In this document: positions 1-64,000 of the stretch, piece after piece
How the letters are laid out: each line of letters opens with the position of its first letter
Numbering within the stretch: position 1 is the first letter of the stretch
Source of the DNA: Escherichia phage JES2013
Direction: 5' to 3' (one strand)
Length of the DNA stretch: 64,000 nucleotides
Sequence record: KC690136
Program-made: the position numbers and the translations under genes
Notes under the pieces: model-generated
What the model saw: only the letters and a program-made list of their open reading frames with translations
What the model was told of the DNA's origin: nothing
Databases searched by the model: none

Positions 1-247
1 CCCACACATGTTAACAGACCTGCATGTATGCACTTCTGTTATTGTGTGCACTATGGAGGCCCGGCATCTCGCCCCTCGTAGGCGAGTGCCAATGAAGGGC
101 CGACACTACCCATAGTAAGTAATAAATTTAAAACATGGTACTTAGGATCTAATATATTCTACATAAGTTAAGTATATGTACTTTAGTACCATAAGTACTA
201 GATCTTTTATTTTTTATTATTCAGTTATTTTAGTTATATTCTTTATG

Positions 248-307
248 TGTCCGTATCACGGACAGTTAGTGTCCGTATTACGGGCAGTAGTGTCCGTATC
301 ACGGACA
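248..307. repeat. Three phased copies of a 17-bp palindrome TGTCCGTATCACGGACA (middle copy imperfect), operator-like
   Basis: Copies at about 248-264, 270-286, 291-307, spaced 21-22 bp (two helical turns); perfect inverted symmetry in copies 1 and 3. Confidence 0.6.
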
Positions 308-382
308 GTTAGTGGACTCTGTTCCAGAGCGAACATAAAACATACGAATCCTTATAGTACAGATATTTAAGTTTTTACTGGT

Positions 383-733
383 CTAACCAGTTGTTGACAT
401 CCGAATAACCTCTTCTGGTGGCAAAACTTTGGAAAATGTGCATCTTTTACCTCTCCCTTGTGTGGATGTTTCAACCACCCCCGCACACTCTAAAGTTTTA
501 ACGCACGCTGCTGCTTTTGTTTTCTTTATCCCAACATCTGCTGCAATTTTCCTTGTGCTTGGTGTGAAGCGTGAATTTCCTCCAAGCTTATACCAGTTGT
601 GCAGGTAGCAGTATACAATCTTGTCATACAAGTCAAGAACAACAACCTCTCCAGTTGTGTCATTCAAAACTTTTGACATAGACAGTATTTCAAGGGGGAC
701 TTTAAGATATAGCAGCTTATCCCCATCTTTCAT
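383..733 (-). CDS. Hypothetical protein, possible helix-turn-helix DNA-binding protein
   Basis: 116-aa ORF; segment TRKIAADVGIKKTKAAACVKTLECAGVV looks HTH-like; no firm motif. Confidence 0.4.
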   Translation of the reverse strand: MKDGDKLLYLKVPLEILSMSKVLNDTTGEVVVLDLYDKIVYCYLHNWYKLGGNSRFTPSTRKIAADVGIKKTKAAACVKTLECAGVVETSTQGRGKRCTFSKVLPPEEVIRMSTTG

Positions 734-780
734 ATCTCCTGATTCTCCTTGTGTGGCAATTTTCTTTAAAATAGCAGGGA

Positions 781-1335
781 TTACTCCCCGCTGTCAATAG
801 CAAAACTCATTGCAATACGGTATGCTTCTTCTAATGGTAAGAGTCTCCCCCACACATCCCAACCGACATCAAGCTGCCTGCCAAACAACTGTTGTGTGGT
901 TCCGTGAGCATGACCGAACAGTTGGACTGATCCATGAGGCTTTCTGTTCCACTTTGCAAACTGGTAATGGCTCATACAGATCAAATTCTTGTTGTGGCGA
1001 AGCTCGTAATAATCTACAACCTCGTGATAGAACTCTTTCATAATTCTGACAGTCGTCCTTGTGTCATGGTTGCCACGAACAAGAATAATATGTCCGTTCA
1101 ACATATTTAGAATATCCGGGAGTAAGTTGTTGATATTCTTATCATTAGTGCACGCAATATCTCCCAAGTGGAACACAGTGTCTGCAGGTGACACAACAGA
1201 GTTCCACTCGGCGATGATTCCTGCATTCATACTGTCAAGATTGTGATCATACTGAGATCTGTGTTTTTGACATGAATCAAACTCCATGACCCGCTGGTGG
1301 AGAAAGTGTGTGTCGCTTGTTACAAAGTATTTCAT
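781..1335 (-). CDS. Calcineurin-like metallophosphoesterase (putative 2',3'-phosphatase partner of kinase)
   Basis: Motifs SDTHF, GDIA, GNHD, GHAHG; start refined to internal ATG (MKYFVTSDTHF) with GAGGAA SD; 7 nt downstream of kinase stop. Confidence 0.7.
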   Translation of the reverse strand: MKYFVTSDTHFLHQRVMEFDSCQKHRSQYDHNLDSMNAGIIAEWNSVVSPADTVFHLGDIACTNDKNINNLLPDILNMLNGHIILVRGNHDTRTTVRIMKEFYHEVVDYYELRHNKNLICMSHYQFAKWNRKPHGSVQLFGHAHGTTQQLFGRQLDVGWDVWGRLLPLEEAYRIAMSFAIDSGE

Positions 1336-1342
1336 ACATTCC

Positions 1343-1753
1343 TCATTTAAGTTTAATGCAGTTTTTAAGCTGGCGTTCCATACGATCCACAACCCTGTCT
1401 GGAACATCATGAATGCTTTTATTACCGTGGCGGTTTTCAACCACGATCACGGTATAACTATACCCATGACTGATTGCCATGTCAACATATTCCTGCACAT
1501 GTTTTTCTTTTGTAAACGTATTACTTACCACGATACGGTCGTATCCCATACGCATCATATCTTCTACGTTATCTTTGCACCATTTTGCTGCGAGTGTTAC
1601 TTTACTTGCATCCCAGTTGTAATTGCCGTCATCGTCATACCAGAACATGTCGTTCTCAAAATGTGGATACAGACCTTCTAAAGATAGCGCATTTGCCAGT
1701 GTTGATTTGCCAGACCCTGGCAGACCACGCACGATATATAGCATTTTAGACAT
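1343..1753 (-). CDS. P-loop polynucleotide kinase-like protein
   Basis: Walker A GLPGSGKST near N-terminus; start refined to ATG preceded by GGAGG; adjacent to phosphoesterase. Confidence 0.65.
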   Translation of the reverse strand: MSKMLYIVRGLPGSGKSTLANALSLEGLYPHFENDMFWYDDDGNYNWDASKVTLAAKWCKDNVEDMMRMGYDRIVVSNTFTKEKHVQEYVDMAISHGYSYTVIVVENRHGNKSIHDVPDRVVDRMERQLKNCIKLK

Positions 1754-1853
1754 AGCAATCCTCCGTTTTAATTTTAATGATAGTATACCTAACTGTTTTG
1801 TTAATTTCAAGTGTTGACACTAGGTTATTTGTGTGGCAGGATAGACTGACAAA

Positions 1854-2789
1854 ATGACAAATGAGGAACGTATGATGAAGTATTTTAATGCAGACGATCT
1901 AGTTGACAAAGGTCTTGTAACCAGCAGATATTACCCAGATCTTGGATTAAAGATTTATAAATATGCCAGAAAAGTATTTTACAACAATTTATGGCATTTG
2001 TCCCCTCGTTTGCTGGAGTGCCGAGGCATTGTTGTCGGTAATGAAGGAAATGTTGTGGCATGGCCCTTCACAAAAGTGTTTAACTTGGGAGAAAATCACA
2101 CCAACCTGCCTGACAATAAGCTTGTGACGGCGGTAGAGAAAAAGAACGGATTCCTCGGTGTGGTGTCATCTCATAAAGGTGAACTATTGTTCTCAACAAC
2201 CGGATCTCTTGATTCCCCATATTGTAACCTCGCAAAGGAAACCATCCGGGAGCAATGTGGTAATTTAGATCTTATCAAGAAGGTTATGGGCAATGAAAAC
2301 ATGACATTCATGTTTGAAATTTGTCACCCTTCAGATCCGCATATTGTTCAGGAAGATCATGGCGCATATTTGATAGGTTGCAGATATAATGATTCTGGAA
2401 TAATGCTACCAGAAGCAGCTTTAGATGGGATTGCCAAATACCTTGGCGCAAAACGTCCTCACACTGTGCGTGAAATTCCGTTCAGCTATGCAAAAGAATT
2501 GGCTGCAGAAACAAGAGGTGAAGGGTATATGATTCGTAAGCCTTACTACCCTTATGATCTGCAGCTGAAGATCAAGTCTCCATACTATCTGGCACGGAAG
2601 GCCGTAATGAGGGGTAAAGCTTGGAAGATTTGGGATGATGATATCTTTAAACGTGTTGACGAAGAGTTTTACGGCATGGTAAACTTCATTCGTAGCAATT
2701 ACACAGAAGATGTGTGGAACTGCCTACTGGAGCAGGAACGCAGGGAGATACTCGACCACTATTTCCACAACGAGGACTATATGCAATGA
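1854..2789 (+). CDS. rnlA: RNA ligase 1 (T4 RnlA-like)
   Basis: LECRGIVV and VFNLGEN match T4 RnlA LECRGIMF/FFNLNEN; nucleotidyltransferase motif I EKKNG; FMFEIC motif. Confidence 0.8.
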   Translation: MTNEERMMKYFNADDLVDKGLVTSRYYPDLGLKIYKYARKVFYNNLWHLSPRLLECRGIVVGNEGNVVAWPFTKVFNLGENHTNLPDNKLVTAVEKKNGFLGVVSSHKGELLFSTTGSLDSPYCNLAKETIREQCGNLDLIKKVMGNENMTFMFEICHPSDPHIVQEDHGAYLIGCRYNDSGIMLPEAALDGIAKYLGAKRPHTVREIPFSYAKELAAETRGEGYMIRKPYYPYDLQLKIKSPYYLARKAVMRGKAWKIWDDDIFKRVDEEFYGMVNFIRSNYTEDVWNCLLEQERREILDHYFHNEDYMQ

Positions 2790-3136
2790 AGAAGTTGATT
2801 GTGTGGCTGGATGATTTGAGAGATCCGTCAAATTATGGACTCCCAGACGCTGTTTGGCTGAAGAATTCCTCCGAGTTTATGGATTTTATTAACGATAAGG
2901 GAAAGCTCTACAGACGCGTTTCTGAGTGGCATATGGACAACGACCTAGGAGAAGTATTCGAAGGATATGATTGCCTATCCATGTTGGAGGAAAAATTTGT
3001 ATTCGGTAAGCCTCCCGTGGTTGACAACGTGAAGATTTTCGTACATACTTCTAATCCATCAGCGGCTCGTAAATTCATGCTTGCAGCTGACTCGTTTAAA
3101 AAGTTTGGAATAGAGATTAAACAAAACATCTACTGA
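2786..3136 (+). CDS. Hypothetical protein
   Basis: ATG overlaps rnlA stop (ATGA); 116 aa; no recognised motif. Confidence 0.45.
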   Translation: MKKLIVWLDDLRDPSNYGLPDAVWLKNSSEFMDFINDKGKLYRRVSEWHMDNDLGEVFEGYDCLSMLEEKFVFGKPPVVDNVKIFVHTSNPSAARKFMLAADSFKKFGIEIKQNIY

Positions 3137-3144
3137 GGACACTT

Positions 3145-3906
3145 ATGCGACGACTGATTATTATCTCCGGTGCTGGTTTGAGCGCTGAATCTGGTATTCC
3201 CACTTTCCGATCTGGTAGCACTGCAATGTGGGAGAATTTCAGCATCGATGAGGTGTGCAACATCCACACCTTTGCCAAGAACTACTATAAGGTGCATGAC
3301 TTTTACAATGCACGTCGCGTAGCTCTGGGCAGTGTTGATCCTAACCTTGCACATCTTCGGATCGCTGAGTGGTATTCCCGCTGGTCTGGTCGTGTGATCA
3401 ACCTTACCACCAATGTAGATGATTTGCTGGAGCGTGCTGGTGTAAAACATGAAGATATTTTACATGTCCACGGGTATTTGCCTGAAATCACCTACGAAGA
3501 TGCTGAAGGTAATGATGTAATTAAAAATATCGGATACACGGAGGTAGATACAGGCAAGTATACCTGGGTTAAGCCCAATGTAGTGTTCTTCGGTGAGGTT
3601 GCTCCTAAGTATACAGACATGTATGACCTGTTGACATCTCTCACAAGCAATGATATGGTGATCCTGGTAGGTTGTTCTAACACAGTTATTAATTTTAACT
3701 GGGAATTGTTTCCTGCTACTTGTAAAGGCACAAAACTGCTGATTGTAAACAAGTATGATTCGCAGAGTGCAGATGGAAGTGGCATTTCACGTAGCGACCT
3801 TTATCAATATGAGGATCGCGGGATCCCTGTATGGTTTAACGGTGCTGTTGACGCTTTCTCTGATAAAGTATTTATTGAAACTGTAGAAAACTTTATGGAA
3901 CTTTAA
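3145..3906 (+). CDS. Sir2 family (sirtuin-like) NAD-dependent protein
   Basis: GAGLSAESGIPTFR matches sirtuin GAGxS..GIPxFR NAD-binding signature; TTNVDDL matches TQNID motif. Confidence 0.75.
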   Translation: MRRLIIISGAGLSAESGIPTFRSGSTAMWENFSIDEVCNIHTFAKNYYKVHDFYNARRVALGSVDPNLAHLRIAEWYSRWSGRVINLTTNVDDLLERAGVKHEDILHVHGYLPEITYEDAEGNDVIKNIGYTEVDTGKYTWVKPNVVFFGEVAPKYTDMYDLLTSLTSNDMVILVGCSNTVINFNWELFPATCKGTKLLIVNKYDSQSADGSGISRSDLYQYEDRGIPVWFNGAVDAFSDKVFIETVENFMEL

Positions 3907-3919
3907 AAGGAGACCTTTA

Positions 3920-4633
3920 ATGCTGAATACTAAACTGATCGACAACCTGGAAAAACTGTCTCAGCCTGAAAACTACCTTTGGTCTGCCAACTGGGTGGAA
4001 AACTGGAACCGTGTGGCAGCTAAGGTGAAAAAATCATACACACCATTCGAATTACAGCTTAGCTTCATTGAGGAAGAGTTCAATGAAGTTTTGGAAGAGC
4101 TGGAGAAAGGTGATGGTGGAGATCACTTGCTAAAAGAGGCCTGCGATCTTCATGTTGTCACAAGTTATGCCGCTTATCTTGTTAATGACAATCACGAAAA
4201 GTGGTCAAACCTGTTTGATAATCCACGAGGTATTAAGTTCAAGATTGGTGAGTTCTATGATACACTGATCGCTGCGAAAAACACCTCTAAGCAAAGAGCG
4301 TCTGCTTACCGCTTAGCAGAGTTGTCAACAGCTTTGCTGTTCCAGCTTCGCGGCGATGTGTGCGGGATGATGCGTAAGGTTCTCAAATCGAATGACAGCA
4401 AGTTTGCACGGGTCAACCATCTACGGTATTCACACGGTGCCAGTGCAGATATGCCTGCTGAACAACTCATCGAGTTGGAGATTAAAGATCTTGAGCGACG
4501 CTTTGATGGTCGATATGAAGGTTTTGTTGCTAAGGAAGAATTCTACAACGGTAATAAAGTTATCATATTCCTTGACAGTAAAGGTAAGATCATGAAGCCT
4601 TCAAGCTTCAAGGATGTAACAGAGTATATTTAA
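3920..4633 (+). CDS. MazG-like nucleoside triphosphate pyrophosphohydrolase domain protein
   Basis: EEEFNEVLEELEKGDGGDHLLKEACDL resembles MazG EExxE...E.GD...DL metal-binding helices. Confidence 0.5.
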   Translation: MLNTKLIDNLEKLSQPENYLWSANWVENWNRVAAKVKKSYTPFELQLSFIEEEFNEVLEELEKGDGGDHLLKEACDLHVVTSYAAYLVNDNHEKWSNLFDNPRGIKFKIGEFYDTLIAAKNTSKQRASAYRLAELSTALLFQLRGDVCGMMRKVLKSNDSKFARVNHLRYSHGASADMPAEQLIELEIKDLERRFDGRYEGFVAKEEFYNGNKVIIFLDSKGKIMKPSSFKDVTEYI

Positions 4634-4638
4634 CAACA

Positions 4639-4656
4639 TAGCCGGGATCACCCGGC
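4639..4656 (+). terminator. Stem-loop AGCCGGG-atca-CCCGGCT after gene stop
   Basis: 7-bp perfect stem directly after stop of 3920..4633; weak T tract. Confidence 0.4.
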
Positions 4657-4666
4657 TTTACTTGTT

Positions 4667-5005
4667 GTGGAAAGTATGCAAGTGAGGCAGATAGTTATGT
4701 ACAAGCACTCTAGAGATCTTGAAAACGATGCTGTGTTTGGGGATCAGATGAAAGAGTTGGTTAAACTCATAGGCAGGATAGAGGATAAGTTTGACACTAA
4801 GATCTACATCGACAGCAAAGTATTCAACCACAAAATATGGACAAATCTGTGTGTTGGACTACATGGAGATAAAGATGTTGTAAATTTAGTTGTAATTAGG
4901 TTCATAGTGTGGCAGAATAAAACTATAAATTATTACGATCCACACCTGCTTGTTTACCCGATAAAAGACCTATTAGATAAGGAGGACTGCAATGCCGTTA
5001 TTTAA
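4667..5005 (+). CDS. Hypothetical protein
   Basis: ORF in co-oriented block; start uncertain. Confidence 0.35.
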   Translation: MESMQVRQIVMYKHSRDLENDAVFGDQMKELVKLIGRIEDKFDTKIYIDSKVFNHKIWTNLCVGLHGDKDVVNLVVIRFIVWQNKTINYYDPHLLVYPIKDLLDKEDCNAVI

Positions 5006-5261
5006 TCTTGCTAAACCTGTAGAAGCACACCAGTTTGACGGAAGCTCTTCATCAGTATCTGATCTGCAACGGTGGATTGATACAGGTGTGTTTACATCGT
5101 CACCTGTTCGGACCAGAGATCTTCGTCGTATGTGTGAGCTTGTAGAGCCGTTTGGTAACCTAGTCTTGTACCAGGGTGATTGGCTTGTTGATTTTATGGG
5201 GGACTGGTTGGTAATGAGTAAAGAAGAGATGTTTAAAATTTTTAAGGAAGAGGTAGAGTAA
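4992..5261 (+). CDS. Hypothetical protein
   Basis: 89-aa ORF ending at ligase start. Confidence 0.4.
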   Translation: MPLFNLAKPVEAHQFDGSSSSVSDLQRWIDTGVFTSSPVRTRDLRRMCELVEPFGNLVLYQGDWLVDFMGDWLVMSKEEMFKIFKEEVE

Positions 5262-6544
5262 TGCATCAAATCAAAACAACACTGTACGCACTGAACAAAG
5301 ATGGCAGCTACCAACAGTGGAAAGTATTCACGGATGGTGATAAGGTTATCGTAGAGTTTGGCAAGCTTGATGGTAAACTGCAATACAAAGAGACGATCTG
5401 CACACCTAAGAACGTAGGTCGTGCCAACGAGACTACAGCTGAGCAACAGGCCGAGCTTGAGGCTATCAGTAAGTGGGAAAAACAAGTCCGTCTGGGGTAT
5501 GTTGAAAACATGGAAGATTGCGAGCAGGGTGTTGACCTTTTACCCATGCTGGTGCATGACTATCTGAAGCGTGGCAAGGCACTTAAATTACCTTGCTGGA
5601 TCTTGCGTAAGTTAGATGGCCTTCGTCTGCTTGTTGTTTTCCAAAATGGTGAGCCTAAATTTATTTCCCGTGGTAATAAGTCCTACCCTATTCAAGGAAA
5701 GCTTTTAGAGCAACTTCGTTCTTTCCATTCTACCACTGGGATTAAACAACTTGATGGGGAACTATACATTCATGGTCTTCCTTTGCAGAAAATAGTGTCT
5801 CTTGCTAAACGGTGGCGCACACAGGAAGAGATTCAGGCCGAGATCGATAAAGACTATGAGGCAGATAAAAAACGCCGTCATGCCGCAATTAAGGCAGGCT
5901 TATCAACATACAAAAACTTCAACAAGGTAGATATTCCTGTCGATGTTGATCCTGTTCGTGATGATTTGCGTTACGGTGGGTACTGTAGCTACGATCTGGA
6001 GTATCACATTTTTGATATTCCTAGCGACAAGGTGTGGTGGGATCCAGAAACAGAGTCTGGACGCTGCAAGGATCTTATGGATGCAGAGGATACCGTTACC
6101 ACTCTGATGCTTGACCATATCAAGGTTGTTGACGCAGAGCTTGCGTACACAGTTGATCATTGCGAAGAATCTGTTGGTATATTCATGTCCGAAGGATATG
6201 AAGGTACCATTATGCGTAACTTCTGTGGTAAATATGAGTACGGTCAGCGAACATCTGAAGCATTGAAATGGAAAAAGTTCAACGACGCAGAGGTGAAAGT
6301 TATTGACGTTGAGAAAGATAAGAATGATGAAGGTGTTCTTATCTGTGTTGACAAGGAAGGTATTGTTGTTAAAATGAAGATGAAAGGTACGCACGAGGAG
6401 CGTAGCTATGACAGAATGCAGGAAATGATCGGCAAGTTTGTCACCTTCAAATATCAAGCAAGGACAGAAGACAACAACTACCAATTCCCTGTCGGTATCT
6501 GCGTCCGAAATGTTAACCCAGACACTTGGGAGGTGCTGGAATAA
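5261..6544 (+). CDS. ATP-dependent DNA ligase
   Basis: Motif I KLDGLR (KxDG), EGTIMR (motif IV-like), WKKF (motif V-like). Confidence 0.8.
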   Translation: MHQIKTTLYALNKDGSYQQWKVFTDGDKVIVEFGKLDGKLQYKETICTPKNVGRANETTAEQQAELEAISKWEKQVRLGYVENMEDCEQGVDLLPMLVHDYLKRGKALKLPCWILRKLDGLRLLVVFQNGEPKFISRGNKSYPIQGKLLEQLRSFHSTTGIKQLDGELYIHGLPLQKIVSLAKRWRTQEEIQAEIDKDYEADKKRRHAAIKAGLSTYKNFNKVDIPVDVDPVRDDLRYGGYCSYDLEYHIFDIPSDKVWWDPETESGRCKDLMDAEDTVTTLMLDHIKVVDAELAYTVDHCEESVGIFMSEGYEGTIMRNFCGKYEYGQRTSEALKWKKFNDAEVKVIDVEKDKNDEGVLICVDKEGIVVKMKMKGTHEERSYDRMQEMIGKFVTFKYQARTEDNNYQFPVGICVRNVNPDTWEVLE

Positions 6545-6686
6545 TTTAGGTATGTTTAGTAGCCAATTGAATAAGTGTTTTCAATTTGCACCTACATATG
6601 CCCTGATGTATGAACTGTGCAACCTAGCCACACCACACAGTGGTGCTGATCGGGGCTCGTTATGAGTGAACTGGAGAGTATGAAAA

Positions 6687-7157
6687 ATGAAACTTGATAA
6701 AAATGTTCAACGAAAGGCTTTCTTGGATATGATCGCATATTCGGAAGGCACAGATAATGGTAGACAACCTACCAAGGATCGGGGATACGATGTCATAGTC
6801 GGAGGCAAGCTGTTCAGCGATTACAGCAAGCATCCCGGTGTTTACGTTAAGCTAAATGCTAAACTTACCTCCTCCGCTGCTGGGCGTTACCAGGTTTTGG
6901 AGAAGTTTGCTAAACACTACATGGAACAGTTAGGATTGCCAGATTTTGGCCCTGCCAGTCAGGACAAGATTGCGTTGCAACTGATCCGTGAGTGCAAGGC
7001 TCTCGCCGACATTGACGAAGGGCGTATCCACGAGGCTATCCATAAATGCCGTTCCCGCTGGGCTTCGTTACCTGGTGCTGGATATGGTCAGCATGAACAG
7101 AAGATCGAGAAGTTGATCGAGGTGTTTAAAAAGGCAGGCGGTGTTGTCCTTGATTGA
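6687..7157 (+). CDS. Endolysin, lambda R-type lytic transglycosylase/lysozyme
   Basis: Near full-length similarity to lambda R: QRKAFLDMIAYSEGTDNGRQ, GYDVIVGG, AAGRYQ, WASLPGAGYGQ. Confidence 0.9.
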   Translation: MKLDKNVQRKAFLDMIAYSEGTDNGRQPTKDRGYDVIVGGKLFSDYSKHPGVYVKLNAKLTSSAAGRYQVLEKFAKHYMEQLGLPDFGPASQDKIALQLIRECKALADIDEGRIHEAIHKCRSRWASLPGAGYGQHEQKIEKLIEVFKKAGGVVLD

Positions 7158-7160
7158 TCA

Positions 7161-7189
7161 TTGACATAACCACACGGACGTGGTATTGT
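7161..7189 (+). promoter_or_regulatory. Sigma70-like promoter TTGACA-N17-TATTGT with palindrome CCACACGGACGTGG in spacer
   Basis: Consensus -35, 17-nt spacer; upstream of 7221 ORF. Confidence 0.5.
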
Positions 7190-7220
7190 TACCTCATAAA
7201 ATGTTTAGGAGGGTTTAACC

Positions 7221-7427
7221 ATGAAAGATTTTCTGTTGGCAATTTTGTTCATGGCCGCATGTCTGGCCTGTGGTGTCGTGTTTGCAGGTGAAACAGCGTA
7301 TCTTGTCGATGTATACCGGGACAATGGTAAACGTATTTGCCTTTATGAGACAAGCCAAGGTGAGCTCTACGAGCTTGTGAAACAAGGTGAGGCAGGTTCC
7401 TGCCCTCGCACCCATTTCTTTGAATGA
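7221..7427 (+). CDS. Small membrane or secreted protein
   Basis: N-terminal hydrophobic segment FLLAILFMAACLACGVVFAG; directly downstream of endolysin. Confidence 0.5.
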   Translation: MKDFLLAILFMAACLACGVVFAGETAYLVDVYRDNGKRICLYETSQGELYELVKQGEAGSCPRTHFFE

Positions 7428-7437
7428 GGGAGAACAC

Positions 7438-7902
7438 GTGGAAGACGGACGTTTAATGAAGTCTGAACGCAGGCTTATTGTGCAACTGATCCCAGAAACA
7501 GCTTGGTATAATAACCTCCGAAACGCTGTGAAGAAGGGTGAGTGGGATAAGATCCGCAAGAAGTGCTATAGAGAAGCCAACTACACCTGTGAGGTGTGCG
7601 GCGGTAAAGGCAGCAAACACCCAGTGGAGTGTCATGAACTTTACACTTTCGAAGAGGGAGTGATCCGGCTTGTCGGACTGATAGCGTTGTGCCCAGATTG
7701 TCACACATCGGTGCATCCTGGGTTAGCAAATATCCGTGGAAAGTATGCTCAGGCAGTTAATCAGTTGGCTAAGGTGAATAAGATCACCAAAGGTATGGCA
7801 GAGGCGTATTACCGAGACTGCTTTGCAGAGTGGCGTGAGCTTAGTAAAGTTCCAGAATGGAAGACTGACTTTTCGTGGATAGAGGGTTACCTTGATGGCT
7901 AA
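7438..7902 (+). CDS. HNH endonuclease-like protein
   Basis: CEVCGG...ECHE...CPDCH...H cysteine/histidine pattern; GTG start after GAGGGAG. Confidence 0.5.
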   Translation: MEDGRLMKSERRLIVQLIPETAWYNNLRNAVKKGEWDKIRKKCYREANYTCEVCGGKGSKHPVECHELYTFEEGVIRLVGLIALCPDCHTSVHPGLANIRGKYAQAVNQLAKVNKITKGMAEAYYRDCFAEWRELSKVPEWKTDFSWIEGYLDG

Positions 7903-8185
7903 GAGACCTGTAAAAGAGAAATTTGATAAGACAGCTTTTGTATTCGATACACCTTTGGACGATATCATCAGAGGTATGCAAGCTTTGTATCGGAAGGCTG
8001 AATCGGAGCAGCTGTCAGAATCAGAGCTTTACTGGTTGGGTTGGTGGGAGCTTAATCTACCTAAAGCTGAAAGATCTGATCTAAAAACCGTTAAAACGTG
8101 TGCCCAAGAAAATGCTGCACTTGGAATTTACCACAAAAGAAAAAGATCAACAAAAAGCTCTCCAAGAAAGACTAAAAAGTCTTGA
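7892..8185 (+). CDS. Hypothetical protein
   Basis: 97-aa ORF, basic C-terminus. Confidence 0.4.
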   Translation: MMAKRPVKEKFDKTAFVFDTPLDDIIRGMQALYRKAESEQLSESELYWLGWWELNLPKAERSDLKTVKTCAQENAALGIYHKRKRSTKSSPRKTKKS

Positions 8186-8211
8186 CAAATGAGTCTCTGA
8201 TCTGATATTAT
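8182..8211 (+). promoter_or_regulatory. Sigma70-like promoter TTGACA-N18-TATTAT; -10 inside palindrome CTGATATTATCAG
   Basis: Consensus hexamers upstream of 8245 ORF. Confidence 0.5.
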
Positions 8212-8244
8212 CAGTTAACTATTTATTAACTAGGAGAACTAGGT

Positions 8245-8553
8245 ATGCTTAAAATTTTCATTGTTGAAGATAAAGATATCGTCCAGTTGTATGCAAATGA
8301 GAATCACAAAGGTATGATTCTGAAGAAGGCAAAAAACCTTCATGAAAACACAATTCAACCGGGCGATGTAATTAAGATCTGTGGTTATATGATACCAGAC
8401 TCCTTGATGAAAATAACCTACCACTGGGGGTCTAATCCGTTCCTTTTTGAAAAGTATTGGGATGTTGAGTCACTTATTGCAGAGAGTGATGATGCATTCC
8501 ATTACAGCATCCAACCATCTTGCAGAATAACTAACAGGAGGGTCTTTGAGTAG
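8245..8553 (+). CDS. Hypothetical protein
   Basis: 102-aa ORF with AGGAG SD. Confidence 0.45.
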   Translation: MLKIFIVEDKDIVQLYANENHKGMILKKAKNLHENTIQPGDVIKICGYMIPDSLMKITYHWGSNPFLFEKYWDVESLIAESDDAFHYSIQPSCRITNRRVFE

Positions 8554-9685
8554 AGAATATCCACTTATTGAGTCCATAGATTGTCTGGCTGATCTTCTTG
8601 AACCTGACGCTATAGTTTATTATGACTTCGATCAGGTTGCATATCAAGCTGCAGCAAGTTGTGAAAAAAGGACAATTGAGGTAACACACAAAGCCTCCGG
8701 ACGTAAGAAGATGTTTAAAACACGAACAGAGTTCTGGGGGCGGCAGAAGAACACCGTTGGTGGTTGGTTAAAAGCTGAGAATACCAACCGTGAAGCTGCA
8801 TGTAAAAAGGCTGGCAAGGAGTTTATTCCGTGGACACGGGAAGATTTCGATGTCTTGGATATCCAAACCCCTGATCCTGTAGAGAACTGCTTGCACACAA
8901 TTAAGTGTAAAGCTAATGCAGTCCTTAATTATCTCGGTATTCCGGAAGATCGGTGCGTGGGGGTACTTGGAGGCACAGGTAATTTCAGACTAGATCTTCC
9001 CATGCCGGAAAGATATAAAGCCAACCGTAACAATACTCTTCGACCACTGCTGCTTGGAGATGCAAGACAGTATCTCCAAAAGCAGTATAATGCTCAAGTG
9101 ATCAACGGTATCGAGGCTGATGACTGGTTAGCTATCCAGCAATTTGAAGGTTGGAACCACTACCAAAAAACAGGTAAGTTCAACAAGTTTATTATCTCTA
9201 TTGATAAGGACCAAAGAACACTACCGGGGCTTGTGTTCGATCCCATGCGAAACGATAAGGGAGATTTTGTAAGGGAAACCCCTATGCTGATCGATAACGG
9301 TATGGGTAACATCTTCATGAAGCCTAATGGAGAGGTTGGTGGTTACGGAATGCTGTTCTTCGGATACCAAATGCTGTGTGGTGACTCTGCTGACAACATC
9401 AAGCCGTATCAAGGACTTATCGGTAAGGGTAAGTTCGGGGATGCCTCAGCATTCTACCTGCTGTCTCAGTGCAGCACTCCAAAGGAGATGTGGGTGGCTA
9501 TTATTGATCAGTACAAGAAGTGGTTCCCGAAAGGTGTTGTTAAGTATACTGATTTCAATGGTATTGATCGTAGAATTTCCGTAGGTCAGTGGATGAGTAT
9601 AATTTTTGACTGTTTGTATATGAAGCGAACATTCAATGATCAAACAAAACTTGTTAACGTTCTTAGAAATGTTGGAGCAATTTGA
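8546..9685 (+). CDS. 5'-3' exonuclease / flap endonuclease (FEN, RNase H-like)
   Basis: GIEADDWLA (EADD motif as in T4 RNase H) and CGDSADNIKPYQG (GDxxDNIPG-like motif). Confidence 0.7.
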   Translation: MSREYPLIESIDCLADLLEPDAIVYYDFDQVAYQAAASCEKRTIEVTHKASGRKKMFKTRTEFWGRQKNTVGGWLKAENTNREAACKKAGKEFIPWTREDFDVLDIQTPDPVENCLHTIKCKANAVLNYLGIPEDRCVGVLGGTGNFRLDLPMPERYKANRNNTLRPLLLGDARQYLQKQYNAQVINGIEADDWLAIQQFEGWNHYQKTGKFNKFIISIDKDQRTLPGLVFDPMRNDKGDFVRETPMLIDNGMGNIFMKPNGEVGGYGMLFFGYQMLCGDSADNIKPYQGLIGKGKFGDASAFYLLSQCSTPKEMWVAIIDQYKKWFPKGVVKYTDFNGIDRRISVGQWMSIIFDCLYMKRTFNDQTKLVNVLRNVGAI

Positions 9686-10017
9686 TGACTAAAAACTCTG
9701 TAGATAGTGCAATTATGGAAGCTGTTTTTGAGGATGATCATACAACAGGGGCCCTTAAAACAAAAAATACATTCGTTGTTGCCACAGGTATGTGGCGGTT
9801 GTATGAAGATGACACCATTTCATACATCCTGTACACAGATGATTACGCAGATGACCGTGTATGGTCTGCTGTTTTAAAAGAGGATTGTGAGTTGATTGAG
9901 GGCGAGCGGTTATGCATGTTCACCAGTGTGGAAACAGATGTTAAGCTTTGCTCTCTCGTCTTGTTCAAAGATAAGGCTTATGCTCCTGATGAAGGAGAGG
10001 AGGATGAGGAAGCATGA
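9682..10017 (+). CDS. Hypothetical acidic protein
   Basis: 111-aa ORF, acidic C-terminus. Confidence 0.45.
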   Translation: MMTKNSVDSAIMEAVFEDDHTTGALKTKNTFVVATGMWRLYEDDTISYILYTDDYADDRVWSAVLKEDCELIEGERLCMFTSVETDVKLCSLVLFKDKAYAPDEGEEDEEA

Positions 10018-10643
10018 GAGAGCGTCTATTATCCATAGACCAGTCGTTGACACACACAGCTTGCGTTGTATGGGACGATGGAAAGCCTGTTCACAAGGTT
10101 GTGTTACGAACTCAAAGCTCATCTGCAAAAGAGAAGAAACCAGGGACGGTTTCTTTTGCAACAGCTGCTGAGCGTATTGACTGGATCTGCAAACAGGTCA
10201 GATATTATATCCACACGCACGGCGTTGACACCGTGGTTATGGAAGGGCTTTCCTTTGGATCACGCGGGGATGCCACACGTGAACTGGCTGGGTTGTTTTA
10301 CGGTCTTGAAGTTATGCTTTGGGATGCTTTGGCTGATTGTGAAAATGACGGCCTGTTTAAGGTCCACACAGTGACACCAACAACTGCCAAAAAGTTTGCT
10401 CGTAGTCATCTTCCTGAGGAACTTGCTTTTGAGGAGAAGAAAAAGCTTGACAAAAAGACAGGTAAAGAGCATACTGTGAAGAAACCTGTTACGATGGATA
10501 AAAAGTTGATGGTTAAGGCCTGCGAAGTATCTGAACCTGGGTTCCTAGACGGGATCAATTTGGTACAAGGTAAGGCCGATCTCGCAGATGCTTATTGGAT
10601 AGGCAGGGCGCATCTGGAGGGATTATCGCAAAGCGTAAAATAA
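10014..10643 (+). CDS. RuvC-like (RNase H fold) nuclease, putative resolvase
   Basis: LSIDQSLTHTACVV and VVMEGLSF resemble RuvC LGIDPG...AIEQVFM; weak. Confidence 0.4.
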   Translation: MRERLLSIDQSLTHTACVVWDDGKPVHKVVLRTQSSSAKEKKPGTVSFATAAERIDWICKQVRYYIHTHGVDTVVMEGLSFGSRGDATRELAGLFYGLEVMLWDALADCENDGLFKVHTVTPTTAKKFARSHLPEELAFEEKKKLDKKTGKEHTVKKPVTMDKKLMVKACEVSEPGFLDGINLVQGKADLADAYWIGRAHLEGLSQSVK

Positions 10644-11200
10644 GAAAGAAAGCTGTCAAAGCACCCGTTCATAACGGGTGGCTAAAAGATTCTAAGGACA
10701 TAGCCAACTTTCGAAAAGAATTGTCAGAGGAGCAGGATGGTCTTGATCCGATCTTGTGCGAGCCACTTCGTAAGCCTTGTTTAGATCATGATCATCTGAC
10801 TGGTCGTTGCAGGGGTGTTTTGTCTCAGTGCACTAATACCTTTGAGGGGTATGTGCTTAAATACTGGATGAAATACTGTAACGAGTATACAGATTGCAGT
10901 TTATCAGAGGCGTTGCGCCGGATGGCTGACTATTTGGAGAAAGACTACAGCGACTTCCCGCTCCACAAAAACTACAGAGATGATATGACAAAGTTCTTGA
11001 GGAGATGCTCTAAAGCTACGATCATTGCACGAGCAGAATCAGATCTCAATCTTGTCATTAATCCAGAGTGCACCAAGCATGAGGCTATTGAGCTCTACAT
11101 GCAGGAGTTTATAAAGAAAACTGAGGAGAGAGATTTCTATGGGGATGAAAAAGGTATTCAATCCTTGCGACTCAGTCCTGATCAGGATGAAATACCGTAA
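10595..11200 (+). CDS. Endonuclease VII-like recombination endonuclease
   Basis: LCEP..CLDHDHLTGRCRGVLSQCTNTFEG matches T4 gp49 CxxC...LDHDH...RGLLC..CN..EG; 5' end overlaps upstream ORF, true start uncertain. Confidence 0.65.
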   Translation: MDRQGASGGIIAKRKIRKKAVKAPVHNGWLKDSKDIANFRKELSEEQDGLDPILCEPLRKPCLDHDHLTGRCRGVLSQCTNTFEGYVLKYWMKYCNEYTDCSLSEALRRMADYLEKDYSDFPLHKNYRDDMTKFLRRCSKATIIARAESDLNLVINPECTKHEAIELYMQEFIKKTEERDFYGDEKGIQSLRLSPDQDEIP

Positions 11201-11360
11201 CTGGAAAGGTGTTGTTGCAGATCGCTGCGTTACTGAGCCCAATTTATGGTTTGGCTCTACAGAGTATCATAAAGAAGAGCAGTGGTTGATGCGTGCCTTC
11301 GATGTAGACAAGGGCGAATATCGTGACTTCGCTTTAAAAGACATTCTTCAGTTTTACTAA
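11139..11360 (+). CDS. Hypothetical protein
   Basis: 73-aa ORF overlapping end of endonuclease VII gene. Confidence 0.3.
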   Translation: MGMKKVFNPCDSVLIRMKYRNWKGVVADRCVTEPNLWFGSTEYHKEEQWLMRAFDVDKGEYRDFALKDILQFY

Positions 11361-11372
11361 GGAATCTTAACG

Positions 11373-12356
11373 ATGATGACAAAGTTAACTCTTGAGCAAA
11401 TTTTAACACTAAAGCAACAAGGATACACTAATAGACAAATTGCTCGTGAATTTTTAGGCCGTGAGTCACGTGAGAGCTGGATCCGACTACAGCTTAAACG
11501 TGCACAAGAGAATATGTCAGAGATTGTAGGAGAAGCAACGGAGCGCTTCCTTGAAGAGCACAAAGGTGCTAAAGTTTGGGTGTATGATACAGAGACATCC
11601 CCAACAAACGGCTGGTTCTTTGGGCACTATAAGACCAACATTCAAACCTGTGGTATTGAAGTTATGCCCTATATGCTAACTTTCGCAGGTAAGTGGTTAG
11701 ACAGCCCTAGTGTGGTTGACTGCGCTCTTCCAGATTACAAAATGTGGGATGAGGATATTCACAATGATCTCGAATTGATTCAGGATTTGTGGTATTATCT
11801 GGATAAATGCGATGTCGCAGTAGCCCACAATTCAGGTTTTGACTGCGGGTGGGCCAACCAACGATTTGCATTTCACGGGTTGCCTCCAACAAGCCCCTAC
11901 AAAGATGTTGACACCCTTAAAATGATCAAAAAGGCATTCCGTTTGAATGCAAACACTTTGGAGTATGCATGCAAATACTTCCAACTGGCCCGACAGAAAC
12001 TTATTGATCACACATTTGAAATGTGGATCAAGTGTGTCCATGGTGATCTTGAGGCATTTAAACAGATGCGGGAGTATAATGTTGGTGATATCCTGTCTCT
12101 GGAAGGACTGTATTTGCTGGCTCGCCCGTTTGCTAAGCAGCACCCAAACATGTCATTGTACTACCAGGACGAGGAGCCAAAGGTTCGTTGCCCACGCTGT
12201 GGTGGAGAACACCTTCACGAGGAAGAAGCTTTGGCATATACTCAGCTGAGTGCATTTAAAACATACCGCTGTGAAGGTTGTGGATCTGTTGTTCGTGATC
12301 GTAACAACATCCGTACCCGAGAAGAGATGAAAAACACCCTGATTCAGATAATCTAA
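11373..12356 (+). CDS. DnaQ-like 3'-5' exonuclease with N-terminal HTH and C-terminal zinc ribbons
   Basis: Exo I VWVYDTETS, Exo II VAHNSGFDCGW, Exo III YNVGDILSLEGLY; CPRCGG and CEGCGS. Confidence 0.65.
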   Translation: MMTKLTLEQILTLKQQGYTNRQIAREFLGRESRESWIRLQLKRAQENMSEIVGEATERFLEEHKGAKVWVYDTETSPTNGWFFGHYKTNIQTCGIEVMPYMLTFAGKWLDSPSVVDCALPDYKMWDEDIHNDLELIQDLWYYLDKCDVAVAHNSGFDCGWANQRFAFHGLPPTSPYKDVDTLKMIKKAFRLNANTLEYACKYFQLARQKLIDHTFEMWIKCVHGDLEAFKQMREYNVGDILSLEGLYLLARPFAKQHPNMSLYYQDEEPKVRCPRCGGEHLHEEEALAYTQLSAFKTYRCEGCGSVVRDRNNIRTREEMKNTLIQII

Positions 12357-12363
12357 CAAGTAT

Positions 12364-12386
12364 AGGGAGGCGCAAGCCTCCCTTTT
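12364..12386 (+). terminator. Rho-independent terminator GGGAGGC-gcaa-GCCTCCC + TTTT
   Basis: 7-bp GC stem, tetraloop, T tract, directly after exonuclease stop. Confidence 0.6.
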
Positions 12387-12401
12387 CCTTTTGGAGGCAC
12401 T

Positions 12402-13220
12402 TTGAGTAAGAAAGAGTCCAACGACAAATATTACACAAACCCTGAGTATGCAGAATATCTTGTTGGTAAAGTAAAAGATAAGTATGGGAATTGTGCATAC
12501 GTTGAGCCTTCTGCTGGAAGAGGTTCTTTTTCAAAACTATTTTCAGAGATACTGTCGTACGATTTAGTACCAGATCCTGAATTTGAAGGACCAACACCGT
12601 GCATTCAGGCAAACTTCTTGGAGGTGCACCCCAAGGCAGATGTCTTCATAGGTAACCCACCGTTTGGTAAGAATTCATCTTTAGCTTGCAAATTCTTTAA
12701 CCATTGTGCATCATTGCTAGAGCTTGGCGGGGCTATAGCCTTCATCTTGCCACGGACATTTGAAAAAATATTTTTTTCAAACAAACTGGACATGTCTATG
12801 CACCTTGTCTACAGCGAAAGGTGCCCTAAGAACTCGTTTTTACTTAATGGCAAACCTTATGACGTGCCATGTGTTTTCCAAATTTGGGAGAAAAAGGCGT
12901 GCAATAGGGATCCTGTAGATATTGGAGAGAATAAGTTATTTTCTTTTAGCACACCGGATGACTACGACTTCTGTGTAAGACGTGTTGGGTATAACGCTGG
13001 AAAAGTATTGGGTGATGATGATCCAAAATCTGAAGAATCTACATATTTCATAAAATCTTTAGTTGACGGTGTTGACAGAGTGTTTGCTGAATGCTATTCT
13101 TCTTTTCAAGAAGAAGCAGGTAAGACTGCTGGAATGAAGAGTATAGGCAAGAAAGAACTACAATACATTTTGGAGACCCGGTATGATCAAAAGCATAGAC
13201 TTGACCAAAGAACTTACTGA
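12402..13220 (+). CDS. DNA N6-adenine methyltransferase-like
   Basis: Motif I VEPSAGRGSF and motif IV NPPF; TTG start after GGAGG. Confidence 0.7.
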   Translation: MSKKESNDKYYTNPEYAEYLVGKVKDKYGNCAYVEPSAGRGSFSKLFSEILSYDLVPDPEFEGPTPCIQANFLEVHPKADVFIGNPPFGKNSSLACKFFNHCASLLELGGAIAFILPRTFEKIFFSNKLDMSMHLVYSERCPKNSFLLNGKPYDVPCVFQIWEKKACNRDPVDIGENKLFSFSTPDDYDFCVRRVGYNAGKVLGDDDPKSEESTYFIKSLVDGVDRVFAECYSSFQEEAGKTAGMKSIGKKELQYILETRYDQKHRLDQRTY

Positions 13221-13641
13221 TGCAAAAGCTTTTGGTGAGACAGCGGTACAAAGAGGCCAGGCTATGGGACTGGCACTACCTTTCGTCTTAAAAGAGCACT
13301 TTACAGATTTTCAACTTATCAAGGGTGATAAGGGAATTCTTATCCTGGAGCATAAGTTGAGTAAGAAACGCTATAAAGTTGTTTTTAATTCTAAAGCTCC
13401 AACAAAACTGGGATTCAGAACTTACAATCTTAACCCATCCTACACTAAGGGTGTAGGAAGAGTAGAACAACAGCATTTCAGTGCTAGAGCTTCTTTAGCT
13501 CCCTTGATGCTAAATTTTTCAGGGGTGGCTTTAGGATACCTTGACAAGAAAAGAGTTCTTCATGTCCGTTTCACAGACTTTGTAACGCTTTTAGCTAACA
13601 ATGAGGTAGATGAAAAGGGACGTGTAAAAACAAACTTCTAA
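13183..13641 (+). CDS. Hypothetical protein
   Basis: 152-aa ORF. Confidence 0.4.
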   Translation: MIKSIDLTKELTDAKAFGETAVQRGQAMGLALPFVLKEHFTDFQLIKGDKGILILEHKLSKKRYKVVFNSKAPTKLGFRTYNLNPSYTKGVGRVEQQHFSARASLAPLMLNFSGVALGYLDKKRVLHVRFTDFVTLLANNEVDEKGRVKTNF

Positions 13642-13656
13642 TAACGCATAGTATGA

Positions 13657-13860
13657 TTGGAGACCGCAATGACACTAAAGTTAACAGTTCCAGACAGCTT
13701 TTCAGAAAACTTTATCCCAGAAATGATGGATAAGATGCGATCATTGCTTGATCAGATTGAAGAGGCTGTTTGGGAAGACGATGCTGTAGTGGCTAACGAG
13801 CTGGTAGATAAGTGTAAAAGTATTATTGATGCAGTTGAAGAATACCACGGAGGTTTTTGA
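13657..13860 (+). CDS. Hypothetical acidic protein
   Basis: 67-aa ORF. Confidence 0.4.
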   Translation: METAMTLKLTVPDSFSENFIPEMMDKMRSLLDQIEEAVWEDDAVVANELVDKCKSIIDAVEEYHGGF

Positions 13861-14474
13861 TGGATATTATTGTTCTTAACGCCCCACCTAGTAGTGGTAA
13901 GGATCACATTGCAGATCTCTTGTTGGAAGCTATTCCTAACTCACACCATCGTGAGGTTAAGGAGATGCTCTTCAGCGTGGCAATTAAGGCAGCTGGTGTA
14001 ACTCCTCAACTCTGGAATGCACTTTATGACCGCCACTACAAAGAAGAGCCTTGCCCTTTCTTAATGATAGACGGTAAGCATGTTTCTCCGCGAGAGTGGA
14101 TGATCCATTGTAGTGAAAATCTGATTAAACCTATCTTTGGTGAAGATGCTTTCGGTAAGGCCGCAGTCACATCCTTGAAGAAAGATTTCCCTAAAGGTAA
14201 AGGGGTTGTTGTTTACTCCGATGGTGGATTCAAAGAGGAGCTGGCATGCCTTAGTGAGTACGCATACAGCACAGGTGGAGATCTGTTGTTGTTCCGTATT
14301 CACCGTGTTGGATATGACTGGGGAAATGATTCCAGAACCTATCTAAGTCTGGAAAAGAACGGAATAAAAGGGATTGAGTTCGATGTTGTAAATCCTGAAG
14401 GTGCACCTTGGGAATGTGCATCGGAGATTGTGTGCAAGTATATTGATGCTAAAGAGGCCCAAGAAGAATGTTAA
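13857..14474 (+). CDS. dNMP kinase-like P-loop protein
   Basis: IIVLNAPPSSGKDHIADLL resembles T4 gp1 LSGVKRSGKDTTADFI. Confidence 0.5.
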   Translation: MMDIIVLNAPPSSGKDHIADLLLEAIPNSHHREVKEMLFSVAIKAAGVTPQLWNALYDRHYKEEPCPFLMIDGKHVSPREWMIHCSENLIKPIFGEDAFGKAAVTSLKKDFPKGKGVVVYSDGGFKEELACLSEYAYSTGGDLLLFRIHRVGYDWGNDSRTYLSLEKNGIKGIEFDVVNPEGAPWECASEIVCKYIDAKEAQEEC

Positions 14475-15062
14475 TCGGAATTGATGTAGATTTGACACTG
14501 GTAGATTCAGGAACAGCATGGTGGGAGTGGTTGGAGCGTTTGTATGGTCCAGCCAGTAAGACAGTCGTTAAACCTTCTAATGGGCTGATGTATTACGATC
14601 TGTCAAAGTATTGGCCTGATCGCCCCAAAGAAAACATCATAGGACCTTTTGATTTCTGGAGTGATCCGTTCCTCTACGACTTTCTTAAGCCTGAAGAGGG
14701 GGGCTATTGAGGTTATGAAAGATTTGGTGGCTCGCGGTCACAAGCTCGCATTTATCTCGGTATGCAAGAAAGGTCACCTTGCATCTAAATCAAGGTTCTT
14801 AAAGCGTTGGACCAGTGATTTTATGGATCTGGATGATCACACCCAGGGTCACGGCTTCTACGCCACACATTTTAAAGGAAATGTGGCTGTAGATGTTATA
14901 ATTGACGACAGGCATGAATACCTGAACCAATTCGCTTCACGACCTGAAGTTATTAAAATCCTAAAAGATACGCCTTATGAGCAATTTGAGGAGTTAAAGG
15001 TCAGTGTTGACTATACCGCTGATAGCTGGTATAAAATAGGAAAGTTTTTAGAAGGTATTTGA
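14468..15062 (+). pseudogene. HAD-family phosphatase (nucleotidase-like) split between two frames at a poly-G tract
   Basis: ORF 14468-14710 has HAD motif I IDVDLTLVD; ORF from 14649 has HAD core and IIDD motif; frames join at GAGGGGGG near 14693-14701. Confidence 0.45.
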
Positions 15063-15063
15063 A

Positions 15064-15264
15064 ATGGGCAGATGTTCTAAAGGTGGCGATCCTGTAGTCA
15101 GATACGGTGACTGGCTAGAGGTGTATGATCTGGGAGGTAAGCTAGTGTATGCCTCCAGGATCACCCAAGATATGTGCTCTGACATGTTTAACAGATACCT
15201 TGCATTTAAGGCCAACATAAACCCAGACGAAATTTCCAAAATTAAAACAAGGAGAGCTAAATAA
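15064..15264 (+). CDS. Hypothetical protein
   Basis: 66-aa ORF. Confidence 0.4.
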   Translation: MGRCSKGGDPVVRYGDWLEVYDLGGKLVYASRITQDMCSDMFNRYLAFKANINPDEISKIKTRRAK

Positions 15265-16247
15265 TGCTAAAACTGTGCACTGCAAAGATTATTGCTGACA
15301 GCATTTCCGAGAAAGGTAAGCGTATCACCACTTTTGAACTAGAGTATCCTCGAATTATTCACTCAGAGCTTATGACGCACCGAGTGTTCAGCCGAAACGC
15401 CATGTCTTCCCGTGCAGTGCCTGTCGGCAAGATGCTGCAACAGATTGTGGAGAATCCGGCAATGCCAGTTCGCTTCGGTGTAAATAAGCGAGGGATGGAA
15501 GATGGTGGGGAACACGATCAAAAGATCCGTGTAGAGTACACTGACATGGAGTTAACTCCTGAAGAGTTTTGGAAAGAAGCTGCAAAAAACGCCGCTTGGC
15601 ATGCAGAGAAGTTCGCCCTTGCTGGTTACCATAAGCAAGTATGTAACCGTTTAGTGGAGCCGTTTCAGCGCATGAAAACAGTTGTAACAAGCACAGAGTG
15701 GAATAATTTCTTCCATCTCCGTTGCTGGCACGATGCTGACCCTACTATTCAGATGTTAGCGAATTGCATGTGGGAGGCTCTTATGAATAGCACTCCTGAA
15801 ATCCTTAAACCTGGTCAATGGCACACACCATATGTAGAGCACGTTTATTTGGACGGCGAGTTTAACTATGCTGTACGTGACACAGAAGGAAAGCTTTGCA
15901 TTCTCGATACTGGAGAAGCTCTGTCTATTAGTGCTAGTTGCTGTGCACAAGTATCTTATCGAAATATTGACAGCACGTTTGAAAAGGCAGACAGTGTGGC
16001 TAAAAAACTAATTGGTGGGGATCGTATTCATGCAAGCCCTTACGAGCACCAGGCAACACCTATGGATCATGATAACGCAATGGAACGTTTAAACTACTAC
16101 CTGTCTTCATGTGAAATCACACAAGACATTAGTACTTGGCAGGAAGGTGTAACCCATCAAGACCGTGATGGTAAATTCTGGTCTGCCAACTTTTGTGGGT
16201 GGGTTCAGCACAGACAGCTGCTTAATAACCACTTCGTGAAAGGTTAA
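15264..16247 (+). CDS. thyX: Flavin-dependent thymidylate synthase ThyX
   Basis: ThyX signature RHR-x7-S present as THRVFSRNAMSSRA. Confidence 0.8.
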   Translation: MLKLCTAKIIADSISEKGKRITTFELEYPRIIHSELMTHRVFSRNAMSSRAVPVGKMLQQIVENPAMPVRFGVNKRGMEDGGEHDQKIRVEYTDMELTPEEFWKEAAKNAAWHAEKFALAGYHKQVCNRLVEPFQRMKTVVTSTEWNNFFHLRCWHDADPTIQMLANCMWEALMNSTPEILKPGQWHTPYVEHVYLDGEFNYAVRDTEGKLCILDTGEALSISASCCAQVSYRNIDSTFEKADSVAKKLIGGDRIHASPYEHQATPMDHDNAMERLNYYLSSCEITQDISTWQEGVTHQDRDGKFWSANFCGWVQHRQLLNNHFVKG

Positions 16248-16250
16248 TCC

Positions 16251-16267
16251 TATCACAGCGATAGGTA
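16251..16267 (+). terminator. Stem-loop CCTATC-acagc-GATAGG after thyX
   Basis: 6-bp stem directly after stop; followed by TAACTTTT. Confidence 0.4.
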
Positions 16268-16276
16268 ACTTTTGTG

Positions 16277-16305
16277 TTGACTAATAGTATCAGATAATCT
16301 ATAAT
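16277..16305 (+). promoter_or_regulatory. Sigma70-like promoter TTGACT-N17-TATAAT
   Basis: Near-consensus hexamers about 40 nt upstream of 16307 ORF. Confidence 0.55.
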
Positions 16306-16306
16306 A

Positions 16307-16807
16307 ATGGCTCACTTTGTTAGTGAGCCAGAAATGGAGACAGATATGAGTAATGTTATGATTCCTAAAAAGACATTTATTTCAGTTACTTTGGATTTCC
16401 TATCTACCGTTCCCGGGTTTAACGTTCGCACACGAAACGGTCTCCGAGCTGCACTCTTTGCCGTAGGGTTTGATTTAAAAAGTATTGATGTTCTTCGTGG
16501 AAAAAACGTTCGATGCAAAAATAAGCCAACACATTATCGAAAGGCAGATGTATTTGCTGGTGTCATGCGTGCAGACTTTAGATACCCGCAAATGTATAAC
16601 GGTGTAGATATTTTAGATGTAGATAAAGCACCCGGTGAGGCAATGCTTGTTCAAGATCTTCCGTATGATATCCCTGTGGAGGATCGTGTTAATGTAAGAA
16701 AGTATACAAAACAATCTGAAAAGGCTGAAGATATTCATATTGTTGATGAACCTTTCAATTTTGAAGATCTGCATCGCCTGGAAAAATTATTCGGTATTGA
16801 AAGCTAA
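16307..16807 (+). CDS. Hypothetical protein
   Basis: 166-aa ORF downstream of promoter. Confidence 0.45.
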   Translation: MAHFVSEPEMETDMSNVMIPKKTFISVTLDFLSTVPGFNVRTRNGLRAALFAVGFDLKSIDVLRGKNVRCKNKPTHYRKADVFAGVMRADFRYPQMYNGVDILDVDKAPGEAMLVQDLPYDIPVEDRVNVRKYTKQSEKAEDIHIVDEPFNFEDLHRLEKLFGIES

Positions 16808-16817
16808 GGTGGTGAAG

Positions 16818-17048
16818 ATGAGTCATAACTCCAAGTGGAAGGATCTTGGTTTTGCAAGTCGGGCAGAGTATGTTGGTTGGCTTTGGTTCAATGGCCTGAC
16901 AAACGATATTAAAATGTATGATGATGTCTATTATGACGAGTATACAGGTAAAATTATAAATATCTCTGTAGAAGAGGATACTTTTATCCAGCAAGATACT
17001 GATACCTGCCTTGATAAATACGTTAGTGAAGTGGAGGAAGCAAATTGA
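16818..17048 (+). CDS. Hypothetical protein
   Basis: Start refined to ATG after AAGGTGGTG (MSHNSKWKD). Confidence 0.4.
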   Translation: MSHNSKWKDLGFASRAEYVGWLWFNGLTNDIKMYDDVYYDEYTGKIINISVEEDTFIQQDTDTCLDKYVSEVEEAN

Positions 17049-19360
17049 TCACCAAGGTAATTAAAAGCAACGGATGTGAAGTGGCATTCGATCCAGAACG
17101 TTTAAATAAGGCAGCTATTTTCGGTGACGACGGTAACGGCAATTGGTCACACATTGCACTGGATGCATACAAACGACTGTATGATGGATGTACAACCAAA
17201 GAAGTTAACCAAGCTATCATAGACTCCTGTGTTAGCCGTAAAGACGAAGCACATTCCCGTATGGCTGGTCGTGTTCTTATTGGTCAGATTTATAAAGAGG
17301 CTTTTGGAGGGTTTACAAAGATCCCTTCCTTACCATCATTTTACAATACCATGGTTGAGAAAGGGTATTGGGAGGATATGGGATATAGCTTTACCGAGCT
17401 AAACACTTTAGACGCTGTTATTGACCACAGTAAAGATCTCGGTTATGGCTATGCAGTCCTTAAACAGTTTCGCGACAAATACGGGATCAAGGATACTCTT
17501 AAAGACACCTTGTTTGAATCTCCCCAGATGATGTTTATGGGGATAGCAATGGCTGTCATGAAGAATATGCCGAAAGAACGTCGTATCAACGATGTTGTAA
17601 AATTATACACTTATCTGTCCGACTTAAAGATCAATGCCCCAACACCGTACTTAAACGGGCTGCGCACAGGTAAGACAGGGTATGCATCTTGTTGTGTAAT
17701 AAAAGCTGACGATACAGCAAAATCTATTGGTGTGGCACGTGAAGTTGCGTACACAATGACGGTTAACCAAGCAGGTATCGGCTACTATTTATCATCAAGA
17801 TCTGCAGGCGATGGTGTTCGTGGTAACACTATTAAACACATGGGTAAGATTCCATATTATCGAGGTATTGATGCTGGGGTTAAGGAGAACAGACAACAAT
17901 CACGTGGCGGTTCTGCAACAGTATCATTCCTTGCACTAGACCCACAGATTGATGAGCTAATCCGTTTGAGAAACCCTATGACTGTTGCTTCAAAAAGAAT
18001 CAACACCATGGACTACTCTATAGGTATTAACAGGTCGTTTATCAACCGTGTGGCTAAGAATTTAGATTGGATGCTTGTTTCTTATAAGCACGCGCCTCAA
18101 CTGCATGAAGGTATCTTCACCATGTCTATGGAGGAGTTTGATGCAGAGGTTGATCGTATCGCTAAAGATGACAGTATTCCTAAAACATGGATCCGAGCTA
18201 GAGATCTTGCTGTTGAGCTGATCACGCAGCGTACCGAAGTGGGAAGGCTGTACGTATACTGGACAGATGAGATGAATAGACATACACCTTTTAAAGATGT
18301 GATCTATTCAAGTAACCTGTGTGCAGAAATAGCCCTCCCGACAAAAGGCTATTCAGATATGCGTAATATCTTCAAGTACGATGTTGATGATGGTGAGGTT
18401 GCATTGTGCTTCCTGTCATCTCTTGTAGCTGGAAGGGTTACCCCAGAGGAGTATGAGGATGTTGCATACTATACGGTGCTTATGATTGACAATGTTATGG
18501 AAATCATGACATATCCATATGAAAATATGGAGAGCACTGTTAAAAAACGCAGATCCATCGGGGTTGGCCTTACCAATGTTGCACATTTTATTGCCAGCCA
18601 CAAGGTTACTTACGGATCTCCTGAAAGTAAACAGCTTGTTCACGATCTTGCAGAACTTCACAGCTACAGCTTGCATAAGGCAAGTTTACGGTTGGCAAAA
18701 GAGCGTGGTGTCTGCGAGTGGATGCATAAAACAAAATATCCAGAAGGTTGGTTACCAATCGACACCTATAACAAAGAGGTAGATAGCGTGGTGAAAGATC
18801 CTTCTCTTAAACAGGATTGGGAAGGGTTACGTAAAGAAATCATTGAAAATGGTGGGCTACGTAATAGCGTTCTTGAAGCATATATGCCTAATGAAAGCTC
18901 TTCGCTGGCAACAAACACCACTAATGGGGTTTATCCTGTCCGTGAGCACATCATCTTTAAAAAATCGCCACAAGGGCAGGTGCTGTTTATCGTTCCTGAC
19001 TATGATGAGTTGAAAGAGTATTACACCTCGGCTTGGGACGTTGATACTAACGACATGATCGATATGTATGCTGTGATTCAAAAATTCACAGGTCAGGCAA
19101 TCAGCGCGGATTTATACATAGACTACACCAAGTTGAAAGATGGTAAAATTTCAATGAAGGAGCAGCTAGGGTACCTTATCCGTGCCACTAAATTTGGGAT
19201 GAAGACATGGTATTATTTAAACTCTAGGGTTGGTGCTGGTGACTCCTTGGCAGAGGAACTTCATGCCAAGAAACAGGCTGAAGATGAAACCAGAAAGAAC
19301 TACCCTTTGATTGCAGATAGTTCAGTTGAAGATCCGTATTGCGAAAGCTGTGCACTATAA
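17045..19360 (+). CDS. nrdA: Ribonucleoside-diphosphate reductase class Ia alpha subunit
   Basis: 771 aa; ATP-cone-like N-terminus; NLCAEI active-site region; C-terminal CESC; followed by nrdB. Confidence 0.9.
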   Translation: MITKVIKSNGCEVAFDPERLNKAAIFGDDGNGNWSHIALDAYKRLYDGCTTKEVNQAIIDSCVSRKDEAHSRMAGRVLIGQIYKEAFGGFTKIPSLPSFYNTMVEKGYWEDMGYSFTELNTLDAVIDHSKDLGYGYAVLKQFRDKYGIKDTLKDTLFESPQMMFMGIAMAVMKNMPKERRINDVVKLYTYLSDLKINAPTPYLNGLRTGKTGYASCCVIKADDTAKSIGVAREVAYTMTVNQAGIGYYLSSRSAGDGVRGNTIKHMGKIPYYRGIDAGVKENRQQSRGGSATVSFLALDPQIDELIRLRNPMTVASKRINTMDYSIGINRSFINRVAKNLDWMLVSYKHAPQLHEGIFTMSMEEFDAEVDRIAKDDSIPKTWIRARDLAVELITQRTEVGRLYVYWTDEMNRHTPFKDVIYSSNLCAEIALPTKGYSDMRNIFKYDVDDGEVALCFLSSLVAGRVTPEEYEDVAYYTVLMIDNVMEIMTYPYENMESTVKKRRSIGVGLTNVAHFIASHKVTYGSPESKQLVHDLAELHSYSLHKASLRLAKERGVCEWMHKTKYPEGWLPIDTYNKEVDSVVKDPSLKQDWEGLRKEIIENGGLRNSVLEAYMPNESSSLATNTTNGVYPVREHIIFKKSPQGQVLFIVPDYDELKEYYTSAWDVDTNDMIDMYAVIQKFTGQAISADLYIDYTKLKDGKISMKEQLGYLIRATKFGMKTWYYLNSRVGAGDSLAEELHAKKQAEDETRKNYPLIADSSVEDPYCESCAL

Positions 19361-19398
19361 TTTTAAAGGGGCTTCGGCCCCATTTTAGAGGTAGAATA

Positions 19399-20487
19399 AT
19401 GGCTGTATTTAATGCTGAGAACACCGCTCATAAAACTGGTGACTATCCGCTGTTTCTGGGACAGCAAATGGGTATGTACGACTCTATCAACAAAAAATAT
19501 CCACAACTGTTCGAACTGTACAAAAAACAAAAAGAACAAGACTGGGCAGAGGATGAAGTGGATTTGTCGCAATCTATTTCAGATTTTGTAACATGCTCCA
19601 AGTCAACTTATGATGTGATGGTGCAGACCTTGATGTGGCAATGGGAGGCTGATAGCGTTGCGGCAAGATCGATCATCTGCCTCTTTTCACCATTCATCAC
19701 TAATAGTGAGCTTTTCACTCTATTGATGAAACAGTCAGAGATTGAAGTTCTTCACGCACTAACTTACTCAGAGATTGTTAGACAATGCCTCCCCAATGCC
19801 CGTGAGATTATAGAAGAGATTCAGGAAAACCAAAACGTTCTGAGCAGATCTGGCGTTATTGTCAAATACATGCAAGAGCTTGAGGTTATTGGTGCAAAAT
19901 ACCGACTGGATCCTTCTAGTGTTGAAGAAGATATTGTGCGGAAATGCATTCTTAGAGCGCTTTTTGCACTTTTAGCCCTGGAAAGTATTGAGTTTATTGC
20001 AAGTTTTGCATGCACTTTCGCAGTAGCTGAACAGGGTATTTTTGTTCAGGTGGCGCAGCTTGTTCAAAAAATCATGCTTGACGAAATGCTACATTCGAAA
20101 GGTGATTTTGCCATCATTGATATCCTGCTTAATGATCCGGCATGGGAGAAAAGCTTCCTTGAGATAAAAGGGGAGTTAAAAGAGATTCTTGATGAAGTAC
20201 GAACCAAAGAGTACGGTTGGAGTGACTATATTTTCAGCGAAGGAAGAGCGATTATAGGTCTTAACTCACCGTTGCTTAAAGAATGGGTTGACTATAACTG
20301 CTCACCGATTTATGATTACTACGGCATCGACAAAGACTTTGTGCCGCCAACAAAGGACCCTCTACCGTTTATGCAGGTGTGGATGAAACCTTCATTGCAA
20401 CAGACGGCGAACCAAGAAATGTCGAACACTGACTACCGCGTCAACACAACTGTTAATGACGCTGAAGAAGAAATTTGGGAGTTTTAA
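19399..20487 (+). CDS. nrdB: Ribonucleoside-diphosphate reductase class Ia beta subunit
   Basis: Ferritin-like di-iron helices; start refined to ATG after stem-loop GGGGC-ttcg-GCCCC and GAGG SD. Confidence 0.85.
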   Translation: MAVFNAENTAHKTGDYPLFLGQQMGMYDSINKKYPQLFELYKKQKEQDWAEDEVDLSQSISDFVTCSKSTYDVMVQTLMWQWEADSVAARSIICLFSPFITNSELFTLLMKQSEIEVLHALTYSEIVRQCLPNAREIIEEIQENQNVLSRSGVIVKYMQELEVIGAKYRLDPSSVEEDIVRKCILRALFALLALESIEFIASFACTFAVAEQGIFVQVAQLVQKIMLDEMLHSKGDFAIIDILLNDPAWEKSFLEIKGELKEILDEVRTKEYGWSDYIFSEGRAIIGLNSPLLKEWVDYNCSPIYDYYGIDKDFVPPTKDPLPFMQVWMKPSLQQTANQEMSNTDYRVNTTVNDAEEEIWEF

Positions 20488-20490
20488 TAC

Positions 20491-20769
20491 ATGAGCTGTG
20501 AAAAATCTTTTTTCTTTATTATTTACGGTAAAGATAACTGCCCACATTGTGTAAGAGCAAAAGAATTTGCAGTCAGTAAAGGTCTGCCTTTTGTATATAA
20601 GACACTTGGCGAGGGTTACACAAAAGAAGAGCTTATCGAGAAGTGCAGTCCAATCGTACCCAGAACGTTGCCGCAGATCTTCTTAGAAAGCAATCTTGAA
20701 AGTGTCCATATAGGCGGTGCCGACGATTTCATCTCTTTTGTTAAGAATGGTTTTGGAGAGAAAAAGTGA
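20491..20769 (+). CDS. Glutaredoxin/NrdH-like redoxin
   Basis: CPHC active site in IIYGKDNCPHCVRAKEF; sits between aerobic and anaerobic RNR genes. Confidence 0.7.
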   Translation: MSCEKSFFFIIYGKDNCPHCVRAKEFAVSKGLPFVYKTLGEGYTKEELIEKCSPIVPRTLPQIFLESNLESVHIGGADDFISFVKNGFGEKK

Positions 20770-22889
20770 AAGTTGTAAAACGGGACGGTAGAGAAGAGGT
20801 CTATAACGGAATTAAGGTGATCAAGGCGGCAGAGTCCGCCTTACTTGAGTCTGGACATACTGAAGAAGAAGCTTACCGGATCGCCTGCGCGGTTAATGAA
20901 GTTGTTGCTAACAATCTACCAACCGACCAGTGCACGATCTCTGTAAAAAATATCCATATCCTTGTTGAAGACGCTCTTATGGATATGGGTTTAAAATGTG
21001 CAGCCAGAGAATACATCCAGTATAGGCAGACAAGAGATAATAACAGAGAGGCAGGTGGAAAACTGCTTGCAGATATTAGTGGCTTCTTGGATCGCACTTG
21101 TGATGAATTTACAAAAGAAAACGCAAATAAGCCTACCAATCATGTACACACTCATCGTGACCTGCTTGCAGGCATCCTTAGCAAACACCTTGCATCAACA
21201 CAGATCCTGCCAGACCGTGTCTCAGAAGAGCACAATAAAGGCTTCATCCATGTGCATGATCTTGACTACTTGATCAGTCCGTTAACAAACTGTTGTTTGG
21301 TAAATTATCCAGATATGTTGGAAAACGGATTCAACATTGGCAACGCCCATGTCAGTAAGCCGAAGTCAATAGGGGTTGCAACAACAATCCTTAGCCAAAT
21401 CTCTAGTGCAGTAGCTAGTGCTCAATATGGAGGTCAGACTATGAGCCATATTGATCATTATCTGGCACAGTATGCTGAGGCGACCTATGAGAAGAATCTT
21501 AAATTTTGCCAGGAACACTGGTTGCCAGATGCTGAGACTGTTGCAATGCAAATGACAGATAAAGACGTATTTGACAGCATGCAGACTTTGCTCTATCAAA
21601 TCAATACGTTAACCTCTGTCAACGGGCAAACTCCATTCATCACATTAAGTTTAGGACTGGATACCTCGGTCTTTGGTAGAATGATTACCAAAAACTACTT
21701 GAAAGTCCACAAAATGGGTCTTGGTGAAGAACGTATCACACCTGTGTTCCCTAAAGTGCTGTTCTTCCTAGAAGAGGGTGTCAACATGAGCCCTGGAGAT
21801 CCCAACTATGATTTGAAACGATTAGCTCTGGAATGCTCTGCAGAGCGGATTTATCCTGACTTTGTTTCTGTTCCACTAAATCGTAAAGTGACAGGCTCGA
21901 CAGATGGCAAAGTAACGAGCATGGGTTGCCGGAGTTTTCTTAGCAAATACAATGACTTGGAAACAGGCGAGGAGAAATACCTTGGTAGATTTAACTTAGG
22001 CGTTGTTAGCCTTAACCTGCCAATGATTGCGGCAAAAGCTAAAACGGAAGGTGTTGATTTCTTTGCAGTTCTTGACGAATACCTGGATCTTGCATACGAG
22101 GCTCACCTTGTAAGGGTTAACCGTCTAAAAGGAACAAAGGCAGGGCAGAACCCTATCATGTGGTGTGAAGGCGCTCTTGCTCGCCTGGATCCTGAAGAGA
22201 GTATTGATAAACTCTTCTATGACGGGTACGCTTCCATCAGTATTGGGTATATTGGTGTGTATGAAACCTGTCAGATTTTGGGCAGGGAGGGTGACAAGGC
22301 TTTAGCTCTTGGAATACTCCAGCACATGAGAGATGCTTGTGAGCGATACAAGAAGGAAAGTAGACTAGCGTTTAGCTTGTACGGCACCCCTTCTGAGAGT
22401 CTATGCTATAAAGCTGCAACCTGTCTGGATCGTGAATATCCTGAAGTGTTGAAGCATGAGCATGAATACCTCACCAACAGTTTCCATCAGCCAGTATGGA
22501 TAAATAGCTCTCCTTTTGATAAGTGGGAATACGAGGAAGGTTTTGCTATGATCTCCTCTGGTGGCAACATCGGATACGTAGAGACACCAAATCTGAAAAA
22601 CAACTTAGATGCTTTAGAGGCTCTTGTTGACTTCGGGTATAAACACATTATGTATTTTGGTATCAACCAGCCTGTGGATAAATGTCTTAAGTGTGGTTTC
22701 TCTGGTGAGTTCAGTGCAACAGCTAAGGGATTCGTATGCCCGGAGTGTGGAAACCATGAAGAGGGAACGATCAGTGTGATCAGACGTGTATCCGGGTACC
22801 TGTCTAGTCCAAACTCCCGTCCTTACAATAAAGGTAAGCAAGCGGAAGTTATAGAACGGGTTAAGCACTACGGAAGTTGTGGTTGCTGA
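20766..22889 (+). CDS. nrdD: Anaerobic ribonucleoside-triphosphate reductase
   Basis: 707 aa; C-terminal glycyl-radical-like RRVSGYL and zinc ribbon CLKCGF...CPECGN; followed by activase. Confidence 0.85.
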   Translation: MKVVKRDGREEVYNGIKVIKAAESALLESGHTEEEAYRIACAVNEVVANNLPTDQCTISVKNIHILVEDALMDMGLKCAAREYIQYRQTRDNNREAGGKLLADISGFLDRTCDEFTKENANKPTNHVHTHRDLLAGILSKHLASTQILPDRVSEEHNKGFIHVHDLDYLISPLTNCCLVNYPDMLENGFNIGNAHVSKPKSIGVATTILSQISSAVASAQYGGQTMSHIDHYLAQYAEATYEKNLKFCQEHWLPDAETVAMQMTDKDVFDSMQTLLYQINTLTSVNGQTPFITLSLGLDTSVFGRMITKNYLKVHKMGLGEERITPVFPKVLFFLEEGVNMSPGDPNYDLKRLALECSAERIYPDFVSVPLNRKVTGSTDGKVTSMGCRSFLSKYNDLETGEEKYLGRFNLGVVSLNLPMIAAKAKTEGVDFFAVLDEYLDLAYEAHLVRVNRLKGTKAGQNPIMWCEGALARLDPEESIDKLFYDGYASISIGYIGVYETCQILGREGDKALALGILQHMRDACERYKKESRLAFSLYGTPSESLCYKAATCLDREYPEVLKHEHEYLTNSFHQPVWINSSPFDKWEYEEGFAMISSGGNIGYVETPNLKNNLDALEALVDFGYKHIMYFGINQPVDKCLKCGFSGEFSATAKGFVCPECGNHEEGTISVIRRVSGYLSSPNSRPYNKGKQAEVIERVKHYGSCGC

Positions 22890-22893
22890 TACT

Positions 22894-22925
22894 TGACAAA
22901 AGCCACAAGGATGTGGCATATTATT
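22894..22925 (+). promoter_or_regulatory. Promoter-like TTGACA followed by hairpin GCCACA-agga-TGTGGC and TATTAT
   Basis: Consensus -35; spacer about 19 nt; palindrome shared with element at 29863-29879. Confidence 0.4.
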
Positions 22926-22949
22926 GACACACAGTGAGCTAGGAGGTAC

Positions 22950-23069
22950 AGTATGTCTACAGGTATTTATAAAATTTGCAAGTGTGGTTGTCGTTGCAAT
23001 CTTCGTTGGTGCAAGGCACTGGACGATTTTATTTGGCATTGCCCTAAATGTGATGCGGAGTATCTATGA
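22950..23069 (+). CDS. Small cysteine-rich (zinc-ribbon-like) protein
   Basis: 39-aa ORF MSTGIYKICKCGCRCNLRWCKALDDFIWHCPKCDAEYL; AGGAGG SD; stop overlaps nrdG start. Confidence 0.35.
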   Translation, partial: SMSTGIYKICKCGCRCNLRWCKALDDFIWHCPKCDAEYL

Positions 23070-23539
23070 ATATTGCCGGATACACAGAAATATCTTACAC
23101 CGAAGGGCCAGGTATTAGAACTGCCTTATGGGTATCTGGGTGCCCACACGCTTGCCCTGGTTGCTTTAATCAGGCATTTTGGTCAAAAGATAAGGGGAGA
23201 GAGTTTACTGAAGAAGACTTGCAAAAAATCTTGTCAGATTTAGATAACCCGTCTGTGTGCGGTATCTCTCTGCTGGGTGGAGAACCCTTAGCATACTATA
23301 ATGAGCCAGATATTATTAGCCTGATGGAGAAAATTAAGGAAAAATTTGGTGACAAGAAAACTATTCTTGTATATACTGGGTTCACATTTGACCATATCTC
23401 TAGTGATGTTCTTAAACTGGCTGATATCATCATTGACGGTAAGTATGTAAAAGATTTACCAACCAAGAAACCGTTCCGAGGCAGTGATAACCAAAGAATG
23501 TTTAAAAAAGTATCAGGCGGTTGGGTCCAGGTAGACTAG
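23066..23539 (+). CDS. nrdG: Anaerobic RNR activating protein (radical SAM)
   Basis: CPHACPGC matches radical-SAM CxxxCxxC; directly downstream of nrdD. Confidence 0.85.
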   Translation: MNIAGYTEISYTEGPGIRTALWVSGCPHACPGCFNQAFWSKDKGREFTEEDLQKILSDLDNPSVCGISLLGGEPLAYYNEPDIISLMEKIKEKFGDKKTILVYTGFTFDHISSDVLKLADIIIDGKYVKDLPTKKPFRGSDNQRMFKKVSGGWVQVD

Positions 23540-23543
23540 CTGT

Positions 23544-23572
23544 TGACAAAGCTTTGTTTAGATAGGTATAAT
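23544..23572 (+). promoter_or_regulatory. Sigma70-like promoter TTGACA-N17-TATAAT
   Basis: Consensus -35 and -10. Confidence 0.6.
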
Positions 23573-23603
23573 TATCGTAAAATGAAAGCAGAGGAGGTGC
23601 CAA

Positions 23604-23717
23604 ATGGCTAAAAAAGCCTTGAAGAAGGCGTACAAAAAAGAAATTGCGCTTGAGCTCAAGAAAAAACACAAGCGTGAAAAGAAACATCATGAGGATGAAG
23701 AGGGGGTGCAACAGTGA
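23604..23717 (+). CDS. Small lysine-rich protein
   Basis: 37-aa ORF MAKKALKKAYKKEIALELKKKHKREKKHHEDEEGVQQ; GAGGAGG SD; stop overlaps next GTG start. Confidence 0.3.
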   Translation: MAKKALKKAYKKEIALELKKKHKREKKHHEDEEGVQQ

Positions 23718-24064
23718 CACAAGAACGTATCGATTTGGCTAATAAGTTTGTAGATCTCATTTTGCCACGGTTAGTTACTCAACATGCAGACGCTATTTCT
23801 ACTAATCTTGATGGCTTACGCCTAATGCTGAATCGCACAGATGACCCTCGTATTCGGGCTGATTTAGAAGCCTCTGCCAACAAACTGGAAAAGTTCTTGC
23901 AAGTAGACACGCAAGAAGCCTTACACAAGATTATGGTGGAAGGTTTCTCTAAAGAATTTACCATTAAAGAGCTTAAGGAGCTGATCCACCAAGAAGAGAT
24001 GAATATCCGAGTTCAGGCTGTTGCAAGCAGCATGGAAGCGGCTATTGAAAAACTGTTGCAGTAA
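23714..24064 (+). CDS. Hypothetical protein
   Basis: 116-aa ORF, GTG start. Confidence 0.45.
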   Translation: MTQERIDLANKFVDLILPRLVTQHADAISTNLDGLRLMLNRTDDPRIRADLEASANKLEKFLQVDTQEALHKIMVEGFSKEFTIKELKELIHQEEMNIRVQAVASSMEAAIEKLLQ

Positions 24065-24102
24065 AAGTACTTGGCACATCTCAATCTGAAAGGAGTCCCA
24101 AC

Positions 24103-24891
24103 ATGGGTCGAGCTAAAGAAACAAAACGCATGCGTGATGAAGCTAGAGAGGCTCGCAAATCTGATCGCCTGCGTAAGGCTGCTGAGAAATTTGCTGACGA
24201 AAGAGAGCACACCGCTCCAGCTCTCCGACCAATGAATAAGAAGCAGCAAAAGTATCTTGATTATCTAGGGTCACGTAAGATTATCATTGTAAACGGTGTG
24301 TTTGGATCTGGTAAGACATTCATGGCATCTGCCTATGCAGGTGATCTTCTGCGTAAGAACGAGATTGATAAGATCATTGTTGCACGTCCTTACGTTCAGA
24401 CAGGAAAGACTTCAGGATTTAAACCTGGAAATGCAATGCAGAAACTGTGGCCCTATCTTCGAAGCATGATGGACACGATTTGTCGTCGTGTTGGCAAAGG
24501 TGCTTTTGCCGCAATGCTGGGAGACGGTCAGAACAGCCGTATCGAGATTTGTGAGGTTGAAAGCATTCGTGGTCGTAGTTTCGATGAGCGATGCTTTGTC
24601 CTGATTGACGAGGCACAGCAAACTAACCCTGAAGAAATGTTGTCAATTATCACAAGGATCTCTGATCAGGCCACCCTTGTAATTATGGGCGATAATAGCC
24701 AACGTGACATCCCTGGTAAATCTGGCCTTGCATGGGTGACGGATTTCTTTACTCGTCATCCAGATCCTGAGGTTGGAATGATCAGCTTTGATAGTCCAGA
24801 CGATGTTGTTCGTTCCGGGTTGGGTCGTCAGATTGCACTCAATCTTATTGAGGATCGTGCAAATCATATTTGGACCCCTGTTTCCGAGTAA
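24103..24891 (+). CDS. phoH: PhoH-like ATPase
   Basis: Walker A GVFGSGKT, Walker B-like VLIDEAQ, PhoH-like length. Confidence 0.85.
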   Translation: MGRAKETKRMRDEAREARKSDRLRKAAEKFADEREHTAPALRPMNKKQQKYLDYLGSRKIIIVNGVFGSGKTFMASAYAGDLLRKNEIDKIIVARPYVQTGKTSGFKPGNAMQKLWPYLRSMMDTICRRVGKGAFAAMLGDGQNSRIEICEVESIRGRSFDERCFVLIDEAQQTNPEEMLSIITRISDQATLVIMGDNSQRDIPGKSGLAWVTDFFTRHPDPEVGMISFDSPDDVVRSGLGRQIALNLIEDRANHIWTPVSE

Positions 24892-24935
24892 TACAGAAGG
24901 GTGGTTATTCCACCCTTAGATATCTAAAACAGTTG

Positions 24936-24964
24936 TTGACAAACAGGTAAGATTTAGATATTAT
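24936..24964 (+). promoter_or_regulatory. Sigma70-like promoter TTGACA-N17-TATTAT
   Basis: Consensus hexamers; preceded by hairpin AGGGTGG-ttatt-CCACCCT after phoH stop. Confidence 0.6.
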
Positions 24965-24994
24965 TACCGGACAAGACAAGGAGAAGGAGATAGT

Positions 24995-25306
24995 ATGGCT
25001 ACAATACAAGAGAGACTGAATAAAATATACTGCCTGTTTGTCTATAACGGCGAGACAATTTTGGCAAATAAAGGATCCAAGAATGTGTGGATCAAGGACA
25101 GGGGTGGTAATATAATCAACTTAGCGTTGCTACGTGAGCGCCGACACAGATTCTTTATCGAGTCTCGGATTATTGAAAGCAGCACCTGCTACAGAACAGG
25201 CGATAAAGTAATTGTTGACAATGATACGTGGTATGTGGTAGACTGGCAATCATTGAGCTGTGATGCTTCTGACAATCGTAAGTATTCCCTAGTGATTGCT
25301 AAATAA
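24995..25306 (+). CDS. Hypothetical protein
   Basis: 103-aa ORF. Confidence 0.5.
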   Translation: MATIQERLNKIYCLFVYNGETILANKGSKNVWIKDRGGNIINLALLRERRHRFFIESRIIESSTCYRTGDKVIVDNDTWYVVDWQSLSCDASDNRKYSLVIAK

Positions 25307-25366
25307 AGGTAAATGTGAATCAGGTTTAAATAAATAGCTTTCAACTTCCAATATTAAGGATTTCTC

Positions 25367-26416
25367 ATGAATTTAACACCTCGCAGCACCATGGTACACG
25401 GCATGAAAGAAAAACAGAACGGTTTCGAACCTATGAGTAATAAAATGTTTGGTATGCCGGGTGGTATTATGGAAACATACAGCTACCCAACACCTGTTGT
25501 TGACCACGTTCTTTATATCGACGATTTGGAAGACTTACAAGATCATATGTCTCGTCTGCAGACGATCCGTATGGCTCAGCCGGAAGAAAGCATTCGGGTG
25601 ATCATCAATAGCCCTGGGGGTTGCGTGCACATTGCAATGGCTTATCTGCAGGCATTCCGCGAGTCTCAGGCAAGCGTTGTTGCACATGCTGAAGGGATGT
25701 GCTGCTCTGCTGGAACAATCTTATGGCTTGGTTGTAAAGAACGTACTGTGGCTCCGGACACAGAGTTTATGTTCCACTACTATCAAGGTGGCACTTATGG
25801 TAACGGTGTGAACATGAATACTCAGGTCAGCTACTGGAAAAAACGTTTTGAACGCCTGATCGAAAAATACTACGGTGGGGTGCTGACAGAAGATGAGATC
25901 GCATCCATCACAGCTGGTGGCGAAGTGTGGTTGGACGGAGAAGAGCTGGCAGCACGCACTGGAGCTATTATTCTGGATGAAGGCAACATACAACGCATCC
26001 AGAACGGACAAAAACCGAAAAAGCTTCTGGCAAAAGGTGATGAAGAAGGCGTGTTAGGTGAAGCAGGTCTTCCGGAGATTCACCAGTGCACATCTTTAGA
26101 TGAGTTAGTTCATGCTGTTGAATCTGCAAAAGCGGGTGGTTCGAAAGGTGATGTTCACACTGTGTTCCTGAATCTGCAGATGGAAAGTGGCGAGACCGTC
26201 AGAATTGCCCTGGGTGAGATTACTTCAGAAGATCTGCAGAGATTCTCTGTCGTTGAACTTCAGGATATTCTGTCTCAATTGAAGACTACTCTGAACGGCG
26301 GTGAAGAGGTTAAGGTGAAAGATAAGACGCGCAAGCGTCTGGTGGACAATATTATTAAAACAGCAAAAGAGCTCAATGAAAAAATCCTGGGTGCAGGAAT
26401 TGTCGAAGAAGCTTAA
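25367..26416 (+). CDS. ClpP/S14-family serine peptidase-like protein with C-terminal extension
   Basis: INSPGG, GMCCSAGTIL (active-site Ser region) and MFHYYQGG (His region) parallel ClpP. Confidence 0.6.
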   Translation: MNLTPRSTMVHGMKEKQNGFEPMSNKMFGMPGGIMETYSYPTPVVDHVLYIDDLEDLQDHMSRLQTIRMAQPEESIRVIINSPGGCVHIAMAYLQAFRESQASVVAHAEGMCCSAGTILWLGCKERTVAPDTEFMFHYYQGGTYGNGVNMNTQVSYWKKRFERLIEKYYGGVLTEDEIASITAGGEVWLDGEELAARTGAIILDEGNIQRIQNGQKPKKLLAKGDEEGVLGEAGLPEIHQCTSLDELVHAVESAKAGGSKGDVHTVFLNLQMESGETVRIALGEITSEDLQRFSVVELQDILSQLKTTLNGGEEVKVKDKTRKRLVDNIIKTAKELNEKILGAGIVEEA

Positions 26417-26427
26417 ACATTAATTCT

Positions 26428-26450
26428 AAAGCCCTCTTCGGAGGGCTTTT
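26428..26450 (+). terminator. Rho-independent terminator AAAGCCCTC-ttcg-GAGGGCTTTT
   Basis: Perfect stem with tetraloop and T tract after peptidase stop. Confidence 0.7.
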
Positions 26451-26467
26451 ATGATCTGGAGATTTGC

Positions 26468-27001
26468 ATGACTTGTGCTAGAAAACCTGATGAACAACGT
26501 AACGCCTACGATGAGTATGTGACACCGGAGTGGTGTGCAGAAGGGCTGTATGACCTTATTCCGTTCCCAGAAGACTGGACCTACTTAGAGCCTTGCAGGA
26601 ATAGTGCCTCAGGTGTGTTCTACTCCCGTATGCCGTTAGGATCTGCATGGGGAGAAATCCAAGAAGGTGTTGACTATCTGAATACAGAATACAACCATGT
26701 TGACTGTATTATCACCAACCCGCCGTACAGCCTGGCTCGTGAGTTTGTGGACAAGGCGTTGAAAGATGCCGACGTAGTTATTATGCTTTTGCGTCTTAAT
26801 TTTCTGGAAAGCAAGGCCAGATTTGAATGGTGGCTTGATAATGCACCTACCACTGTGATCACAATATCTAAGCGCCCGTCATTCCAATCCAATGGTAGAA
26901 CGGATGGGCAGGCATATGCATATTTTGTATGGGACAAGAAAAACCGTCTAGACTTGCCGCCATTTATGTGGTTGGCACCACCAGAGGCAGATTTGAAATG
27001 A
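26468..27001 (+). CDS. DNA methyltransferase-like (NPPY motif)
   Basis: ITNPPYS catalytic motif IV of N6-adenine/N4-cytosine methyltransferases; short, 177 aa. Confidence 0.55.
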   Translation: MTCARKPDEQRNAYDEYVTPEWCAEGLYDLIPFPEDWTYLEPCRNSASGVFYSRMPLGSAWGEIQEGVDYLNTEYNHVDCIITNPPYSLAREFVDKALKDADVVIMLLRLNFLESKARFEWWLDNAPTTVITISKRPSFQSNGRTDGQAYAYFVWDKKNRLDLPPFMWLAPPEADLK

Positions 27002-27282
27002 AAATGAGTGCTAAGGACAAGTTGCACCAGTTAGCGCTAAAACGTCCTGTAACGCTCCCTGACGAGCTTAACTCCATTTATGATGCGATTGTAGGGGAGA
27101 TACAAAATAAAGCGTTAGCAGGCTTTCTGGGATGCGGATTTTCGATAAATCTACCCTCACATCTCTCAGATTACTTCCCGCATATTGTTGGGGATTTGAG
27201 GGCAGGAGGTCTGCAGGTAGATGTTGTTGGCATCTCTCCAGAGAAAAATAACACGGTTGCCTACTTGACAGTAACCTGGTAG
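26998..27282 (+). CDS. Hypothetical protein
   Basis: ATG overlaps upstream stop (ATGA). Confidence 0.45.
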   Translation: MKMSAKDKLHQLALKRPVTLPDELNSIYDAIVGEIQNKALAGFLGCGFSINLPSHLSDYFPHIVGDLRAGGLQVDVVGISPEKNNTVAYLTVTW

Positions 27283-27317
27283 TTATGTATTGTTGTTCTC
27301 AACAAGGGGGGTCATTT

Positions 27318-27557
27318 ATGTACAAGTCATTTTCAATTTACTCAAGACAGGCGAAACACTACACAGAGATCCTGATTACTCAGAAAAAATCTGTAGAAGG
27401 TGAGTGGGAATATCACCATAAAATGTTGCGTCCAGATTGGGTTTTTGATAGACTTATTGCTATGATCCCTCTTGGAGAAGTATACCCTCTGACAGGTCAT
27501 AGGGATGCTTGGGATTTAATTGATTACATAGATTCATTTAAGGAGCCCAGTGTATGA
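27318..27557 (+). CDS. Hypothetical protein
   Basis: Start refined to ATG after AAGGGGGG. Confidence 0.4.
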   Translation: MYKSFSIYSRQAKHYTEILITQKKSVEGEWEYHHKMLRPDWVFDRLIAMIPLGEVYPLTGHRDAWDLIDYIDSFKEPSV

Positions 27558-27952
27558 AGATTGAGATCACTAAAGAAGGTAAGAAAGTGTCTGGAGACTA
27601 TGCAACAGTAATTCGAGATTTAATGTTTGAAACCACCAAGTTCGGCACATCTAAAGTTGGTCAAACGGTGAGTGTGCAAGGTAATATCACCTCAGGAGAG
27701 AAGATAATCATCGTGATCAAAGGACAAGATCCTGTGGAAGGAACAGTGGGCCGAGGAGGCTACCTGTGCATTTCTGAAGAACCGCGCATGCTGGTTGCTG
27801 ATGACTCCACAGGTAAAAAGCGGGTATGTAACACTGACGAGGTGATGATTATCTATCCAGTCAACCCAGATGATCCTGCAACATGGATTGTGGGGAATGA
27901 AATCTTCTCTTTAGAAGAGTTATCATTCCCAGCTCCGCGCTCTGTTCAGTAA
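27554..27952 (+). CDS. Hypothetical protein
   Basis: 132 aa, begins MKIEITKEG. Confidence 0.5.
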   Translation: MKIEITKEGKKVSGDYATVIRDLMFETTKFGTSKVGQTVSVQGNITSGEKIIIVIKGQDPVEGTVGRGGYLCISEEPRMLVADDSTGKKRVCNTDEVMIIYPVNPDDPATWIVGNEIFSLEELSFPAPRSVQ

Positions 27953-27991
27953 TAATTTATCTTACCAGGGACGGTAGAAGTAGGAGGTAGC

Positions 27992-28225
27992 ATGAAAGTT
28001 AAATTTCTTACAGATTTAGGGTACCCTTCCTTGGTTGACTGCGTTGGTAAAATTGTGGAAGCAAAACGACTATCTGCAAACGATAATGTTGTCATGGTTA
28101 AGGGAAAAGATTTACTATCTGCAGGTGCAGAGTCTGGCAGGATCTCTCCTGACTATACGTATTACCTGTCTTTAAGTAATCTACCAGAACGAGGCGGCAA
28201 AGGCCTTGAAGTTGTGGAGGAGTGA
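27992..28225 (+). CDS. Small acidic protein, paralog family A
   Basis: MKVKFLTDLGYP...VKGKDLLSAGAESG...GLEVVEE; shares motifs with 31616, 31827, 33709, 33950 ORFs. Confidence 0.5.
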   Translation: MKVKFLTDLGYPSLVDCVGKIVEAKRLSANDNVVMVKGKDLLSAGAESGRISPDYTYYLSLSNLPERGGKGLEVVEE

Positions 28226-28230
28226 CAGGT

Positions 28231-28749
28231 ATGCTACTGGTTGATTGGAAAGATTTTTATGGCGATAAAGACCCGAAAGCATTTATATATAAGCCTTGGA
28301 GATACTCAGAGAGTCAAATTGCTGCAATAAACCTTACAGCAAAGCGCCGAAAAATTATTGAAAGTAAATATAGATACGCCCAGCTAGTGGCTGGTGTTTC
28401 TCCACAGGTAGAGGGTTTTGTACTTAAACTGTACGAAAAGTTTATGAATTACGATTTGTCATTCGTGAAGGTGGGCGAGGATTTATCCCCTGGTAACAAC
28501 GTAACTCGTTGGAAAGTTTCGTGTGACAAAAAACTCCCGATCAGTATTGAGGTGTGTCGATACTGGGGGTATCATGATTGTGGATTGTATGACTACCATG
28601 ATGTGGAAATAAAGCCACGCAATCATCTAAGCGACACAGAAAAAGATTACTTGAAGCATGTGATTCTTTCCATGTTTGGAGGGTATATCACAGAGAAAAA
28701 TAGCGAAGACAGAGTATCCTTTCTTAACAGTTTGAACCAGGAGATGTAA
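28231..28749 (+). CDS. Hypothetical protein
   Basis: Start refined to ATG after GGAGGAG. Confidence 0.5.
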   Translation: MLLVDWKDFYGDKDPKAFIYKPWRYSESQIAAINLTAKRRKIIESKYRYAQLVAGVSPQVEGFVLKLYEKFMNYDLSFVKVGEDLSPGNNVTRWKVSCDKKLPISIEVCRYWGYHDCGLYDYHDVEIKPRNHLSDTEKDYLKHVILSMFGGYITEKNSEDRVSFLNSLNQEM

Positions 28750-28750
28750 T

Positions 28751-28987
28751 ATGGCCATAGATACTGTGTTGGTTTGGTATTGCGCATTGACCTTTCTGAC
28801 AATGGTTGTTTTAGCAACTCTTTGCATCATATCTTGTAGAAAAATTAAGTTTGACGACTTTATAACTATAATCACTGCCGCACCTTTTTGGCCTGTCGTT
28901 CTCTTCATTGTTGTTATGTGCTTGGTAGATCACTGTAAAACCGTCAGAAAAATGAAGGAGGCAGATAAGAATGGTAACAGTGACTGA
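28751..28987 (+). CDS. Small membrane protein (two predicted TM helices)
   Basis: Two hydrophobic segments: LVWYCALTFLTMVVLATLCIISC and IITAAPFWPVVLFIVVMCLV. Confidence 0.5.
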   Translation: MAIDTVLVWYCALTFLTMVVLATLCIISCRKIKFDDFITIITAAPFWPVVLFIVVMCLVDHCKTVRKMKEADKNGNSD

Positions 28988-29101
28988 AACTGTTTATACT
29001 GTTCTTAGGGAGATTGCATTCTATACAGACCTTAGTTCAGTATCTTCATGGGAAAAGAGTGTGTATTTAAAATGGTGCGTGAAATTAGAGGGGACCTTCT
29101 A

Positions 29102-29221
29102 ATGTTTCAAGCCATGTTTATTGAAATGCTCTCCGGAGTATTACTGCTGGTAGCCATTTTGGGTGGTGCGGCACTAATGTATAATTATCTTGAAAAAGGA
29201 GACAGCAATGGTAAAAAATAA
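29102..29221 (+). CDS. Small membrane peptide (39 aa)
   Basis: sORF MFQAMFIEMLSGVLLLVAILGGAALMYNYLEKGDSNGKK; GAGGGGA SD; below ORF-track size cut-off. Confidence 0.3.
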   Translation: MFQAMFIEMLSGVLLLVAILGGAALMYNYLEKGDSNGKK

Positions 29222-29393
29222 ATCTTTAGAGCAGGCTGAAAACCTTCTCCACGAGCTGGTAAAGGAGTGGAAAGTTGAATACTCAGATTTTAATGCACGA
29301 GAGGGTGAAGATTATTGGCCTACGGAGCGCTCAGAGGGTGAATGGTATCAAGATTTTATAGAGTGGTTATATCAGACGTGCGATGAGGGGTGA
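29208..29393 (+). CDS. Hypothetical protein
   Basis: Start refined to ATG after AAAGGAG. Confidence 0.4.
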   Translation: MVKNKSLEQAENLLHELVKEWKVEYSDFNAREGEDYWPTERSEGEWYQDFIEWLYQTCDEG

Positions 29394-29851
29394 CGATGTT
29401 TGTTAAATATGTAAAAACGTGCCTCAACAGCCTTGGCAGAGAGCATTGGTACACCTTGCTTGAAAAAGGAGAGATTTTAACAAAATCTGGAAAGATAACT
29501 TTGATACCTCTTGACAGTAAAGACCCGTCACTACTTGTTATAGATGATTACGTTACAGGTGTGACGTTCGAGGTCTCTGTGGAGAGGTTAATACGCAGAG
29601 CTGGCGGCCCTTGTGATCAAAGAGAGTATGTTTTCGATTCCGTTACAGAGAGGGATCATCCGTCTTTAATGTTCAGGATGGTAATCAGAGATATGAGGTC
29701 ATCTATAGATAGGATCGTAAAGGACATTAAGGAACCTTTTAGAGTAAAAGTTAAGAAGTTTTTTGATTCTAAGATTAACATACTTGCCGTTGTGCTAGGC
29801 GTAATTCAACTTCTGTTAATTTTGCACTATTTTGAACTGTTGTCTAAGTAG
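29390..29851 (+). CDS. Hypothetical protein with C-terminal TM segment
   Basis: C-terminal hydrophobic LAVVLGVIQLLLILHYF. Confidence 0.5.
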   Translation: MTMFVKYVKTCLNSLGREHWYTLLEKGEILTKSGKITLIPLDSKDPSLLVIDDYVTGVTFEVSVERLIRRAGGPCDQREYVFDSVTERDHPSLMFRMVIRDMRSSIDRIVKDIKEPFRVKVKKFFDSKINILAVVLGVIQLLLILHYFELLSK

Positions 29852-29911
29852 TGTGCAACAAGGCACAAAGGATGTGCCATAATTAAACAAATTAAGAAAG
29901 AGGTAGAGAGA

Positions 29912-30259
29912 ATGTCAAAGATTAAATCGATATTAATGTGGGTAGCTGTTGTGGCTTTTATAGGGTACTGGGTTTGGGAAACTGAATTAAAAGATATCGG
30001 ATATACCAGTCTTGAGAGCAAGGCGTGCATTGGCATAACCGATGCGTTCAGGCAAAACGCTATGGATCACGAATGTGTTGATGCAGATATAGATGAGAAA
30101 CTGTCTAAGGACAAAGATTTTTACCATGGGCATGCTTTGCTTGATAGTGGTGACACTGTAGAGTTCTGGTCGTGGTTCCGTGAAGATGGAACAATAAAAA
30201 CAGCAGTAAAGATCTCTAACAAAGAGTTAATGCTGTTGCAGCAGAAGGAGGCTCAATGA
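29912..30259 (+). CDS. Membrane-anchored protein
   Basis: N-terminal hydrophobic segment ILMWVAVVAFIGYWVW. Confidence 0.5.
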   Translation: MSKIKSILMWVAVVAFIGYWVWETELKDIGYTSLESKACIGITDAFRQNAMDHECVDADIDEKLSKDKDFYHGHALLDSGDTVEFWSWFREDGTIKTAVKISNKELMLLQQKEAQ

Positions 30260-30543
30260 TCTGGATATCCTATACTGATGGCACCATGCTGTATACTGCA
30301 GGTACCCGATATGAGGTTCAGGAGGACGATAAAAAATTTATCGTAAAAACATTTGACAAGGACGACAACCTTTTGCTAGAATTGACTTACAAGGTTGGAG
30401 AGGTATCCGATATCCAATTGGATTGTGGTCATAAAGATAATCCACTCAAAAAACCTGGAATAGGCAAGGCTTCAGAAGAACGTTTGTCTCGTATTGCAGA
30501 AAGCGTTTCTCCCCAAAAATCTAAGAAGAGGAGTAGAAAATGA
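30256..30543 (+). CDS. Hypothetical protein
   Basis: 95-aa ORF with overlapping start/stop. Confidence 0.5.
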   Translation: MIWISYTDGTMLYTAGTRYEVQEDDKKFIVKTFDKDDNLLLELTYKVGEVSDIQLDCGHKDNPLKKPGIGKASEERLSRIAESVSPQKSKKRSRK

Positions 30544-30740
30544 GTGACAAAATTCTTAAATTTAATACCTACTATGAGAATGATTTGAACGATCTGTATT
30601 ATATAGTGCGTAGCGAAAACCCGAATGTAGTACTGTTTTGCCGAGAACCTTTCAAAGGAGAGGAGATTGAATCTACCATGAATGTGGATCAGATTTCACA
30701 CCTGCTGCTCCTTGGATCATTAAAAGAGGCTGTATTCTAA
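30540..30740 (+). CDS. Hypothetical protein
   Basis: 66-aa ORF. Confidence 0.45.
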   Translation: MSDKILKFNTYYENDLNDLYYIVRSENPNVVLFCREPFKGEEIESTMNVDQISHLLLLGSLKEAVF

Positions 30741-30759
30741 ACCAGGGTGGAGGGTTTTT

Positions 30760-30945
30760 ATGAAGCACTATTGTCTGTCTGGTAGAATGGGTGCAGATTG
30801 TGATTGGGTTTTCTTAAAACTTGTCAGTATTCGAGAGTTCATTCCAGAGGAAGAGCAAGAAAGTGAGCTGATGTCATGGATCAACCATTACGGTAACACT
30901 TTTCGGCATGTTAAGGTGGAAGAGTTGCCAAGCGAGGCTGATTGA
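30760..30945 (+). CDS. Hypothetical protein
   Basis: 61-aa ORF. Confidence 0.4.
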   Translation: MKHYCLSGRMGADCDWVFLKLVSIREFIPEEEQESELMSWINHYGNTFRHVKVEELPSEAD

Positions 30946-30947
30946 CT

Positions 30948-31037
30948 ATGATTGCATCAATATTAACGTTTATGGGTGGCGTGGCATTCGGATTCATTGT
31001 TTGCCTGTTTATAGTGATTATGTCTATGCGAGGCTGA
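30948..31037 (+). CDS. Small hydrophobic peptide (29 aa)
   Basis: sORF MIASILTFMGGVAFGFIVCLFIVIMSMRG fills gap between flanking ORFs. Confidence 0.3.
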   Translation: MIASILTFMGGVAFGFIVCLFIVIMSMRG

Positions 31038-31040
31038 ATT

Positions 31041-31334
31041 ATGAAACTTTTTGAGTGGTTTAAAAAGTTTAAATATAAAGCTGTAGCCATCGTGCCGTGG
31101 TCCATTCAGTGGGTGGACGATGAGGGATTACCAATTCCAGGTGATAAAGACACGGGATACTGGATCATGCTTGAGAACGGGTTCGGTAAACGGAAATATT
31201 CCTGCACGGATACCTCAGGAGCATCTTTTAGGAGAATTCCTGGGTATAAATGTATGATTGTGTGGAAGATGTCTGGTGTACCTCCGGCCAATGCACAATA
31301 TCTTACTACCAATCCAACCACAGAAGAGGACTAA
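31041..31334 (+). CDS. Hypothetical protein
   Basis: 97-aa ORF. Confidence 0.5.
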   Translation: MKLFEWFKKFKYKAVAIVPWSIQWVDDEGLPIPGDKDTGYWIMLENGFGKRKYSCTDTSGASFRRIPGYKCMIVWKMSGVPPANAQYLTTNPTTEED

Positions 31335-31337
31335 GTA

Positions 31338-31619
31338 ATGAAAAAGATTTGCGATACAGATGTGGAGTTCAAGGTGTGTAGTAAGGAGACCTATTGGGAA
31401 GTGAGACAAAAGGTATATTTGTTTGGACTTATCCCATATTGGTCTAAATTCTACTGGGGAGCAGATGAATTAGGGAGATATGCCACCAAAGCTATGGCGC
31501 TTATAGGTATAGCTGAATATATTGCTGCTAGGGACAGGGCTGGAAAAACCTGCTACTACACTGCTGACGAGATTCGTAACAGTGTTTACGTCCCCCAACC
31601 ACCTGAAGGAGACCGTTGA
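31338..31619 (+). CDS. Hypothetical protein
   Basis: 93-aa ORF. Confidence 0.5.
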   Translation: MKKICDTDVEFKVCSKETYWEVRQKVYLFGLIPYWSKFYWGADELGRYATKAMALIGIAEYIAARDRAGKTCYYTADEIRNSVYVPQPPEGDR

Positions 31620-31843
31620 TGAAAGTTAAAGTTTTAGATTCAAGCTTCTATATTGGTCAGGAGCCTTTAGTGGGTAAAGTGTTTACCGCTGTCCCTAACG
31701 AAGATTATCCTGATCTTTTAAAAATAAAGGGCGCAGATCTTATTGCCGCTGGTGCATCTCAGGACTGCTTTGACAGCCAGTGGACCTACAACTTTGCCCT
31801 AGGTGAGGATGTAGAGATAGTGGAGGATGATCATGAAGGTTAA
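31616..31843 (+). CDS. Small acidic protein, paralog family A
   Basis: MMKVKVLDSSFYIGQEPLVGKV...IKGADLIAAGASQD. Confidence 0.5.
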   Translation: MMKVKVLDSSFYIGQEPLVGKVFTAVPNEDYPDLLKIKGADLIAAGASQDCFDSQWTYNFALGEDVEIVEDDHEG

Positions 31844-32087
31844 AATTCTTGACTCTAACGTCTACTTGGGGCAATCCTTCCTGAAAGGAAAGGTCATCCC
31901 TGCGGTATACTTTGAAGGGTTGCCGTGGGATGATCCTGTGCGGCAACATCACAGTTATGTAGGCCACAACGTGGTGTTTATCTTAGGATCAGACCTGATC
32001 ACCGCTGGTGCACCTGAATATTATTTCGGGGAAGAGTCCTATTATGCCTTTGGGGTAGGGTCAGATGCAGATATTGTAGAGCTGTGA
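31827..32087 (+). CDS. Small acidic protein, paralog family A
   Basis: MKVKILDSNVYLGQSFLKGKV...ILGSDLITAGAPEY; tandem to 31616 ORF. Confidence 0.5.
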   Translation: MIMKVKILDSNVYLGQSFLKGKVIPAVYFEGLPWDDPVRQHHSYVGHNVVFILGSDLITAGAPEYYFGEESYYAFGVGSDADIVEL

Positions 32088-32099
32088 TGGGTAACCGTT

Positions 32100-32498
32100 G
32101 TGAAAAATAAACTGTTCAAAGTTACAATGAAAATTCGCGGAGCTTGGAGCGTAAAGCAAGGGCGTATCCCAGAATTTGAGAAAGATTTCTACGTAGTCTC
32201 CACCTCGGAGGAGGCTGCATGCTGGCAGGCTGGCTATGCCTATGCAAGAACCTGGTACGAAGGATACCAGACTGGGGGCTATGACGGAGAAATTATCAGC
32301 AAGGGTGTAGAAGAAATTAATGTGTTGACAAGTGAAAAAGTTTTTGTTATAGTGCATCCAGATTCCAGAGTGAAGCATTACTGGAATGCCAGAACAAAAA
32401 CTTGGACACCGTTTGCAGATTCTGCTACGCCACTTTTAAACCAGAAAGCTCTTGACTCTGCCCCAAGTTATGGGGTTGTTGAAGAAAAGCTAAACTGA
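32100..32498 (+). CDS. Hypothetical protein, paralog family B
   Basis: HPDSRVKHYWNARTKTWTP parallels HPHSNIAYYWDVLNNEWTP in 34309 ORF. Confidence 0.5.
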   Translation: MKNKLFKVTMKIRGAWSVKQGRIPEFEKDFYVVSTSEEAACWQAGYAYARTWYEGYQTGGYDGEIISKGVEEINVLTSEKVFVIVHPDSRVKHYWNARTKTWTPFADSATPLLNQKALDSAPSYGVVEEKLN

Positions 32499-32515
32499 AA
32501 CAGTGAGGTGTCACC

Positions 32516-32806
32516 ATGATGGATTTAATTCTAAATATTGATAACGCAGAAGAATTTAAAGACGATGGTGTAACAAGCATGGGCAAACCATGCTCTGCTA
32601 AGGTTGACTCAAAATGGACCTACAAGTTTGACGGAGAGATCTTCGCAAATGATGAGAAGGTTGTAGATGCTGCAGCCATTTTAAACGCTCTAGGGTACGA
32701 CCCTGTGAATTCTTTGATCAAGGATCCTGTTGAGTTTGCAGAGTATGTTCGAAAAATGGCAGATCTTGCTGTGGATATTTTAAAAACTATCGACAACAAG
32801 CTGTAA
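32516..32806 (+). CDS. Hypothetical protein
   Basis: 96-aa acidic ORF. Confidence 0.5.
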   Translation: MMDLILNIDNAEEFKDDGVTSMGKPCSAKVDSKWTYKFDGEIFANDEKVVDAAAILNALGYDPVNSLIKDPVEFAEYVRKMADLAVDILKTIDNKL

Positions 32807-32812
32807 AAACTG

Positions 32813-32841
32813 TTGACACAACGCTTCAGATTTAGTATCAT
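32813..32841 (+). promoter_or_regulatory. Sigma70-like promoter TTGACA-N17-TATCAT
   Basis: Consensus -35, 17-nt spacer; about 50 nt upstream of the hibernation factor gene. Confidence 0.55.
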
Positions 32842-32888
32842 TGTTTTCAAAGAGGGTTTGGTTCCCTCTTCTTTAAAAGGAACATGTT

Positions 32889-33206
32889 GTGCAAATTGAA
32901 ATCACTGGCAACGTAGAGATCACTGAAGGTATGGTGTCTTTCATTTCCCACAAAATGTCTAAGCTGGAGCGTTTGCACCCCTCTGCCAACTATGCACGTG
33001 TGAGTGTAAAAGTTGAAAATGATCACCAGGAAGTCATGGCGTTCATTTTTGACACTTCCGGAAAAGAAGTTATTGCCAAAGCTAAAGGCAGTAACGCTTA
33101 CGAGGCAACTGACCGTATGGTAGATGTTGCAGCACGTCAGTTGGCTAAATGCGGTGGAAAGAAAGGTAAAGGGAAAGGCAAAGTAAAGATTGACTTTGGA
33201 GAATGA
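32889..33206 (+). CDS. hpf: Ribosome hibernation promoting factor / RaiA (YfiA) family protein
   Basis: MQIEITGNVEITEGM...KLE...VSVKVE...AKAKGSNAYEATDRMVDVAARQL parallels E. coli HPF MQLNITGNNVEITEAL...; GTG start; lysine/glycine-rich tail. Confidence 0.8.
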   Translation: MQIEITGNVEITEGMVSFISHKMSKLERLHPSANYARVSVKVENDHQEVMAFIFDTSGKEVIAKAKGSNAYEATDRMVDVAARQLAKCGGKKGKGKGKVKIDFGE

Positions 33207-33215
33207 GGTGCTACA

Positions 33216-33317
33216 ATGGGCGTGATTAAGAAATTAGTCCCAAATGTAGAGATTGCATGCTTTGAAATTATGTTTGCAATCGCAGTTGTAGTTAATGTGT
33301 TAGGTTACGGCTATTAA
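33216..33317 (+). CDS. Small membrane peptide (33 aa)
   Basis: sORF MGVIKKLVPNVEIACFEIMFAIAVVVNVLGYGY; GGTG SD 5 nt upstream; just after hpf. Confidence 0.3.
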   Translation: MGVIKKLVPNVEIACFEIMFAIAVVVNVLGYGY

Positions 33318-33343
33318 TATCAAATAATTGAGGAGACCTCTAA

Positions 33344-33613
33344 ATGAAAATTAAATTATTCAAAACTGAGCTGGCAGACAAAAACTGTGGACTGGTTGAA
33401 GGCATGATCGTTGAAGCACAACCAGTGGACTACATGAAGGTAGTTCGTGATGCCTTGGGTGAAGGCTTTGATCTGATGGAGCCAGCTCTGCGAGAAGATG
33501 TTATCGAGATGGCTAAAAAGCACACACCTGAAGGCTTGGTGGTGTTTGTTGCACCGGGTAACGGAGAAGAGTTGATTGTAACTCCTGATGTGTATGAGAT
33601 TGTAGAAGAGTAA
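33344..33613 (+). CDS. Small acidic protein (possible diverged family A member)
   Basis: MKIKLFKTELADKNCGLVEGMIVEA...YEIVEE; acidic C-terminal YE[IV]VEE tail. Confidence 0.5.
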   Translation: MKIKLFKTELADKNCGLVEGMIVEAQPVDYMKVVRDALGEGFDLMEPALREDVIEMAKKHTPEGLVVFVAPGNGEELIVTPDVYEIVEE

Positions 33614-33708
33614 TCCTGCTCGGATTAGCATACTTCTCTCAATAAAAAGAAAAGTTTGTAATTATTTGTGGGAAAGGAATCCCCATCTCTTGCCAGAGGT
33701 GATACTAT

Positions 33709-33972
33709 ATGATTGTTTATTTTAAAACTTCAGGTGGATACCCTGATTCTCAAAGCTTGATCGGAAAAACGTGCACAGCATACTCACCTCTTGATGAGGA
33801 GGTAAGCGATATTCTACGAGATATGTATCGGATTGATCCCCAAAAAGCTTTTGATCAAAACCTTGTATTTGTCAAGGGCTCAGACATGAAGTCTTTGGGA
33901 GCATTCCCTGAAGCAGATGATGATGCCGTTTATTCGTTCATGACTCCTTTTGAAGCTATGGTTGTTGGGTGA
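33709..33972 (+). CDS. Small acidic protein, paralog family A
   Basis: GYPDSQSLIGKTCTA...VKGSDMKSLGAFPE. Confidence 0.5.
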   Translation: MIVYFKTSGGYPDSQSLIGKTCTAYSPLDEEVSDILRDMYRIDPQKAFDQNLVFVKGSDMKSLGAFPEADDDAVYSFMTPFEAMVVG

Positions 33973-34309
33973 GAATATGAAAGTACGATTTATTGGTGAA
34001 ACAATTCCTGTGCATCTCCGGTCGCCTGAAGATTCTGCAGATCTTGCATCTCAGAAGGCGAGAGGTTATGATAAGAAAGTAATCTCAAACGCTGTAGAAC
34101 TTGAGGCTACTAGTTTACCTGACCCTGCCGCATTCTTTAATCATTATGGATACTATTTCAGCAATCTGATGAATATCGGTGAGCTTGTGTTTATTAGTGG
34201 TGGAGAAATTGTTAGCAAGCTTGGCGGCGATCCGGATGTCTTTCATGAAACCTGTCCTTTTGCATTTGTGGTAGGTTCAGATGTGGAAGTTATTGAGGAG
34301 GTGCGGTAA
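33950..34309 (+). CDS. Small acidic protein, paralog family A-like
   Basis: FISGGEIVSKLGGDPD...VEVIEEVR; probable true start at internal MKVRFIG. Confidence 0.5.
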   Translation: MKLWLLGENMKVRFIGETIPVHLRSPEDSADLASQKARGYDKKVISNAVELEATSLPDPAAFFNHYGYYFSNLMNIGELVFISGGEIVSKLGGDPDVFHETCPFAFVVGSDVEVIEEVR

Positions 34310-34704
34310 TGGTAAGACTATACCGTGTTGAGTATAGCTCAGATACTGTATACAACGTAAGAAGCAAAGATCGCAGCGACAGAGTGCAAGAAATGTATGT
34401 TCTTGCCGACAGTCCGTTATCTGCAGCGTTCAAGGCAGGGTCTCTTGCATCTCGTTGGAAATTTGAAGGTGGATCTTTCTATGAAGAAACCCTTGAAGAT
34501 TCTGTTGTTATTTCTTCTGCAGAGGTTTCAGATGACTACGAAGGGAAAAAGTTCGTAATGCGGCACCCACACAGCAACATTGCGTACTACTGGGATGTTC
34601 TGAACAACGAGTGGACCCCAGATCTTCAGAAGGCCACTGTGCTAACACCGTTTTTGGCAGATAAGTTTCCACCAGAAGGTAATTTATCCGCACTGTTTCA
34701 GTAA
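34309..34704 (+). CDS. Hypothetical protein, paralog family B
   Basis: Shares HP.S...YW......WTP motif with 32100 ORF. Confidence 0.5.
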   Translation: MVRLYRVEYSSDTVYNVRSKDRSDRVQEMYVLADSPLSAAFKAGSLASRWKFEGGSFYEETLEDSVVISSAEVSDDYEGKKFVMRHPHSNIAYYWDVLNNEWTPDLQKATVLTPFLADKFPPEGNLSALFQ

Positions 34705-34722
34705 TTTTCTTGCACACAGGTG

Positions 34723-34751
34723 TTGACAACGCCAACCCTGTGTGAAATAAT
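34723..34751 (+). promoter_or_regulatory. Sigma70-like promoter TTGACA-N17-AATAAT within palindrome CACAGG...CCTGTG
   Basis: Consensus -35; inverted repeat spans the -35 and spacer. Confidence 0.5.
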
Positions 34752-34780
34752 ACCTTCATCTTAACAAGACAGGAGACCGA

Positions 34781-35041
34781 TTGATGAAGATTAAATTGAA
34801 AAACCTTGAAACGGCAGAGATTCAGGACGGTGTGGATTTCCGTTCTAAAGATGGTGACATCTTAGAGGTAAATATTCCAACCTACGAGCTGATCAAAGGT
34901 TTTGGCAACGTCCCCGAGGAAGGTATCGCAGACGTTCTTATAATGTTAATCGTTAGTGGGACAGTGTTCTTGGGGGAAGGTGAGAACGCTATTGCAATCC
35001 CAAGCCATTTTTATGAAGTAGTTGACGAAGAGGCGCTGTAA
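34781..35041 (+). CDS. Small acidic protein
   Basis: MMKIKLKNLETAEI...FYEVVDEEAL. Confidence 0.5.
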   Translation: MMKIKLKNLETAEIQDGVDFRSKDGDILEVNIPTYELIKGFGNVPEEGIADVLIMLIVSGTVFLGEGENAIAIPSHFYEVVDEEAL

Positions 35042-35392
35042 ATGAAAGTAGAAATTACTGGTTTTGATGTGAATGTGGTTCCGGAAGATATTTTAGCTAA
35101 ACTCCCGGAAGGTTTTGGTAACGGTGTTGTGGTGGATGCTGTTCCTCCTACCAAAGACATTCTGCTGCAGTATGGTGTAGCAGAGGAAGATGTTGATAAA
35201 GTTCTTACAATGATGGCAATCGATCGTGTTGTCGTTGTTAAAGGTCTCGATAATTTTGAGAGTGATCCTCTGATTATTCGTGGAGATGACTACAAAATCA
35301 TCGATAATGAAGGCCAAGAGTTCTATGAGCCTTGTGCAGAAGATATTCTTAACTTATTACTGGAAGCAGGCACCGAAGAGGAGGACGAATAA
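35042..35392 (+). CDS. Small acidic protein
   Basis: MKVEITGFDVNVVPED...; acidic C-terminus. Confidence 0.5.
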   Translation: MKVEITGFDVNVVPEDILAKLPEGFGNGVVVDAVPPTKDILLQYGVAEEDVDKVLTMMAIDRVVVVKGLDNFESDPLIIRGDDYKIIDNEGQEFYEPCAEDILNLLLEAGTEEEDE

Positions 35393-35721
35393 TGAAGATT
35401 GACCCGTTACTGAAGGCTCGTGCAGAAAAAGCGTACACCATTAAGCTGACCAACCTGGTTCCTACTTGTCATCCAGATGTAGGTTGGCCCGAAGGTTTGG
35501 TGGAGGGAACTGTAACAGCTGCATACCTTCCTAACATCAAATACCTCATGGAGATCTTAGAGATGGATGAGGAAACTGCAGAACAGTTCCAGTTGGATAT
35601 GAAACAGAGTGGGACTCTGGTTATTCACGGGTGGTATAATACTAAAGATGCAGAAGACCCTCTGGTAACTTCTAATCTGGCATATGAAATCTTAGGGCCT
35701 TTGAACCTGGAGGAAGACTAA
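35392..35721 (+). CDS. Small acidic protein
   Basis: 109-aa ORF, overlapping start/stop with neighbours. Confidence 0.5.
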   Translation: MKIDPLLKARAEKAYTIKLTNLVPTCHPDVGWPEGLVEGTVTAAYLPNIKYLMEILEMDEETAEQFQLDMKQSGTLVIHGWYNTKDAEDPLVTSNLAYEILGPLNLEED

Positions 35722-36008
35722 TGAAAGATCTGGTTAAGATTAAGATTAAAGATACCAATGGGGAGCTCAGCCATTTTGGAATTAATGATGGTGACGAGCT
35801 GATCGCACACCTGCCTACCAAGGAGGTTGTAAGCAAAGCAGTTGCCGGAGAAGAAGCTGCAATGCAGGCTGCAGGTGTGGATGAAAACTATGTAGCTATG
35901 TGCATGTGCCGAGATCAGGTTGTTCTGTATAAAGCGTATCGACCAAACGGAGCCACGGAGTGGCTTGTATTCCGACCCGAAGGATATGAAATCTTAGAGG
36001 CACTATGA
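35721..36008 (+). CDS. Small acidic protein
   Basis: MKDLVKIKIKDTNGE...GYEILEAL. Confidence 0.5.
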   Translation: MKDLVKIKIKDTNGELSHFGINDGDELIAHLPTKEVVSKAVAGEEAAMQAAGVDENYVAMCMCRDQVVLYKAYRPNGATEWLVFRPEGYEILEAL

Positions 36009-36088
36009 TAAATCTTGCCAAGGTTGCAACGGCACTGTTAATTATTTGCTGGTCAGTAACCTTAACACTGTGTCTTGTATTTCAGTGA
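36005..36088 (+). CDS. Small hydrophobic peptide (27 aa)
   Basis: sORF MINLAKVATALLIICWSVTLTLCLVFQ; ATG overlaps upstream stop. Confidence 0.3.
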   Translation: MINLAKVATALLIICWSVTLTLCLVFQ

Positions 36089-36097
36089 GGTGCTTGT

Positions 36098-36361
36098 ATG
36101 AACATCCTGATGTGGGTTATAGCAGTGGCGTTTGTTGCATGTTTTTGCTGCTGGGTTGCGGTGAGGATTTCTGTAGCTACCCTTCGGAAGTTGGGGTTCT
36201 CAGAATGGGATATTAATATCCTTTCTTTTCGCAATGAGACAATATCAGCCGCCCTGCTTTGTAAGAAATTCAAGTGGGAACCTTGTGAGGTCATGAACTA
36301 TCTAAGAACGGGAGATATCCCTGAAAGATTTAAAAAAGTTCTTGACGGTAAGGATAAATGA
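36098..36361 (+). CDS. Membrane-anchored protein
   Basis: N-terminal TM MNILMWVIAVAFVACFCCWVAV. Confidence 0.5.
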   Translation: MNILMWVIAVAFVACFCCWVAVRISVATLRKLGFSEWDINILSFRNETISAALLCKKFKWEPCEVMNYLRTGDIPERFKKVLDGKDK

Positions 36362-36389
36362 TAGTATAGTGACTAACAAGAGGTGAGGA

Positions 36390-36530
36390 ATGACAGATTT
36401 TACTGAAGCTTTAATGATGGCCTTGTCTGTTTTAGCGCTATCGGTGTGTTTTGGGGCGTTATTCACATCTCTGGTTAAAGTTTTACATACAGTATTATTA
36501 CCCAAGGAGCGCAGTAATGACGAAGATTGA
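36390..36530 (+). CDS. Small membrane peptide (46 aa)
   Basis: sORF MTDFTEALMMALSVLALSVCFGALFTSLVKVLHTVLL...; GGTGAGG SD. Confidence 0.3.
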   Translation: MTDFTEALMMALSVLALSVCFGALFTSLVKVLHTVLLPKERSNDED

Positions 36531-36768
36531 CTTGAATGCTGGCGACCATGTTGTTGTCAAATGCATCGGAGATTATCTTGGATTCACAATCGGCAATACT
36601 TACGAGGCGGTAGTGGCGAAGGTTTATCATGATAAAGTCCTCAGTCTTGTATTTGACTGCGATGATGATGGGGATGACCGATACGTCTGTGAGGTGCTGG
36701 CACGAGACGATAGTGAAGACCAGAAATTCCTGGTTATTGAACTGAACGGTATTTTTGTAGAACGTTAA
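36517..36768 (+). CDS. Hypothetical protein
   Basis: Start refined to ATG after AAGGAG (MTKIDLNAGDHVV). Confidence 0.45.
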   Translation: MTKIDLNAGDHVVVKCIGDYLGFTIGNTYEAVVAKVYHDKVLSLVFDCDDDGDDRYVCEVLARDDSEDQKFLVIELNGIFVER

Positions 36769-36796
36769 TTTAAAACAACATAAGGAGACTCTTACT

Positions 36797-37102
36797 ATGG
36801 CTAAATCTAAAGTTGAACTGTTCACCTCTCTTCCTTCTGACACTGCAGAGCGTGATCGCCTTCGCAAAACAATCGAAGAACTGGTGGAACTCCAACTTCA
36901 GATTAAAGATCTGAAAGATGCCATCAAGGATATCATTCTTGTTGAGAAGCAGGATCATCTGTATTCTCCTAAATTCATCAAATCTCTGGTGGCTACCGAG
37001 TTCGATATTCGATATGAGGCTGAAAAACGTCGAGCTAAAATCGAAGAAGAGGTTGAGCACATGTCCGAGGCAGACATTCTGTTCAAACGCTCTGTAGAAT
37101 AA
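36797..37102 (+). CDS. Hypothetical coiled-coil protein
   Basis: Charged heptad-like sequence; AAGGAG SD. Confidence 0.55.
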   Translation: MAKSKVELFTSLPSDTAERDRLRKTIEELVELQLQIKDLKDAIKDIILVEKQDHLYSPKFIKSLVATEFDIRYEAEKRRAKIEEEVEHMSEADILFKRSVE

Positions 37103-37110
37103 TGACAAAG

Positions 37111-37135
37111 AGAGGGGCTTGGGCCCCTCTTTTTA
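37111..37135 (+). terminator. Rho-independent terminator GAGGGGC-ttgg-GCCCCTC + TTTTT
   Basis: Perfect 7-bp GC stem and T tract after stop. Confidence 0.7.
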
Positions 37136-37157
37136 CTATCTATGAAGGAGATTTGAG

Positions 37158-37484
37158 ATGGGTATACCGATCACTGTAAAAGAATTGAATGAACGTGATG
37201 CAGGTGGTCTATGGCCTGCACGAAAAATACGCTGCGTCTACATGAAAGAGAACCTTGAACATCTTGATCAACAGATCAAGGTCGGTGATATTTTCGAGGT
37301 CTTCTATTCCAATCGTCGCAACTGGGAAACCATTCAGCCTTCTGGTTTTGTTCTTGCCAAACTTGACACTGGAGAAGTGATTATCCCAGGGTTGGATATT
37401 GTCTTCGAAATTATCCAGGAGTGGGATCCGGATAAGATTAGATATGAAGAGTTATTCGGTGAAGGTATTATCAAACCTGTGTGA
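37158..37484 (+). CDS. Hypothetical protein
   Basis: 108-aa ORF. Confidence 0.5.
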   Translation: MGIPITVKELNERDAGGLWPARKIRCVYMKENLEHLDQQIKVGDIFEVFYSNRRNWETIQPSGFVLAKLDTGEVIIPGLDIVFEIIQEWDPDKIRYEELFGEGIIKPV

Positions 37485-37792
37485 GGTGGATTATGTCTAC
37501 AAAGACGGCTAAATACTCCTACATGCCATCAACCTCTGCAGAGGTAGATTTTAGTTTCGATGTGTTTCCACTGTTTGAGGTGGTTCTGGCATACCCAACA
37601 ATACTATCTACTCCGGAATCACTTGTGCCTGTTAAGTTGCAGAACGCCATGCATTCTATGCACTACAACAATAAATGCAGGCACAGATGGTGTCAGGACG
37701 AGGAAAAAGATCTGGATAGTTTGAGAGATTTTGACAGTCACCTTTTGACACCTTTCAGCTACTCCAACCTTGATAAGCCATCATGGGTATAG
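37481..37792 (+). CDS. Hypothetical protein
   Basis: 103-aa ORF. Confidence 0.45.
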   Translation: MRWIMSTKTAKYSYMPSTSAEVDFSFDVFPLFEVVLAYPTILSTPESLVPVKLQNAMHSMHYNNKCRHRWCQDEEKDLDSLRDFDSHLLTPFSYSNLDKPSWV

Positions 37793-37816
37793 CAAAATAT
37801 CAAATTTAAGACACCT

Positions 37817-37844
37817 AGGACGCTCTGTGGCGTCCTTTTCTTTA
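37817..37844 (+). terminator. Rho-independent terminator AGGACGC-tctgtg-GCGTCCT + TTTCTTT
   Basis: 7-bp stem, T-rich tail, just after 37792 stop. Confidence 0.7.
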
Positions 37845-38005
37845 TCTGGTGCACGATTGCATACCTTGGACAGATAATCTCCTTACAGAGCGTTTAAGAG
37901 CTTCCTACAAACAACTCTCTTTTTCGAGCGTAGCGAGAACGCACGTCCGTTTTGACCAAAATCACCATACGCTCGGATTTTAACCAAACCCTCGCGGCGT
38001 TTCTG

Positions 38006-38034
38006 TTGACACATTGCCGCTCCAGTGATAATAT
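38006..38034 (+). promoter_or_regulatory. Sigma70-like promoter TTGACA-N17-TAATAT
   Basis: Consensus hexamers; lies inside track ORF 37952..38365, so that ORF's 5' part is unlikely to be coding. Confidence 0.6.
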
Positions 38035-38054
38035 CCACACATCATTTGGAGAAT

Positions 38055-38156
38055 ATGGAATACACAATGAAAACATTGTCCGAAGTTTTAGTGGTGATCC
38101 TGATGATCATTACGTCCATAGCGGCTGTTGCCGGAATACTCACGGGTGGAACATGA
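38055..38156 (+). CDS. Small membrane peptide (33 aa)
   Basis: sORF MEYTMKTLSEVLVVILMIITSIAAVAGILTGGT; GGAG SD; stop overlaps next ATG (ATGA). Confidence 0.35.
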   Translation: MEYTMKTLSEVLVVILMIITSIAAVAGILTGGT

Positions 38157-38365
38157 TCAACACACATGCATCTGAAGAGACATCAAAAGGAGTGACTATA
38201 TGTCCCTTGGCTGAGCCAGTGAAAGAGGAAAACTTCGATTCTGAAGATTCTCCATCTTCGCTCCAGGTAGACCCTGAGGCTGATGACCTAACGTGGGAAG
38301 ACATCGTAGATATCTGGTTCTCTGTTATGCCTGAGCACGAAGAGTTCAGGGGTGGTAGACTATGA
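38153..38365 (+). CDS. Hypothetical acidic protein
   Basis: 70-aa ORF translationally coupled to upstream peptide. Confidence 0.4.
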   Translation: MINTHASEETSKGVTICPLAEPVKEENFDSEDSPSSLQVDPEADDLTWEDIVDIWFSVMPEHEEFRGGRL

Positions 38366-38486
38366 AGCACCGAGCCCACACAAGTTCCTCATGCTAAAGC
38401 ATGGCCTGAAGAGGCAAACGTGCATAATTCCTGTGCATCGGAACGTATGAAACCTTGTTCACACTCTCATTTCCAGAGGAGATTTT

Positions 38487-38702
38487 ATGAAGATAGAAAT
38501 ATTTGGTGGAGCTGACAACACTCGTGGCCTGATTTACCTTGAATTCGATGAATCATACCTACCAGAGGTGTTAAATATAGACTCTGTTGCGGAGGCTTTG
38601 GGAGTAAACCCTAAAGAACTCCACTCTTGTGCTGAGATCGATGGTTGGGAAGAGACCATGAACATTGATTTCAGTGAAGTAGAGGATGAACCGCTGGACT
38701 GA
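38487..38702 (+). CDS. Small acidic protein
   Basis: MKIEIFGGADNTRGLIYLEFDE...; last gene of rightward block. Confidence 0.5.
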   Translation: MKIEIFGGADNTRGLIYLEFDESYLPEVLNIDSVAEALGVNPKELHSCAEIDGWEETMNIDFSEVEDEPLD

Positions 38703-39541
38703 CACACAATTAGCTGCCCGGCTAAAGTGCTGGAAGCACCTATAACACATCTTTCAACTAAATTTCCCACCACAACAATCACTTACCTCCCATACATGAC
38801 TGTTTGCTTGTTTAGTGAGCAGTCATGCCTTGACATTCTTGCCTATCCTGATAAAATTAAGTTCTTCTCTTTTCTTTTACCGAGTAATTCGGGTTTTCTG
38901 TTCTCTTCGGTTTGAAGGGGTATGGAGATACACCTGAGTGAACAGGGTGAACAACCGAACATTTGGCTATGGCATTAGCATGGCGAAGCGGACGGGTGAC
39001 GAAAGAGGGGCCGGAGGACACCAGTCACTGCCATATGGTATATGGGTGATAACCTGAAGAGTCTGAATAAGTGTTTAAGTACCAGTCAGAGGAAAAGGTG
39101 AATGGTAGCCGAAGGGGGAGGGGGGTTTCTTGTATCTTTAATTTGTATATTATGTATACACTTGTAAACCAATCTCATTTGAATTTGTTTACCACACAAA
39201 GTGGATAGAGACAAATATTACCTATTAAACTTGAATTATTTATAGAAAATACCACAACACTACTTAAGTCTTTGATTTTACACACAAATCCTGCAGATAT
39301 TCACCCTCCATATTTAACATACTTGTAACATATTCCATACTCTACCTGCCCGATCAATTCACCCAACTACATCCCCATATTTTCCCTGTCTGTACTACCC
39401 CTGCCCCGCCGGGAGTCCCGTCATATCTGGCTTTCCAGCAAATATCACACCCACAAATATCATTGCCTGAAGAGGGTTTCGTCCCATAATACATGCCTTA
39501 CCTGAAGAGCGCTTCATATACCCCGTAAATTTTTTAATTGA

Positions 39542-39574
39542 CCCCCTCCCCGCCGCCGGAGGGGTCGGCTTTTC
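39542..39574 (+). terminator. Terminator-like hairpin CCCCTCC-ccgccgcc-GGAGGGG + TCGGCTTTT
   Basis: GC-rich stem followed by T tract in gene-free region. Confidence 0.5.
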
Positions 39575-40120
39575 CCACACAGACCTGAAGAGTCAGCCAG
39601 AAATATCTGAATGGACCCAATTCTGCCCTGTTATGAGCCGTAGCGACTGGAGTGCTGCCAGGCGGACGAAATGGGAATACTTCTCATTCTTATAACAATT
39701 CTCAAATATCGAGGCAGTGAGGCAAATTAATAGGTAAGGCCGTTCACATAGTGGCACAACATTTGCAGTCTATCTGATGTGGTTGAATGAGAATACCTAT
39801 CATTGTGAGAATAGTTATCATTACGGGCAATTTAACATAATACCCATTATGCGCACCACTGGCGATACATACAGGGATTGATAACATGAGTTACTGTTTA
39901 CGCATATAACAATTATATTTCTTATCATTTGTGTGGGATATAGTTAGCAGCCGATAGATTAGATATTGACCTGCGGACTTCTGACCGTCTAGACGTCTAA
40001 ACGCCCACACAACAAGGCTTATACATACATCGCTGAATGTAAACATGGCCGCAAAAATGCTACCATACAAGATTGTAAATTTTTCATGCAGCACTTGACA
40101 AAGAGGAGAAAAACTTGTCT

Positions 40121-40162
40121 GACACTTTAGACATACTGGTGACACAATATGACACTTTAGAC
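40121..40162. repeat. Direct repeat GACACTTTAGAC (two copies, 30 bp apart), followed by iterated TGTTTAC/TGTTCAC motifs to about 40360
   Basis: Exact 12-mers at 40121 and 40151; at least eight (A)CTGTTTAC-like motifs in the next 200 bp. Confidence 0.55.
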
Positions 40163-40449
40163 TTAATTGACATGCCTGACTGTTTACGCTGTCACTATTC
40201 GCGCTATTACTATTCACTCCCTTTACTGTTCACGCTCTTACTGTTTACATGCTTAATGGTTTACATGCTTAATAGACTGCATGTCTAATAGTTTACATAG
40301 CTAACTGTTCACATACTTATCATTTACATGATTGACTGTTTACACAGAGATGATAAGCCATGACATTCGTTTGCATGACAATAATTAACAAGATAACAAT
40401 TGACAAGCTAACAGCCAACAAGCTGACAATTAACTTGTTTACAATAGAT

Positions 40450-40615
40450 GACATAATATAAAAGCAGGGCAACTATTAGAAGATCTATAGTTGCCTTGCT
40501 TGTTATGTCATGATTAACTAAATACAAGGCAACTATGATCTGATTAATAGTTTGCAAACAAACTATCACGGGGGTGATGGTTACTGCTTTTATATTATGT
40601 CGCGACTCCGTCGCG
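40450..40615. repeat. Nested inverted repeats: 18-bp arms GACATAATATAAAAGCAG / CTGCTTTTATATTATGTC around palindrome GGCAACTAT-N10-ATAGTTGCC, plus CGCGAC-tcc-GTCGCG
   Basis: Arms at 40450-40467 and 40584-40601 are exact reverse complements; inner palindrome 40468-40495; GGCAACTAT also recurs at about 40517 and 40634. Confidence 0.6.
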
Positions 40616-41295
40616 CCATGCCATTCGTTTGCATAGTTGCCTTATTGTTACAGATAAAATAATTGTATTGTTAATTATTTCTTATCTTTCTATTAGTCAT
40701 CTAATGATTCCAGTCAATATAGTAATGTACAGTAAACATTAGACGACTAAAGATTTATCTGCTTATAATAACTTACCGTGACAATTTCGGACTGTTTACG
40801 AAAAATGTTGGCACCTAAGCTGATTTATGTTATGCAGTTTACACGAATAATTATTTTATGCAGGTATTGACTATTCCATTATTCTATGGTTGGAATAAAT
40901 ACTTAGCAGACTATAGAATGGTGAGCGTACGTAAATTCTGAGATCTGGCGGCTATAGTTATACTCGATTTTTCACGTAGAGCACGCTTTTGTGGTTATGT
41001 AAGTGTATGACTTATAAAGATTTTTAGTTGTTGACAAGACACTGAAGATATGCATCAGGTTAAATTTTGTGCAATAGCTGCATTACGTGCAATTTTGGAA
41101 GGAAAAACGGGTAAAAATAGCCCTGCTACCACACAATGAAAAGTTATGCAATAGTTATTTTACATGTATATTTGTACAGTGTGTGGGGTTGATGGCTCGT
41201 CAATTATTCCACTTGCCAGGTAGGGCCGTTTATGGTAGGGGGAAGATCAGACAAAAAGAAAGGGGCCTAAGCCCCTTGATAATTCAGTTAAAAAA

Positions 41296-41715
41296 TTATA
41301 ATGATTCGTATATTTCAAAAATCCGATTTGCCAGGTCGTTACGGTACCGGAATTTTTCATCACGTTTGATCATAAGATCTTTATAGCCGTACTCTTTAAG
41401 CACTTCATTAACTTTATGGCGGCACACCTTCATATTATCCTGAGCGTCACCAATAAACCTGTTGCTATGGTGCATGGCTTTAATTTCTTCTTCCAGGACC
41501 AGGGCAACTATGCGGACCGGATCAAGCTGATAGGCGGTAACATCAATGCGGCATTGTAAACGGCTTTTTACGTCTGCCACCGGATATACTGCAACCTCTT
41601 CCCCGTCAACATTGACAATAATTAGTTTACCATCGATTTCGAATCCTTTCGCCGCCGGACCGTGACAAAAAGCGTTATCAAAGCTATATGCCGGATTATT
41701 AGATTTAATGTTCAT
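41296..41715 (-). CDS. Hypothetical protein
   Basis: 139-aa ORF; last gene of leftward block. Confidence 0.5.
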   Translation of the reverse strand: MNIKSNNPAYSFDNAFCHGPAAKGFEIDGKLIIVNVDGEEVAVYPVADVKSRLQCRIDVTAYQLDPVRIVALVLEEEIKAMHHSNRFIGDAQDNMKVCRHKVNEVLKEYGYKDLMIKRDEKFRYRNDLANRIFEIYESL

Positions 41716-41860
41716 GGTGTTTTTACCTCTTAGTTAATTTTCTTACAACTTCCCTTTAAAAAAGAATATAGCAAAACTGCCGATCCTTGTCAATAAGGAT
41801 AGCATAATTTTTATGTGATCAAGGGGCTTTATTGCCCCCCTGACCATGTAACTTGTTGTA

Positions 41861-42124
41861 TTATTTGTTATTCATCCAGTTTTCCCAAGCTGCCTGATAA
41901 TCTGCTTCACTGCGGCGGATCTCTTCTTGCTCTTCAAGTCGGATCTCTTCTTCCAGGTACCCCAGGATATCGGCTTTTTTGGTCTGGCGTAACATCCAAT
42001 CATCTTTTTTACGGGTAAAGATCTTATATGCTTTCTCGCAAACCTCTTTTTTGCTACCTTTTTGGACTTCAAGAACTTTGTAGGCCATGTACTGAACTAG
42101 TTTGAGCTGATCAAGACGTTTCAT
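41861..42124 (-). CDS. Hypothetical protein
   Basis: 87-aa charged ORF. Confidence 0.45.
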   Translation of the reverse strand: MKRLDQLKLVQYMAYKVLEVQKGSKKEVCEKAYKIFTRKKDDWMLRQTKKADILGYLEEEIRLEEQEEIRRSEADYQAAWENWMNNK

Positions 42125-42184
42125 GATGTTTACCTCTTTATGCGGTTCTGATTAGTGGGCCTTTTGGCCCGTGTCATTATCTTA

Positions 42185-42457
42185 TTACTTATGGCGGCAG
42201 AATTCAAGCGTTTTTAATTGATAATCTTCCTCAGCCTGGAGTACGACCGCCTCGATCATTTCGTTGGCATTGTTAAAGCCATAACCTTTAGCGAAATCAT
42301 CCGCGCCACCTTCGTGATCATGTTCTGCGTTCATCGCTTCCACAAAATGGAATTCCAAATTGTTGAGGTAGGGGCTTGATGTTCCGTCCTCTTTTTCGAT
42401 GAGATCCCAAATAGCATTAAAACGTGATTCTACTTCTTGATTAATCCAGCTTGACAC
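42185..42457 (-). CDS. Hypothetical acidic protein
   Basis: 90-aa ORF. Confidence 0.5.
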   Translation of the reverse strand: MSSWINQEVESRFNAIWDLIEKEDGTSSPYLNNLEFHFVEAMNAEHDHEGGADDFAKGYGFNNANEMIEAVVLQAEEDYQLKTLEFCRHK

Positions 42458-42668
42458 AGTGTTTTCCTCTCTTCTGGTTGTTGTGTGGGCACTTTTGCCC
42501 CTTCAAGATAAATGTTACCCCACCCCATGGCAGATGTCAACGGTTTTTATAGTTCTTATATGACAGGCAGGCCCGGTGATTGTCTCCCCCCGTCGCCAGG
42601 TGCCTGCCGTGAAACAAGTATAACAAAAAACAGGACCATTGCAAGCCCTGTTTTGTAGTTTATAAATA

Positions 42669-42860
42669 TTATATTTTTTCGCCTATGTAGTCCGGTCGGT
42701 TTTTCTCTGTCATGCGCTTTAGCAATTCTTGCATGTTGCTTATGGCTTGTAGTGTATCCCCTTCCAGGCTTGAATCGACATAATCAGGATCGTCTATGAC
42801 CTTTCTATGATTATGATAACGCAGTACCGCCAATACCTTTCTGACTTGTTCGATATTCAT
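42669..42860 (-). CDS. Hypothetical protein
   Basis: 63-aa ORF. Confidence 0.45.
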   Translation of the reverse strand: MNIEQVRKVLAVLRYHNHRKVIDDPDYVDSSLEGDTLQAISNMQELLKRMTEKNRPDYIGEKI

Positions 42861-43009
42861 TTTTACCGCTCTTTAAAACAAGGTGCCAACCGTTTCCAAT
42901 AGATCACTGACTGCCAGGACAATACCGATCAGCACATATCTAACCATAAGGGGAAAGAGCGCCAATATTGCCACCACAATCCCCAAGGTGATAATTATCT
43001 TTCTCATGG

Positions 43010-43294
43010 TTAACGGTTCACGTAAGTTTTCCCGTTCACGGTTATGGGCAGATCCTCCAGGTCTGGATCTTCCTTAAGGTCGCGAGCAAGCTCACCGCAC
43101 CGGATACCCTCGAATCCGTAGTACTCTGTTGTGCCGTCCTTAAAAGTTTTAGCGGCAAGGCATAAGCGATAAGTAACCCCGATTTGATTGACGGCATGAA
43201 TATCCGTTAGATTAACCTCTTTTGCCAGCTCTTTAGCCATTACAGGCGCATTAAGTCCAACAACCAGGGCAACCACTGCGATCATCTTTTTCAT
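43010..43294 (-). CDS. Secreted/periplasmic small protein with signal peptide
   Basis: MKKMIAVVALVVGLNAPVMA-KE resembles a Sec signal peptide with AxA-like cleavage site; start refined to ATG after GAGG. Confidence 0.5.
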   Translation of the reverse strand: MKKMIAVVALVVGLNAPVMAKELAKEVNLTDIHAVNQIGVTYRLCLAAKTFKDGTTEYYGFEGIRCGELARDLKEDPDLEDLPITVNGKTYVNR

Positions 43295-43385
43295 TGTGTC
43301 CATCCTCTTTCTGCTACGTTTAAGGCGGCGGTAACCGCCTGTTTATGCTTTGTTGGTTAATTTTCGGGTATAGGTATAAATTAAA

Positions 43386-43601
43386 CTATGCTGTACGCTC
43401 AACTATAACAACGGCTTGAGGGATCTCACCTTCAACCACTATCAAGGCTTTTTTCTGCGTGATAGATATCTTTACCCGCTTCAGCGTGGCGGTAAAATCT
43501 TTCATTTCGTCACGTGGTGTTTTAGTGCAATACCAGATCTCAGGCTTGCCGATCTGTAAGTTGCGTAAAAATTCTGTTTTGCCTGTTTTGTTAGTGATCA
43601 T
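43386..43601 (-). CDS. Hypothetical protein
   Basis: 71-aa ORF. Confidence 0.45.
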   Translation of the reverse strand: MITNKTGKTEFLRNLQIGKPEIWYCTKTPRDEMKDFTATLKRVKISITQKKALIVVEGEIPQAVVIVERTA

Positions 43602-43610
43602 TTGGCAACC

Positions 43611-43715
43611 TCACCCGATACCGTTGGAAGACAAGATCGCATTAGCCATGGTTGCAATCAGGCCAATACCCAGGGCAATAACCAAGATCACTGCATCGAT
43701 TAATTTCTGTTTCAT
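43611..43715 (-). CDS. Small membrane peptide (34 aa)
   Basis: sORF MKQKLIDAVILVIALGIGLIATMANAILSSNGIG in gap between listed ORFs. Confidence 0.3.
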   Translation of the reverse strand: MKQKLIDAVILVIALGIGLIATMANAILSSNGIG

Positions 43716-43792
43716 GGTGTTTATTCTCTTCTGTTAGTAACCTTATTCATGGGGCCGCTACCACAGCCCCAAGGTAAGGCAGCTATGTGCTT

Positions 43793-44038
43793 TTAGTGTT
43801 TCATTCCAACCATCGCGGCACGGATCGCCGTAGTGCTGTACTTGAAGCCGTCCGGGGTCTTATCTTGTCCGGTTAGCTCCAGAAAAAGCATCATATCCCG
43901 CGCCGCATCATTACGATTAGCATTGGCGTTAATAAAGCCTTGGGCCAACCGGTACAATGACTCATCGTTATTAATCCAAAGGCTTACATTCCAATGAGTT
44001 TTGTTTTTGTAACCGTTATAACCTTTATTGCTTTTCAT
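43793..44038 (-). CDS. Hypothetical protein
   Basis: 81-aa ORF. Confidence 0.45.
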   Translation of the reverse strand: MKSNKGYNGYKNKTHWNVSLWINNDESLYRLAQGFINANANRNDAARDMMLFLELTGQDKTPDGFKYSTTAIRAAMVGMKH

Positions 44039-44385
44039 GGTGTTTACCTCTTCTTTGTTCCAGGTGGCGGATCATTCTACCACCTTATGTATTATGCTTT
44101 GTTAGATGGTTGTTTGTTGTCAAACTATTTTACCGATAATCATCATATGCTTTATTTACCTGGCGAATATAACATTCAAAAGCCAAATCAATAGATTTAT
44201 ATTCACGGATATACTCACCATAGGAAACCACATACATTTCTATAGCTTCCTCATATGCGAGGAGAATAGAATCTAAGCCTACGATCTCAGTCTTTGCAAT
44301 AATAGCCATGATTTTTTATCCTCTTTGTGGTTGGTGGGGTTCGTTGCCCCCTTTGATTTATATATTACAGTCTTATATGGTCATG

Positions 44386-44619
44386 TCAACTATTTTCAAA
44401 AAATTTTTCTGCTGTGATATTCTTCCCGGTAGGGTTCGCTACTTTCAAAATTTTATCATGCACTGGACGCCCAAAAGAATAAGCGCCGTACACAGTAAAC
44501 CAATAATCGCCGTCAGGTTGTACTATTACTGCCGCATATGGTACGCCTTTTTCGTTTTTGCTGACAAAATAGATCACGTTGCCATTAATAGCCTCGGCGC
44601 GTTTAATTTGTTCCATCAT
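44386..44619 (-). CDS. Hypothetical protein
   Basis: 77-aa ORF. Confidence 0.45.
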   Translation of the reverse strand: MMEQIKRAEAINGNVIYFVSKNEKGVPYAAVIVQPDGDYWFTVYGAYSFGRPVHDKILKVANPTGKNITAEKFFENS

Positions 44620-44675
44620 GATGATTTGCCTCTCTTTATTTTCATAATTGGGGGGCCTTTTCGGCCCCGCCAGGT

Positions 44676-44960
44676 TTATTTATTGATAGCGTGCAGCGGG
44701 AAAGGTACGCCAGGTTGATAGATAACCTTTACAACCTCATCAGGACAAAAGAAGTTGCAGAACTCACCGCAATAGGCCTCATCCTCTTTCAACTCTTCAT
44801 CAACATACTCAAAAAAGTAGTCGATGCTTGGATAATCTTGACCAGGGTTATAATCAACCATAGTGAGGACCAGTTCAAGATCATTGCGGATGATATGCAT
44901 ACCAGCTTTTAAATACTTCGCTTCCATTTTTACTACATCGCCAGCGGTAACAATAGCCAT
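44676..44960 (-). CDS. Hypothetical acidic protein
   Basis: Start refined to ATG after AGGAG (MAIVTAGD). Confidence 0.45.
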   Translation of the reverse strand: MAIVTAGDVVKMEAKYLKAGMHIIRNDLELVLTMVDYNPGQDYPSIDYFFEYVDEELKEDEAYCGEFCNFFCPDEVVKVIYQPGVPFPLHAINK

Positions 44961-45185
44961 GGTTTTAACTCCTGTTTCTGTTAATGATTGGAGGCATAAC
45001 CCCCCTCGACAACTCTTATTATCCATATTGTAGGGCTTGATGCAAGTACTTCTTTAAAAAATTTTTAAGTGCCTTGGAGGCCGCTGTAACGCCAAAATAA
45101 TAAAGGCCATGCAACCGCATAGCCTTTATGTGATTATATCGCTGCAGGCCCTGCTAGGGGCCTTATTTTGCATCATTTGCCGGAA

Positions 45186-45494
45186 CTATACAGAGAAAAC
45201 ATCGTTCACAATAGCGATCACAATGCCGCCCACCTTGTCACGGTCAACAATGCACAAATCACCATAGATCATGTGGTAGTCTGGATGATCTTTCACGGAA
45301 TAGTCAATGAGCGTTTTCTTGTCGTCCAGCTTTGTAACTTCCATTCTCATAACGATATGAGAATCATCAAAGGCATTATTCCGAAAAGTCATAGCCTGAC
45401 CACCAGGGCACCCAGTGATCTCCACTTCCACACCGTCTACGATCTGACCATCAAAGAAATAAAGATTATTAGCCAGGATAAACATGTTTATCAC
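45186..45494 (-). CDS. Hypothetical protein
   Basis: 102-aa ORF; AAGGAG SD. Confidence 0.5.
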   Translation of the reverse strand: MINMFILANNLYFFDGQIVDGVEVEITGCPGGQAMTFRNNAFDDSHIVMRMEVTKLDDKKTLIDYSVKDHPDYHMIYGDLCIVDRDKVGGIVIAIVNDVFSV

Positions 45495-45534
45495 TCCTTG
45501 TTAACTGCGTGTTATTTTACCACGATTAAAATTT

Positions 45535-45578
45535 ACTTTACTGATGGCCCTGGCGTCAAGGCCATCTAAAAATAAATT
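45535..45578 (-). promoter_or_regulatory. Conserved 45-bp module, copy 1: palindrome GATGGCC-N10-GGCCATC enclosing TTGACG, then TAAATT
   Basis: Near-identical to copies at 49277-49321 and 49898-49942; abuts upstream stop codon; read on minus strand. Confidence 0.5.
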
Positions 45579-45778
45579 TACAGGCCTACAATCTCTTTGA
45601 TTCGTTTAACTGCTGCCTCAGCGCCTTGGGGGTAGAAATTATGGTAACCGATCACGCGAGTGATACTAATCGCAGTTTGATGATCTTCATAATAGCCCTT
45701 GAAGATTTCTTGACCGTCAATCAGCACGGCAATTTTTTCTTCTTTTTTGAAGTTAATAACGCGGATATTGTTGCTCAT
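45578..45778 (-). CDS. Hypothetical protein
   Basis: 66-aa ORF. Confidence 0.45.
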   Translation of the reverse strand: MSNNIRVINFKKEEKIAVLIDGQEIFKGYYEDHQTAISITRVIGYHNFYPQGAEAAVKRIKEIVGL

Positions 45779-45919
45779 TTTGTTTCTCCTTTCTGGTTTT
45801 TGTGTTGGTGGGGATTAGCTCCCCGTTGATTATTATTATCCATATTTCGGACCGGATTGCAACACCCCGGAAGAAAAATTTTTTGAAAAAGTTAGGCCCC
45901 CAGGGATCGGGGGCCGTTA

Positions 45920-46039
45920 TCAGTTACTTACAGCGATAAAATACATCCCTACGCCTAACAATATTTCAAGGGCGATGATCTCAAGCCATACCATAACCCG
46001 GCGCACCTTATCGGTGCGGGGCTTATCCTTGGTTGTCAT
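45920..46039 (-). CDS. Small membrane peptide (39 aa)
   Basis: sORF MTTKDKPRTDKVRRVMVWLEIIALEILLGVGMYFIAVSN; strong SD AGGGGGAG. Confidence 0.3.
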   Translation of the reverse strand: MTTKDKPRTDKVRRVMVWLEIIALEILLGVGMYFIAVSN

Positions 46040-46281
46040 CGTCTCCCCCTTTCATCCTGGTAGTAGTGACGTGGTTTACAATGGCCCCCAGGAGTACCAT
46101 CACCACGCACATCACAAGAAAAATTATCTCTGTCGTTGTTCGATCCATTGTTATAAAATTCCTTAAGATCAGGCCTGAAAATAAAGCGTTCGTTATTGAA
46201 TCCATCACGCCAGGCGGCTGGCTTCAAATCTTCATCAAAGGGATTAATTAACGTGGTATTATTTAAACGGCTGGCCCACAT
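46036..46281 (-). CDS. Hypothetical Asn-rich protein (uncertain frame)
   Basis: One of two overlapping candidate frames between 46040 and 46258; no motif support. Confidence 0.25.
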   Translation of the reverse strand: MWASRLNNTTLINPFDEDLKPAAWRDGFNNERFIFRPDLKEFYNNGSNNDRDNFSCDVRGDGTPGGHCKPRHYYQDERGRR

Positions 46282-46630
46282 ATTTTCTATTCCTCTCAAA
46301 TAGGCGATCCGCCTCAGTTAAACAAATCTCATGGGCGTGATCTCTGGTTTTAGCTTCATCGAAAACCTGTTGTGCAAGGCTGCAGCGTAGGGAGACTGGA
46401 AGATCACTATAATAGGCGTTGACAAATGTTTGCGCGTCATACAGGTCGGAAAATACTTTACCCTTTCTATTATCGCCTTTGTCAACAATTGCAAGGATAA
46501 CAAGTACAATAGTTGCAACCACCCCCAGGAAAATAGATATAATAAACCATAAAAAGGCGGATCTACCCATCTTGCCAGCGATCCAGGCGTTAAACAAGGC
46601 AACTAATACGGCCAAAATAATAAATTCCAT
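46259..46630 (-). CDS. Membrane protein (two predicted TM helices)
   Basis: FIILAVLVALFNAWIAG and FLWFIISIFLGVVATIVLVILAIV; start refined to ATG after GAGGT. Confidence 0.5.
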   Translation of the reverse strand: MEFIILAVLVALFNAWIAGKMGRSAFLWFIISIFLGVVATIVLVILAIVDKGDNRKGKVFSDLYDAQTFVNAYYSDLPVSLRCSLAQQVFDEAKTRDHAHEICLTEADRLFERNRKYVGQPFK

Positions 46631-46694
46631 TCTATGTACCTCTTTTGCAGTTCTGTTTAACAATAAGGCGGCAAATATGCCGCCTGTTACCTGA

Positions 46695-47075
46695 TTAAAA
46701 ATTATCGCCGTAAATCTTTCCGCTTTCTGCCCACACCACCACGCGGGGCATACTATCCCACACGTCTTGTTTTAGATTGAGCGCGTGCAATTCTTCGGTG
46801 GTGCCCATACCAGGCACGGGCTGATTGTATACTGCAAAACGACCACCTGCATAATCATAGGCCAGGGTTAAATCACACTGAATCATCTTTTTGATCATGG
46901 CGTTGAGCATAGCGTTAGCCGCATACTGGTCACGTTTTAAAGGCAACTCTTTGATTAGTTTGCGATAGTTTTCAATGTGATCGCACACTGTTTCACGTGG
47001 AAGATCTTTCATATCCTCGCGAAAGGTAACCAGGTTAAACATAACGGTGTCAATAGCTTTAGTAGTGTTTTTCAT
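46695..47075 (-). CDS. Hypothetical protein
   Basis: 126-aa ORF. Confidence 0.5.
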   Translation of the reverse strand: MKNTTKAIDTVMFNLVTFREDMKDLPRETVCDHIENYRKLIKELPLKRDQYAANAMLNAMIKKMIQCDLTLAYDYAGGRFAVYNQPVPGMGTTEELHALNLKQDVWDSMPRVVVWAESGKIYGDNF

Positions 47076-47166
47076 AATGTTTTCCTCTTTGTTTTGTGTG
47101 GGGCAAACGTCTTGCCCCCCCTTGAGTTTTAATATAGCAAGTTTTTAGATTATTGCAACACTTTAT

Positions 47167-47790
47167 TTATGAAAAACTCATCTCTCCATATTCATCCACA
47201 TCAAACCGCCAATCATTGGCCTCAATAAGGCCGATCAGGTTTTCGGTAGTGAACTGTTCTAGATAGGCCTCCTCCAGGTCTACGTAAACCTTGCGGGATA
47301 GCTCCCGTACCGTCTCGGTGATCAGCTCTTCCAGGTCTTCCACTTTGTTTTCTTGTTTGGCGGTCAGATCTAGCCAGGTGGTATCAATGTATCCGCTTAC
47401 AGTGTTTTCATGGCTGTAATGGCTGTACTTGTCGCGTTCAATACTGGCTGATAACTCGCCATCGTGCATTGTGCCAAACAAGTGACGAATTGATCGGAAC
47501 TTGGTCAGGGCCTTTACTTTACGCAAGAATTTTTCTAAATCCACGTTTTCAGCACTGATTGACGCGCCGTCACCCTGGCACCAAAAGCCGGACCAATGTA
47601 CATCGGTATCTTCAAGGCCGTACTCTGGAAAAACTTGCTCTTTATAATATTCAATTACACTTTCTGCGAAAAAATCCTCTCCGCTGTGTTCTTCTCTTTC
47701 GCGGACCATTTCAATAGCTTTTTCTTTTTGTTCGTCGGTCAGCACGTCGAAAGATAAATTGCAACCTGTGGTAATGTTAACGGTGGTCAT
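47167..47790 (-). CDS. Hypothetical acidic protein
   Basis: 207-aa ORF; no recognised motif. Confidence 0.5.
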   Translation of the reverse strand: MTTVNITTGCNLSFDVLTDEQKEKAIEMVREREEHSGEDFFAESVIEYYKEQVFPEYGLEDTDVHWSGFWCQGDGASISAENVDLEKFLRKVKALTKFRSIRHLFGTMHDGELSASIERDKYSHYSHENTVSGYIDTTWLDLTAKQENKVEDLEELITETVRELSRKVYVDLEEAYLEQFTTENLIGLIEANDWRFDVDEYGEMSFS

Positions 47791-47819
47791 GATATTTTCT
47801 CCTGTTTTCTTTGTTAGTG

Positions 47820-47838
47820 GCGGGAAGTTTTCCCGCCT
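47820..47838 (-). promoter_or_regulatory. 5'-UTR stem-loop GGCGGGAA-aac-TTCCCGCC between promoter and RBS
   Basis: Perfect 8-bp stem; same architecture upstream of 49664 and 50339 genes. Confidence 0.5.
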
Positions 47839-47847
47839 GTGTTTTTA

Positions 47848-47875
47848 ATTATACTTATTGAGATTTACTTGTCAA
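47848..47875 (-). promoter_or_regulatory. Sigma70-like promoter TTGACA-N16-TATAAT (minus strand)
   Basis: Consensus hexamers on the reverse complement, upstream of 47790 start. Confidence 0.5.
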
Positions 47876-48125
47876 CACTATTTTTTAAATTATTGTGGCG
47901 CAAAATGTTTAAAATCTCTTCAACGTCATCAACACGGCGGCAATTTTTAAACGCTACCAATTGCCCCATGATTTTAATCACTGGGCGGCCTTGCCAGTGC
48001 CCCTGGAGAAAGCGCGCCTTGACTTTATCAGTGGAACTATCACGCCACCAAACGGCCTTGTTATTGCAGTAGTAAAAATTATTCAGGACAATATCAACTT
48101 TATCAAAATTTTTTAATTTACGCAT
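47865..48125 (-). CDS. Hypothetical protein
   Basis: 86-aa ORF. Confidence 0.45.
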   Translation of the reverse strand: MRKLKNFDKVDIVLNNFYYCNNKAVWWRDSSTDKVKARFLQGHWQGRPVIKIMGQLVAFKNCRRVDDVEEILNILRHNNLKNSVDK

Positions 48126-48370
48126 AGTGTTTACTCCTTCCTTCTTGCTTTGATGTGGTTAGTATATCCGGACTATTCCAAGGTGTCAAGCTTTAAATAA
48201 AATCACTGTCAATGATATTTTTAACACCATAAAACGGCCCTGGGTGATGTTTTCAGGCTAAGAAAGGGGATTGCATAGGTAGGGGCTTTTGTGGCGTTTG
48301 TGGGGCCAACCAGGGGCGCTATTCGTAGGATAGAAATAAAAAGCCCCGCACAATGGCGGGGCGTTGGTTG

Positions 48371-48568
48371 TTATTTGTCTTTATGGCGGTATCGTTCCGC
48401 TTGTCGTTCACGTTCCAAAAGTAGGCCCGGCAATTTACGATCATAATGATTCCGCCAGATCTTCCCAAATCTTTTTGGCTTATTCAGTTTATTGTTGCGC
48501 TGGCGGCGTTCCGGCAACTCTTCGGAATCATGAGATCGCTTTACAATTTTCTCAAAATTAATCTTCAT
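48371..48568 (-). CDS. Hypothetical basic protein
   Basis: 65-aa Arg/Lys-rich ORF. Confidence 0.4.
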   Translation of the reverse strand: MKINFEKIVKRSHDSEELPERRQRNNKLNKPKRFGKIWRNHYDRKLPGLLLERERQAERYRHKDK

Positions 48569-48930
48569 ATATTCCCACCCTTGCTAACTTCAATATTGGC
48601 CTGAATCGCCCGGATACGGCGTTTTATAACCTCCTGATCCGTGCAATCGTATCCCCAAAAGTCTACAATTTTCGCGCCGCCAGCTTTTAAGCGGTATAAT
48701 GTTTCTTGCATTTTGTAAGCTGGGATCGGTCGCGGTGTTACCTGGTCGCCTTTTTCATCCTTGTACTTGATTATGTAGTCCTCGTTGTCGTTGAATACCC
48801 AAAAAGGGTACTCTGTAAGGGCGTTGCTTTCTTTTTCGTTTTTAGATTGGATCTTGTTTACAATTAAAGCCGTAGCAATAGCGCCAATAATAAAACTAGC
48901 CCCGCTGATCATGTTACTTTCTCCTTTCAT
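48565..48930 (-). CDS. Membrane-anchored protein
   Basis: N-terminal TM ISGASFIIGAIATALIV. Confidence 0.45.
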   Translation of the reverse strand: MKGESNMISGASFIIGAIATALIVNKIQSKNEKESNALTEYPFWVFNDNEDYIIKYKDEKGDQVTPRPIPAYKMQETLYRLKAGGAKIVDFWGYDCTDQEVIKRRIRAIQANIEVSKGGNI

Positions 48931-48987
48931 TGTGTTGATAAACTATCTTTATAGATGGCCCTGTTACCAGGACCACCGAAAAAATAA

Positions 48988-49233
48988 CTATTTCACAATG
49001 CCTACAAAACAGATCCCGCCTTCACCTATATAGGCAATATCGGTAATTTTATAATTTGTCAAGATCCGCGTGTTCAGATCATTAATAAAATCGGTCATCG
49101 CGTTGGTGTAGTTGTCTTCCGTGTCTAAGGCATAATCCCAGGTGTAAACCTTTTTACGTCCGAAGCCTTTTACCATGATACGGGCGCTTTTGGTGTTGGT
49201 AGGGGCATAATATTTGGTGATTAGTGCTGCCAT
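48988..49233 (-). CDS. Hypothetical protein
   Basis: 81-aa ORF; GGAG SD. Confidence 0.45.
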   Translation of the reverse strand: MAALITKYYAPTNTKSARIMVKGFGRKKVYTWDYALDTEDNYTNAMTDFINDLNTRILTNYKITDIAYIGEGGICFVGIVK

Positions 49234-49276
49234 GGTTTTAACTCCTCTGAATTAGTTCAGTGTTAACAGTATAAAG

Positions 49277-49321
49277 TTTACTTTATTGATGGCCCTGAAG
49301 TCAAGGCCATCTAAAAATAAA
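49277..49321 (-). promoter_or_regulatory. Conserved 45-bp module, copy 2: GATGGCC-N10-GGCCATC around TTGACT, then TAAACT
   Basis: Same element as 45535-45578; abuts stop of 49323..49664. Confidence 0.5.
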
Positions 49322-49322
49322 C

Positions 49323-49664
49323 TTACTCGTTTTCTTCCAGCTCCGCAAGCTCTTCTTTTGCTTCTTCTAACTCTGTCTGTAGTTCCTGGTATTCTTCATC
49401 GTCCTCAATATCCAGGCTGTCGATGTAGTCGCTAAATCCGCAGCGGTAAGCGATAGGATCTAGCTCCTTGAGGATACGCGACGGAAGAAAAGAAATGTTT
49501 CCGATCATAATTTCGCCGTAGATCTCGTCTAACCATTCATCATAGTTTTCGTCGTACTTGTCCTCGTCGATTTCAAAGTTATCGATCTTGTTCTCAAGGT
49601 CTGCGATCTGTTTTTTCAGCGCGGCGATCTGCATAGCTTTTTCTGCGGCGGTCATAGTAGTCAT
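49323..49664 (-). CDS. Hypothetical acidic coiled-coil protein
   Basis: 113-aa ORF; preceded by promoter TTGACA-N16-TATACT and hairpin GGGAA-aac-TTCCC. Confidence 0.5.
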   Translation of the reverse strand: MTTMTAAEKAMQIAALKKQIADLENKIDNFEIDEDKYDENYDEWLDEIYGEIMIGNISFLPSRILKELDPIAYRCGFSDYIDSLDIEDDEEYQELQTELEEAKEELAELEENE

Positions 49665-49743
49665 GGTGTTTTCTCCTTTTGTGTGCTCTGGGAAGTTTTC
49701 CCGTTTACGTGTTTAAGTATAGCGATCTAAGTTAGTTTGTCAA

Positions 49744-49863
49744 TTAAAAATTTAAGAAAAATTTTGCAAAACTGTTAGCGCTACTCATTAACATTTGCGC
49801 CAGGATGTAACCAATGATGCAAACGATAATAGTTACCTTTGTGTGCTGGCGTGTAGTACTCAT
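49744..49863 (-). CDS. Small membrane peptide (39 aa)
   Basis: sORF MSTTRQHTKVTIIVCIIGYILAQMLMSSANSFAKFFLNF; SD GAAAGGGGGG. Confidence 0.3.
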   Translation of the reverse strand: MSTTRQHTKVTIIVCIIGYILAQMLMSSANSFAKFFLNF

Positions 49864-49897
49864 CTTTAAGCCCCCCTTTCCGCTCAACTGTGGTTAG

Positions 49898-49942
49898 TTT
49901 ACTTTATTGATGGCCCTGGAGTCAAGGCCATCTAAAAATAAA
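49898..49942 (-). promoter_or_regulatory. Conserved 45-bp module, copy 3: GATGGCC-N10-GGCCATC around TTGACT, then TAAACT
   Basis: Same element; abuts stop of 49944..50339. Confidence 0.5.
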
Positions 49943-49943
49943 C

Positions 49944-50339
49944 TCAGTACGTTTTCAGTACTTTCCCGTCCAACCTGTCTAACTGAATCTCAATAGCTGC
50001 AGAAAACCTATTGTAAACCACATCGCCCAAGGAGTCCAGCCAATCTATAACGTTATACACCTGCTCTTTATTCTTGCAAGTCCGGATCCGTTTCATTACG
50101 TAAGACGGATCAATATTAGTACTCCCGTTGTTGTGGTCATGCGCCTGGCCTGCTGCACTGGTTATAGATTTTACAACCACCTGAAAGGGCTTTAAGGTGC
50201 CTTTTGCGTTCATCTCACGCGCTTTTGCGGCGCGGTTGTTATATGTTACACAACGGCGGCAAATGTTGAATAAATGCATGTCAATAATTTTTTCATCGTT
50301 TGCCAGTTCGTTCATGATGCGGCGTACGTTCTTATTCAT
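49944..50339 (-). CDS. Hypothetical protein
   Basis: 131-aa ORF; upstream promoter TTGACA-N16-TAAACT and hairpin GGCGGGA-aaca-TCCCGCC. Confidence 0.5.
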   Translation of the reverse strand: MNKNVRRIMNELANDEKIIDMHLFNICRRCVTYNNRAAKAREMNAKGTLKPFQVVVKSITSAAGQAHDHNNGSTNIDPSYVMKRIRTCKNKEQVYNVIDWLDSLGDVVYNRFSAAIEIQLDRLDGKVLKTY

Positions 50340-50422
50340 AGCTTTTCCTCTGTGTTGGCGGGATGTTTCCCGCCTTTTGTGTCTAGTTTACTTGAATTTT
50401 GCAGCGTGTCAATAATTTTTTT

Positions 50423-50821
50423 TTATTCGTGGGCACATGTTACAATGTGCTTTTTATAGCCCAGGTGGGCAGCAAGTGCCGCCAAAAACTCATCTTCATA
50501 GATCCAGCCGTTGGCAGTGATCCCCATAGCATTTAATGCGCTCTCAAGTGCTGCGTTAGCTTTATCATAACCGTGACCGCTCGCCTTGCCGCCAGTATAA
50601 CCGTACTTATTGTTCTTGTTGTCGTGTATCCAAAAAACGCAGTAGTTAGTGTTACCGCTGGCGGCGGCATAGTACCGGATCTCCGCTACTTCGTGCAAAT
50701 TATTATCATCGTCCAGGCCAACCAGATTATAAGCCTTGTAAAATCCACGATCACGGCGGCAGTTCTTGACATCAGAAAAAGAGAAGTCGGCATTGTCAAA
50801 ATTAAAGGTTGTGGTTTTCAT
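50423..50821 (-). CDS. Hypothetical protein
   Basis: 132-aa ORF; upstream TTGACA-N17-TATACT. Confidence 0.5.
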   Translation of the reverse strand: MKTTTFNFDNADFSFSDVKNCRRDRGFYKAYNLVGLDDDNNLHEVAEIRYYAAASGNTNYCVFWIHDNKNNKYGYTGGKASGHGYDKANAALESALNAMGITANGWIYEDEFLAALAAHLGYKKHIVTCAHE

Positions 50822-50885
50822 GATTTTATCCTCTTAGTGTCTTTTGTGATTTCAGTATATTTTGTGTCGGGGCGTATGTCAATAC

Positions 50886-51083
50886 TTATTTTTTATTAAA
50901 CCAGTGATTGATCTGACCTTTTGTCAGGGCGCAACGATTAAGCTGTTGCAGGGTATAGCTATGACCGCGACGAAATTTATAAAGGCCTTGCCCGTTGTTG
51001 ATGGTTACATCCACCAGGCAAACCACTTGATCGGTGACCACCTGGCGAGTGTTGCGACGTACTTTGATTCCGTATGCGTTCAT
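50886..51083 (-). CDS. Hypothetical protein
   Basis: 65-aa ORF. Confidence 0.4.
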   Translation of the reverse strand: MNAYGIKVRRNTRQVVTDQVVCLVDVTINNGQGLYKFRRGHSYTLQQLNRCALTKGQINHWFNKK

Positions 51084-51161
51084 GATTTTTTATCCTCTCT
51101 GTTAATTAGTGTGGTGTTGTTCACCTTGCGAGGATAAGAATAACAAGAACTGTCCGAGCTG

Positions 51162-51323
51162 TCAACCATTAGTTAAAATTATTTTTGCCCCTGCCAGGTT
51201 AACCATCATTTTTTCGTACTCTTCTTTATGTTCCAACGCTCCCGCCATAGCCTTTTCAACCAGGGCGATAGCCTCAGCGTCATTAATAGCTACATTTTCC
51301 AGGGGGATCATATTACCTTTCAT
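51162..51323 (-). CDS. Hypothetical small protein (53 aa)
   Basis: sORF MKGNMIPLENVAINDAEAIALVEKAMAGALEHKEEYEKMMVNLAGAKIILTNG; strong SD GGGGAGG; preferred over antisense track ORF 51109..51360. Confidence 0.4.
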   Translation of the reverse strand: MKGNMIPLENVAINDAEAIALVEKAMAGALEHKEEYEKMMVNLAGAKIILTNG

Positions 51324-51590
51324 TTTTGTACCTCCCCTTCAATTGTTACCTATCCTATAGCATAGGCCCACCAGGTTTACAAGCCTTCATTCTCTCCTGC
51401 CTGGTCAGTTAGGTCCTGCCAGGCTGGCCCCGCCAGGTTGCAGCGGTTAGCGCATCAGGTTAGAAAAATTTTTTGAAAAGTGTTGACAGCGGCCCCGCCA
51501 GGTGGCACAATATACCTATCGAAAGGACGGCAGGCACCGGTGACGGGGGAGGCAACCACCGGGGATGGACGCTGCATAAAATGAGAACGG

Positions 51591-51601
51591 TTATCATTAT
51601 C
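51591..51601. promoter_or_regulatory. Fur-box-like motif TTATCATTATC (module 1)
   Basis: Exact 11-mer of the reverse complement of E. coli Fur consensus GATAATGATAATCATTATC. Confidence 0.3.
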
Positions 51602-51718
51602 ATTTAAAAATTTATGCAAAAAATCCTTGCTTTCTTTGTCCTGTGTGATACTATAATAACAAGCCGGGGCAACAGGGGCCGGGAGACAATCACCGGGCCT
51701 GCCCGTTATTCTGCAAAC

Positions 51719-51735
51719 GAGAATGATTATCATTC
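51719..51735. promoter_or_regulatory. Fur-box-like 7-1-7 palindrome GAGAATGATTATCATTC (module 2)
   Basis: GAATGAT-T-ATCATTC perfect inverted repeat; contains AATGATTATCATT, an exact 13-mer of the Fur consensus reverse complement. Confidence 0.3.
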
Positions 51736-51864
51736 AAAATTCTAAATGAGAACTCCTCGCATTTAATAAATTTAATTAGCATGCTAATTACCCTCCGTAA
51801 CAATTTCCTATAAAACAGTATCCCATAAAATATTTCCATATAGAAATTTTAAAAATCCATTTCT

Positions 51865-52027
51865 GAAAACGAAAAATCGATTTCGTCCCCAAAAATTTCA
51901 GGTCGAGATCCGGAACGATTTCCAGAAAATCCGATTTAGAAAACGAAAAACAGATCGAGTACTGAGAAATTTATCGAGAAAAATTTTCAGAAAATTCAAT
52001 CTTTGAAACGAAAAACAGATCGAGTAC
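51865..52027. repeat. Direct repeats GAAA(A)CGAAAAACAGATCGAGTAC (two near-exact copies plus one degenerate)
   Basis: Copies at 51939-51962 and 52005-52027; degenerate copy 51865-51880; AAATCCATTTTAG also repeated nearby. Confidence 0.55.
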
Positions 52028-52339
52028 CTGGAAAGCTGCACTGCAACTTCAAGATAGTGGTTAGATTATTACCATAAAAGGTCAAGGGTAAGTGGAGGAA
52101 GTTCTAGTAGAAGGATGTGAGCATGTGTGGGAAATCTATAATGGTGGCCTGGAATATGGTGCAAACGATAGGATGAGTTATTCAGCTTGTCGCGCCTACT
52201 CTGAAAAATCCATTTTAGTTTTCGATCCATTTTCTGATTTTCTAAGAATTTTAAAATATCCAGCCCGGTGAAATATCAAAAGGAGGAAATCCATTTTAGA
52301 AATCCCCCTTATACTTGATATGCCAGGAATTTTCAAGTA

Positions 52340-52669
52340 TCAGTTGTCTTTGTTTTTAGGTTTGTACATGCGCAGAGGTATGGTCTTTGTAACATTCCAT
52401 TTCCTCAACCCTTCCCAGCTCCAGTTGTGGGCGTGGTATCCGGTTATGCATGCACTACTGGAGTGATCGTAAGCATAAGAGAACGCTAAGCGCACCAGGT
52501 GGGGCCAGTCCTTCCATGGTTGTGGACCGTAAGCTTTTCTCCAACACCGACACAAACTAAATGTCTCAAGGATAGGAAGGATAACAAACCCATACACTGT
52601 CACCAAAATAGTCAGTGCAATGATTGTCAGGAACACATACCCTGCAGTTGAAATGATGATCTCTGTCAT
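52340..52669 (-). CDS. Membrane protein
   Basis: N-terminal hydrophobic stretch TAGYVFLTIIALTILVTVYGFVILPIL. Confidence 0.45.
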   Translation of the reverse strand: MTEIIISTAGYVFLTIIALTILVTVYGFVILPILETFSLCRCWRKAYGPQPWKDWPHLVRLAFSYAYDHSSSACITGYHAHNWSWEGLRKWNVTKTIPLRMYKPKNKDN

Positions 52670-52869
52670 TTGTCGTCCCCTTTCTTACGGATATAGATGT
52701 GAGAACCTGCCTGTATATAAATTTCTCGACCATCTTCTGCGAAGATGTGGAATACACGGTCACCTTCGTACTCAATACGAGATATCTTCATAATGGTCTT
52801 TCCACCTGGGATACGGATCTCGTCCCCCACAGCGATGTTCCATGCAGATTTAAGCTTAAACATCTGCAC
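52666..52869 (-). CDS. Hypothetical protein
   Basis: 67-aa ORF. Confidence 0.4.
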   Translation of the reverse strand: MQMFKLKSAWNIAVGDEIRIPGGKTIMKISRIEYEGDRVFHIFAEDGREIYIQAGSHIYIRKKGDDK

Positions 52870-53101
52870 CCTCCTTTGGGAACTTGAACTCTGGCATAGC
52901 CATATACGCTACAACAGGGTTGTGATCAAAGTAGAACTGACCGTTAATTATCCCGGTTTTACTCACATAGTTACCAGATCCTGCAAGAACAACCTCGCAA
53001 GCTCCGAAATCTACATTGCCATCCTCATCAGCCATGGCTACGATATACTTTCCTAGAGGCATGTTTTTAACGCCGTCTACAAATGTCCACCCTTTGTTCA
53101 T
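52856..53101 (-). CDS. Hypothetical protein
   Basis: 81-aa ORF. Confidence 0.45.
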   Translation of the reverse strand: MNKGWTFVDGVKNMPLGKYIVAMADEDGNVDFGACEVVLAGSGNYVSKTGIINGQFYFDHNPVVAYMAMPEFKFPKEGADV

Positions 53102-53121
53102 ACTTTATCTCCTGCACTTTC

Positions 53122-53454
53122 TTAAGGTAACCAGTAAACAATCTCGCCTTTCAGCTTCATGTCGTTTCCAACATAAATTTCCCAGCCATCCATCTTAGCA
53201 ACTGTAGGCCCAAAGTCATCCGCACCCCTTACCTCTTTCCAGGCTCCGTAGTCAGGTTGCCAGATATAGAATCCACCTTCTTTGTCCCATGCTCCGTACA
53301 CTACGTTTAACAGGTTTCCCATTGCAACAATGGTGGGCCGTGGGAATAATACATCTACAGATGCGCCACAATTTCGGGTATCTTTTAAGTTGCAATCCCA
53401 AAAGATGTCTGCCAGTGTGGCGGCGATAGCTTTACGTCTTTCCAATGTTACCAT
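53122..53454 (-). CDS. Hypothetical protein
   Basis: 110-aa ORF. Confidence 0.45.
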   Translation of the reverse strand: MVTLERRKAIAATLADIFWDCNLKDTRNCGASVDVLFPRPTIVAMGNLLNVVYGAWDKEGGFYIWQPDYGAWKEVRGADDFGPTVAKMDGWEIYVGNDMKLKGEIVYWLP

Positions 53455-53464
53455 GGCACGATAC

Positions 53465-53656
53465 TCACTTGTTGTTAATAAGTTCTAAAACTTTCTGTCT
53501 TACTTTGTCAAGGTCTGTTGATTCAAAAACTGTGCGATATCCCCAACTTTGCCCATAGGAGTGACTGCAATCTCCGTAGCACCATTGCTCAATTTGATAG
53601 TATTCAAGGAAGGGGTGCTGTCTAACTATGATGCCATCCCGGTTAAAAATTACCAT
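53465..53656 (-). CDS. Hypothetical protein
   Basis: 63-aa ORF. Confidence 0.4.
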   Translation of the reverse strand: MVIFNRDGIIVRQHPFLEYYQIEQWCYGDCSHSYGQSWGYRTVFESTDLDKVRQKVLELINNK

Positions 53657-53719
53657 AATACGTCGCTCTCTGTTAGTCTGTGCGTATATTATACACTGTA
53701 GTTTTCAGATGTCAATCTT

Positions 53720-53914
53720 TTACAGGTTACTCCAGTATACTCGGCATTTACATTTCGGGCAATGAGGCTCTTTTATGTAATAACCATCAGTCTTTGGAAC
53801 ACTTTTTGGTGCAGTTTTAAGATTGTACCGAGTAAAACACCGGAAGCAGGTTACCTCTCCAACCTGTTGATCGTTTATCCACTCGCCAGAGTAAAGCTCT
53901 CTCTTGTTTCTCAT
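53720..53914 (-). CDS. Small zinc-ribbon-like protein
   Basis: CFRCF...CPKCKC pattern; start refined to ATG after GGGAGAG. Confidence 0.45.
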   Translation of the reverse strand: MRNKRELYSGEWINDQQVGEVTCFRCFTRYNLKTAPKSVPKTDGYYIKEPHCPKCKCRVYWSNL

Positions 53915-53940
53915 AATTCTCTCCCAAATCCTCTGCAATC

Positions 53941-54111
53941 TTATACCAAAATCTCCAGCCAGAAAGCACACGGGAACACTTTGATGATTGAATCTTTACC
54001 TGGTTCAGCAGTTCTTTTTCCGTAGGGTAGGTAGAAATACCCTCCTGCAGATTCGAACACAGCCCCTTCGGTTGTATCTATCACAGCCAGAATTAAGATT
54101 TTAGTCTCCAT
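53941..54111 (-). CDS. Hypothetical small protein (56 aa)
   Basis: sORF METKILILAVIDTTEGAVFESAGG...; SD GAGGGAG; below ORF-track cut-off. Confidence 0.3.
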   Translation of the reverse strand: METKILILAVIDTTEGAVFESAGGYFYLPYGKRTAEPGKDSIIKVFPCAFWLEILV

Positions 54112-54164
54112 AGTGCTCCCTCTCTCAATCGTTGTGGTGACTATACCATCTCAAAAACCCGCTG

Positions 54165-54662
54165 TCAACACTTTTTGTACTCCACCACGATAATATTCAT
54201 ATCAAAAGTGGCAAGGTTAATAACGTCCTCTACGTGCTCCCACTTCAAACCGCCTATGCCGCACCCGATCTTAGGGATGTAGAATGGTAAAGTCGATCCA
54301 CTGAATACCTCATTGACTAGCTCAAAGCCTTTCAGGATTGAGAAATATTCAGCATTAGGTCCTGGGTAGAACTGAGTATACAGATTGATTCCGTAGACAA
54401 TACCTCTCGGAGATAAGTGCTCCCATCGGGAGAACGCACCCAGTTTACTTAGGCAACCGTGTCTGGTCTCTTTGTCAGCTGCCAATGCTTGAGGGAACTC
54501 ACGGGCAATCTGTTTTGCTATCCCCTTGCCCATTGTGTGGAAGCAGTTACAACCGTGGATCAGGTGACCAGCACCGCTCTTAAAAAGGGAGATTAAATCT
54601 CCCTCTACAGTATCAATAATCACGGTATGCCAGCTCCTCTTCCGCAATTTCAAAAAACTCAT
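54165..54662 (-). CDS. Macro domain protein (ADP-ribose binding/processing)
   Basis: VIIDTVEGDL...GHLIHGCNCFHTMGKGIAKQI and IPKIGCGIGGL match macro-domain motifs; start uncertain. Confidence 0.65.
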   Translation of the reverse strand: MSFLKLRKRSWHTVIIDTVEGDLISLFKSGAGHLIHGCNCFHTMGKGIAKQIAREFPQALAADKETRHGCLSKLGAFSRWEHLSPRGIVYGINLYTQFYPGPNAEYFSILKGFELVNEVFSGSTLPFYIPKIGCGIGGLKWEHVEDVINLATFDMNIIVVEYKKC

Positions 54663-55038
54663 CCCAACCTTGTGGCATATTTGAGTTGCCGAAGTGGCTT
54701 TCATAGTAAAGGTTCTCACCACTTGGGAGATAGAAATCTGTTACCTCGTAGAATCCACAATCGTCGCACTCGCCTTCTTCAAACTTGGCCTCAACCTTAA
54801 TACCGAGGAAGGTGAAAAGTTTATGAATATCTTCAGTTTCGAACTCCCAGTGAATGTTGTTTTCCGCATCGGTGTAGAACTGGATCAGCAGACCATTGTC
54901 CAGTTTACCAAAATACTCTGTGAAGTAACTTCCTTCCCAGAAATCTCTATGACAAATAATATCCATGCGTTTGCCCATAATAATGGTGTGAGCGTTTTGG
55001 GCATCGTCGCGAATCAGTTTTGGCATTTCATAGATCAT
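54613..55038 (-). CDS. Hypothetical acidic protein
   Basis: 141-aa ORF; 3' end overlaps macro-domain gene. Confidence 0.45.
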   Translation of the reverse strand: MIYEMPKLIRDDAQNAHTIIMGKRMDIICHRDFWEGSYFTEYFGKLDNGLLIQFYTDAENNIHWEFETEDIHKLFTFLGIKVEAKFEEGECDDCGFYEVTDFYLPSGENLYYESHFGNSNMPQGWDEFFEIAEEELAYRDY

Positions 55039-55106
55039 CTTAGTTCTCCGGGTTCAACAGGTGGTGGTGCTACAGGAAGATCATAAAACATAGCTATCAC
55101 AGTCTC

Positions 55107-55304
55107 TTACACAGGAATTGCTTCAAACAGGCCGTTATCTATACCGTCCTTCAGATAGAGATTATATTCTATATCGGTATCTGTATAAAGGGCAGCATCC
55201 AGCATTCTATCTGTGAGTCCATCCATTGGGTGGAGAAACCACCACCCACGCCAGTCAAAGTAACAGCCTGGTGCATCTTCTCTTACACGGATTCGATAAA
55301 TCAT
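55107..55304 (-). CDS. Hypothetical protein
   Basis: 65-aa ORF; AGGAGG SD. Confidence 0.4.
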   Translation of the reverse strand: MIYRIRVREDAPGCYFDWRGWWFLHPMDGLTDRMLDAALYTDTDIEYNLYLKDGIDNGLFEAIPV

Positions 55305-55400
55305 GGGCAGTGGCCTCCTGTTAGTTATACATCCCAGTTTTCTTCGTTCATCGCGTCCTCCCGTTATATGAAGTTATAATTGCACACCTTTCAACCTGTG

Positions 55401-55817
55401 TCAACAGAAAACTTCAACAAATTCTTCCACAGTTTTAATGTCGTGGGAAAAAGGTTTACGGCTATAACGGGCAATAGCACTATCAACCACCGCCCGGTAC
55501 TCCAAATCTTCAGAATATTTCATGAAGCATTGCAGCGTCTCTGGGCAGATAGCTAAATAGCTCCACCACCCCTCTTCAGATTGGTAGTCGAATCCCATAC
55601 TCTCCAACCATGAAGCATATACTCCTGCACCCTCTAGCCAGTGGGTATTTTCATCAAGAAATTTATTCACCGACATGTGTGCTTCCAGGCACTCGTCAAG
55701 CTCTTTTCCGTTAACCAGCCATGCACTGACTGTGGCGCATCCGAGGTCTACAGATTGAGTTGACAGGTTGTATTGGTCATAGTTCTCAGGTTTAACAATG
55801 ATATCTTCTAATGTCAT
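55401..55817 (-). CDS. Hypothetical acidic protein
   Basis: 138-aa ORF. Confidence 0.45.
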   Translation of the reverse strand: MTLEDIIVKPENYDQYNLSTQSVDLGCATVSAWLVNGKELDECLEAHMSVNKFLDENTHWLEGAGVYASWLESMGFDYQSEEGWWSYLAICPETLQCFMKYSEDLEYRAVVDSAIARYSRKPFSHDIKTVEEFVEVFC

Positions 55818-55879
55818 TTTTCAGATCTCCTTATACAAAAATGCCCCACCCTTTCGGGCAGGGCTATGTCAGTTAGGTG

Positions 55880-56503
55880 CTAAAAGTATTCATAGAGGTA
55901 TCCATCGGGAGCTGGAATTTTTTCATGAATGTAGTAATCAACACATATTCCGGTTTCTCTTCTACAAGAATTGTGGGATACCCATTCTTTAAGAACGTTG
56001 CCATTCATGTCCAGCCTCCTTACATTTTTACACCGTCTACCGCTGGTGCTTCTATGCAACAGAATATCCTCCGTCTGCTTGTCTTTATTTTCTCCCCAGG
56101 TCGTTAAACGGATATTATCAAAAGAGTACCCTTTGAAATCATCTATCCTGTCACAAGAAGGCTTTTTCCTTTTGTCGTATCCGCTGGCTACCCACTGGTC
56201 ATACAACTCTTTGTAACCGTTCAGGTATAGCCACTCCTTAAACTCTTTTTTGGTGTAAGTCGGAGGAGGGTGACCTCTTTGCTTGCTGTTGCACTTTTGA
56301 GCCTTGTACAACACGCGTATTACACCTTTTTCTGAAGAGTCGTGGGAAAACTGGTCAGCCTCCCTACTGGCCTTCTTACAACACTCTTTGCACTTATTAA
56401 GATGACCGTCAGACATCTTTGGGTGTTTGTAGAACTCGGAGAGGTTTTTCACCTCTCCGCACTTGATGCATCTCTTACAATGCGTAGATTCTACTTTTGC
56501 CAT
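55880..56503 (-). CDS. Putative free-standing homing endonuclease (HNH-like)
   Basis: N-terminal CKRCIKCG...CKEC; [23 protein letters not shown] resembles HNH_3-type motif; overlaps 3' end of SSB-like gene. Confidence 0.45.
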
Positions 56504-57746
56504 ATTGCAGACCTACCGGAGCGAAAGGAATGTCATCACAGAAGTCATACTGTGCTGGATTCTGATCCATCGGGTCATCTTCCTCATCATTTACAGGAGG
56601 AGCGTCTACAGTGTTTTGCTGTGGAGCTGTTTCCTGTTTGGCAGCCTGAGGTTCTTGATGGTCAGTTGACCCAGCACCGTTCTTGATCCAATCGTACAAC
56701 GGCTCAGCCAGATTAGTCAAGACATCTTTTGCTTCTGCAGTAATTGCCGCTGCAAAATCATCAACTTTCGTTTTCTTGTCAATACGGCGACAAGCGTTCA
56801 ACACCGCATTACCGACACTGGCACCTACTTCATCTTCAGTTCGGTTGGTGGCTTGAGCATACTCTTTCTTAAGCTCAATGGTGACTACGTGCAGTGTTTT
56901 AGCCACGCCCAGTGGGTCGTCTACCTTAAACCCGCGATCCAGGATGATCTGCAACGCATTGATGCTATGCCCCGTTTCCACACCGATAGGGTCGTAAGAG
57001 GATTTACGCTTGCCACCAGAGCCTTGAGTGCCGTTCTCTGCCTTAGGAGGATAGGCCTTGAAACCACTGATAATGTTTCCGGTGTCTTTGTCAACAATGG
57101 CTGCAACACGACCACCTACCACCAGGTCTTTAAGCTGCTCATCAGTTACAACCATAGCACCTTCGCCAATCTTGTGGTCATTAACAGTAACCACGTTGCC
57201 AACAATCTGAGTCACATCACCATAGATGCGTAAAACGTCCTGATTGGCATTCTGCTGAGGTTTCTGCTTCTGGCCTTGTGATTGTGCACCTTGTTGCTGT
57301 TTTTGCTGCTGAGTCGCTGCTGGAGCCTCTCCTGCACCCAGCTTAACCATCTTAGCCAGTGAGCCCTTGTAATAGGTCTTACCGTTATGCTCGTTTGCCT
57401 TCAAAGGGATATTTACGATCCATCCTGGCGTTACGGTTTCCCACTTGTCATCAATCTTAACAGAGACAGAGTCTTGATGACCTGGTTTAAGCAGCTTATC
57501 ACCCATGCTGATCCAGACTTCTTCACCACCTTGAAGCAGGTTATCAGAGGAATCCAGTTCAGAAATCAGTAAAGAGATGGTGTGGCTGGATTCAATTTTC
57601 TTACCTTGCCACACAGTGGTTTTAATACCTGTTGTAGGATCAGCACCTTTGATAGGCTTGATGCTAACACGTTTAATCATGCCGTGAGCCAGTAAAACAG
57701 TTTCACGCGGATTCATTGGGTTAGCGAATTGTTGAATAACGCTCAT
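56475..57746 (-). CDS. Putative single-stranded DNA-binding protein
   Basis: Gln-rich linker [20 protein letters not shown]; acidic DEEDDP...YDFCDDIPF like the SSB C-terminal DDDIPF tip; neighbourhood of DNA polymerase. Confidence 0.4.
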
Positions 57747-58111
57747 TATTTGTCTCCTTGTTCTTCGTTAGTGCTTGCCGTGTGTGCGAACCCTGCTTGA
57801 ATTAATTTGTCCTGAACTTGAGCCAACAGGCCCATTGCAAAACTTGTGGTCCCAGAGAGGGCCATCAGCATATCCCGTTGTTGAGCTACCCAACCTAAGG
57901 CATAGTCCAAACGACGATATTTTTCTTCTTCACGCAAAGCTTGGAATAATTGTTCAGCCTCTGGCTGTTGTGTGAGCTCCTGAAGTCTTCCCATGAAAGA
58001 AGAAAGCACTAGCAAAAGAGACACTTGATCTTTACTTAACCCTAAGAAAAATTCTTGAGGTTGTTCTTGCTCGTTCATCGCAACCGACTCTTGATCGTTC
58101 ATTTGTTCCAT
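57746..58111 (-). CDS. Hypothetical protein
   Basis: 121-aa ORF. Confidence 0.45.
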   Translation of the reverse strand: MEQMNDQESVAMNEQEQPQEFFLGLSKDQVSLLLVLSSFMGRLQELTQQPEAEQLFQALREEEKYRRLDYALGWVAQQRDMLMALSGTTSFAMGLLAQVQDKLIQAGFAHTASTNEEQGDK

Positions 58112-58194
58112 TATGGAATCTCCGATTTTATTTGAACAACATAGAAGGAGACACTATTTTAGCATCCCCTTCTGTAAATTACAATAGGTATTTG

Positions 58195-58440
58195 TTAGCC
58201 AATCACTTCGAAAGTTCCCCAATTCCCGTCCAGCAGGCAGGTGATCGGATCCCCATCGTCGTCAAAGATTTCAAAGTTTTCAGCATCCAGGATGTGGCCC
58301 TCGAACACAATACTTTCGTCGCCACCACCAGAGATAACAGCGTATTCCTTACCTTGAGTCAAGTTTTGACACCCTTTGCCACCAAAACCTACTTCAACAC
58401 AACGTACTTTCTGTCCTGCGCGAGCAACTACTTCAGTCAT
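58195..58440 (-). CDS. Hypothetical protein
   Basis: 81-aa ORF. Confidence 0.45.
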   Translation of the reverse strand: MTEVVARAGQKVRCVEVGFGGKGCQNLTQGKEYAVISGGGDESIVFEGHILDAENFEIFDDDGDPITCLLDGNWGTFEVIG

Positions 58441-58457
58441 CTTAAGGTCTCCTGATA

Positions 58458-58778
58458 TTAATCGTCAAGTTCAAAATAGATTTTAACAGCTTCATCGAAG
58501 ATTGGAATCCCGATGTTGTTGATAAGCTGCCAAACTACCATATCTTTACCTGGATCTGGGAGAATGTCAACCTTTCTCCATGCGCTGTATACCCAGTTCG
58601 GACCGCCTTCTGCACTAACTGGCAGATTTTCACCAGCCTCCTGTAGATACTTATACAGCAAAAGATATTCTGGATACTCCAGAACACTGTCCTCTGTAGT
58701 ATATAGCAGTTCACGGTATACTTTTAAGAACCCTGCTGGGGTGATGTTTTCAGTCTTCATTTGCTGCTTCTCCTGCAT
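58458..58778 (-). CDS. Hypothetical protein
   Basis: 106-aa ORF. Confidence 0.45.
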   Translation of the reverse strand: MQEKQQMKTENITPAGFLKVYRELLYTTEDSVLEYPEYLLLYKYLQEAGENLPVSAEGGPNWVYSAWRKVDILPDPGKDMVVWQLINNIGIPIFDEAVKIYFELDD

Positions 58779-59139
58779 TCATCAGATCTGCCATAGCGTC
58801 ACCCACGAAGAGAACAACCACATCGTTTACCGCGTCAGCATCATCTTTGTTGACGTTGCTGAATTTAGGACACACAGCAATAATCATATAGACACCGTTA
58901 CCCACCTGAACTGTCCGTGTGGTGCACATCATGGCGGTATTTGTGCCTTCTTTGAAGGCGAAGCCTTGAAGACGCTCCTCTAGAGTGTTACCGGTAGACT
59001 TCAGAAGCGCCAGCTCGTCCAAGGCATAGATGATATCTCCGGAAGTTAGTGTTGCCTTGCCATCAGACACCATAATCACTTCATCAGCACCGTCAAGCTT
59101 AGAGGCTTCAAAGATATCAATATCCCAAATATTTTTCAT
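58750..59139 (-). CDS. Hypothetical protein
   Basis: 129-aa ORF. Confidence 0.45.
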   Translation of the reverse strand: MKNIWDIDIFEASKLDGADEVIMVSDGKATLTSGDIIYALDELALLKSTGNTLEERLQGFAFKEGTNTAMMCTTRTVQVGNGVYMIIAVCPKFSNVNKDDADAVNDVVVLFVGDAMADLMNAGEAANED

Positions 59140-59411
59140 TACGCTTCCTCGTCGTCTAAGTAATCATCAAGAGAGGTGAAGATTTCACCGAAGTATTCTA
59201 AGATTTCTAGCTCACGTGTGGTGCAGCAAACATAATCGCCTTGGTCGTCCTTAATAGTGGCCTCTTTACCCAGAATATCTACTTCAAGTTCATCGTTCAA
59301 CAGGACGGCCCCTGTGTAAACTTTGTCAGCTGTGCAGTCCCGAAAAGCAGAGTCCTTCTCCAGATAGTCTGGCTTAACCTTGGCTTTAATTCGTTGGTAT
59401 TGTTTGGTCAT
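59139..59411 (-). CDS. Hypothetical protein, paralog family C
   Basis: KPDYLEKDSAFRDCT...KDDQGDYVCCTTRE parallels 59475 ORF; start refined to ATG. Confidence 0.45.
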   Translation of the reverse strand: MTKQYQRIKAKVKPDYLEKDSAFRDCTADKVYTGAVLLNDELEVDILGKEATIKDDQGDYVCCTTRELEILEYFGEIFTSLDDYLDDEEA

Positions 59412-59474
59412 TGTTGTGGTCCCCTTTCGTTTTGATAGGACCATTGTATTAGGTCCTATCGCTGTTGTCAAGTA

Positions 59475-59729
59475 TTAATGTTCAGGTTTTACAAAAACGA
59501 CTTCATTAACAGTGCACCAGACAGAGTCTCCTTCATCATCTTTAAAGGTAAGGCACTGTGCTGAGTTTTCCAGCTCATCGATCTCTTCTTGTGATAAAGG
59601 GGCCCCTTCTTCCAGAAGGGCTTTTACCAGAGGGTTCTCACAAAACTCTGCTTCATAAATTGCACCGACTGTGCAATCTTTAAAAGCTCGGTCATTTGCA
59701 ACGCATTCTGGCTTCAAAGTAATTTTCAT
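59475..59729 (-). CDS. Hypothetical protein, paralog family C
   Basis: KPECVANDRAFKDCT...KDDEGDSVWCTVNE; tandem to 59139 ORF. Confidence 0.45.
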   Translation of the reverse strand: MKITLKPECVANDRAFKDCTVGAIYEAEFCENPLVKALLEEGAPLSQEEIDELENSAQCLTFKDDEGDSVWCTVNEVVFVKPEH

Positions 59730-59805
59730 CTTGGCAGTCTCCTTAGTTATTTAAAAATCACCGATCTGTTTGTGTGAAGCATCTTATATCTAATCTTACT
59801 TCTTG

Positions 59806-60204
59806 TCAATGGCTATTTTCAATCAGCCACACAGGGTCGAGGTAAATTTGTTGGCGTGTTGCCCAATGACAAACTTCATTGTACATCTGAATCTCTTTGT
59901 CCGTCAGTTCACGAATAGGCTCATCTATACCCTCATTTTTGTGGTAATCCCAGTCGGCATCGATTTCCCACAGCCATGACTTGTTGTCACCACGCTTACG
60001 CACACAGAAGTCACCGGGACGGCCTGCCAATGCATTTAAGAACTCGTTCTCCGCTCGCTCTTGGAGAATACTAAGGAGCAAAACGTTAGAACATGACCGT
60101 AGAATATGCTTCAGCTCACAATCATCAATCTCAACTTCAATACGTTGTTTGACTGTGTGGGTACCTTTTACTAACATCCTACCTCCTCTAAACGAACTCT
60201 GCAA
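59806..60204 (-). CDS. Hypothetical protein
   Basis: 132-aa ORF. Confidence 0.5.
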   Translation of the reverse strand: MQSSFRGGRMLVKGTHTVKQRIEVEIDDCELKHILRSCSNVLLLSILQERAENEFLNALAGRPGDFCVRKRGDNKSWLWEIDADWDYHKNEGIDEPIRELTDKEIQMYNEVCHWATRQQIYLDPVWLIENSH

Positions 60205-60382
60205 GGGTTGTGTTGTTCACTGCACCGCAGTAAATGGAGTATCCCAGCCCATTAGAGTGCAGAAACCACGGCGTGCCGAAATTATCTTTCACGTAGACAT
60301 CACCGTTGCTTGTAAAGGGCCAATATTCTTCACCAAGGGTGAAATACCTACTCATACCCTCAGCCAGATACTTTACTTTCAT
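60188..60382 (-). CDS. Hypothetical protein, paralog family D
   Basis: WFLHSNGLGYSIYCGAV...LAEFV parallels 60379 ORF. Confidence 0.45.
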   Translation of the reverse strand: MKVKYLAEGMSRYFTLGEEYWPFTSNGDVYVKDNFGTPWFLHSNGLGYSIYCGAVNNTTLAEFV

Positions 60383-60606
60383 AGGCCCTCTTCAACAGCT
60401 ACAAACTTGGCAAGCAGGGTGGTTCCGTAGATATGATACTCACCGTTTGCCAGATGGGAGATAAACCAGGCAATCCCTTCCTCGTCTTTAATCATCTTGT
60501 TTGCACGATTTTTATCGTAATAAACCTCGTAGGTCTTTCCTTCTTTAAAGAATGACAGGTCTGTCATCTTTTCTTCTACAAAAGTAGCTTTAACCAAAGT
60601 TGTCAT
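60379..60606 (-). CDS. Hypothetical protein, paralog family D
   Basis: WFISHLANGEYHIYGTTLLAKFV. Confidence 0.45.
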   Translation of the reverse strand: MTTLVKATFVEEKMTDLSFFKEGKTYEVYYDKNRANKMIKDEEGIAWFISHLANGEYHIYGTTLLAKFVAVEEGL

Positions 60607-60977
60607 TGATCGGTCTCCTTCTTGTTAAGTCTGAATACTGCAATAATAGCATTCCCAAGGTGCAGTGTCAAATCATTTCCAAGATACCACAACATTCCAC
60701 GGTCATCTTTAATGAAAGGGTAACAATCTGGTGCCTTCCAGACATTGTACACTTTCCCAACCTGAAAGAAATCAGGCCCTGTTGGGATTTTGGTGCCAGG
60801 CCACACTTGGGATACCTGAACACACTCCACCTGCATAATAACAGGAATAGTCATGGATGTAAATGTTTTTGTTGGTTCTACTACCATAAAAGTCTCCTCT
60901 TTGCTTAACAGCACCTCCCTGTGCTGATAGTTTACATTAGTGACAATCACCCCAGTTACGACCACACAAGTATTCAC
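60603..60977 (-). CDS. Hypothetical protein (possible family D relative)
   Basis: DDRGMLWYLGNDLTLHLGNAI; 3' of DNA polymerase gene. Confidence 0.45.
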   Translation of the reverse strand: MNTCVVVTGVIVTNVNYQHREVLLSKEETFMVVEPTKTFTSMTIPVIMQVECVQVSQVWPGTKIPTGPDFFQVGKVYNVWKAPDCYPFIKDDRGMLWYLGNDLTLHLGNAIIAVFRLNKKETDQ

Positions 60978-63714
60978 CTGTGATCTGGAACGGGACTCCC
61001 ATCATTTTAGAAGCTTGCCAGAAGCAATGTACCACCATCTCGCCCACAGGGCTCCAGATAAGTTCAAGCTTTCCGTCATCGTTCAGGATAGGATCGTACA
61101 CCGTGTTTCCGTCTCTGTCAACCACTTCGTTTCCGTTTTCATCCTTGCGTGCCTTTTTGTACTTATGACCGTCGAACACATGAAGTTTGGCCTCCTGCTC
61201 TGCCTTAAATGCTTCCAATTCTTCAATTGTGTCGAAGGTGTACACAGTCTTATACTTCGGTGTGTCAGGTACTTGAAGCTGATATTCGTCATGGTAATAG
61301 ATAATACGACGAACACCTTCATCGTACCACCCACGCTTCACCATTTGGTGGTGCATAAGTATCCCAACTAAGTCACACAGCGATGCACCACCATTCTGTT
61401 GGTATGCATTAAGTAAAGAGTGTTTAGATCGGGTCCAGATGGCATGACCATCAAAAGAGTAGATAAACTTCTTACCCGTTGCTTCCCAGAATTTCTCCAG
61501 ATCCTCTTTACGCCCCTTAAGACCAGGGTTGGCATCCCAAAGTGCATCGATCACCCTTTGTCCCAACTCTGGAGAGATGTCCAGCATATCTGCAACTTTA
61601 TCTTTTTGTGCCCCGTACATAACCCCATACGTGATAGGTTTACCGTCGTTACGAGACACCTCTCTGCCTGCTACTTTTGTATATGCCTCAGCATTGTTTT
61701 GGTGTGCGTCCCCGTTACTTACAACATCATAATACAAGCCGTTGTCGAACTCAAAGGCACCCCAAGCCCCGATAAGCTGCTCTAAGTTGGACCCGTCAAT
61801 ACCGATCTCAAAGTATCCTGGAGGAACACCCCACAAGCTACGCATCTCTTTACCCATAACCACTTTAGGAGAGGGTTTAGGCATGTTTGCACAAATACTG
61901 TGTTTCTGTCTGGAAGTGTTTGTTAATCCAGAGCTTTTAGCAGGAAGCTTATGGTCAATCTTCAAACGTGGGTGATTAAGAAGACCAGTGTCAACCTTAT
62001 CCTCCTTGATTGGATCAAGTACCGATCTGCGGTTTCGCAATGATAACCATAAGACGATATCTTTAGCCATCTCTCCGTTCAATTTTTCAAGATTCGGACA
62101 CAGGTGTCCAAACGTATCTTTCAGTTGCGGAGAAGTAATAAGTGCCCTAGCTTTTCTACGTATTTTCCCGAATACTTCCTTTTTAATCCTTTCGGAGTTA
62201 GGAAAGCTTCGGAACTTGTGCACGGTTGTCTGGAACTTAGCATCAGTTTTGTTCCAGAAGTTGATAATTAGGTCACAATACTCTGACTCTAAAAGCTCGT
62301 CCATATATGCATATACTCGTGCATCAACATCTGCATCAGGTAGAGCTTTCTTCTTGCTGTCTTTAGTTACATCCTTAGTTCTCCACATTGTCGGAAGCCA
62401 ACCAGCACTGATCAGGTATCGCTTAATGTCGTCCTGATTGCTGATTTTCATAGGTATCTTGCAGTCCGGCATTCGCTTCTGCTGTAGATCACTTATTGCC
62501 TGATCCATTAGCTCTTTAGGTAAAGGTTGTGGTGTGGAGGTGCCCTTAATATAACCTCTCAAGAAATCAGCCATCTTGTCGGGGTCTTTGCAGCCCATCT
62601 CTTCGCACCATTTTATCCCCATCTTGCTGACATCTCCTGTGGAGGTAAATGCTCGCTTAGGCGGGGCTTTGAACTCTAAAGCGCTCATGTCTACAGGATA
62701 GCCAAGCTTATCTTTTAACCATTTCCAACCATTATTGGAGATTGTCCCATCTTGGTTAAACGGCTTTTCAGGGAACTTGGGCCGCTGAGACATTGACAGC
62801 TCTTTTAAAGGTAGTTGTGGTTCAACACGATCAGCTATTTCTTTCATCCACGCATCACAACGGTCACGTAAAGCAATAGCTCCATCTATGTCAAAATACA
62901 CACCCTGACGGGCCTGCAGCTCCATCAGGAAGTGCTGCAGCATGCCTCGGCGTAGTGCGTTCTTCCAGGTGATCTTCTTGAACCCTTTCGGCTTCTCTTT
63001 GGCAGGATCGTACATAAAGTTCTGCATGTCAGATTTGCCGTAGAATACACCTTTTGATTCCGCTACCAGCTCTTTCCAGAGCAGCTCCTGGATGATAACG
63101 TCCTCGAATACACGATCCACATACTTCCACAATGGAAGATCGCGCCAGTCATCAATTTGAACTTTCTGGTTACCAAGGGCGTAGCCCCATGCCATAAGGC
63201 CGTGAGGACCAACAGGCTGCATTTTCTTAGTAACCGGGTTGAATACAGAGTCCGGACAACCTTTTGGTAAAGGGCGATCAGGCCACAAGATTCGGCTCAT
63301 CGCCAACGTATCAAACAGATTAACCTGGTGGTCGTTGATAGTCCCCATGCATTTAGGATCACGGAACATATCAAAATGAATACCGGATAATCTTTCCATC
63401 AGCATAAAGTCATAACTGTAGCAGTTATGGCAGTTCAAAGCTGTTGGTGACCAGTCGGAATTTCCTGTAAGCCAACCTTCCAACTCCGAAAAATCTGCTA
63501 TGCGAACTTCAAAATCTTTATAAAGAGTTTTCTTTGCCAGAATAAAGTTCTTAGCCTTCTCTATATCCTCCTCGGAGTAGTGTGTGCGGTCATTTAGAGG
63601 AAGGAACAGCATAAAACGGTTCTTATTCAGCTCTTTAAACAGGCCGCAATGATAATAAAGATCTGGGTCTTCCAAGAGCCCGGAGGCCTCCAGATCGAAG
63701 CACCAATTACTCAT
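60937..63714 (-). CDS. DNA polymerase, family A (T7 gp5-like) with N-terminal 3'-5' exonuclease
   Basis: N-terminus CFDLEASGLLE...HCG parallels T7 gp5; motif B-like KPITYGVMYGAQ; motif C-like YYHDEYQ; C-terminus GRNWGDCH vs T7 GPNWAICH. Confidence 0.9.
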   Translation of the reverse strand: MSNWCFDLEASGLLEDPDLYYHCGLFKELNKNRFMLFLPLNDRTHYSEEDIEKAKNFILAKKTLYKDFEVRIADFSELEGWLTGNSDWSPTALNCHNCYSYDFMLMERLSGIHFDMFRDPKCMGTINDHQVNLFDTLAMSRILWPDRPLPKGCPDSVFNPVTKKMQPVGPHGLMAWGYALGNQKVQIDDWRDLPLWKYVDRVFEDVIIQELLWKELVAESKGVFYGKSDMQNFMYDPAKEKPKGFKKITWKNALRRGMLQHFLMELQARQGVYFDIDGAIALRDRCDAWMKEIADRVEPQLPLKELSMSQRPKFPEKPFNQDGTISNNGWKWLKDKLGYPVDMSALEFKAPPKRAFTSTGDVSKMGIKWCEEMGCKDPDKMADFLRGYIKGTSTPQPLPKELMDQAISDLQQKRMPDCKIPMKISNQDDIKRYLISAGWLPTMWRTKDVTKDSKKKALPDADVDARVYAYMDELLESEYCDLIINFWNKTDAKFQTTVHKFRSFPNSERIKKEVFGKIRRKARALITSPQLKDTFGHLCPNLEKLNGEMAKDIVLWLSLRNRRSVLDPIKEDKVDTGLLNHPRLKIDHKLPAKSSGLTNTSRQKHSICANMPKPSPKVVMGKEMRSLWGVPPGYFEIGIDGSNLEQLIGAWGAFEFDNGLYYDVVSNGDAHQNNAEAYTKVAGREVSRNDGKPITYGVMYGAQKDKVADMLDISPELGQRVIDALWDANPGLKGRKEDLEKFWEATGKKFIYSFDGHAIWTRSKHSLLNAYQQNGGASLCDLVGILMHHQMVKRGWYDEGVRRIIYYHDEYQLQVPDTPKYKTVYTFDTIEELEAFKAEQEAKLHVFDGHKYKKARKDENGNEVVDRDGNTVYDPILNDDGKLELIWSPVGEMVVHCFWQASKMMGVPFQITGEYLCGRNWGDCH

Positions 63715-64000
63715 ACTGTCTCCTCCTGTGTCTTCTCAGCATTCTTTCTTGCAGCTATTGCATCGTCCCTGTTCTTGAAATACCCAAGGCATTTCCTTTT
63801 ACCATCTACATAAATTCTGGCTACCCATCTTTCATGGGTTTTATCCCAATTCACCCCTGAGCAACCGCTGGTGTTATTATACTGCACGGCTCTTCCACTC
63901 TTGTGCGAAAAACCATTATCTTCGAAGAACTTTCTTGCCCACTCTGCCTCTTCAAAAGTTCTGTACTGGCCTAGCCAGACCCTTTCACCTACAGAGTCTG
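63711..64000 (-). CDS. Homing endonuclease C-terminal fragment with AP2 DNA-binding domain (5' end outside window)
   Basis: SGCSGVNWDKTHERWVARIYVDGKRKCLGYFKNRDDAIAARKNA matches AP2-domain pattern; stop overlaps polymerase ATG (ATGA). Confidence 0.5.
   Translation of the reverse strand, partial: DSVGERVWLGQYRTFEEAEWARKFFEDNGFSHKSGRAVQYNNTSGCSGVNWDKTHERWVARIYVDGKRKCLGYFKNRDDAIAARKNAEKTQEETV

Follow-up and report, generated by a model that had tools for sequence, protein, structure and literature searches.

A conserved Y-shaped element, most likely a structured RNA, in the non-coding region of rV5-like phages

The rV5-like phages carry a long stretch without genes, drawn in the rV5 paper as a grey box labelled "non-coding" (PMC3606486), and the question it raises is what the striking set of inverted repeats inside it is for. 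We have analysed the repeats in a window of 64,000 nucleotides from Escherichia phage JES2013 (KC690136). The sequence of the window matches that of E. coli O157 typing phage 4 (KP869102), an rV5-like myovirus of the genus Vequintavirus, at 100% identity. The stretch without long ORFs is ~2.1 kb in length, has 33-36% G+C against ~43% elsewhere, and lies between rightward genes that end near 38.7 kb and leftward genes that start at 41296. There is a GC-skew switch within it. According to the rV5 authors the skew changes at the point where the direction of transcription also reverses; they saw no terminators in the stretch and were unable to assign an origin (PMC3606486). An earlier note on this DNA had proposed that the repeats are nested and could form a cruciform, of a kind typical of origins or protein-binding centres.

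The repeats themselves are as described. GACATAATATAAAAGCAG (40450-40467) and CTGCTTTTATATTATGTC (40584-40601) are exact reverse complements of 18 bp, and on recounting they are 116 nt apart where the note gave about 115. The palindrome GGCAACTAT-N10-ATAGTTGCC is present between them at 40468-40495, as is a second copy of GGCAACTAT (40528-40536) with a degenerate partner, ATAGTTTGC, at ~40547-40555, and the sequence CGCGAC-tcc-GTCGCG follows at 40601-40615, base 40601 being common to it and the right 18-bp arm. An additional copy of ATAGTTGCC at 40633-40641 could pair with 40526-37. For spacers of up to 300 the 18-bp arms are the longest perfect inverted repeat in the window, and those ranked second to fourth by length, of 12 nt each, are all within 250 bp of them. 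The longest inverted repeat in 60 Markov-simulated windows had a mean length of 12.1 and a maximum of at most 15, and the analytic expectation for one of at least 18 bp is 4e-4 per window. GGCAACTAT occurs 5 times against 0.5 expected, a ten-fold excess, with 4 of the 5 inside 40468-40641; the 18-bp arm sequence has no further copy in the window. Secondary-structure prediction, which the note had put forward as a check, gives a very stable DNA fold for a stretch of 186 nt (folding-energy z of -10.3), with corresponding values of -10.6 for RNA of the + strand and -8.6 for RNA of the - strand.

In the predicted fold the repeats are helices of one Y-shaped three-way junction of ~165 nt, extending from about 40450 to 40615 on the + strand (Table 1). 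The two 18-bp arms form the closing helix, P1. The palindromes that had been taken for separate symmetric sites become two halves of a single long arm, P2, in which GGCAACTAT (40468-76) pairs with ATAGTTTGC (~40547-55) and ATAGTTGCCTTG (40487-98) with CAAGGCAACTAT (40525-36), leaving a variable apex at 40499-40524. A second hairpin, P3, completes the junction and a small GC-rich hairpin, P4, stands just outside it.

Table 1. The element and its surroundings, in window coordinates; helices P1 to P4 are as predicted by folding
Feature	Position	Strand	Evidence or remark
Putative counterpart of the Gotham 459-bp direct terminal repeat (genome ends)	39661..40119		homology
Tandem short-repeat arrays: TGACAC units, then GTTTACA/GTTCACA heptamers every 15-16 bp	40120..40356	+	conservation 0.47-0.71
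Left copy of 20-bp direct repeat GCCATGACATTCGTTTGCAT bracketing the element	40357..40376	+	
Hypervariable spacer with five copies of AACAAGCTnACA in this phage; relatives have it replaced or deleted	40377..40447	+	conservation 0.32
P1 closing helix, 5' strand (left 18-bp arm)	40450..40467	+	100% identical in 16/16 aligned element-bearing relatives
P2 long hairpin arm	40469..40555	+	MFE and centroid folds
P3 9-bp hairpin with GGGG loop, AACTATCAC-GGGG-GTGATGGTT	40561..40582	+	one U.G pair on the + strand
P1 closing helix, 3' strand (right 18-bp arm)	40584..40601	+	inverted-repeat scan, fold
P4 small GC hairpin CGCGAC-tcc-GTCGCG, just 3' of the closing helix	40601..40615	+	fold
Right copy of 20-bp direct repeat, then third ATAGTTGCC (40633-41); invariant block ends	40615..40655	+	
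Conserved ORF-free DNA between element and operon terminator	40656..41259		87-97% column identity
Intrinsic terminator of the leftward operon, 660 bp before the element	41260..41277	-	terminator scan, strong
Conserved neighbour gene, rV5 ORF164 homologue, 139 aa	41296..41715	-	syntenic anchor

The element is highly conserved among close relatives, a point on which the note had let its claim stand or fall. Of 118 related phage records 116 have the 165-bp core, 106 of them at 95% identity or more and ten with a 33-bp insertion. When 16 relatives are aligned both arms are invariant and the block 40448-40655 almost so, with conservation at 1.0 across 40600-40649, and the ~70 bp directly to the left of the block have been replaced repeatedly. 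The element is in fact the conservation maximum of the whole non-coding region (0.975-1.0 per 50 bp over the best-conserved 200 bp), and the minimum (0.32-0.55) adjoins it. The few substitutions within the element in Vequintavirus are at positions predicted to be unpaired or that are wobble-compatible, and the latter are compatible on the + strand only (A-U to G.U, G-C to G.U and U.G to C-G). Insertions are confined to the tip of P2, where 33 nt in rV5, C9 and phita32 lengthen the arm and leave the remaining fold intact. In naswa a T>C change at 40496 perfects the local palindrome, to 15/15, and breaks a long-range pair.

Direct repeats of 20 bp, GCCATGmCATTCGTTTGCAT, bracket the element without abutting its arms. 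The record of FV3 (NC_019517) lacks exactly 40377-40634 of the window, and the ends of the gap are these repeats, so that the gap may be either a genuine recombinational deletion or a loss of the long hairpin in cloning or assembly. If the FV3 sequence is genuine then the element is dispensable, which would be at odds with the transposon result given below.

For more distant relatives we used the neighbour gene as an anchor, chosen as unbiased. Its protein is 86-92% identical across Vequintavirus, the IMG/VR lineage L004, Septuagintavirus and Phapecoctavirus, and in all four lineages there is a perfect inverted repeat 580-710 bp beyond its stop codon. The arm of 18 bp with a spacer of 116 in Vequintavirus (GACATAATATAAAAGCAG) corresponds to one of 17 bp with a spacer of 82 in L004 (GACATAATAACGCTGAG), 16 bp with a spacer of 71-73 in Septuagintavirus (GACACTATAAAACGAG) and 15 bp with a spacer of 97-98 in Phapecoctavirus (GCTAATAATAAGCCA). 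The phi92-like and Klebsiella phages have the arm variants GCTAATAATAACGCA, TGCTAATAATACCGCA and TGCTAATAATAACACA, each perfectly complementary to its own partner. Every lineage's copy is predicted to fold as a Y-shaped three-way junction with the parts in identical order, namely closing helix, long arm with a variable tip, second hairpin, and small GC hairpin just outside. The GGGG(G) run of the second hairpin adjoins the right arm in all four, and the counterpart of P4 in the phAPEC8/phi92 group has 3 compensatory pairs and the UCCG loop in common. What is not shared is the nesting: the palindromes are specific to Vequintavirus, the long arm of L004 is a plain hairpin, and GGCAACTAT is not present in L004, Septuagintavirus or the phAPEC8 group, where the fold is retained. 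L004 also has a bracketing repeat equivalent to the 20-bp repeat.

A covariance model built from phAPEC8/phi92-type copies only has a single match in the window, at 40449-40628 on the + strand (27.7 bits, E~1e-4), and it also matches the L004 element in the corresponding orientation, and we thus treat these versions as one family. The model did not detect the Septuagintavirus copies, which we include provisionally by synteny, their perfect 16-bp repeat and the common 3' motif GGTCGCGCCA. A metagenome scan by way of the neighbour protein gave one close relative and nothing else, nearly all matches in a scan of IMG/VR with the 15-nt phAPEC8 arm were chance single copies, and a scan for the flank pattern gave close relatives only. 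The one match to the invariant 20-mer in a scan of bacterial genomes is at chance level and is not recognised by the covariance model.

The sister group also supplies the statistics of covariation, which is minimal within Vequintavirus because the element is almost invariant there. We used 8 and then 11 alignable copies of phAPEC8, phi92 and Klebsiella type, with 72-100% identity. The RNAalifold consensus has 57 pairs in six helices, and 15 of the pairs have changed on both sides. A standard pair is formed in 98.5% of cells for the set of 8 and 97.9% for the set of 11, whereas in a control with the partners slid by 1-3 columns only 24-51% and 25-52% are paired. There are 35 and 45 cells with compensatory changes, and covariation scores of 0.276 and 0.259 against shuffled means of 0.114 and 0.107 respectively; in both sets none of 500 shuffles reached the observed percentage paired, number of compensatory pairs or cells, or covariation score. 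The wobble cells are as informative: in the 8-copy set there are 42 G.T and 0 A.C, and three G.U pairs are invariant in all aligned sequences. As all of the wobbles are G.U on one strand, with no A.C, selection to fold acts on that strand only, and the one-sided wobble pairing also makes the + strand fold better than its complement, by 3-18 kcal/mol in every lineage. Compensatory changes well beyond the controls and strand-specific G.U pairs are both what one looks for in a structured RNA.

The pattern in the alignments thus indicates that selection acts on a folded single strand, and not on a symmetric duplex site or cruciform. A cruciform, or a palindrome that binds a dimer, would constrain both strands equally or conserve the half-site sequence, and what we see is pairing kept while the sequence changes. 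The cruciform of the earlier note is therefore improbable, although its view of the locus as a functional centre stands: the element is such a centre and not a chance symmetry, being the conservation peak of an ORF-free region of ~2 kb in which, in a relative, no transposon insertions were recovered. The note's proposal of terminase or replication proteins as those to examine is also in keeping with the putative genome end nearby. The comparisons speak against the specific reading as a duplex cruciform or symmetric protein-binding palindromes, and an origin is still one candidate function.

P1 differs from the other helices in having Watson-Crick pairs only, in every lineage. This is also compatible with two identical inverted duplex sites or with a process at the DNA level.

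The location of the element relative to the genome ends has a bearing on its function. The original rV5 paper assumed circular permutation (PMC3606486), and headful packaging was inferred for a relative in one recent paper. In Gotham, a Vequintavirus, packaging is reported to start at a fixed point and the virion DNA to be 137,025 bp long with a direct terminal repeat of 459 bp at each end (Dias et al. 2020, PMC7471380), and the record of this phage has identical repeat_regions annotated at 1-459 and 136567-137025. Gotham 1-459 aligns to 39661-40119 of the window with 92% identity, conservation falls at both boundaries of that segment, and the first base of the EdH4 and YN3 records is exactly 39661. 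Several independent GenBank records of relatives start a few hundred bp to the left of the element. By homology the element should then be ~330 bp in from the left end of the virion DNA; given the assumption made for rV5 and the headful inference for a relative, it is on homology with Gotham that this distance rests. Genome records of the phAPEC8 type have their first base ~525 bp from the element, and terminal repeats have been reported for Schickermooser (328 bp, PMC6563267) and BME3 (342 bp, PMC12210895), which together put it in the same genome-end neighbourhood. The space from the terminal repeat to the element is occupied by the short tandem arrays, which differ in copy number among relatives. 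Terminators equivalent to that of the leftward operon are also present in L029, L024 and L004.

Several other features of the region were looked at. Searches of Pfam and PHROGs assigned no function to the neighbour gene, and a scan of the window for tRNA and tmRNA genes gave none. Fur-box-like motifs in the terminal repeat are no more frequent than the background for the window, and a purine-rich segment at 38862-39150, downstream of a strong promoter, has no significant fold.

Our preferred reading is that the element works as a folded single strand in the + orientation, and on balance we think that it is a rightward-transcribed RNA. Invariant G.U pairs, G.U intermediates and helix tips of variable length are the usual signature of structured RNAs in dsDNA genomes, and these features incline us, with a little over even confidence, to RNA as the nature of the folded strand. 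It would be transcribed away from the terminal repeat. Scans for sigma-70 promoters and for terminators in four lineages gave no site at a conserved position relative to the element, and the DNA upstream of it is hypervariable within Vequintavirus and unrelated between the subgroups. As there is no promoter or terminator around it that is conserved across lineages, the RNA may be excised from a longer transcript or stabilised within one, and the long perfect P1 stacked on P3 would be a plausible substrate for an RNase III-type enzyme; we put processing forward tentatively. We searched the literature for an origin, ncRNA, transcriptome or inverted repeat in these phages and found no transcriptome and no description of the element. 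Rfam 15 cmscan of both strands of 38500-41800 at E<=1 gave no match to any family, Phage_pRNA, 6S and Y RNA/YrlA included, the sole hit being mir-4 with 21.9 bits against a gathering score of 70 (E=0.66), which is noise. The element is most likely a new family of phage structured non-coding element, and most likely an RNA.

Each arm has a -10-like hexamer (TGaCATAAT, TATAAA, AATAAT), and we considered the arms as inward-facing promoters. This was set aside because a start inside an arm would leave the perfectly conserved P1 helix unexplained.

As to what such an RNA might do, the element adjoins the terminal repeat and has an AT-rich stretch immediately to its right, and for this reason we favour a role linked to the genome end among the possible functions, while holding it to be doubtful as yet. 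The RNA could serve in initiation or priming of replication at the adjacent AT-rich DNA, or in concatemer processing or packaging. A more specific proposal, that it directly handles the genome end in these terminase-type myoviruses, as a packaging or concatemer cofactor analogous to the pRNA of phi29 or as a replication primer, is speculative and we regard it as improbable.

There are four other explanations to be weighed against a structured RNA. The one that survives best, which we consider unlikely but worth keeping in mind, is a single-stranded DNA signal, in which the + strand would fold when transiently unwound, for example as lagging-strand template of rightward forks from the terminus, and the hairpin cluster would be a priming or helicase-loading site or some other origin-linked signal. 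The same covariation and strand bias fit this too, and strand bias alone cannot separate RNA from single-stranded DNA, since G.T is the least bad of the DNA mismatches. The very stable DNA fold, the Watson-Crick pairing of P1 throughout, and the origin-like setting with its low G+C, iteron-like arrays alongside and GC-skew switch all suit it, and it would account for the absence of a conserved promoter or terminator. However, long-invariant G.T pairs and G.U intermediates are typical of RNA and unusual in DNA hairpins, and with a primase-helicase of its own (PMC3606486) the phage has no obvious need of a priming signal of the host type. DnaA boxes were considered as support for an origin and rejected: L004 has three perfect boxes, and none is conserved in the other lineages.

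A site in duplex DNA, whether a cruciform or a set of symmetric binding sites made of the GGCAACTAT half-sites and the outer arms, for small terminase, an initiator or the like, is the nearest to what the earlier note had in mind, and we now think it improbable. GGCAACTAT is clustered as well as enriched, the outer arms are perfect and free of wobbles in all lineages, closeness to the terminal repeat and the insertion-free region would suit a packaging site, and the naswa substitution improves the local palindrome at the expense of the long-range pair. Yet relatives keep the pairing and not the sequence, GGCAACTAT being missing in three of the lineage groups and the half-site sequences not being conserved between lineages. 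The excess of G.T over A.C also means that there is no selection for the complementary strand to fold, a cruciform would not readily be extruded from arms 71-117 bp apart, and there is no other copy of the arm sequence in the window. Only the fully Watson-Crick outer helix P1 has the properties that a cruciform or symmetric duplex site should have.

We give very little credence to a pair of back-to-back intrinsic terminators, in which a hairpin on either strand would have one of the arms as its T-rich tail (CTGCTTTTATATTATGTC) and the pair would insulate the terminus from converging transcription. A scan does flag the hairpin at 40561-82 with its T-tract on the + strand, and the record of Murica has a - strand terminator annotated over the GGCAACTAT palindrome. 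However the + strand candidate is found in this phage only, scans of L004, Septuagintavirus and the phAPEC8 group gave no matching terminators, the equivalent tails in other lineages (CTCAGCGTTATTATGTC, TGGCTTATTATTAGC) are not U-rich, and the leftward operon already has its strong terminator 660 bp away. The supposed tails change together, as the strands of a single helix do, and P4 and P2 would be left unexplained.

A selfish or neutral palindrome without function, be it a MITE-like insertion or a self-perpetuating quasi-palindrome, is hardly credible, for although there are perfect terminal inverted repeats around a short interior and FV3 lacks the element, it has a single copy in the window with no flanking target duplication and so none of the dispersed copies of a MITE, it is at the same syntenic position in two subfamilies with vertically diverged sequence, its interior has compensatory substitutions, and it is the most conserved segment of the region.

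Returning to the structured RNA that we favour, the closest analogue in topology and location is the pRNA of phi29 (RF00044). This is an RNA of ~120-174 nt encoded near the left genome end, with a three-way junction closed by a 5'/3' helix and an extra 3' hairpin domain, and its sequence diverges among relatives with the fold retained. The Y fold, 18-bp closing helix and probable position ~330 bp inside the genome end of our element are similar. However pRNA is to our knowledge known only in phi29-like podoviruses, which have protein-primed DNA and no small terminase, whereas the phages discussed here use terminase and direct terminal repeats; the Rfam scan gave no match to pRNA, and by eye we saw no complementary pair of loops for ring formation. 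The likeness is thus best taken as a topological resemblance and not as membership.

Three groups of DNA elements also resemble parts of the region. T7 and T3 reportedly have a short direct terminal repeat flanked by short-repeat arrays, and an inverted repeat near the junction is said to be implicated in end formation; for T7 a hairpin intermediate has been reported in processing of the concatemer junction. The region described here has a similar layout, with arrays next to a short terminal repeat and an inverted repeat close to the junction. In T7, however, the element acts at the level of DNA, as an intermediate for which no covariation is reported, and here we have a strand-specific three-way junction that is conserved across subfamilies and is 200-330 bp from the repeat boundary. 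The injection-stop region of T5 is also long, ORF-free, rich in repeats and palindromes, tied to the terminal repeat and conserved in relatives. It differs in being ~8% of the genome in from the end, with the pre-early genes before it, and in its connection with injection in two steps, whereas in our case there are no genes between the end and the element. Iteron origins such as those of lambda, P1 and P4 share the AT-rich, ORF-free setting with tandem 15-16-bp repeats beside inverted repeats, but here even close relatives differ freely in the copy number and sequence of the arrays, which are the least conserved part of the region, there is no adjacent initiator gene, and the part that is conserved is a folded single strand and not the repeats.

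For the DNA reading the analogue is the single-strand initiation signals, of the G4 type, the M13/f1 complementary-strand origin and the plasmid sso, which are hairpin clusters of ~100-150 nt that function on one strand. They are found in ssDNA phages and plasmids, where host primase or RNA polymerase recognises them; this phage has its own primase-helicase, and no similarity of sequence is to be expected.

Few coliphages are isolated more often, or used more in therapy, than the rV5-like, phAPEC8-like and phi92-like phages, and what the region contains is of some practical interest. The box labelled non-coding, unexplained since 2013, now has an anatomy of terminal repeat, variable arrays, folded element and conserved spacer, and the element is its one piece with clear evidence of selection for a single-stranded fold. 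In a saturated Himar1 library of the Vequintavirus Bas54 there were no insertions in a ~2-kb intergenic region between oppositely transcribed genes, and the authors read this as an important functional locus (bioRxiv 10.1101/2025.11.20.689424). The insertion gap spans the whole 2 kb, that is terminal repeat, arrays and element together. With our analysis, what had been an important locus only vaguely defined becomes a specific target of ~165 nt, with named helices and a definite strand. If the element does give an RNA that acts at the genome end, loss of that RNA would explain why transposon insertions in the 2-kb region are not tolerated, and an RNA that acts in replication or packaging would add a new class to the RNA cofactors of phages. 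We suggest that in phage-engineering designs the element is best avoided, and that the genome records of these phages should be re-opened at the true ends.

The records of the relatives EdH4, YN3 and Gotham all begin exactly at the counterpart of window position 39661, the first base of the segment corresponding to the annotated repeat of Gotham. KP869102, rV5 and many other relatives were deposited with an arbitrary permutation, and rV5 was first reported as circularly permuted (PMC3606486). Close to the left boundary of the repeat there is a copy of TTCTCAAATATC that the window has in common with L004, a relative from IMG/VR with its own version of the Y-shaped element.

Features around the terminal repeat and the element (window positions)
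Feature	Position	Remarks
CCTGAAGAG	14690, 15558, 22191, 38405, 39053, 39466, 39501, 39584	+ strand
Near-consensus sigma-70 promoter (TTGACA-16-TAAAAT with TG), then about 300 nt of purine-rich ORF-free DNA	38830-39150	
Counterpart of Gotham 459-bp direct terminal repeat	39661-40119	
TTCTCAAATATC	39699	
Tandem GAGAATAnnTATCAT motif	39789-39825	inside terminal repeat; "repeat_region" in phage naswa annotation
Tandem short repeats, two families	40120-40447	in order, TGACAC units, GTTTACA/GTTCACA heptamers, AACAAGCTnACA x5
20-bp direct repeats GCCATGmCATTCGTTTGCAT	40357-40376 and 40615-40634	enclose variable spacer and element
ORF-free DNA, about 600 bp	40656-41259	right of element; 87-97% conserved among relatives
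Inverted repeat, 82%	40693-40714 / 40729-40750	within the ORF-free DNA
139-aa neighbouring protein	41296-41715	- strand

The short-repeat arrays left of the element, in which the heptamers have a period of 15-16 bp, differ among close relatives in copy number and even in sequence, and this stretch of lowest conservation in the region directly adjoins the DNA of highest conservation. The 20-bp direct repeats have a comparable pair in L004, where GCGCCATGTTATCGTTGCAT encloses the element. FV3 (at about 1226-1245 of that genome) has one hybrid copy and lacks the intervening 258 bp. Repeats are also found around the element in the sister group: phi92-like phages L140, L141 and L143 have 2-4 tandem TATGAAATGATTAC units downstream of it, the number varying by genome, and in the phAPEC8 group the motif TGCTAAT(G/A)AT is repeated around it.

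To the right, the 139-aa protein has 86-92% identity across two phage subfamilies, far above expectation for phages at such a distance, and its gene may move with the terminal region as a single module. The protein has no match in Pfam and belongs to PHROG 12277, which names no function.

With regard to other motifs, all 8 copies of CCTGAAGAG in the window are on the + strand and none on the - strand, with about 0.24 expected per strand, and half of them are in the ORF-free DNA bordering the terminal repeat on its left. This sequence is a possible regulatory motif specific to the phage. The purine-rich stretch that follows the sigma-70 promoter keeps patches in the distant relative L004, and its predicted folding is not significant (z -1.1). 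For the tandem GAGAATAnnTATCAT motif the likeness to a Fur box is at background level in the window (13-14 of 19 positions), and there is a match of 16-17 of 19 in the phAPEC8-type contig L006 (reverse strand, about 2771). L004 has three perfect DnaA-box consensus 9-mers (TTATCCACA) within 45 bp (about 5845-5890), some 600 bp from its element, and none of the three is present in the other lineages compared.

We also observed that 18 "Campylobacter phage" records (MG0656xx, UNVERIFIED) are near-identical in this region to genomes of E. coli phages from Vequintavirus or Phapecoctavirus. Their host labels are probably wrong.

Follow-up and report, generated by a model that had tools for sequence, protein, structure and literature searches.

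A four-copy family of intercistronic hairpin elements among the early genes of rV5-like coliphages

The stretch of Escherichia phage JES2013 DNA analyzed here (the window; 64,000 nucleotides of record KC690136) derives from a Vequintavirus, an rV5-like coliphage, and shares 93-97% identity with rV5-like phages. Its minus strand carries a repeated 45-nt element with the consensus TTTATTTTTAGATGGCCTTGACNNCAGGGCCATCARTAAAGTAAA, which occurs with 0 mismatches at 45532-45576 (copy 1), 49277-49321 (copy 2) and 49898-49942 (copy 3) and has zero matches in 100 dinucleotide-preserving shuffles. An earlier note on this DNA had described these three near-identical copies, with exact positions for the second and third and a position for the first (45535-45578) that was off by 2-3 nt. 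It had also correctly placed them between a stop codon and the next gene: each copy begins 1 nt past the stop codon (TAA, TAA and TGA, respectively), and the next ATG follows after 25-45 nt. Copy 1 lies between a 66-aa gene (g66; 45578-45778) and a 99-aa gene (g99; 45186-45485), copy 2 between a 113-aa gene (g113; 49323-49664) and an 81-aa gene (g81; 48988-49233), and copy 3 between a 131-aa gene (g131; 49944-50339) and a 39-aa ORF (49744-49863), all on the minus strand. A fourth, diverged copy (copy 4; 48940-48990, or about 48938-48992, minus strand), which the earlier note had missed, lies between g81 and a 121-aa gene (g121; 48565-48930).

A genome-wide search with a covariance model, along the lines the earlier note had proposed, finds exactly four copies in the window and four in the complete rV5 genome, with no further site in either scoring up to E=10. 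All four lie inside 4.4 kb of early ORFan genes, and the flanking genes belong to PHROGs of unknown function. For several rV5 genes located here, the annotation notes similarity to proteins of RB49. Since each genome has just four copies, which share a 4.4-kb region and each sit in a short operon, the idea that the element marks a co-regulated gene subset is overstated. The element is confined to Vequintavirus, where it occurs in 119 records, typically at three BLAST-detectable places per record. No Rfam family reached its threshold between 45000 and 50500, where the only matches were sub-threshold and at chance level.

A near-consensus sigma-70 promoter (TTGACA-16-TATACT, rV5 P192; 49716-49743, minus strand) heads an operon consisting of g113, copy 2, g81, copy 4, g121 and g65, at the end of which lies an intrinsic-terminator-like hairpin with a T-run (48343-48362, minus strand). 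This operon also has a T7 gp1.1 homolog at its end. On the same strand, promoter-like sequences precede g131, the gene upstream of copy 3 (TTGACA-16-TAAACT, rV5 P194; 50385-50412), and g66, the gene upstream of copy 1 (TTGCAA-16-GATAAT; 45835-45862), and a terminator-like hairpin follows g99 (45100-45129). Judged from these promoters and terminators, every copy is intercistronic. Each sits inside a short operon with a strong sigma-70 promoter, and read-through early mRNA should therefore carry the hairpin described below. The Shine-Dalgarno sequence (SD) lies 20-35 nt downstream of the hairpin and is not sequestered by it.

On the sense strand all four copies adopt the same fold, in which a 10-11-bp A/U lower stem, beginning in the upstream stop codon, is separated by a 2/3-nt internal loop from a 10-bp G/C upper stem closed by a tetraloop. 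The 7-bp inverted repeat GATGGCC/GGCCATC of the earlier note is present (GATGGCC-N10-GGCCATC at 45543-45566, 49288-49311 and 49909-49932; chance expectation 0.17), but its true arm is 10 bp long with one G·T (GATGGCCTTG/CAGGGCCATC) and forms the upper stem at these positions. A second, outer inverted repeat of 10-11 bp (AGTTTATTTT/AAAGTAAACT), which had escaped notice, flanks the first and includes the '-10' hexamer. The complete hairpins, all on the minus strand, span 45529-45579 in copy 1 (dG -23.1, z -3.5; 72.8 bits), 49275-49323 in copy 2 (dG -27.1, z -7.1; 83.5 bits) and 49896-49944 in copy 3 (dG -26.4, z -5.7; 81.7 bits); copy 4, with the upper stem GGUGGUCCUG-GUAA-CAGGGCCAUC at 48954-48977, scores 66.7 bits. 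Every intact copy has this fold, with dG between -21 and -31 kcal/mol.

Pairing and covariation were assessed in an alignment of 40 distinct sequences from 17 genomes. Paired bases occupy 97.0% of the pair cells, compared with 36-56% when partners are slid, and 0/500 shuffles match the observed pairing or covariation score. Two-sided changes occur in the lower stem at 7/53 (GC/AU/GU), 8/52 (UA/CG), 10/50 (UA/AU/GU/GC) and 11/49 (AU/UA), whereas the upper stem shows wobble switches only and zero double changes; this covariation comprises few independent events, mostly copy 4 against the rest, in closely related genomes. Three transitions set the 5' arm of copy 4 apart from the others, and each retains pairing via G·U. 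Such pairs are functional on the sense strand only, and the covariance model gives 67-84 bits on this strand versus 28-44 bits on the antisense strand. In nearly every genome all four sites share an identical 3' arm of the upper stem, CAGGGCCAUC. Loop positions 1 and 2 are fixed and the two that follow variable, and the loop of copy 4 differs (GNNR). Although the surrounding sequence differs by 4-7% between genomes, a core of 44 nt shows at least 95% invariance, with its variation concentrated in two loop bases, and it keeps a constant placement with respect to stop codon and SD. Taken together, these data argue strongly that the sense-strand hairpin is under selection; the near-identity of the copies could reflect gene conversion instead.

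Copies 1-3 also contain a promoter-like motif, with hexamers TTGACG (45554-45559) and TAAATT (45530-45535) in copy 1, TTGACT (49299-49304) and TAAACT (49275-49280) in copy 2, and TTGACT (49920-49925) and TAAACT (49896-49901) in copy 3. TTGAC(T/G), the 18-nt spacer and TAAACT/TAAATT are thus present at all three as previously described. The -35-like TTGAC sits at the stem apex and the -10-like TAAAyT in the 3' strand of the lower stem. The motif matches sigma-70 at 9/12 positions, a level reached or exceeded by 62 sites in 16 kb versus 37 in shuffles. Among 41 tabulated main-type copies that are intact, neither TTGAC nor TAAAyT varies, while one diverged copy at the main-type sites reads TTGAT, and the two loop bases next to TTGAC have minor alleles at 24-27%. 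PhagePromoter called two of the three copies in phage Gotham promoters; the element is absent from the list obtained by the stringent promoter search of the rV5 authors. Copy 4 is without TTGAC and has only -10-like sequences (GATAGT/GATAAT), yet its hairpin is retained in 16/16 genomes having this copy. In an IMG/VR relative the -35/-10 spacing is altered to 15 or 20 nt and the hairpin is again retained. Given that TTGAC and TAAAyT do not vary while the two loop bases that follow do so freely, it is plausible that three copies contain a weak sigma-70 promoter, and we regard its being active as an even call. Our literature search found no transcript-level data for rV5-like phages.

The copies are recombination substrates. 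Hybrid junctions of copies 3 and 2 are found in IMG/VR 2051223002_000007, phiWec189, ECP32 and ime, in which 621 bp are missing, and a hybrid of copies 2 and 4 in 241Ecol014PP, in which the 81-aa gene is missing, giving five related genomes in all with hybrid copies that mark inter-copy deletions. Being nearly identical, the copies serve as crossover points at which gene modules are deleted. Loop variants TC, TT, AC and GC are common to all three main sites, and Gotham has one decayed copy whose 3' arm is deleted.

According to the rules for RNase III sites, a substrate has about two helical turns, with an internal loop restricting cleavage, a canonical distal box of U-A then U·G, and 11 bp of helix from the tetraloop to the scissile bond; in the proximal box G-C is preferred at pb1, A-U or U-A at pb2, where G/C blocks binding, and A-U at pb3 (Pertzev & Nicholson 2006; PMC1540722). 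The rV5-like hairpin is a quasi-continuous 21-bp helix (10 + 11 bp with the 2/3-nt internal loop), in agreement with the two-turn rule. Down from the loop, copies 1-3 read G-C, U-A, U·G, placing U-A/U·G at base pairs 2-3 with U on the 5' arm, as in the distal box, and the scissile position, bp 11, coincides with the start of the internal loop. Copy 4 has C-G in place of the stringent U·G. In the proximal box pb2 (A-U) is good, while pb1 (U-A) and pb3 (G-C) are sub-optimal. The T7 sites R0.3, R0.5, R1, R1.1 and R1.3 are likewise intercistronic hairpins in early mRNA made by host polymerase in a virulent coliphage, and share the two-tier architecture of a 9-10-bp upper stem with tetraloop, an internal loop and a lower stem over about two helical turns. 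However, the internal loop of the rV5-like hairpin is smaller (2/3 nt), and arm-for-arm sequence homology is absent.

Other repeats and leaders share some of these properties. REP/BIME sequences are mRNA stabilizers, and the Correia elements of Neisseria carry promoters and RNase III sites. Like the rV5-like element, they are short, repeated intercistronic palindromes that fold in mRNA, possibly contain promoter hexamers and act as recombination substrates, but they are chromosomal with hundreds of copies, and Correia elements descend from transposons and show target duplications, whereas no sign of transposition was seen for the rV5-like element. A PL-type (leftward-early) leader hairpin in the temperate Pseudomonas phages phiPSA1, Medea1 and JBD44 and in about 90 IMG/VR contigs is also two-tiered, with a 10-bp upper stem, the U-A/U·G tandem in the equivalent place, a lower stem with a U-rich 5' strand and an A-rich 3' strand and a position 10-30 nt ahead of the RBS; in one common variant the upper stem, GAUGGCCUUG/CAGGGCCAUC, is identical to that of rV5. 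In contrast, it is present in a single copy per genome, has a GNRA loop and a freely covarying mid-stem, and lies ~400 nt downstream of its promoter, while the rV5-like hairpin overlaps its promoter motif. Common descent cannot be claimed, because much of the similarity was imposed by the search patterns. Rfam returned nothing but a tRNA on the Pseudomonas-type loci.

The closest resemblance in overall layout is to the promoter-early stem-loop (PeSL) cassettes of RB49/phi1, PST and nt-1 (Arbiol et al. 2010, PMC2839356; Comeau et al. 2014, PMC4122927), defined in T4-type phages, in which a stop codon in an AT-rich tract is followed by a sigma-70 promoter, a stem-loop and the SD/ATG. In one subclass the stem-loop overlaps the -35; stems contain G-T pairs, indels occur between copies, and the stem-loops are reported as terminators, one from RB49 having lowered lacZ expression to the same extent as rrnB T1 (PMC2839356). 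The rV5-like element is similarly intergenic among small, non-essential early ORFans in a plastic region, runs from the stop codon, within an AT-rich tract, to the SD/ATG of the next gene, has a stable stem-loop with G-T pairs overlapping the -35, and is repeated in near-identical copies in which the indel junctions of close relatives fall. It differs in copy number (four per genome against dozens) and in having a weak candidate promoter (9/12, 18-nt spacer) rather than a near-consensus one, a long two-tier hairpin that takes in the -10 as well rather than a short GGGG/CCCC stem, and no U-tract. As its host phage is a Vequintavirus and not a T4-type myovirus, we place it in the same kind of element but outside the RB49/T4 sets.

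Of the two readings in the earlier note, a promoter class with a built-in operator and an RNA hairpin processing site, the latter has more in its favor: all four sites and 17 genomes retain the hairpin, compensatory changes occur, G·U pairs work on the sense strand only, and the layout agrees with that of T7 RNase III sites, the cleavage itself being predicted. A pure DNA-level promoter class, with RNA polymerase at TTGAC-18-TAAAyT, a dimeric phage or host protein on GATGGCC/GGCCATC and an incidental hairpin, is quite unlikely. It would explain the lack of variation in TTGAC and TAAAyT at three sites and the freedom of the sixth -35 position, as in real -35 hexamers, and the AT-rich upstream tract, the suitable SD/ATG distance and the PhagePromoter predictions in Gotham are consistent with it. 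However, the match is only 9/12 with an 18-nt spacer, the '-10' belongs to the covarying outer stem, and the hairpin persists both in copy 4 without a -35 and in the lineage that lost the spacing. The half-site centers are 17 bp apart and so not on one helical face. An operator for a dimeric DNA-binding protein requires symmetric half-sites conserved on both arms; the conserved T·G and the three one-arm transitions of copy 4 break DNA symmetry and pair only as sense-strand RNA, giving an operator no support. The hairpin might instead attenuate or terminate transcription, as has been proposed for PeSL stem-loops, stopping or lowering read-through from the strong upstream promoter while the embedded promoter restarts it at a lower level, which we consider unlikely. 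The lacZ result with RB49 favors it, as does the position of a G/C-rich hairpin directly past stop codons within operons, but a U-tract is lacking on both strands, after the upper stem (AAUAAAG) as well as after the entire hairpin, and the element is missing from the HdK5 terminator annotation and the rV5 terminator list. An intrinsic terminator was rejected, given that the hairpin runs into AAUAAAG in the sense direction and into UAAAAAUAAA in the antisense direction, and given a terminator scan that passed over the element yet called true terminators nearby.

That the element is a selfish or neutral palindromic repeat of no use to the phage, spread locally and kept uniform by frequent recombination and gene conversion in a phage proficient in recombination, is improbable. 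Its restriction to four copies within 4.4 kb, the hybrids that prove recombination among them, the shared loop variants, which suggest conversion, and the decayed Gotham copy all fit such an origin. It does not account for the pairing-preserving and compensatory changes by which diverged copy 4 keeps the fold, or for the invariant core amid diverging surroundings and its constant placement. Very improbable, finally, is an RNA operator at which a phage-encoded translational repressor or endoribonuclease would recognize the upper stem and the loop 'AC'. The upper-stem sequence is invariant beyond what pairing requires, most clearly in the CAGGGCCAUC arm, and loop bases 1-2 are fixed while the next two vary; but no candidate binding protein was found, the neighboring genes being ORFans in which no RNA-binding signatures were detected, the SD is free, and the loop of copy 4 is different.

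Our data on balance favor a four-copy family of composite intercistronic cassettes of the same kind as PeSL. The selected core common to all copies would be the two-tier hairpin of the sense-strand transcript, which may uncouple the upstream from the downstream cistron. The most likely agent would be host RNase III, whose binding or cleavage at the internal loop would give the upstream message a protective hairpin at its 3' end, in the manner of the T7 early sites; this assignment is tentative, somewhat short of probable, and transcription attenuation could take the place of this step. In three of the four copies the candidate promoter may start transcription anew for the gene that follows. 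Promoter activity is, like processing and attenuation, a function we infer for the element. The rV5-like phages would be a new group in which this already known type of phage regulatory cassette occurs.

The repeated intercistronic elements are best regarded as a small family of composite cassettes resembling the promoter-early stem-loop (PeSL) cassettes of T4-type phages, with a conserved core formed by a sense-strand RNA hairpin laid out like an RNase III site. The 45-nt consensus of the earlier note is matched without mismatch on the minus strand at 45532-45576 (copy c1), 49277-49321 (c2) and 49898-49942 (c3), and never in 100 dinucleotide-preserving shuffles; all three copies it reported are present, although its coordinates for the first were off by 2-3 nt. 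Its GATGGCC-N10-GGCCATC core lies at 45543-45566, 49288-49311 and 49909-49932, with 0.17 occurrences expected by chance. The arrangement it described also holds: each copy begins one base past a stop codon, the next start codon follows 25-45 nt downstream, and TTGAC(T/G) is set 18 nt from TAAACT or TAAATT. Two features had been missed. The inner inverted repeat extends to 10 bp when one G·T is allowed, and a second, A/T-rich inverted repeat of 10-11 bp encloses it and includes the '-10' hexamer.

Also missed was a diverged fourth copy, c4, at 48938-48992. A covariance model built from 40 distinct copies puts the number at exactly four, both in the 64-kb window and in complete rV5, with none further up to E=10 in either. 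All four lie within 4.4 kb, among small early genes of unknown function, in a region 93-97% identical to that of rV5-like coliphages (genus Vequintavirus). By BLAST, the element is confined to this genus (119 records, typically three places per genome). A metagenome scan for orthologous loci gave only four loci, a protein-anchored scan of IMG/VR gave one close relative, and the element matches no Rfam family. In distant phages that encode a homolog of the upstream gene (47-61% identity), this homolog runs straight into the next gene and no hairpin follows it, which argues that the element is an innovation of this genus. Seventeen GenBank records named 'Campylobacter phage' (MG065635-MG065682; host Campylobacter jejuni) are 93-98% identical to the E. 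coli rV5-like phages here, and their host labels look doubtful.

As RNA of the sense strand, every copy forms a hairpin in which a 10-bp upper stem, capped by a tetraloop, is joined through a 2/3-nt internal loop to a lower stem of 10-11 bp; free energies in the window are -23 to -27 kcal/mol, with z-scores between -3.5 and -7.1. Because G·U pairs turn into A·C mismatches on the antisense strand, its fold is 7-8 kcal/mol weaker; that strand also scores about 40 bits lower with the covariance model. We examined selection at the four sites in 17 Vequintavirus genomes, chosen through BLAST hits and flanking proteins and not by fold. Every intact copy adopts the identical fold (-21 to -31 kcal/mol). 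Standard pairs occupy 97.0% of pair cells in 40 distinct sequences, compared with 36-56% for slid partners and 92.9 ± 0.5% after column shuffling, where none of 500 shuffles reached the observed value. Four lower-stem pairs have changed on both sides: 7/53 (GC, AU, GU), 8/52 (UA, CG), 10/50 (UA, AU, GU, GC) and 11/49 (AU, UA). Pairing has therefore shaped, at least in part, the supposed -10 hexamer, whose position 5 is column 53. No double changes occur in the upper stem among the 40 distinct sequences; almost every genome has the same 3' arm at all four sites, while the 5' arm of c4, GGUGGUCCUG, differs from GAUGGCCUUG in the others by three transitions, each still wobble-paired. The evidence for selection on the hairpin is good, not overwhelming, coming from closely related genomes with few independent events.

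A scan for promoter- and terminator-like sites places each copy inside a short minus-strand operon, so that the element must be part of a read-through mRNA. Copy c3 lies between a 131-aa gene, preceded by a promoter-like site at 50412-50385, and a 39-aa ORF (MSTTRQHTKVTIIVCIIGYILAQMLMSSANSFAKFFLNF; 49744-49863, minus strand) for a small hydrophobic peptide that probably spans the membrane. A second operon runs from the promoter at 49743-49716 (rV5 P192) through a 113-aa gene, c2, an 81-aa gene, c4, a 121-aa gene and a 65-aa gene to a terminator-like hairpin at 48362-48343. In the third, a promoter-like site at 45862-45835 is followed by a 66-aa gene, c1, a 99-aa gene and a terminator-like hairpin at 45129-45100. 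The 65-aa product (48374-48568, minus strand) is a homolog of T7 gp1.1 (PF08200, E=2e-11, 44.5 bits; cutoff 21). In T7, gene 1.1 directly follows the R1.1 RNase III site; we regard the homolog as a curiosity, not as evidence.

The T7 RefSeq record carries no RNase III site features, and the T7 site positions used are therefore those of the Dunn and Studier map, checked only by folding the intergenic gaps. Like the rV5 element, the five T7 early intergenic gaps adopt the two-tier plan on folding. RNase III substrates comprise about two helical turns, with 11 bp from tetraloop to scissile bond, a distal box of U-A followed by a stringent U·G, and a proximal box of G-C, A-U/U-A, A-U, A-U/U-A; internal loops limit cleavage and leave a protective 3' hairpin (Pertzev and Nicholson 2006, PMC1540722). 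The register was set from a published stem-loop, AUAAAGGUCAUUCGCAAGAGUGGCCUUUAU (PMC10359600), which falls in the gap between T7 genes 1 and 1.1 and reproduces four numbered facts of PMC1540722. From the loop downward, µR1.1 reads C-G, U-A, U·G, A-U, C-G, U·G, G-C, G-C, A-U, A-U, A-U, and the rV5 element G-C, U-A, U·G, C-G, C-G, G-C, G-C, U-A, A-U, G-C, internal loop. The distal box has the same place and orientation, the proximal box has a permissive pair at position 2, and the scissile position coincides with the internal loop; positions 1 and 3 of the proximal box are sub-optimal and c4 lacks the U·G. Homology at the level of the arms (UGGCCUU) to the T7 sites was rejected, since the arms are oppositely oriented relative to the loop.

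The earlier note had read the element as a promoter class with a built-in operator, or else as an RNA hairpin processing site. In the 41 intact main-type copies (c1-c3), a 44-nt core is at least 95% invariant except for the covarying lower-stem pair and the last two loop bases, which have minor alleles at 24-27%, whereas the loop's first two bases ('AC' in TTGAC) are constant. A -35 hexamer does predict this difference and a pure hairpin does not. T1, A2 and T6 of TAAAyT are also kept, the sequence upstream is rich in A and T, and the Shine-Dalgarno sequence is suitably placed. The motif matches at 9/12 positions with its 18-nt spacer, a level frequent by chance (62 sites found in 16 kb, 37 expected); c4 lacks the -35, one IMG/VR relative now has a -35/-10 spacing of 15 or 20 nt with the hairpin kept, and a strong consensus promoter already heads each operon that holds a copy. 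Neither the 33 promoters nor the 20 terminators listed in the rV5 genome paper include the element (PMC3606486). In the GenBank record of phage Gotham, two of the three copies have automatic PhagePromoter calls. A literature search found no RNA-seq of rV5-like phages. Copies c1-c3 carry a plausible weak promoter, and we put the chance that the predicted promoter is active at about even.

The operator part of the promoter reading is unsupported at the DNA level: the asymmetries of the palindrome are strand-specific, and c4 is altered on one arm only. An intrinsic terminator is rejected because a U-tract is absent on both strands and the element is skipped by the terminator scan and by two published annotations. 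A likeness of the plus-strand loop (GCCCUGAAG) to lambda boxB/nut fails since the loop bases differ among copies.

The PeSL cassettes, described in RB49 and phi1 (Arbiol et al. 2010, PMC2839356) and extended to other T4-like phages (Comeau et al. 2014, PMC4122927), combine an AT-rich tract that holds the stop codon, a promoter of sigma-70 type, a stem-loop placed in one of five ways (overlap with the -35 among them), G-T pairs, and an SD/ATG; recombination between them yields indels and mini-circles (PMC2839356). The rV5 element matches this architecture and evolutionary behavior, but belongs to another phage subfamily, has only four copies, a weak predicted promoter and a much longer hairpin. 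Annotations of several rV5 genes here note similarity to RB49 proteins.

Gene loss is demonstrably mediated by the copies. Four genomes (IMG/VR 2051223002_000007, phiWec189, ECP32 and ime) hold a single copy with the upstream flank of c3 and the downstream flank of c2, and lack the 621 bp between the two, so that the 39-aa ORF, promoter P192 and the 113-aa gene are lost together. In 241Ecol014PP, a c2/c4 hybrid accompanies absence of the 81-aa gene, with the crossover inside the shared CAGGGCCATC·ATAAAG stretch. Copy 3 of Gotham has lost its 3' arm. The loop variants TC, TT, AC and GC recur at each of the three main sites, suggesting that gene conversion has occurred among the copies.

When IMG/VR was scanned with a loose pattern, about 26 contigs from temperate Pseudomonas phages showed GAUUUCCUC-GAUGGCCUUG-GNRA-CAGGGCCAUC-CGGGAAAC. 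phiPSA1, Medea1 and JBD44 have one copy each (3490-3545, 3495-3545 and 2554-2595 of the extracted loci) in the leader of a leftward early operon. A TTGACA promoter, itself downstream of cI, lies about 400 nt before the hairpin, and the first RBS comes directly after the hairpin, a position recalling the lambda N-leader RNase III site. The upper stem, of 10 bp, covaries in its middle and keeps the U-A/U·G tandem fixed; the loop is mostly GNRA and the lower stem UUUCC/GGAAA. The family is apparently undescribed, and Rfam gave no match for it at these loci. A control pattern with a permuted stem matched the same family, adding 66 members, so the family is large and the rV5 stem is one variant of a covarying frame. 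The search pattern fixed 17 bases, and about 10 of 41 matches look like chance. For these reasons homology with the rV5 hairpin was downgraded, and we do not claim it, as the search patterns fixed much of the match. The plan that the two share fits a common constraint, RNase III for instance. We consider it improbable that the rV5 45 nt are dual-coded, as a weak sigma-70 promoter in DNA and an RNase III-type hairpin in RNA, in a wider, undescribed class shared with the Pseudomonas PL-leader hairpins; the RNA side would then be a sequence-specific hairpin with a fixed distal-box U-A/U·G, and the class a conserved module for docking of, or processing by, host RNase III, which phages of different hosts place directly ahead of early genes. 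Separately, phiPSA1 (3160-3245) and Medea1 (3150-3240, locus coordinates) share a near-identical stretch of about 70 nt directly after the PL-like promoter (…CCATCGAGACGCGAAACAGCCCCTCAACAGGCCCAGCGGATCGAACCGCTCTTTA…), a candidate conserved leader or nut-like signal.

The window holds other repeats. A second minus-strand cassette (47822-47875 and 49690-49743) joins a consensus promoter, TTGACA-16-TATAAT/TATACT, to a GGGAAAACUUCCC-type hairpin at about +10, so that primary transcripts would start with a 5' stem-loop. Three imperfect direct repeats of about 62 nt (51834-52034; ...AAAATCC.ATTT..GAAAACGAAAAA...), spaced by 65-74 nt in what seems to be non-coding DNA, could represent a regulatory array or iterons. 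Three tandem units of 21-22 nt at 247-314, each with the palindrome GTCCGTATCACGGAC, look like a putative repeated protein-binding site. A repeated AT-rich tract (minus strand CTAACTTTTTCAAAAAATTTTTCTT and variants; 45871-45895, 49754-49778 and 51461-51485) lies a short way upstream of three promoter-like sites and may be a module resembling an UP element.

The finding is real and of moderate interest, an incremental advance with no new principle. For annotation, four intergenic gaps in more than 100 GenBank genomes, today unlabelled or called 'promoter', could be given consistent labels. If confirmed, it would add to the T4-type phages a second group with 'mobile regulatory cassettes' of the PeSL type, the Vequintavirinae, which are widely used as therapeutic and typing phages. 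It would also provide a concrete mechanism for small gene gains and losses among rV5-like isolates, and the first candidate post-transcriptional signal of these phages, a counterpart to the RNase III sites by which early expression in T7 is shaped.

Follow-up and report, generated by a model that had tools for sequence, protein, structure and literature searches.

A sigma-70 promoter and a G/C-rich hairpin near the predicted transcript start recur together in the leftward early block of an rV5-like phage

The window analyzed here, i.e., the whole 64,000-nt stretch of Escherichia phage JES2013 (sequence record KC690136), belongs to an rV5-like Vequintavirus, and its leftward early block is a hyperplastic ORFan region. 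We tested 10 products of the block; all 10 match PHROGs, exclusively ones of unknown function, and no Pfam family was found above the cut-off. Perfect GC-rich hairpins are in excess in this region, with 22 cases between 41.0 and 51.2 kb compared to 5.7 +/- 2.4 in dinucleotide shuffles. They are split between 2.7 kb of intergenic DNA (15 hairpins) and 7.5 kb of coding DNA (7 hairpins), and this mostly intergenic excess bears out the first-pass annotation, which had placed further GC hairpins in other gaps of the block. Searches of Rfam 15 gave no covariance-model matches at the gathering score in the whole window, and only three matches, all at chance level (E 0.16-0.4), within 41.0-51.5 kb. 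Start-site, 3'-end and half-life data for rV5-like phages were not found in the literature search. At least seven leftward sigma-70 promoters lie between 42.5 and 50.4 kb, each with a hairpin downstream that has its G-rich arm first and its C-rich arm second.

The first three of these cassettes precede the genes that start at 50339, 49664 and 47790, and all of their elements are on the minus strand, including the TTGACA-N16-TATAAT/TATACT/TAAACT promoters that had been recognized upstream of these genes on the first pass. Promoter 1 (TTGACA-N16-TAAACT, 50385-50412), which is P194 in Table S4 of the rV5 paper and has 80% AT in the 20 nt before its -35 hexamer, is followed by the hairpin GGCGGGA-aaca-TCCCGCC (GGCGGGAaacaTCCCGCC, 50357-50374) and then by aacacaGAGGAaaagctATG. 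The folding energy of this hairpin is -14.3 kcal/mol (z -5.09; none of 200 shuffles is equally stable); among the relatives, its loop is TGT, ACA or AACA and the stem is kept. Promoter 2 (TTGACA-N16-TATACT, 49716-49743), whose -35 hexamer is abutted by the upstream stop codon, leads to the hairpin GGGAA-aac-TTCCC (GGGAAaacTTCCC, 49690-49702), which is identical in 14 of 17 sequences. The latter is a weak relative of the GGCGGGAA type and not a perfect copy, because it has 5 bp, folds at -5.5 kcal/mol (z -1.40) and is matched in stability by 18 of 200 shuffles. Promoter 3 (TTGACA-N16-TATAAT, 47848-47875), P185 in the rV5 paper, agrees with the consensus at 12 of 12 positions and carries the upstream stop codon within its spacer; its hairpin, GGCGGGAA-aac-TTCCCGCC (GGCGGGAAaacTTCCCGCC, 47819-47837), has a folding energy of -14.6 kcal/mol (z -5.33; again, none of 200 shuffles is equally stable). 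The first-pass annotation had described perfect hairpins at all three genes and had suggested folding energies as a check. The outer two stand, the one at 50357-50374 exactly and the one at 47819-47837 shifted by one base, whereas the middle one, placed at about 49697-49710, proved to be the GGGAA/TTCCC structure at 49690-49702, weak on folding where the others have z values of about -5.

Four more cassettes are found on the same, minus strand. Cassette 4 (47075-47158) consists of TTGCAA-N16-TATATT, the hairpin GGGGCAA-gacgt-TTGCCCC (47100-47118, z -2.28), acacaaaacaaaGAGGA and the ATG at 47075; the loop is inverted to ACGTC in the relatives L014, L018 and L044. Cassette 5 (45778-45862) is preceded by a true terminator (45895-45915) and comprises TTGCAA-N16-GATAAT, the hairpin GGGGA-gctaa-TCCCC (45810-45824, z -3.08), an A/C-rich leader, AGGAG and the ATG at 45778. 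Cassette 6 (44309-44389) has TTGACA-N16-TAATAT, a hairpin that is weakened here to GGGG/CCCC (44336-44351, z -1.80) and reads GGGGC-aacaa-GCCCC in relatives, GAGGA and the ATG at 44309. Cassette 7 (42457-42540) has TTGACA-N17-TAACAT, the hairpin GGGCA-aaag-TGCCC (42487-42500, z -1.34), an A/C-rich leader, GAGGA and the GTG at 42457.

Each cassette is arranged in the following order: an AT-rich tract, a sigma-70 promoter, the hairpin, an A/C-rich and almost T-free linker, the Shine-Dalgarno (SD) sequence and the start codon. The seven promoters match the consensus at 9-12 of 12 positions, AT makes up 75-95% of the 20 nt upstream of the promoter in six of the cassettes, and the stop codons of upstream genes abut or overlap the -35 hexamers. 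From 50.4 to 42.5 kb, the distance between the end of the -10 hexamer and the first paired base is 10, 13, 10, 12, 10, 10 and 11 nt, whereas the distance between the hairpin and the SD is variable, from 6 to 19 nt; this combination links the hairpin to the point where transcription starts, and not to translation. With the start site predicted 7-8 nt after the -10 hexamer, the hairpin begins at roughly +3 to +5 of the predicted RNA and leaves a 5' overhang of 3-5 nt, and the leader outside the hairpin is predicted to be unstructured in each cassette. All 11 class-A stems, i.e., those of the seven cassettes and of four further sites, are G-first and C-second, with folding energies from -5.5 to -14.6 kcal/mol. 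The stems differ from site to site (GGCGGGAA, GGGAA, GGGGCAA, GGGGA, GGGGC, GGGCA), while shape, G/C content and polarity are common to them, which argues for a structure and not for one protein-binding sequence. It should be noted that about half of the promoters of the block have no hairpin (48189, 50882, 51165, 53715, 54168 and 41793), and that A/C richness is a general property of the leaders of the block, hairpin-less ones included.

Three or four similar hairpins of the minus strand have no convincing promoter. The hairpin GGGCC-aaaa-GGCCC (42157-42170), 5' of the SD of gene 42124, is preceded only by a weak candidate, TTGAAT-N17-TAAGAT, 8 nt upstream. The hairpin AGGCGGTTACCGCCGCCT (43323-43340) precedes the SD of gene 43303, lacks a clear promoter and occurs in L014 as an exact reverse complement. 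An imperfect hairpin, AGGTGGTAGA-atga-TCCGCCACCT (44062-44085), lies 5' of the SD of gene 44038, at a site where TTGACA and CATAAT are separated by 21 nt, versus 17 nt in L014. The hairpin GGGGCC-gaaaa-GGCCCC (44652-44668) is located directly 3' of a stop codon and has neither a promoter nor a T tract. A second class of palindromes, class B, encloses the -35 hexamer, again on the minus strand. Its first copy is an extended palindrome of about 47 nt (49897-49943), GTTTATTTTTAG-ATGGCC-ttgactccag-GGCCAT-CAATAAAGTAAAC, with TTGACT (-35) in the loop and TAAACT (-10) in the 3' arm, in a gap that folds at -30.7 kcal/mol; further copies are found at 49276-49322 and 45531-45577, and a diverged variant, GGTGGTCCTG-gtaa-CAGGGCCATC, at 48954-48977.

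We searched 20 relatives, of which up to 18 were compared per element, and calculated diversity for 10 elements with 9-18 relatives aligned to each. The -35 hexamers are invariant (diversity 0.000), followed by the SD (0.024), the two stem arms (0.057 and 0.046) and the loops (0.191), so that loops are about fourfold more variable than stems. Changes of loop size and exact loop inversions leave the stems intact, and nearly every variant folds at -5.5 kcal/mol or better. The comparison of hairpin conservation to coding divergence, which the earlier annotation had proposed, showed about the same low variation in stems and in coding sequence; relative to the flanking leader (0.065-0.078), the stem arms (0.05) have no clear excess of conservation. 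Among the aligned relatives, no compensatory double substitutions were found within the genus, and single-step disruptions of the stem showed no excess of G.U (5-6 variants) over A.C (6-7 variants); thus, the variants do not single out the sense RNA as the target of selection. The hairpin is kept at each site, and conservation by itself leaves action at the RNA level to be inferred.

The architecture recurs in other genera. In the Avunavirus Av-05, GGGGAGA/TCTCCCC is located 12 nt after TATTAT, and GACGGGGG/TCCCCGTC is found as well; these stems are unrelated to those described above. In the Av-05 ortholog of the 207-aa gene, a hairpin is retained 11 nt past the -10 hexamer; the ortholog of gene 47075 in the same phage has the promoter and no hairpin. 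The GGCGGGAA stem occurs with the same layout in phage 4MG (Seunavirus) and in a Schickermooser-like Phapecoctavirus. Moreover, GGCGGGAA/TTCCCGCC is common to the sites at 47819 and 50357, in part to 49690, and to a replacement module in HdK5 and L002.

The class-A hairpins share with intrinsic terminators a G/C-rich stem-loop of 5-8 bp with a 3-5 nt loop. They differ in the missing sense T tract, with 0-1 T in the 8 nt 3' of the stem and a single T in the 94 nt that the stem-to-SD linkers of the seven cassettes comprise in total, and in their location downstream, not upstream, of a promoter. Canonical terminators of the block, with 5-7 T, lie upstream of promoters (55864, 48362, 45915, 45129, 46685, 42654 and 41277). 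For example, the gap from 45.92 to 45.78 kb contains, in this order, a terminator, a promoter, a hairpin and an SD, and the class-A hairpin follows the terminator by 60 nt. The conclusion that class-A hairpins are not intrinsic terminators is well supported by these sequence features. The absence of a T tract had been correctly noted on the first pass, together with the suggestion of elements of mRNA stability or processing and not terminators; the second half of this suggestion is well supported by the location downstream of the promoter and the A/C-rich 3' side, and what fits the first half is position, as a role in mRNA stability or processing would agree with the fixed site about 3-5 nt after the predicted start.

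The closest kind of element known so far is the promoter-early stem-loop (PeSL) cassette; PeSLs have been described in the T4-like phages RB49 and phi1, and later in PST and nt-1 (Arbiol et al. 2010, PMC2839356; Comeau et al. 2014, PMC4122927), in five subclasses with the stem-loop mostly between -35 and -10 or over -10. The likeness includes the AT-rich tract that starts from the upstream stop codon, the early promoter with a strong sigma-70 consensus, the polyG-then-polyC stem-loop, the A/C-rich leader with SD and start codon, the concentration in a hyperplastic region where small ORFans lie, and indels between close relatives, some of which end inside the elements. The position of the stem-loop gives a mixed picture: class B, with its -35 hexamer in the loop, corresponds to a described PeSL subclass, and the class-A hairpins of the cassettes lie 3' of the promoter. 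The differences are that the phage considered here is a member of Vequintavirinae, not of Straboviridae, that no alignable sequence is shared with the RB49 PeSLs examined, and that the stem-loop in the examined stretch of RB49 overlaps the -10 hexamer or the spacer and extends to about the start site, whereas the seven elements here lie wholly downstream, 10-13 nt after -10, in their predicted own mRNA. The cassettes are, as judged from sequence, best described as an analogue and not a homologue of PeSLs; no paper that links PeSLs to rV5-like phages was found in the searched literature. The first-pass annotation had recorded neither whole PeSL-type cassettes nor the class-B palindromes around the -35 hexamer, nor had it noted that some of the genes gained or lost between relatives have their junctions inside the elements.

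Most likely, and we would say so with moderate confidence, the cassettes are PeSL-like regulatory units in which the hairpin acts on the RNA as a 5'-terminal clamp and insulator. The stem-loop would be the first structure transcribed in the cassette's own mRNA, the U-free stretch after the stem would keep it from terminating that mRNA, and the clamped 5' end would impede the decay by RppH and RNase E that depends on this end. On read-through RNA from upstream, the same hairpin would be a barrier to 3' exonucleases and an insulator between cassettes. The start site, action on the RNA and the effect on stability are what we infer here. A paired 5' end is known to slow RNase E (review PMC3997798, citing Emory 1992; Bouvet and Belasco 1992). 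T4 Srd is a stimulator of RNase E activity against host mRNA (PMC4980113), and a homolog of it has been reported in rV5 (gp11). With stimulation of RNase E of the Srd type, the phage would gain by shielding its own early mRNAs. Stabilization by a 5' hairpin, attributed to Emory et al. 1992, reportedly requires no more than about 2-4 unpaired nt; thus, the predicted overhang of 3-5 nt places the clamp spacing at the edge of this limit. For the RB49 PeSLs examined, a 5' clamp is impossible, since the stem-loop overlaps the -10 hexamer or the spacer.

The 5' UTR hairpins of ompA and papA are similar in that they are small, not critical in sequence, close to the 5' end (predicted here) and have an unstructured leader with an SD on their 3' side; transcripts of T7 gene 10 (phi10) also carry a 5' stem-loop stabilizer. 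As in the ompA type, structure and not sequence is what is kept in the block: unlike stems occupy the same position and loops vary, even to the point of inversion. The differences are that the start sites here are predicted, with an overhang at the limit of protection, and that many promoters of one phage block are involved instead of a single long-lived mRNA. If the clamp reading is correct, rV5-like phages would possess a compact, portable unit, built from promoter, 5' clamp, U-free leader and SD, that determines both output and lifetime for dozens of early ORFan mRNAs. Vequintaviruses are in wide use against E. coli O157 and are also present in the BASEL collection. Public annotations of these hairpins as terminators would then need correcting, the PeSL idea would reach beyond T4-like phages in a variant with a transcribed stem-loop, and natural parts would become available for tuning mRNA stability in E. 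coli. No new principle would be involved, because 5' hairpin stabilizers and promoter/stem-loop cassettes are already known.

The authors of the PeSL studies proposed that the stem-loop attenuates or terminates upstream transcription; applied here, the hairpin would matter only on read-through RNA, by stopping or pausing RNA polymerase or by leaving a protected 3' end, with the cassette's own promoter dominating. Terminator-like activity was reported for one RB49/phi1 PeSL stem-loop, which reduced lacZ expression about as much as rrnB T1 (PMC2839356), and mini-circles were shown as well; stem-loops of RB49 lie within the promoter and can, therefore, act only on read-through RNA or on DNA. In the block, the upstream stop codon and the promoter overlap and no terminator separates them, so RNA that reads through would reach the hairpin 35-45 nt past the stop, and the four intergenic hairpins without a clear promoter fit this function. 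Annotators of HdK5 and Schickermooser call the homologous hairpins putative terminators, and those of Murica do the same for class-B palindromes. However, the hairpins have no U tract, the block uses canonical T-tract terminators elsewhere, in one case just before a class-A hairpin (45.9 kb), efficient termination would abort the cassette's own transcripts too, and a pure read-through role leaves the fixed spacing after the -10 hexamer unexplained. We consider attenuation unlikely.

A function at the DNA level appears rather doubtful. Perfect palindromes of 18-19 bp at +4 to +22 would serve either as operators at which a dimeric phage or host protein shuts off the early promoters, or as cruciform or recombination sites, with cassette shuffling as the main consequence. 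The recurrence of GGCGGGAA/TTCCCGCC over sites and genera (4MG, Schickermooser-like) with a free center resembles a half-site pattern, the lack of a strand-specific wobble signal fits a DNA element, and so do the class-B palindromes around the -35 hexamer and the inversion of loops, and even of whole hairpins, between relatives. Against one sequence-specific protein stand at least six unrelated stems at the same position, with only G/C richness, polarity and position in common; such a protein would not explain the hairpins, and no candidate regulator was identified. As for recombination, we inspected three mosaic junctions, located in hairpins (41276|41821), in the SD/start region (43732|44024) and at the AT-rich promoter edge (53721|53941). 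The first involves a cassette (41277-41820) between two GGGGC/GCCCC hairpins where relatives have a single hybrid hairpin, which resembles recombination between PeSLs. The other two lie outside hairpins; thus, recombination appears to be a side effect of conserved regulatory sequence of any kind.

A long shot is that the hairpins are part of a mark of self versus non-self RNA, enabling escape from Srd-driven RNase E, and at the same time serve as DNA joints for swaps of ORFan cassettes among phages of the rV5/phi92 supergroup. RNase E prefers U-containing sites, and an early mRNA that starts with a G/C clamp and continues U-free would escape it; swapping at DNA joints would explain the identical GGCGGGAA...TTCCCGCC stem in three genera. 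Termination of antisense, plus-strand transcription, which would shield the early promoters from converging RNA polymerases, is very improbable: a simple scan flags terminator-like sites on the plus strand at 47819-47837 (TGTGTTTTTA), 50357-50374 (TTTTGTGTCT), 44336-44350 (CTTTGATTTA) and 43323-43340, as the sense transcript begins with an A-rich stretch that resembles a T-rich tail on the opposite strand, but only two of seven tails are convincing (47819 and 50357), the plus strand has no credible genes and no strong promoters between 41 and 56 kb, the terminal repeat of phage Gotham (the physical genome end) maps at about 39.8-40.25 kb, between the block and the convergent plus-strand unit, and the T-rich tail is probably a by-product, since all leaders of the block are A/C-rich. 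Among 116 sites with the exact motif GGCGGGAA-N3-TTCCCGCC in phage contigs of IMG/VR, 80 have a T tract 3' of it, and these are presumably ordinary terminators.

The three promoters that the first-pass annotation had placed in the leftward block are present exactly as claimed: TTGACA-N16-TATAAT at 47875-47848 (gene start 47790), TTGACA-N16-TATACT at 49743-49716 (gene start 49664) and TTGACA-N16-TAAACT at 50412-50385 (gene start 50339). As for the perfect hairpins said to follow them, GGCGGGAaacaTCCCGCC is at 50357-50374 as described, GGCGGGAAaacTTCCCGCC is present at 47819-47837 instead of 47820-47838, and the middle one exists, although at 49690-49702 and not at 49697-49710, and is merely GGGAAaacTTCCC. 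The predicted folding energy is -14.6 kcal/mol for GGCGGGAAaacTTCCCGCC (z = -5.33) and -14.3 kcal/mol for GGCGGGAaacaTCCCGCC (z = -5.09), with none of 200 shuffles as stable in either case; for GGGAAaacTTCCC it is -5.5 kcal/mol (z = -1.40). The motif CGGGAA-N3-TTCCCG, with one mismatch allowed, occurs twice in the window versus 0.07 occurrences expected.

Reading all gaps of the block, we found four further promoters with the same order of parts, at 47158 (stem GGGGCAA/TTGCCCC), 45862 (GGGGA/TCCCC), 44389 (GGGGC/GCCCC) and 42540 (GGGCA/TGCCC). In the seven cassettes, pairing begins 10, 13, 10, 12, 10, 10 and 11 nt after the -10 hexamer ends, the G-rich arm is first in every stem (class-A hairpins), and the stem is separated from the Shine-Dalgarno sequence (SD) by 6 to 19 nt. 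These linkers sum to 94 nt, namely 59 A, 27 C, 7 G and a single T, whereas T makes up 28% of the whole strand; outside the hairpin, the leader is predicted to be unstructured. About half of the block promoters have short leaders without a hairpin (48189, 50882, 51165, 53715, 54168 and 41793), and four look-alike hairpins lie 5' of an SD without a convincing promoter (42157-42170, 43323-43340, 44062-44085 and 44652-44668). The suggestion that GC-rich hairpins occupy many other gaps was borne out: there are 22 perfect ones in 41.0-51.2 kb versus 5.7 +/- 2.4 in shuffles, a fourfold excess, and their density per kb is six times higher between genes than inside genes.

It should be noted that at 44086-44127 the spacing of the TTGACA and CATAAT hexamers is 21 nt in the window, which is probably too long for promoter activity, and 17 nt in the relative A142, via a 4-nt deletion; either decay of this promoter in the window or its repair in A142 may account for the difference. 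Outside the block, the hairpins at the promoters 16277-16330 (+ strand) and 59471-59410 (- strand) begin 0-3 nt past the -10 hexamer and straddle the start site, an arrangement that differs from class A; near 59.4 kb, the SD is within the 3' arm.

Bases 47000-51000 matched 121 phage records; nearly all belong to Escherichia myoviruses in the genus Vequintavirus, with identities of 90-96% (rV5, FFH2, Murica, HdK5 and others), and E. coli O157 typing phage 4 is 100% identical over part of this region. An insertion of ~1.5 kb in relatives within 47.1-50.5 kb was absent on direct alignment of the loci and is taken to be an artefact of joining BLAST pieces. Seventeen "Campylobacter phage" records (MG065644, MG065661, MG065662 and others) share 91-96% identity with this coliphage block; since GenBank flags these records UNVERIFIED, the attribution to a Campylobacter host looks wrong. 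The block itself is a run of small genes on the - strand, from ~41 to 56 kb. For ten of its gene products tested, PHROGs of unknown function were the sole matches, and none of the ten reached the Pfam cut-off. Neither tRNA nor tmRNA genes were found in the window, and the Rfam search of the window gave no match at the gathering score and, in 41.0-51.5 kb, only chance-level matches at E up to 1. Just left of the block maps the annotated 459-bp terminal repeat of Gotham (~39792-40250), and the ~2.5 kb between the rightward and leftward gene blocks (~38800-41250), within which the physical end of the genome is annotated for Gotham, are nearly free of ORFs.

To assess conservation, 20 Vequintavirus loci were searched, and each of 10 elements was aligned with its 9-18 matching loci. 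Mean pairwise diversity per site was 0.000 in the -35 hexamer, 0.024 in the SD, 0.047 in the -10 hexamer, 0.057 and 0.046 in the two stem arms, 0.065-0.078 in linkers, 0.070 in coding sequence, 0.106 in the promoter spacer and 0.191 in loops. Judged from these alignments, the promoters are clearly under selection. The hairpin is kept at each site, nearly all variants folding at -5.5 kcal/mol or better, and stem conservation is not markedly above that of the flanks. Comparison of 50357-50374, 47100-47118 and 43323-43340 with the loci of four relatives (L003, L014, L018 and L044) revealed inversions: the loop at 50357 is TGT or ACA, the loop at 47100 is GACGT or ACGTC, and the whole hairpin 43323-43340 is found as its exact reverse complement in a close relative. 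Exact inversion of loops with the stems kept shows that the hairpin centre is free to vary and that flip events occur at these short palindromes. Among unique variants of the hairpins at 47100-47118 and 45810-45824 within the genus, there were no compensatory double changes, the divergence being too low to be informative. Across the aligned hairpins, single-step stem variants comprised ~5-6 G.U versus ~6-7 A.C pairs. Taken as a whole, the comparison with relatives thus demonstrates a constrained structure and does not tell whether its RNA or its DNA form is selected.

The layout extends beyond the genus. Avunavirus Av-05 has it with other stems: in one element, TTGACA-N17-TATTAT is followed after 12 nt by GGGGAGA/TCTCCCC and then by actaac...SD, and a second element has the stem GACGGGGG/TCCCCGTC. 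In 4MG (Seunavirus) and in a Schickermooser-like Phapecoctavirus, a promoter is followed after 9-11 nt by an identical GGCGGGAA stem and then by an SD; the leader behind this stem is A/C-rich in 4MG and contains Ts in the Schickermooser-like copy. In the Av-05 ortholog of gene 47075, the promoter lacks a hairpin. The ortholog of a 207-aa gene keeps the hairpin in Av-05, 11 nt past the -10 hexamer, and the homolog in the jumbo phage PBECO4 has a promoter without one; distant homologs at 25-32% identity, from IMG/VR and metagenomes, are found in unrelated surroundings of high GC content and gave no information. At 56503-55880 in the window, a 207-aa gene follows the end of the upstream gene and precedes the terminator 55843-55864; its region (55886-56523) is missing in most relatives, and the DrSchubert counterpart is annotated as a putative homing endonuclease.

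We conclude that the rV5-like phages have a real and so far undescribed conserved regulatory cassette, the kind of which is already known: it is a variant of PeSL-like cassettes. The closest described kind is the promoter-early stem-loop (PeSL), known from the T4-like phages RB49 and phi1, which combines an AT-rich tract and a sigma-70 promoter with a Gn-loop-Cn stem-loop and an SD (PMC2839356). The elements listed in the rV5 genome paper include 20 terminators and the promoters of the window's block (P168, P174, P185, P192, P194 and others); the leader hairpins are missing there. Our literature search found no paper connecting PeSLs with rV5-like phages, nor did it find a transcriptome or mapped start sites for any of the latter. 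In the RB49 stretch that we examined directly, the -10 hexamer or the spacer lies inside the stem-loop, whose end is approximately at the start site; the stem-loop is therefore outside the element's own mRNA, whereas in the seven rV5-like elements the hairpin is in their own (predicted) mRNA. PeSLs sit in ORFan-rich hyperplastic regions, where recombination between them shuffles genes (PMC2839356). In the window, the cassette 41277-41820 has a GGGGC/GCCCC hairpin on each side, and three relatives have one hybrid hairpin instead; Gotham and ECO111 5-P have a 291-bp deletion (43733-44023) that fuses two AGAAGAG..TAAACACCATGAAA ribosome-site (SD/start) regions; and a 219-bp deletion (53722-53940) joins two TAA(AA)GATTG promoter edges. 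Such gene-sized presence/absence ending in regulatory repeats, seen at these three junctions, resembles modular shuffling of the PeSL type.

The best explanation of the hairpin is a role at the RNA level, as a clamp of the 5' end, a reading to which we give even weight for and against. The hairpin would be the first structure in the cassette's own transcript (from the predicted start site), as near to the start as is compatible with an intact promoter; the lack of U in the sequence that follows would prevent termination of that transcript. Decay that depends on the 5' end would be impeded by the hairpin, which on read-through RNA would act as a 3' barrier. Protection by 5' stem-loops is established for E. 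coli (PMC3997798). According to the rV5 paper, the phage encodes a homolog of T4 Srd, and T4 Srd stimulates RNase E on host mRNA (PMC4980113); as speculation, this homolog could be a motive for protecting early phage mRNA. The clamp has weak points: protection is borderline with the predicted overhang of 3-5 nt, half of the promoters come without a hairpin, and the RNA-specific evolutionary signal is missing. Attenuation of upstream transcription, the view of the PeSL authors, appears unlikely here. In the gap 45.92-45.78 kb, a terminator comes first, then a promoter, a class-A hairpin and the SD; with a true terminator already in place, a class-A hairpin for halting upstream transcription would be redundant. 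The hairpins had been considered unlikely terminators for want of a T tract, and we agree: only 0-1 T is found in the 8 nt past each class-A stem, whereas the canonical terminators of the block (55864, 48362, 45915, 45129, 46685, 42654 and 41277) have 5-7 T and, unlike class A, precede promoters. A DNA operator or recombination site, doubtful and slightly less probable than attenuation, would be in line with the GGCGGGAA stem being common to several places. Exact GGCGGGAA-N3-TTCCCGCC was found at 116 sites in IMG/VR contigs, with a T tract at 80 of them; thus, the stem itself is ordinary, and its placement and the following sequence are what is special here. An antisense terminator is a weak candidate. 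Antitermination of the lambda nut (boxA + boxB) or HK022 put type was rejected, the leaders being 45-57 nt long with one small hairpin and variable loops; no boxA-like motif was noticed in them by eye.

A second class of elements (class B) encloses the -35 hexamer in an extended palindrome, with near-identical 47-nt copies at 49897-49943, 49276-49322 and 45531-45577 and a diverged fourth copy at 48954-48977. They begin at the upstream stop codon; the loop holds the -35 hexamer TTGACT, and the 3' arm the -10 hexamer TAAACT. The Murica record labels these palindromes terminators; T runs are 5' and A runs 3' of the stem, the reverse of a terminator. They could be regulated promoters, RNase III-type processing sites on read-through RNA, or both; an RNase III site was rejected for class A, with stems of 5-8 bp being too short, and is possible at the class-B palindromes (~20 bp).

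Two other gaps stand out. The 335-nt gene-free gap 51734-52068 has strong predicted structure and three imperfect direct repeats of ~62 nt (65-74 nt spacing, 61-77% identity, especially 51834-52034) that look iteron-like, and the G/C-rich, highly structured gap 5' of gene 51323 contains three copies of GGCCCCGCCAGG-like 17-mers (51412-51507). Regions of Seunavirus EC152 and Justusliebigvirus PATM, reached via the macro-domain gene, are tightly packed operons with few gaps. The macro-domain protein encoded at 54165-54623 is 69% identical to one of RB49, from which PeSLs were described; this likeness is a hint that the variable regions of both lineages have exchanged genes.
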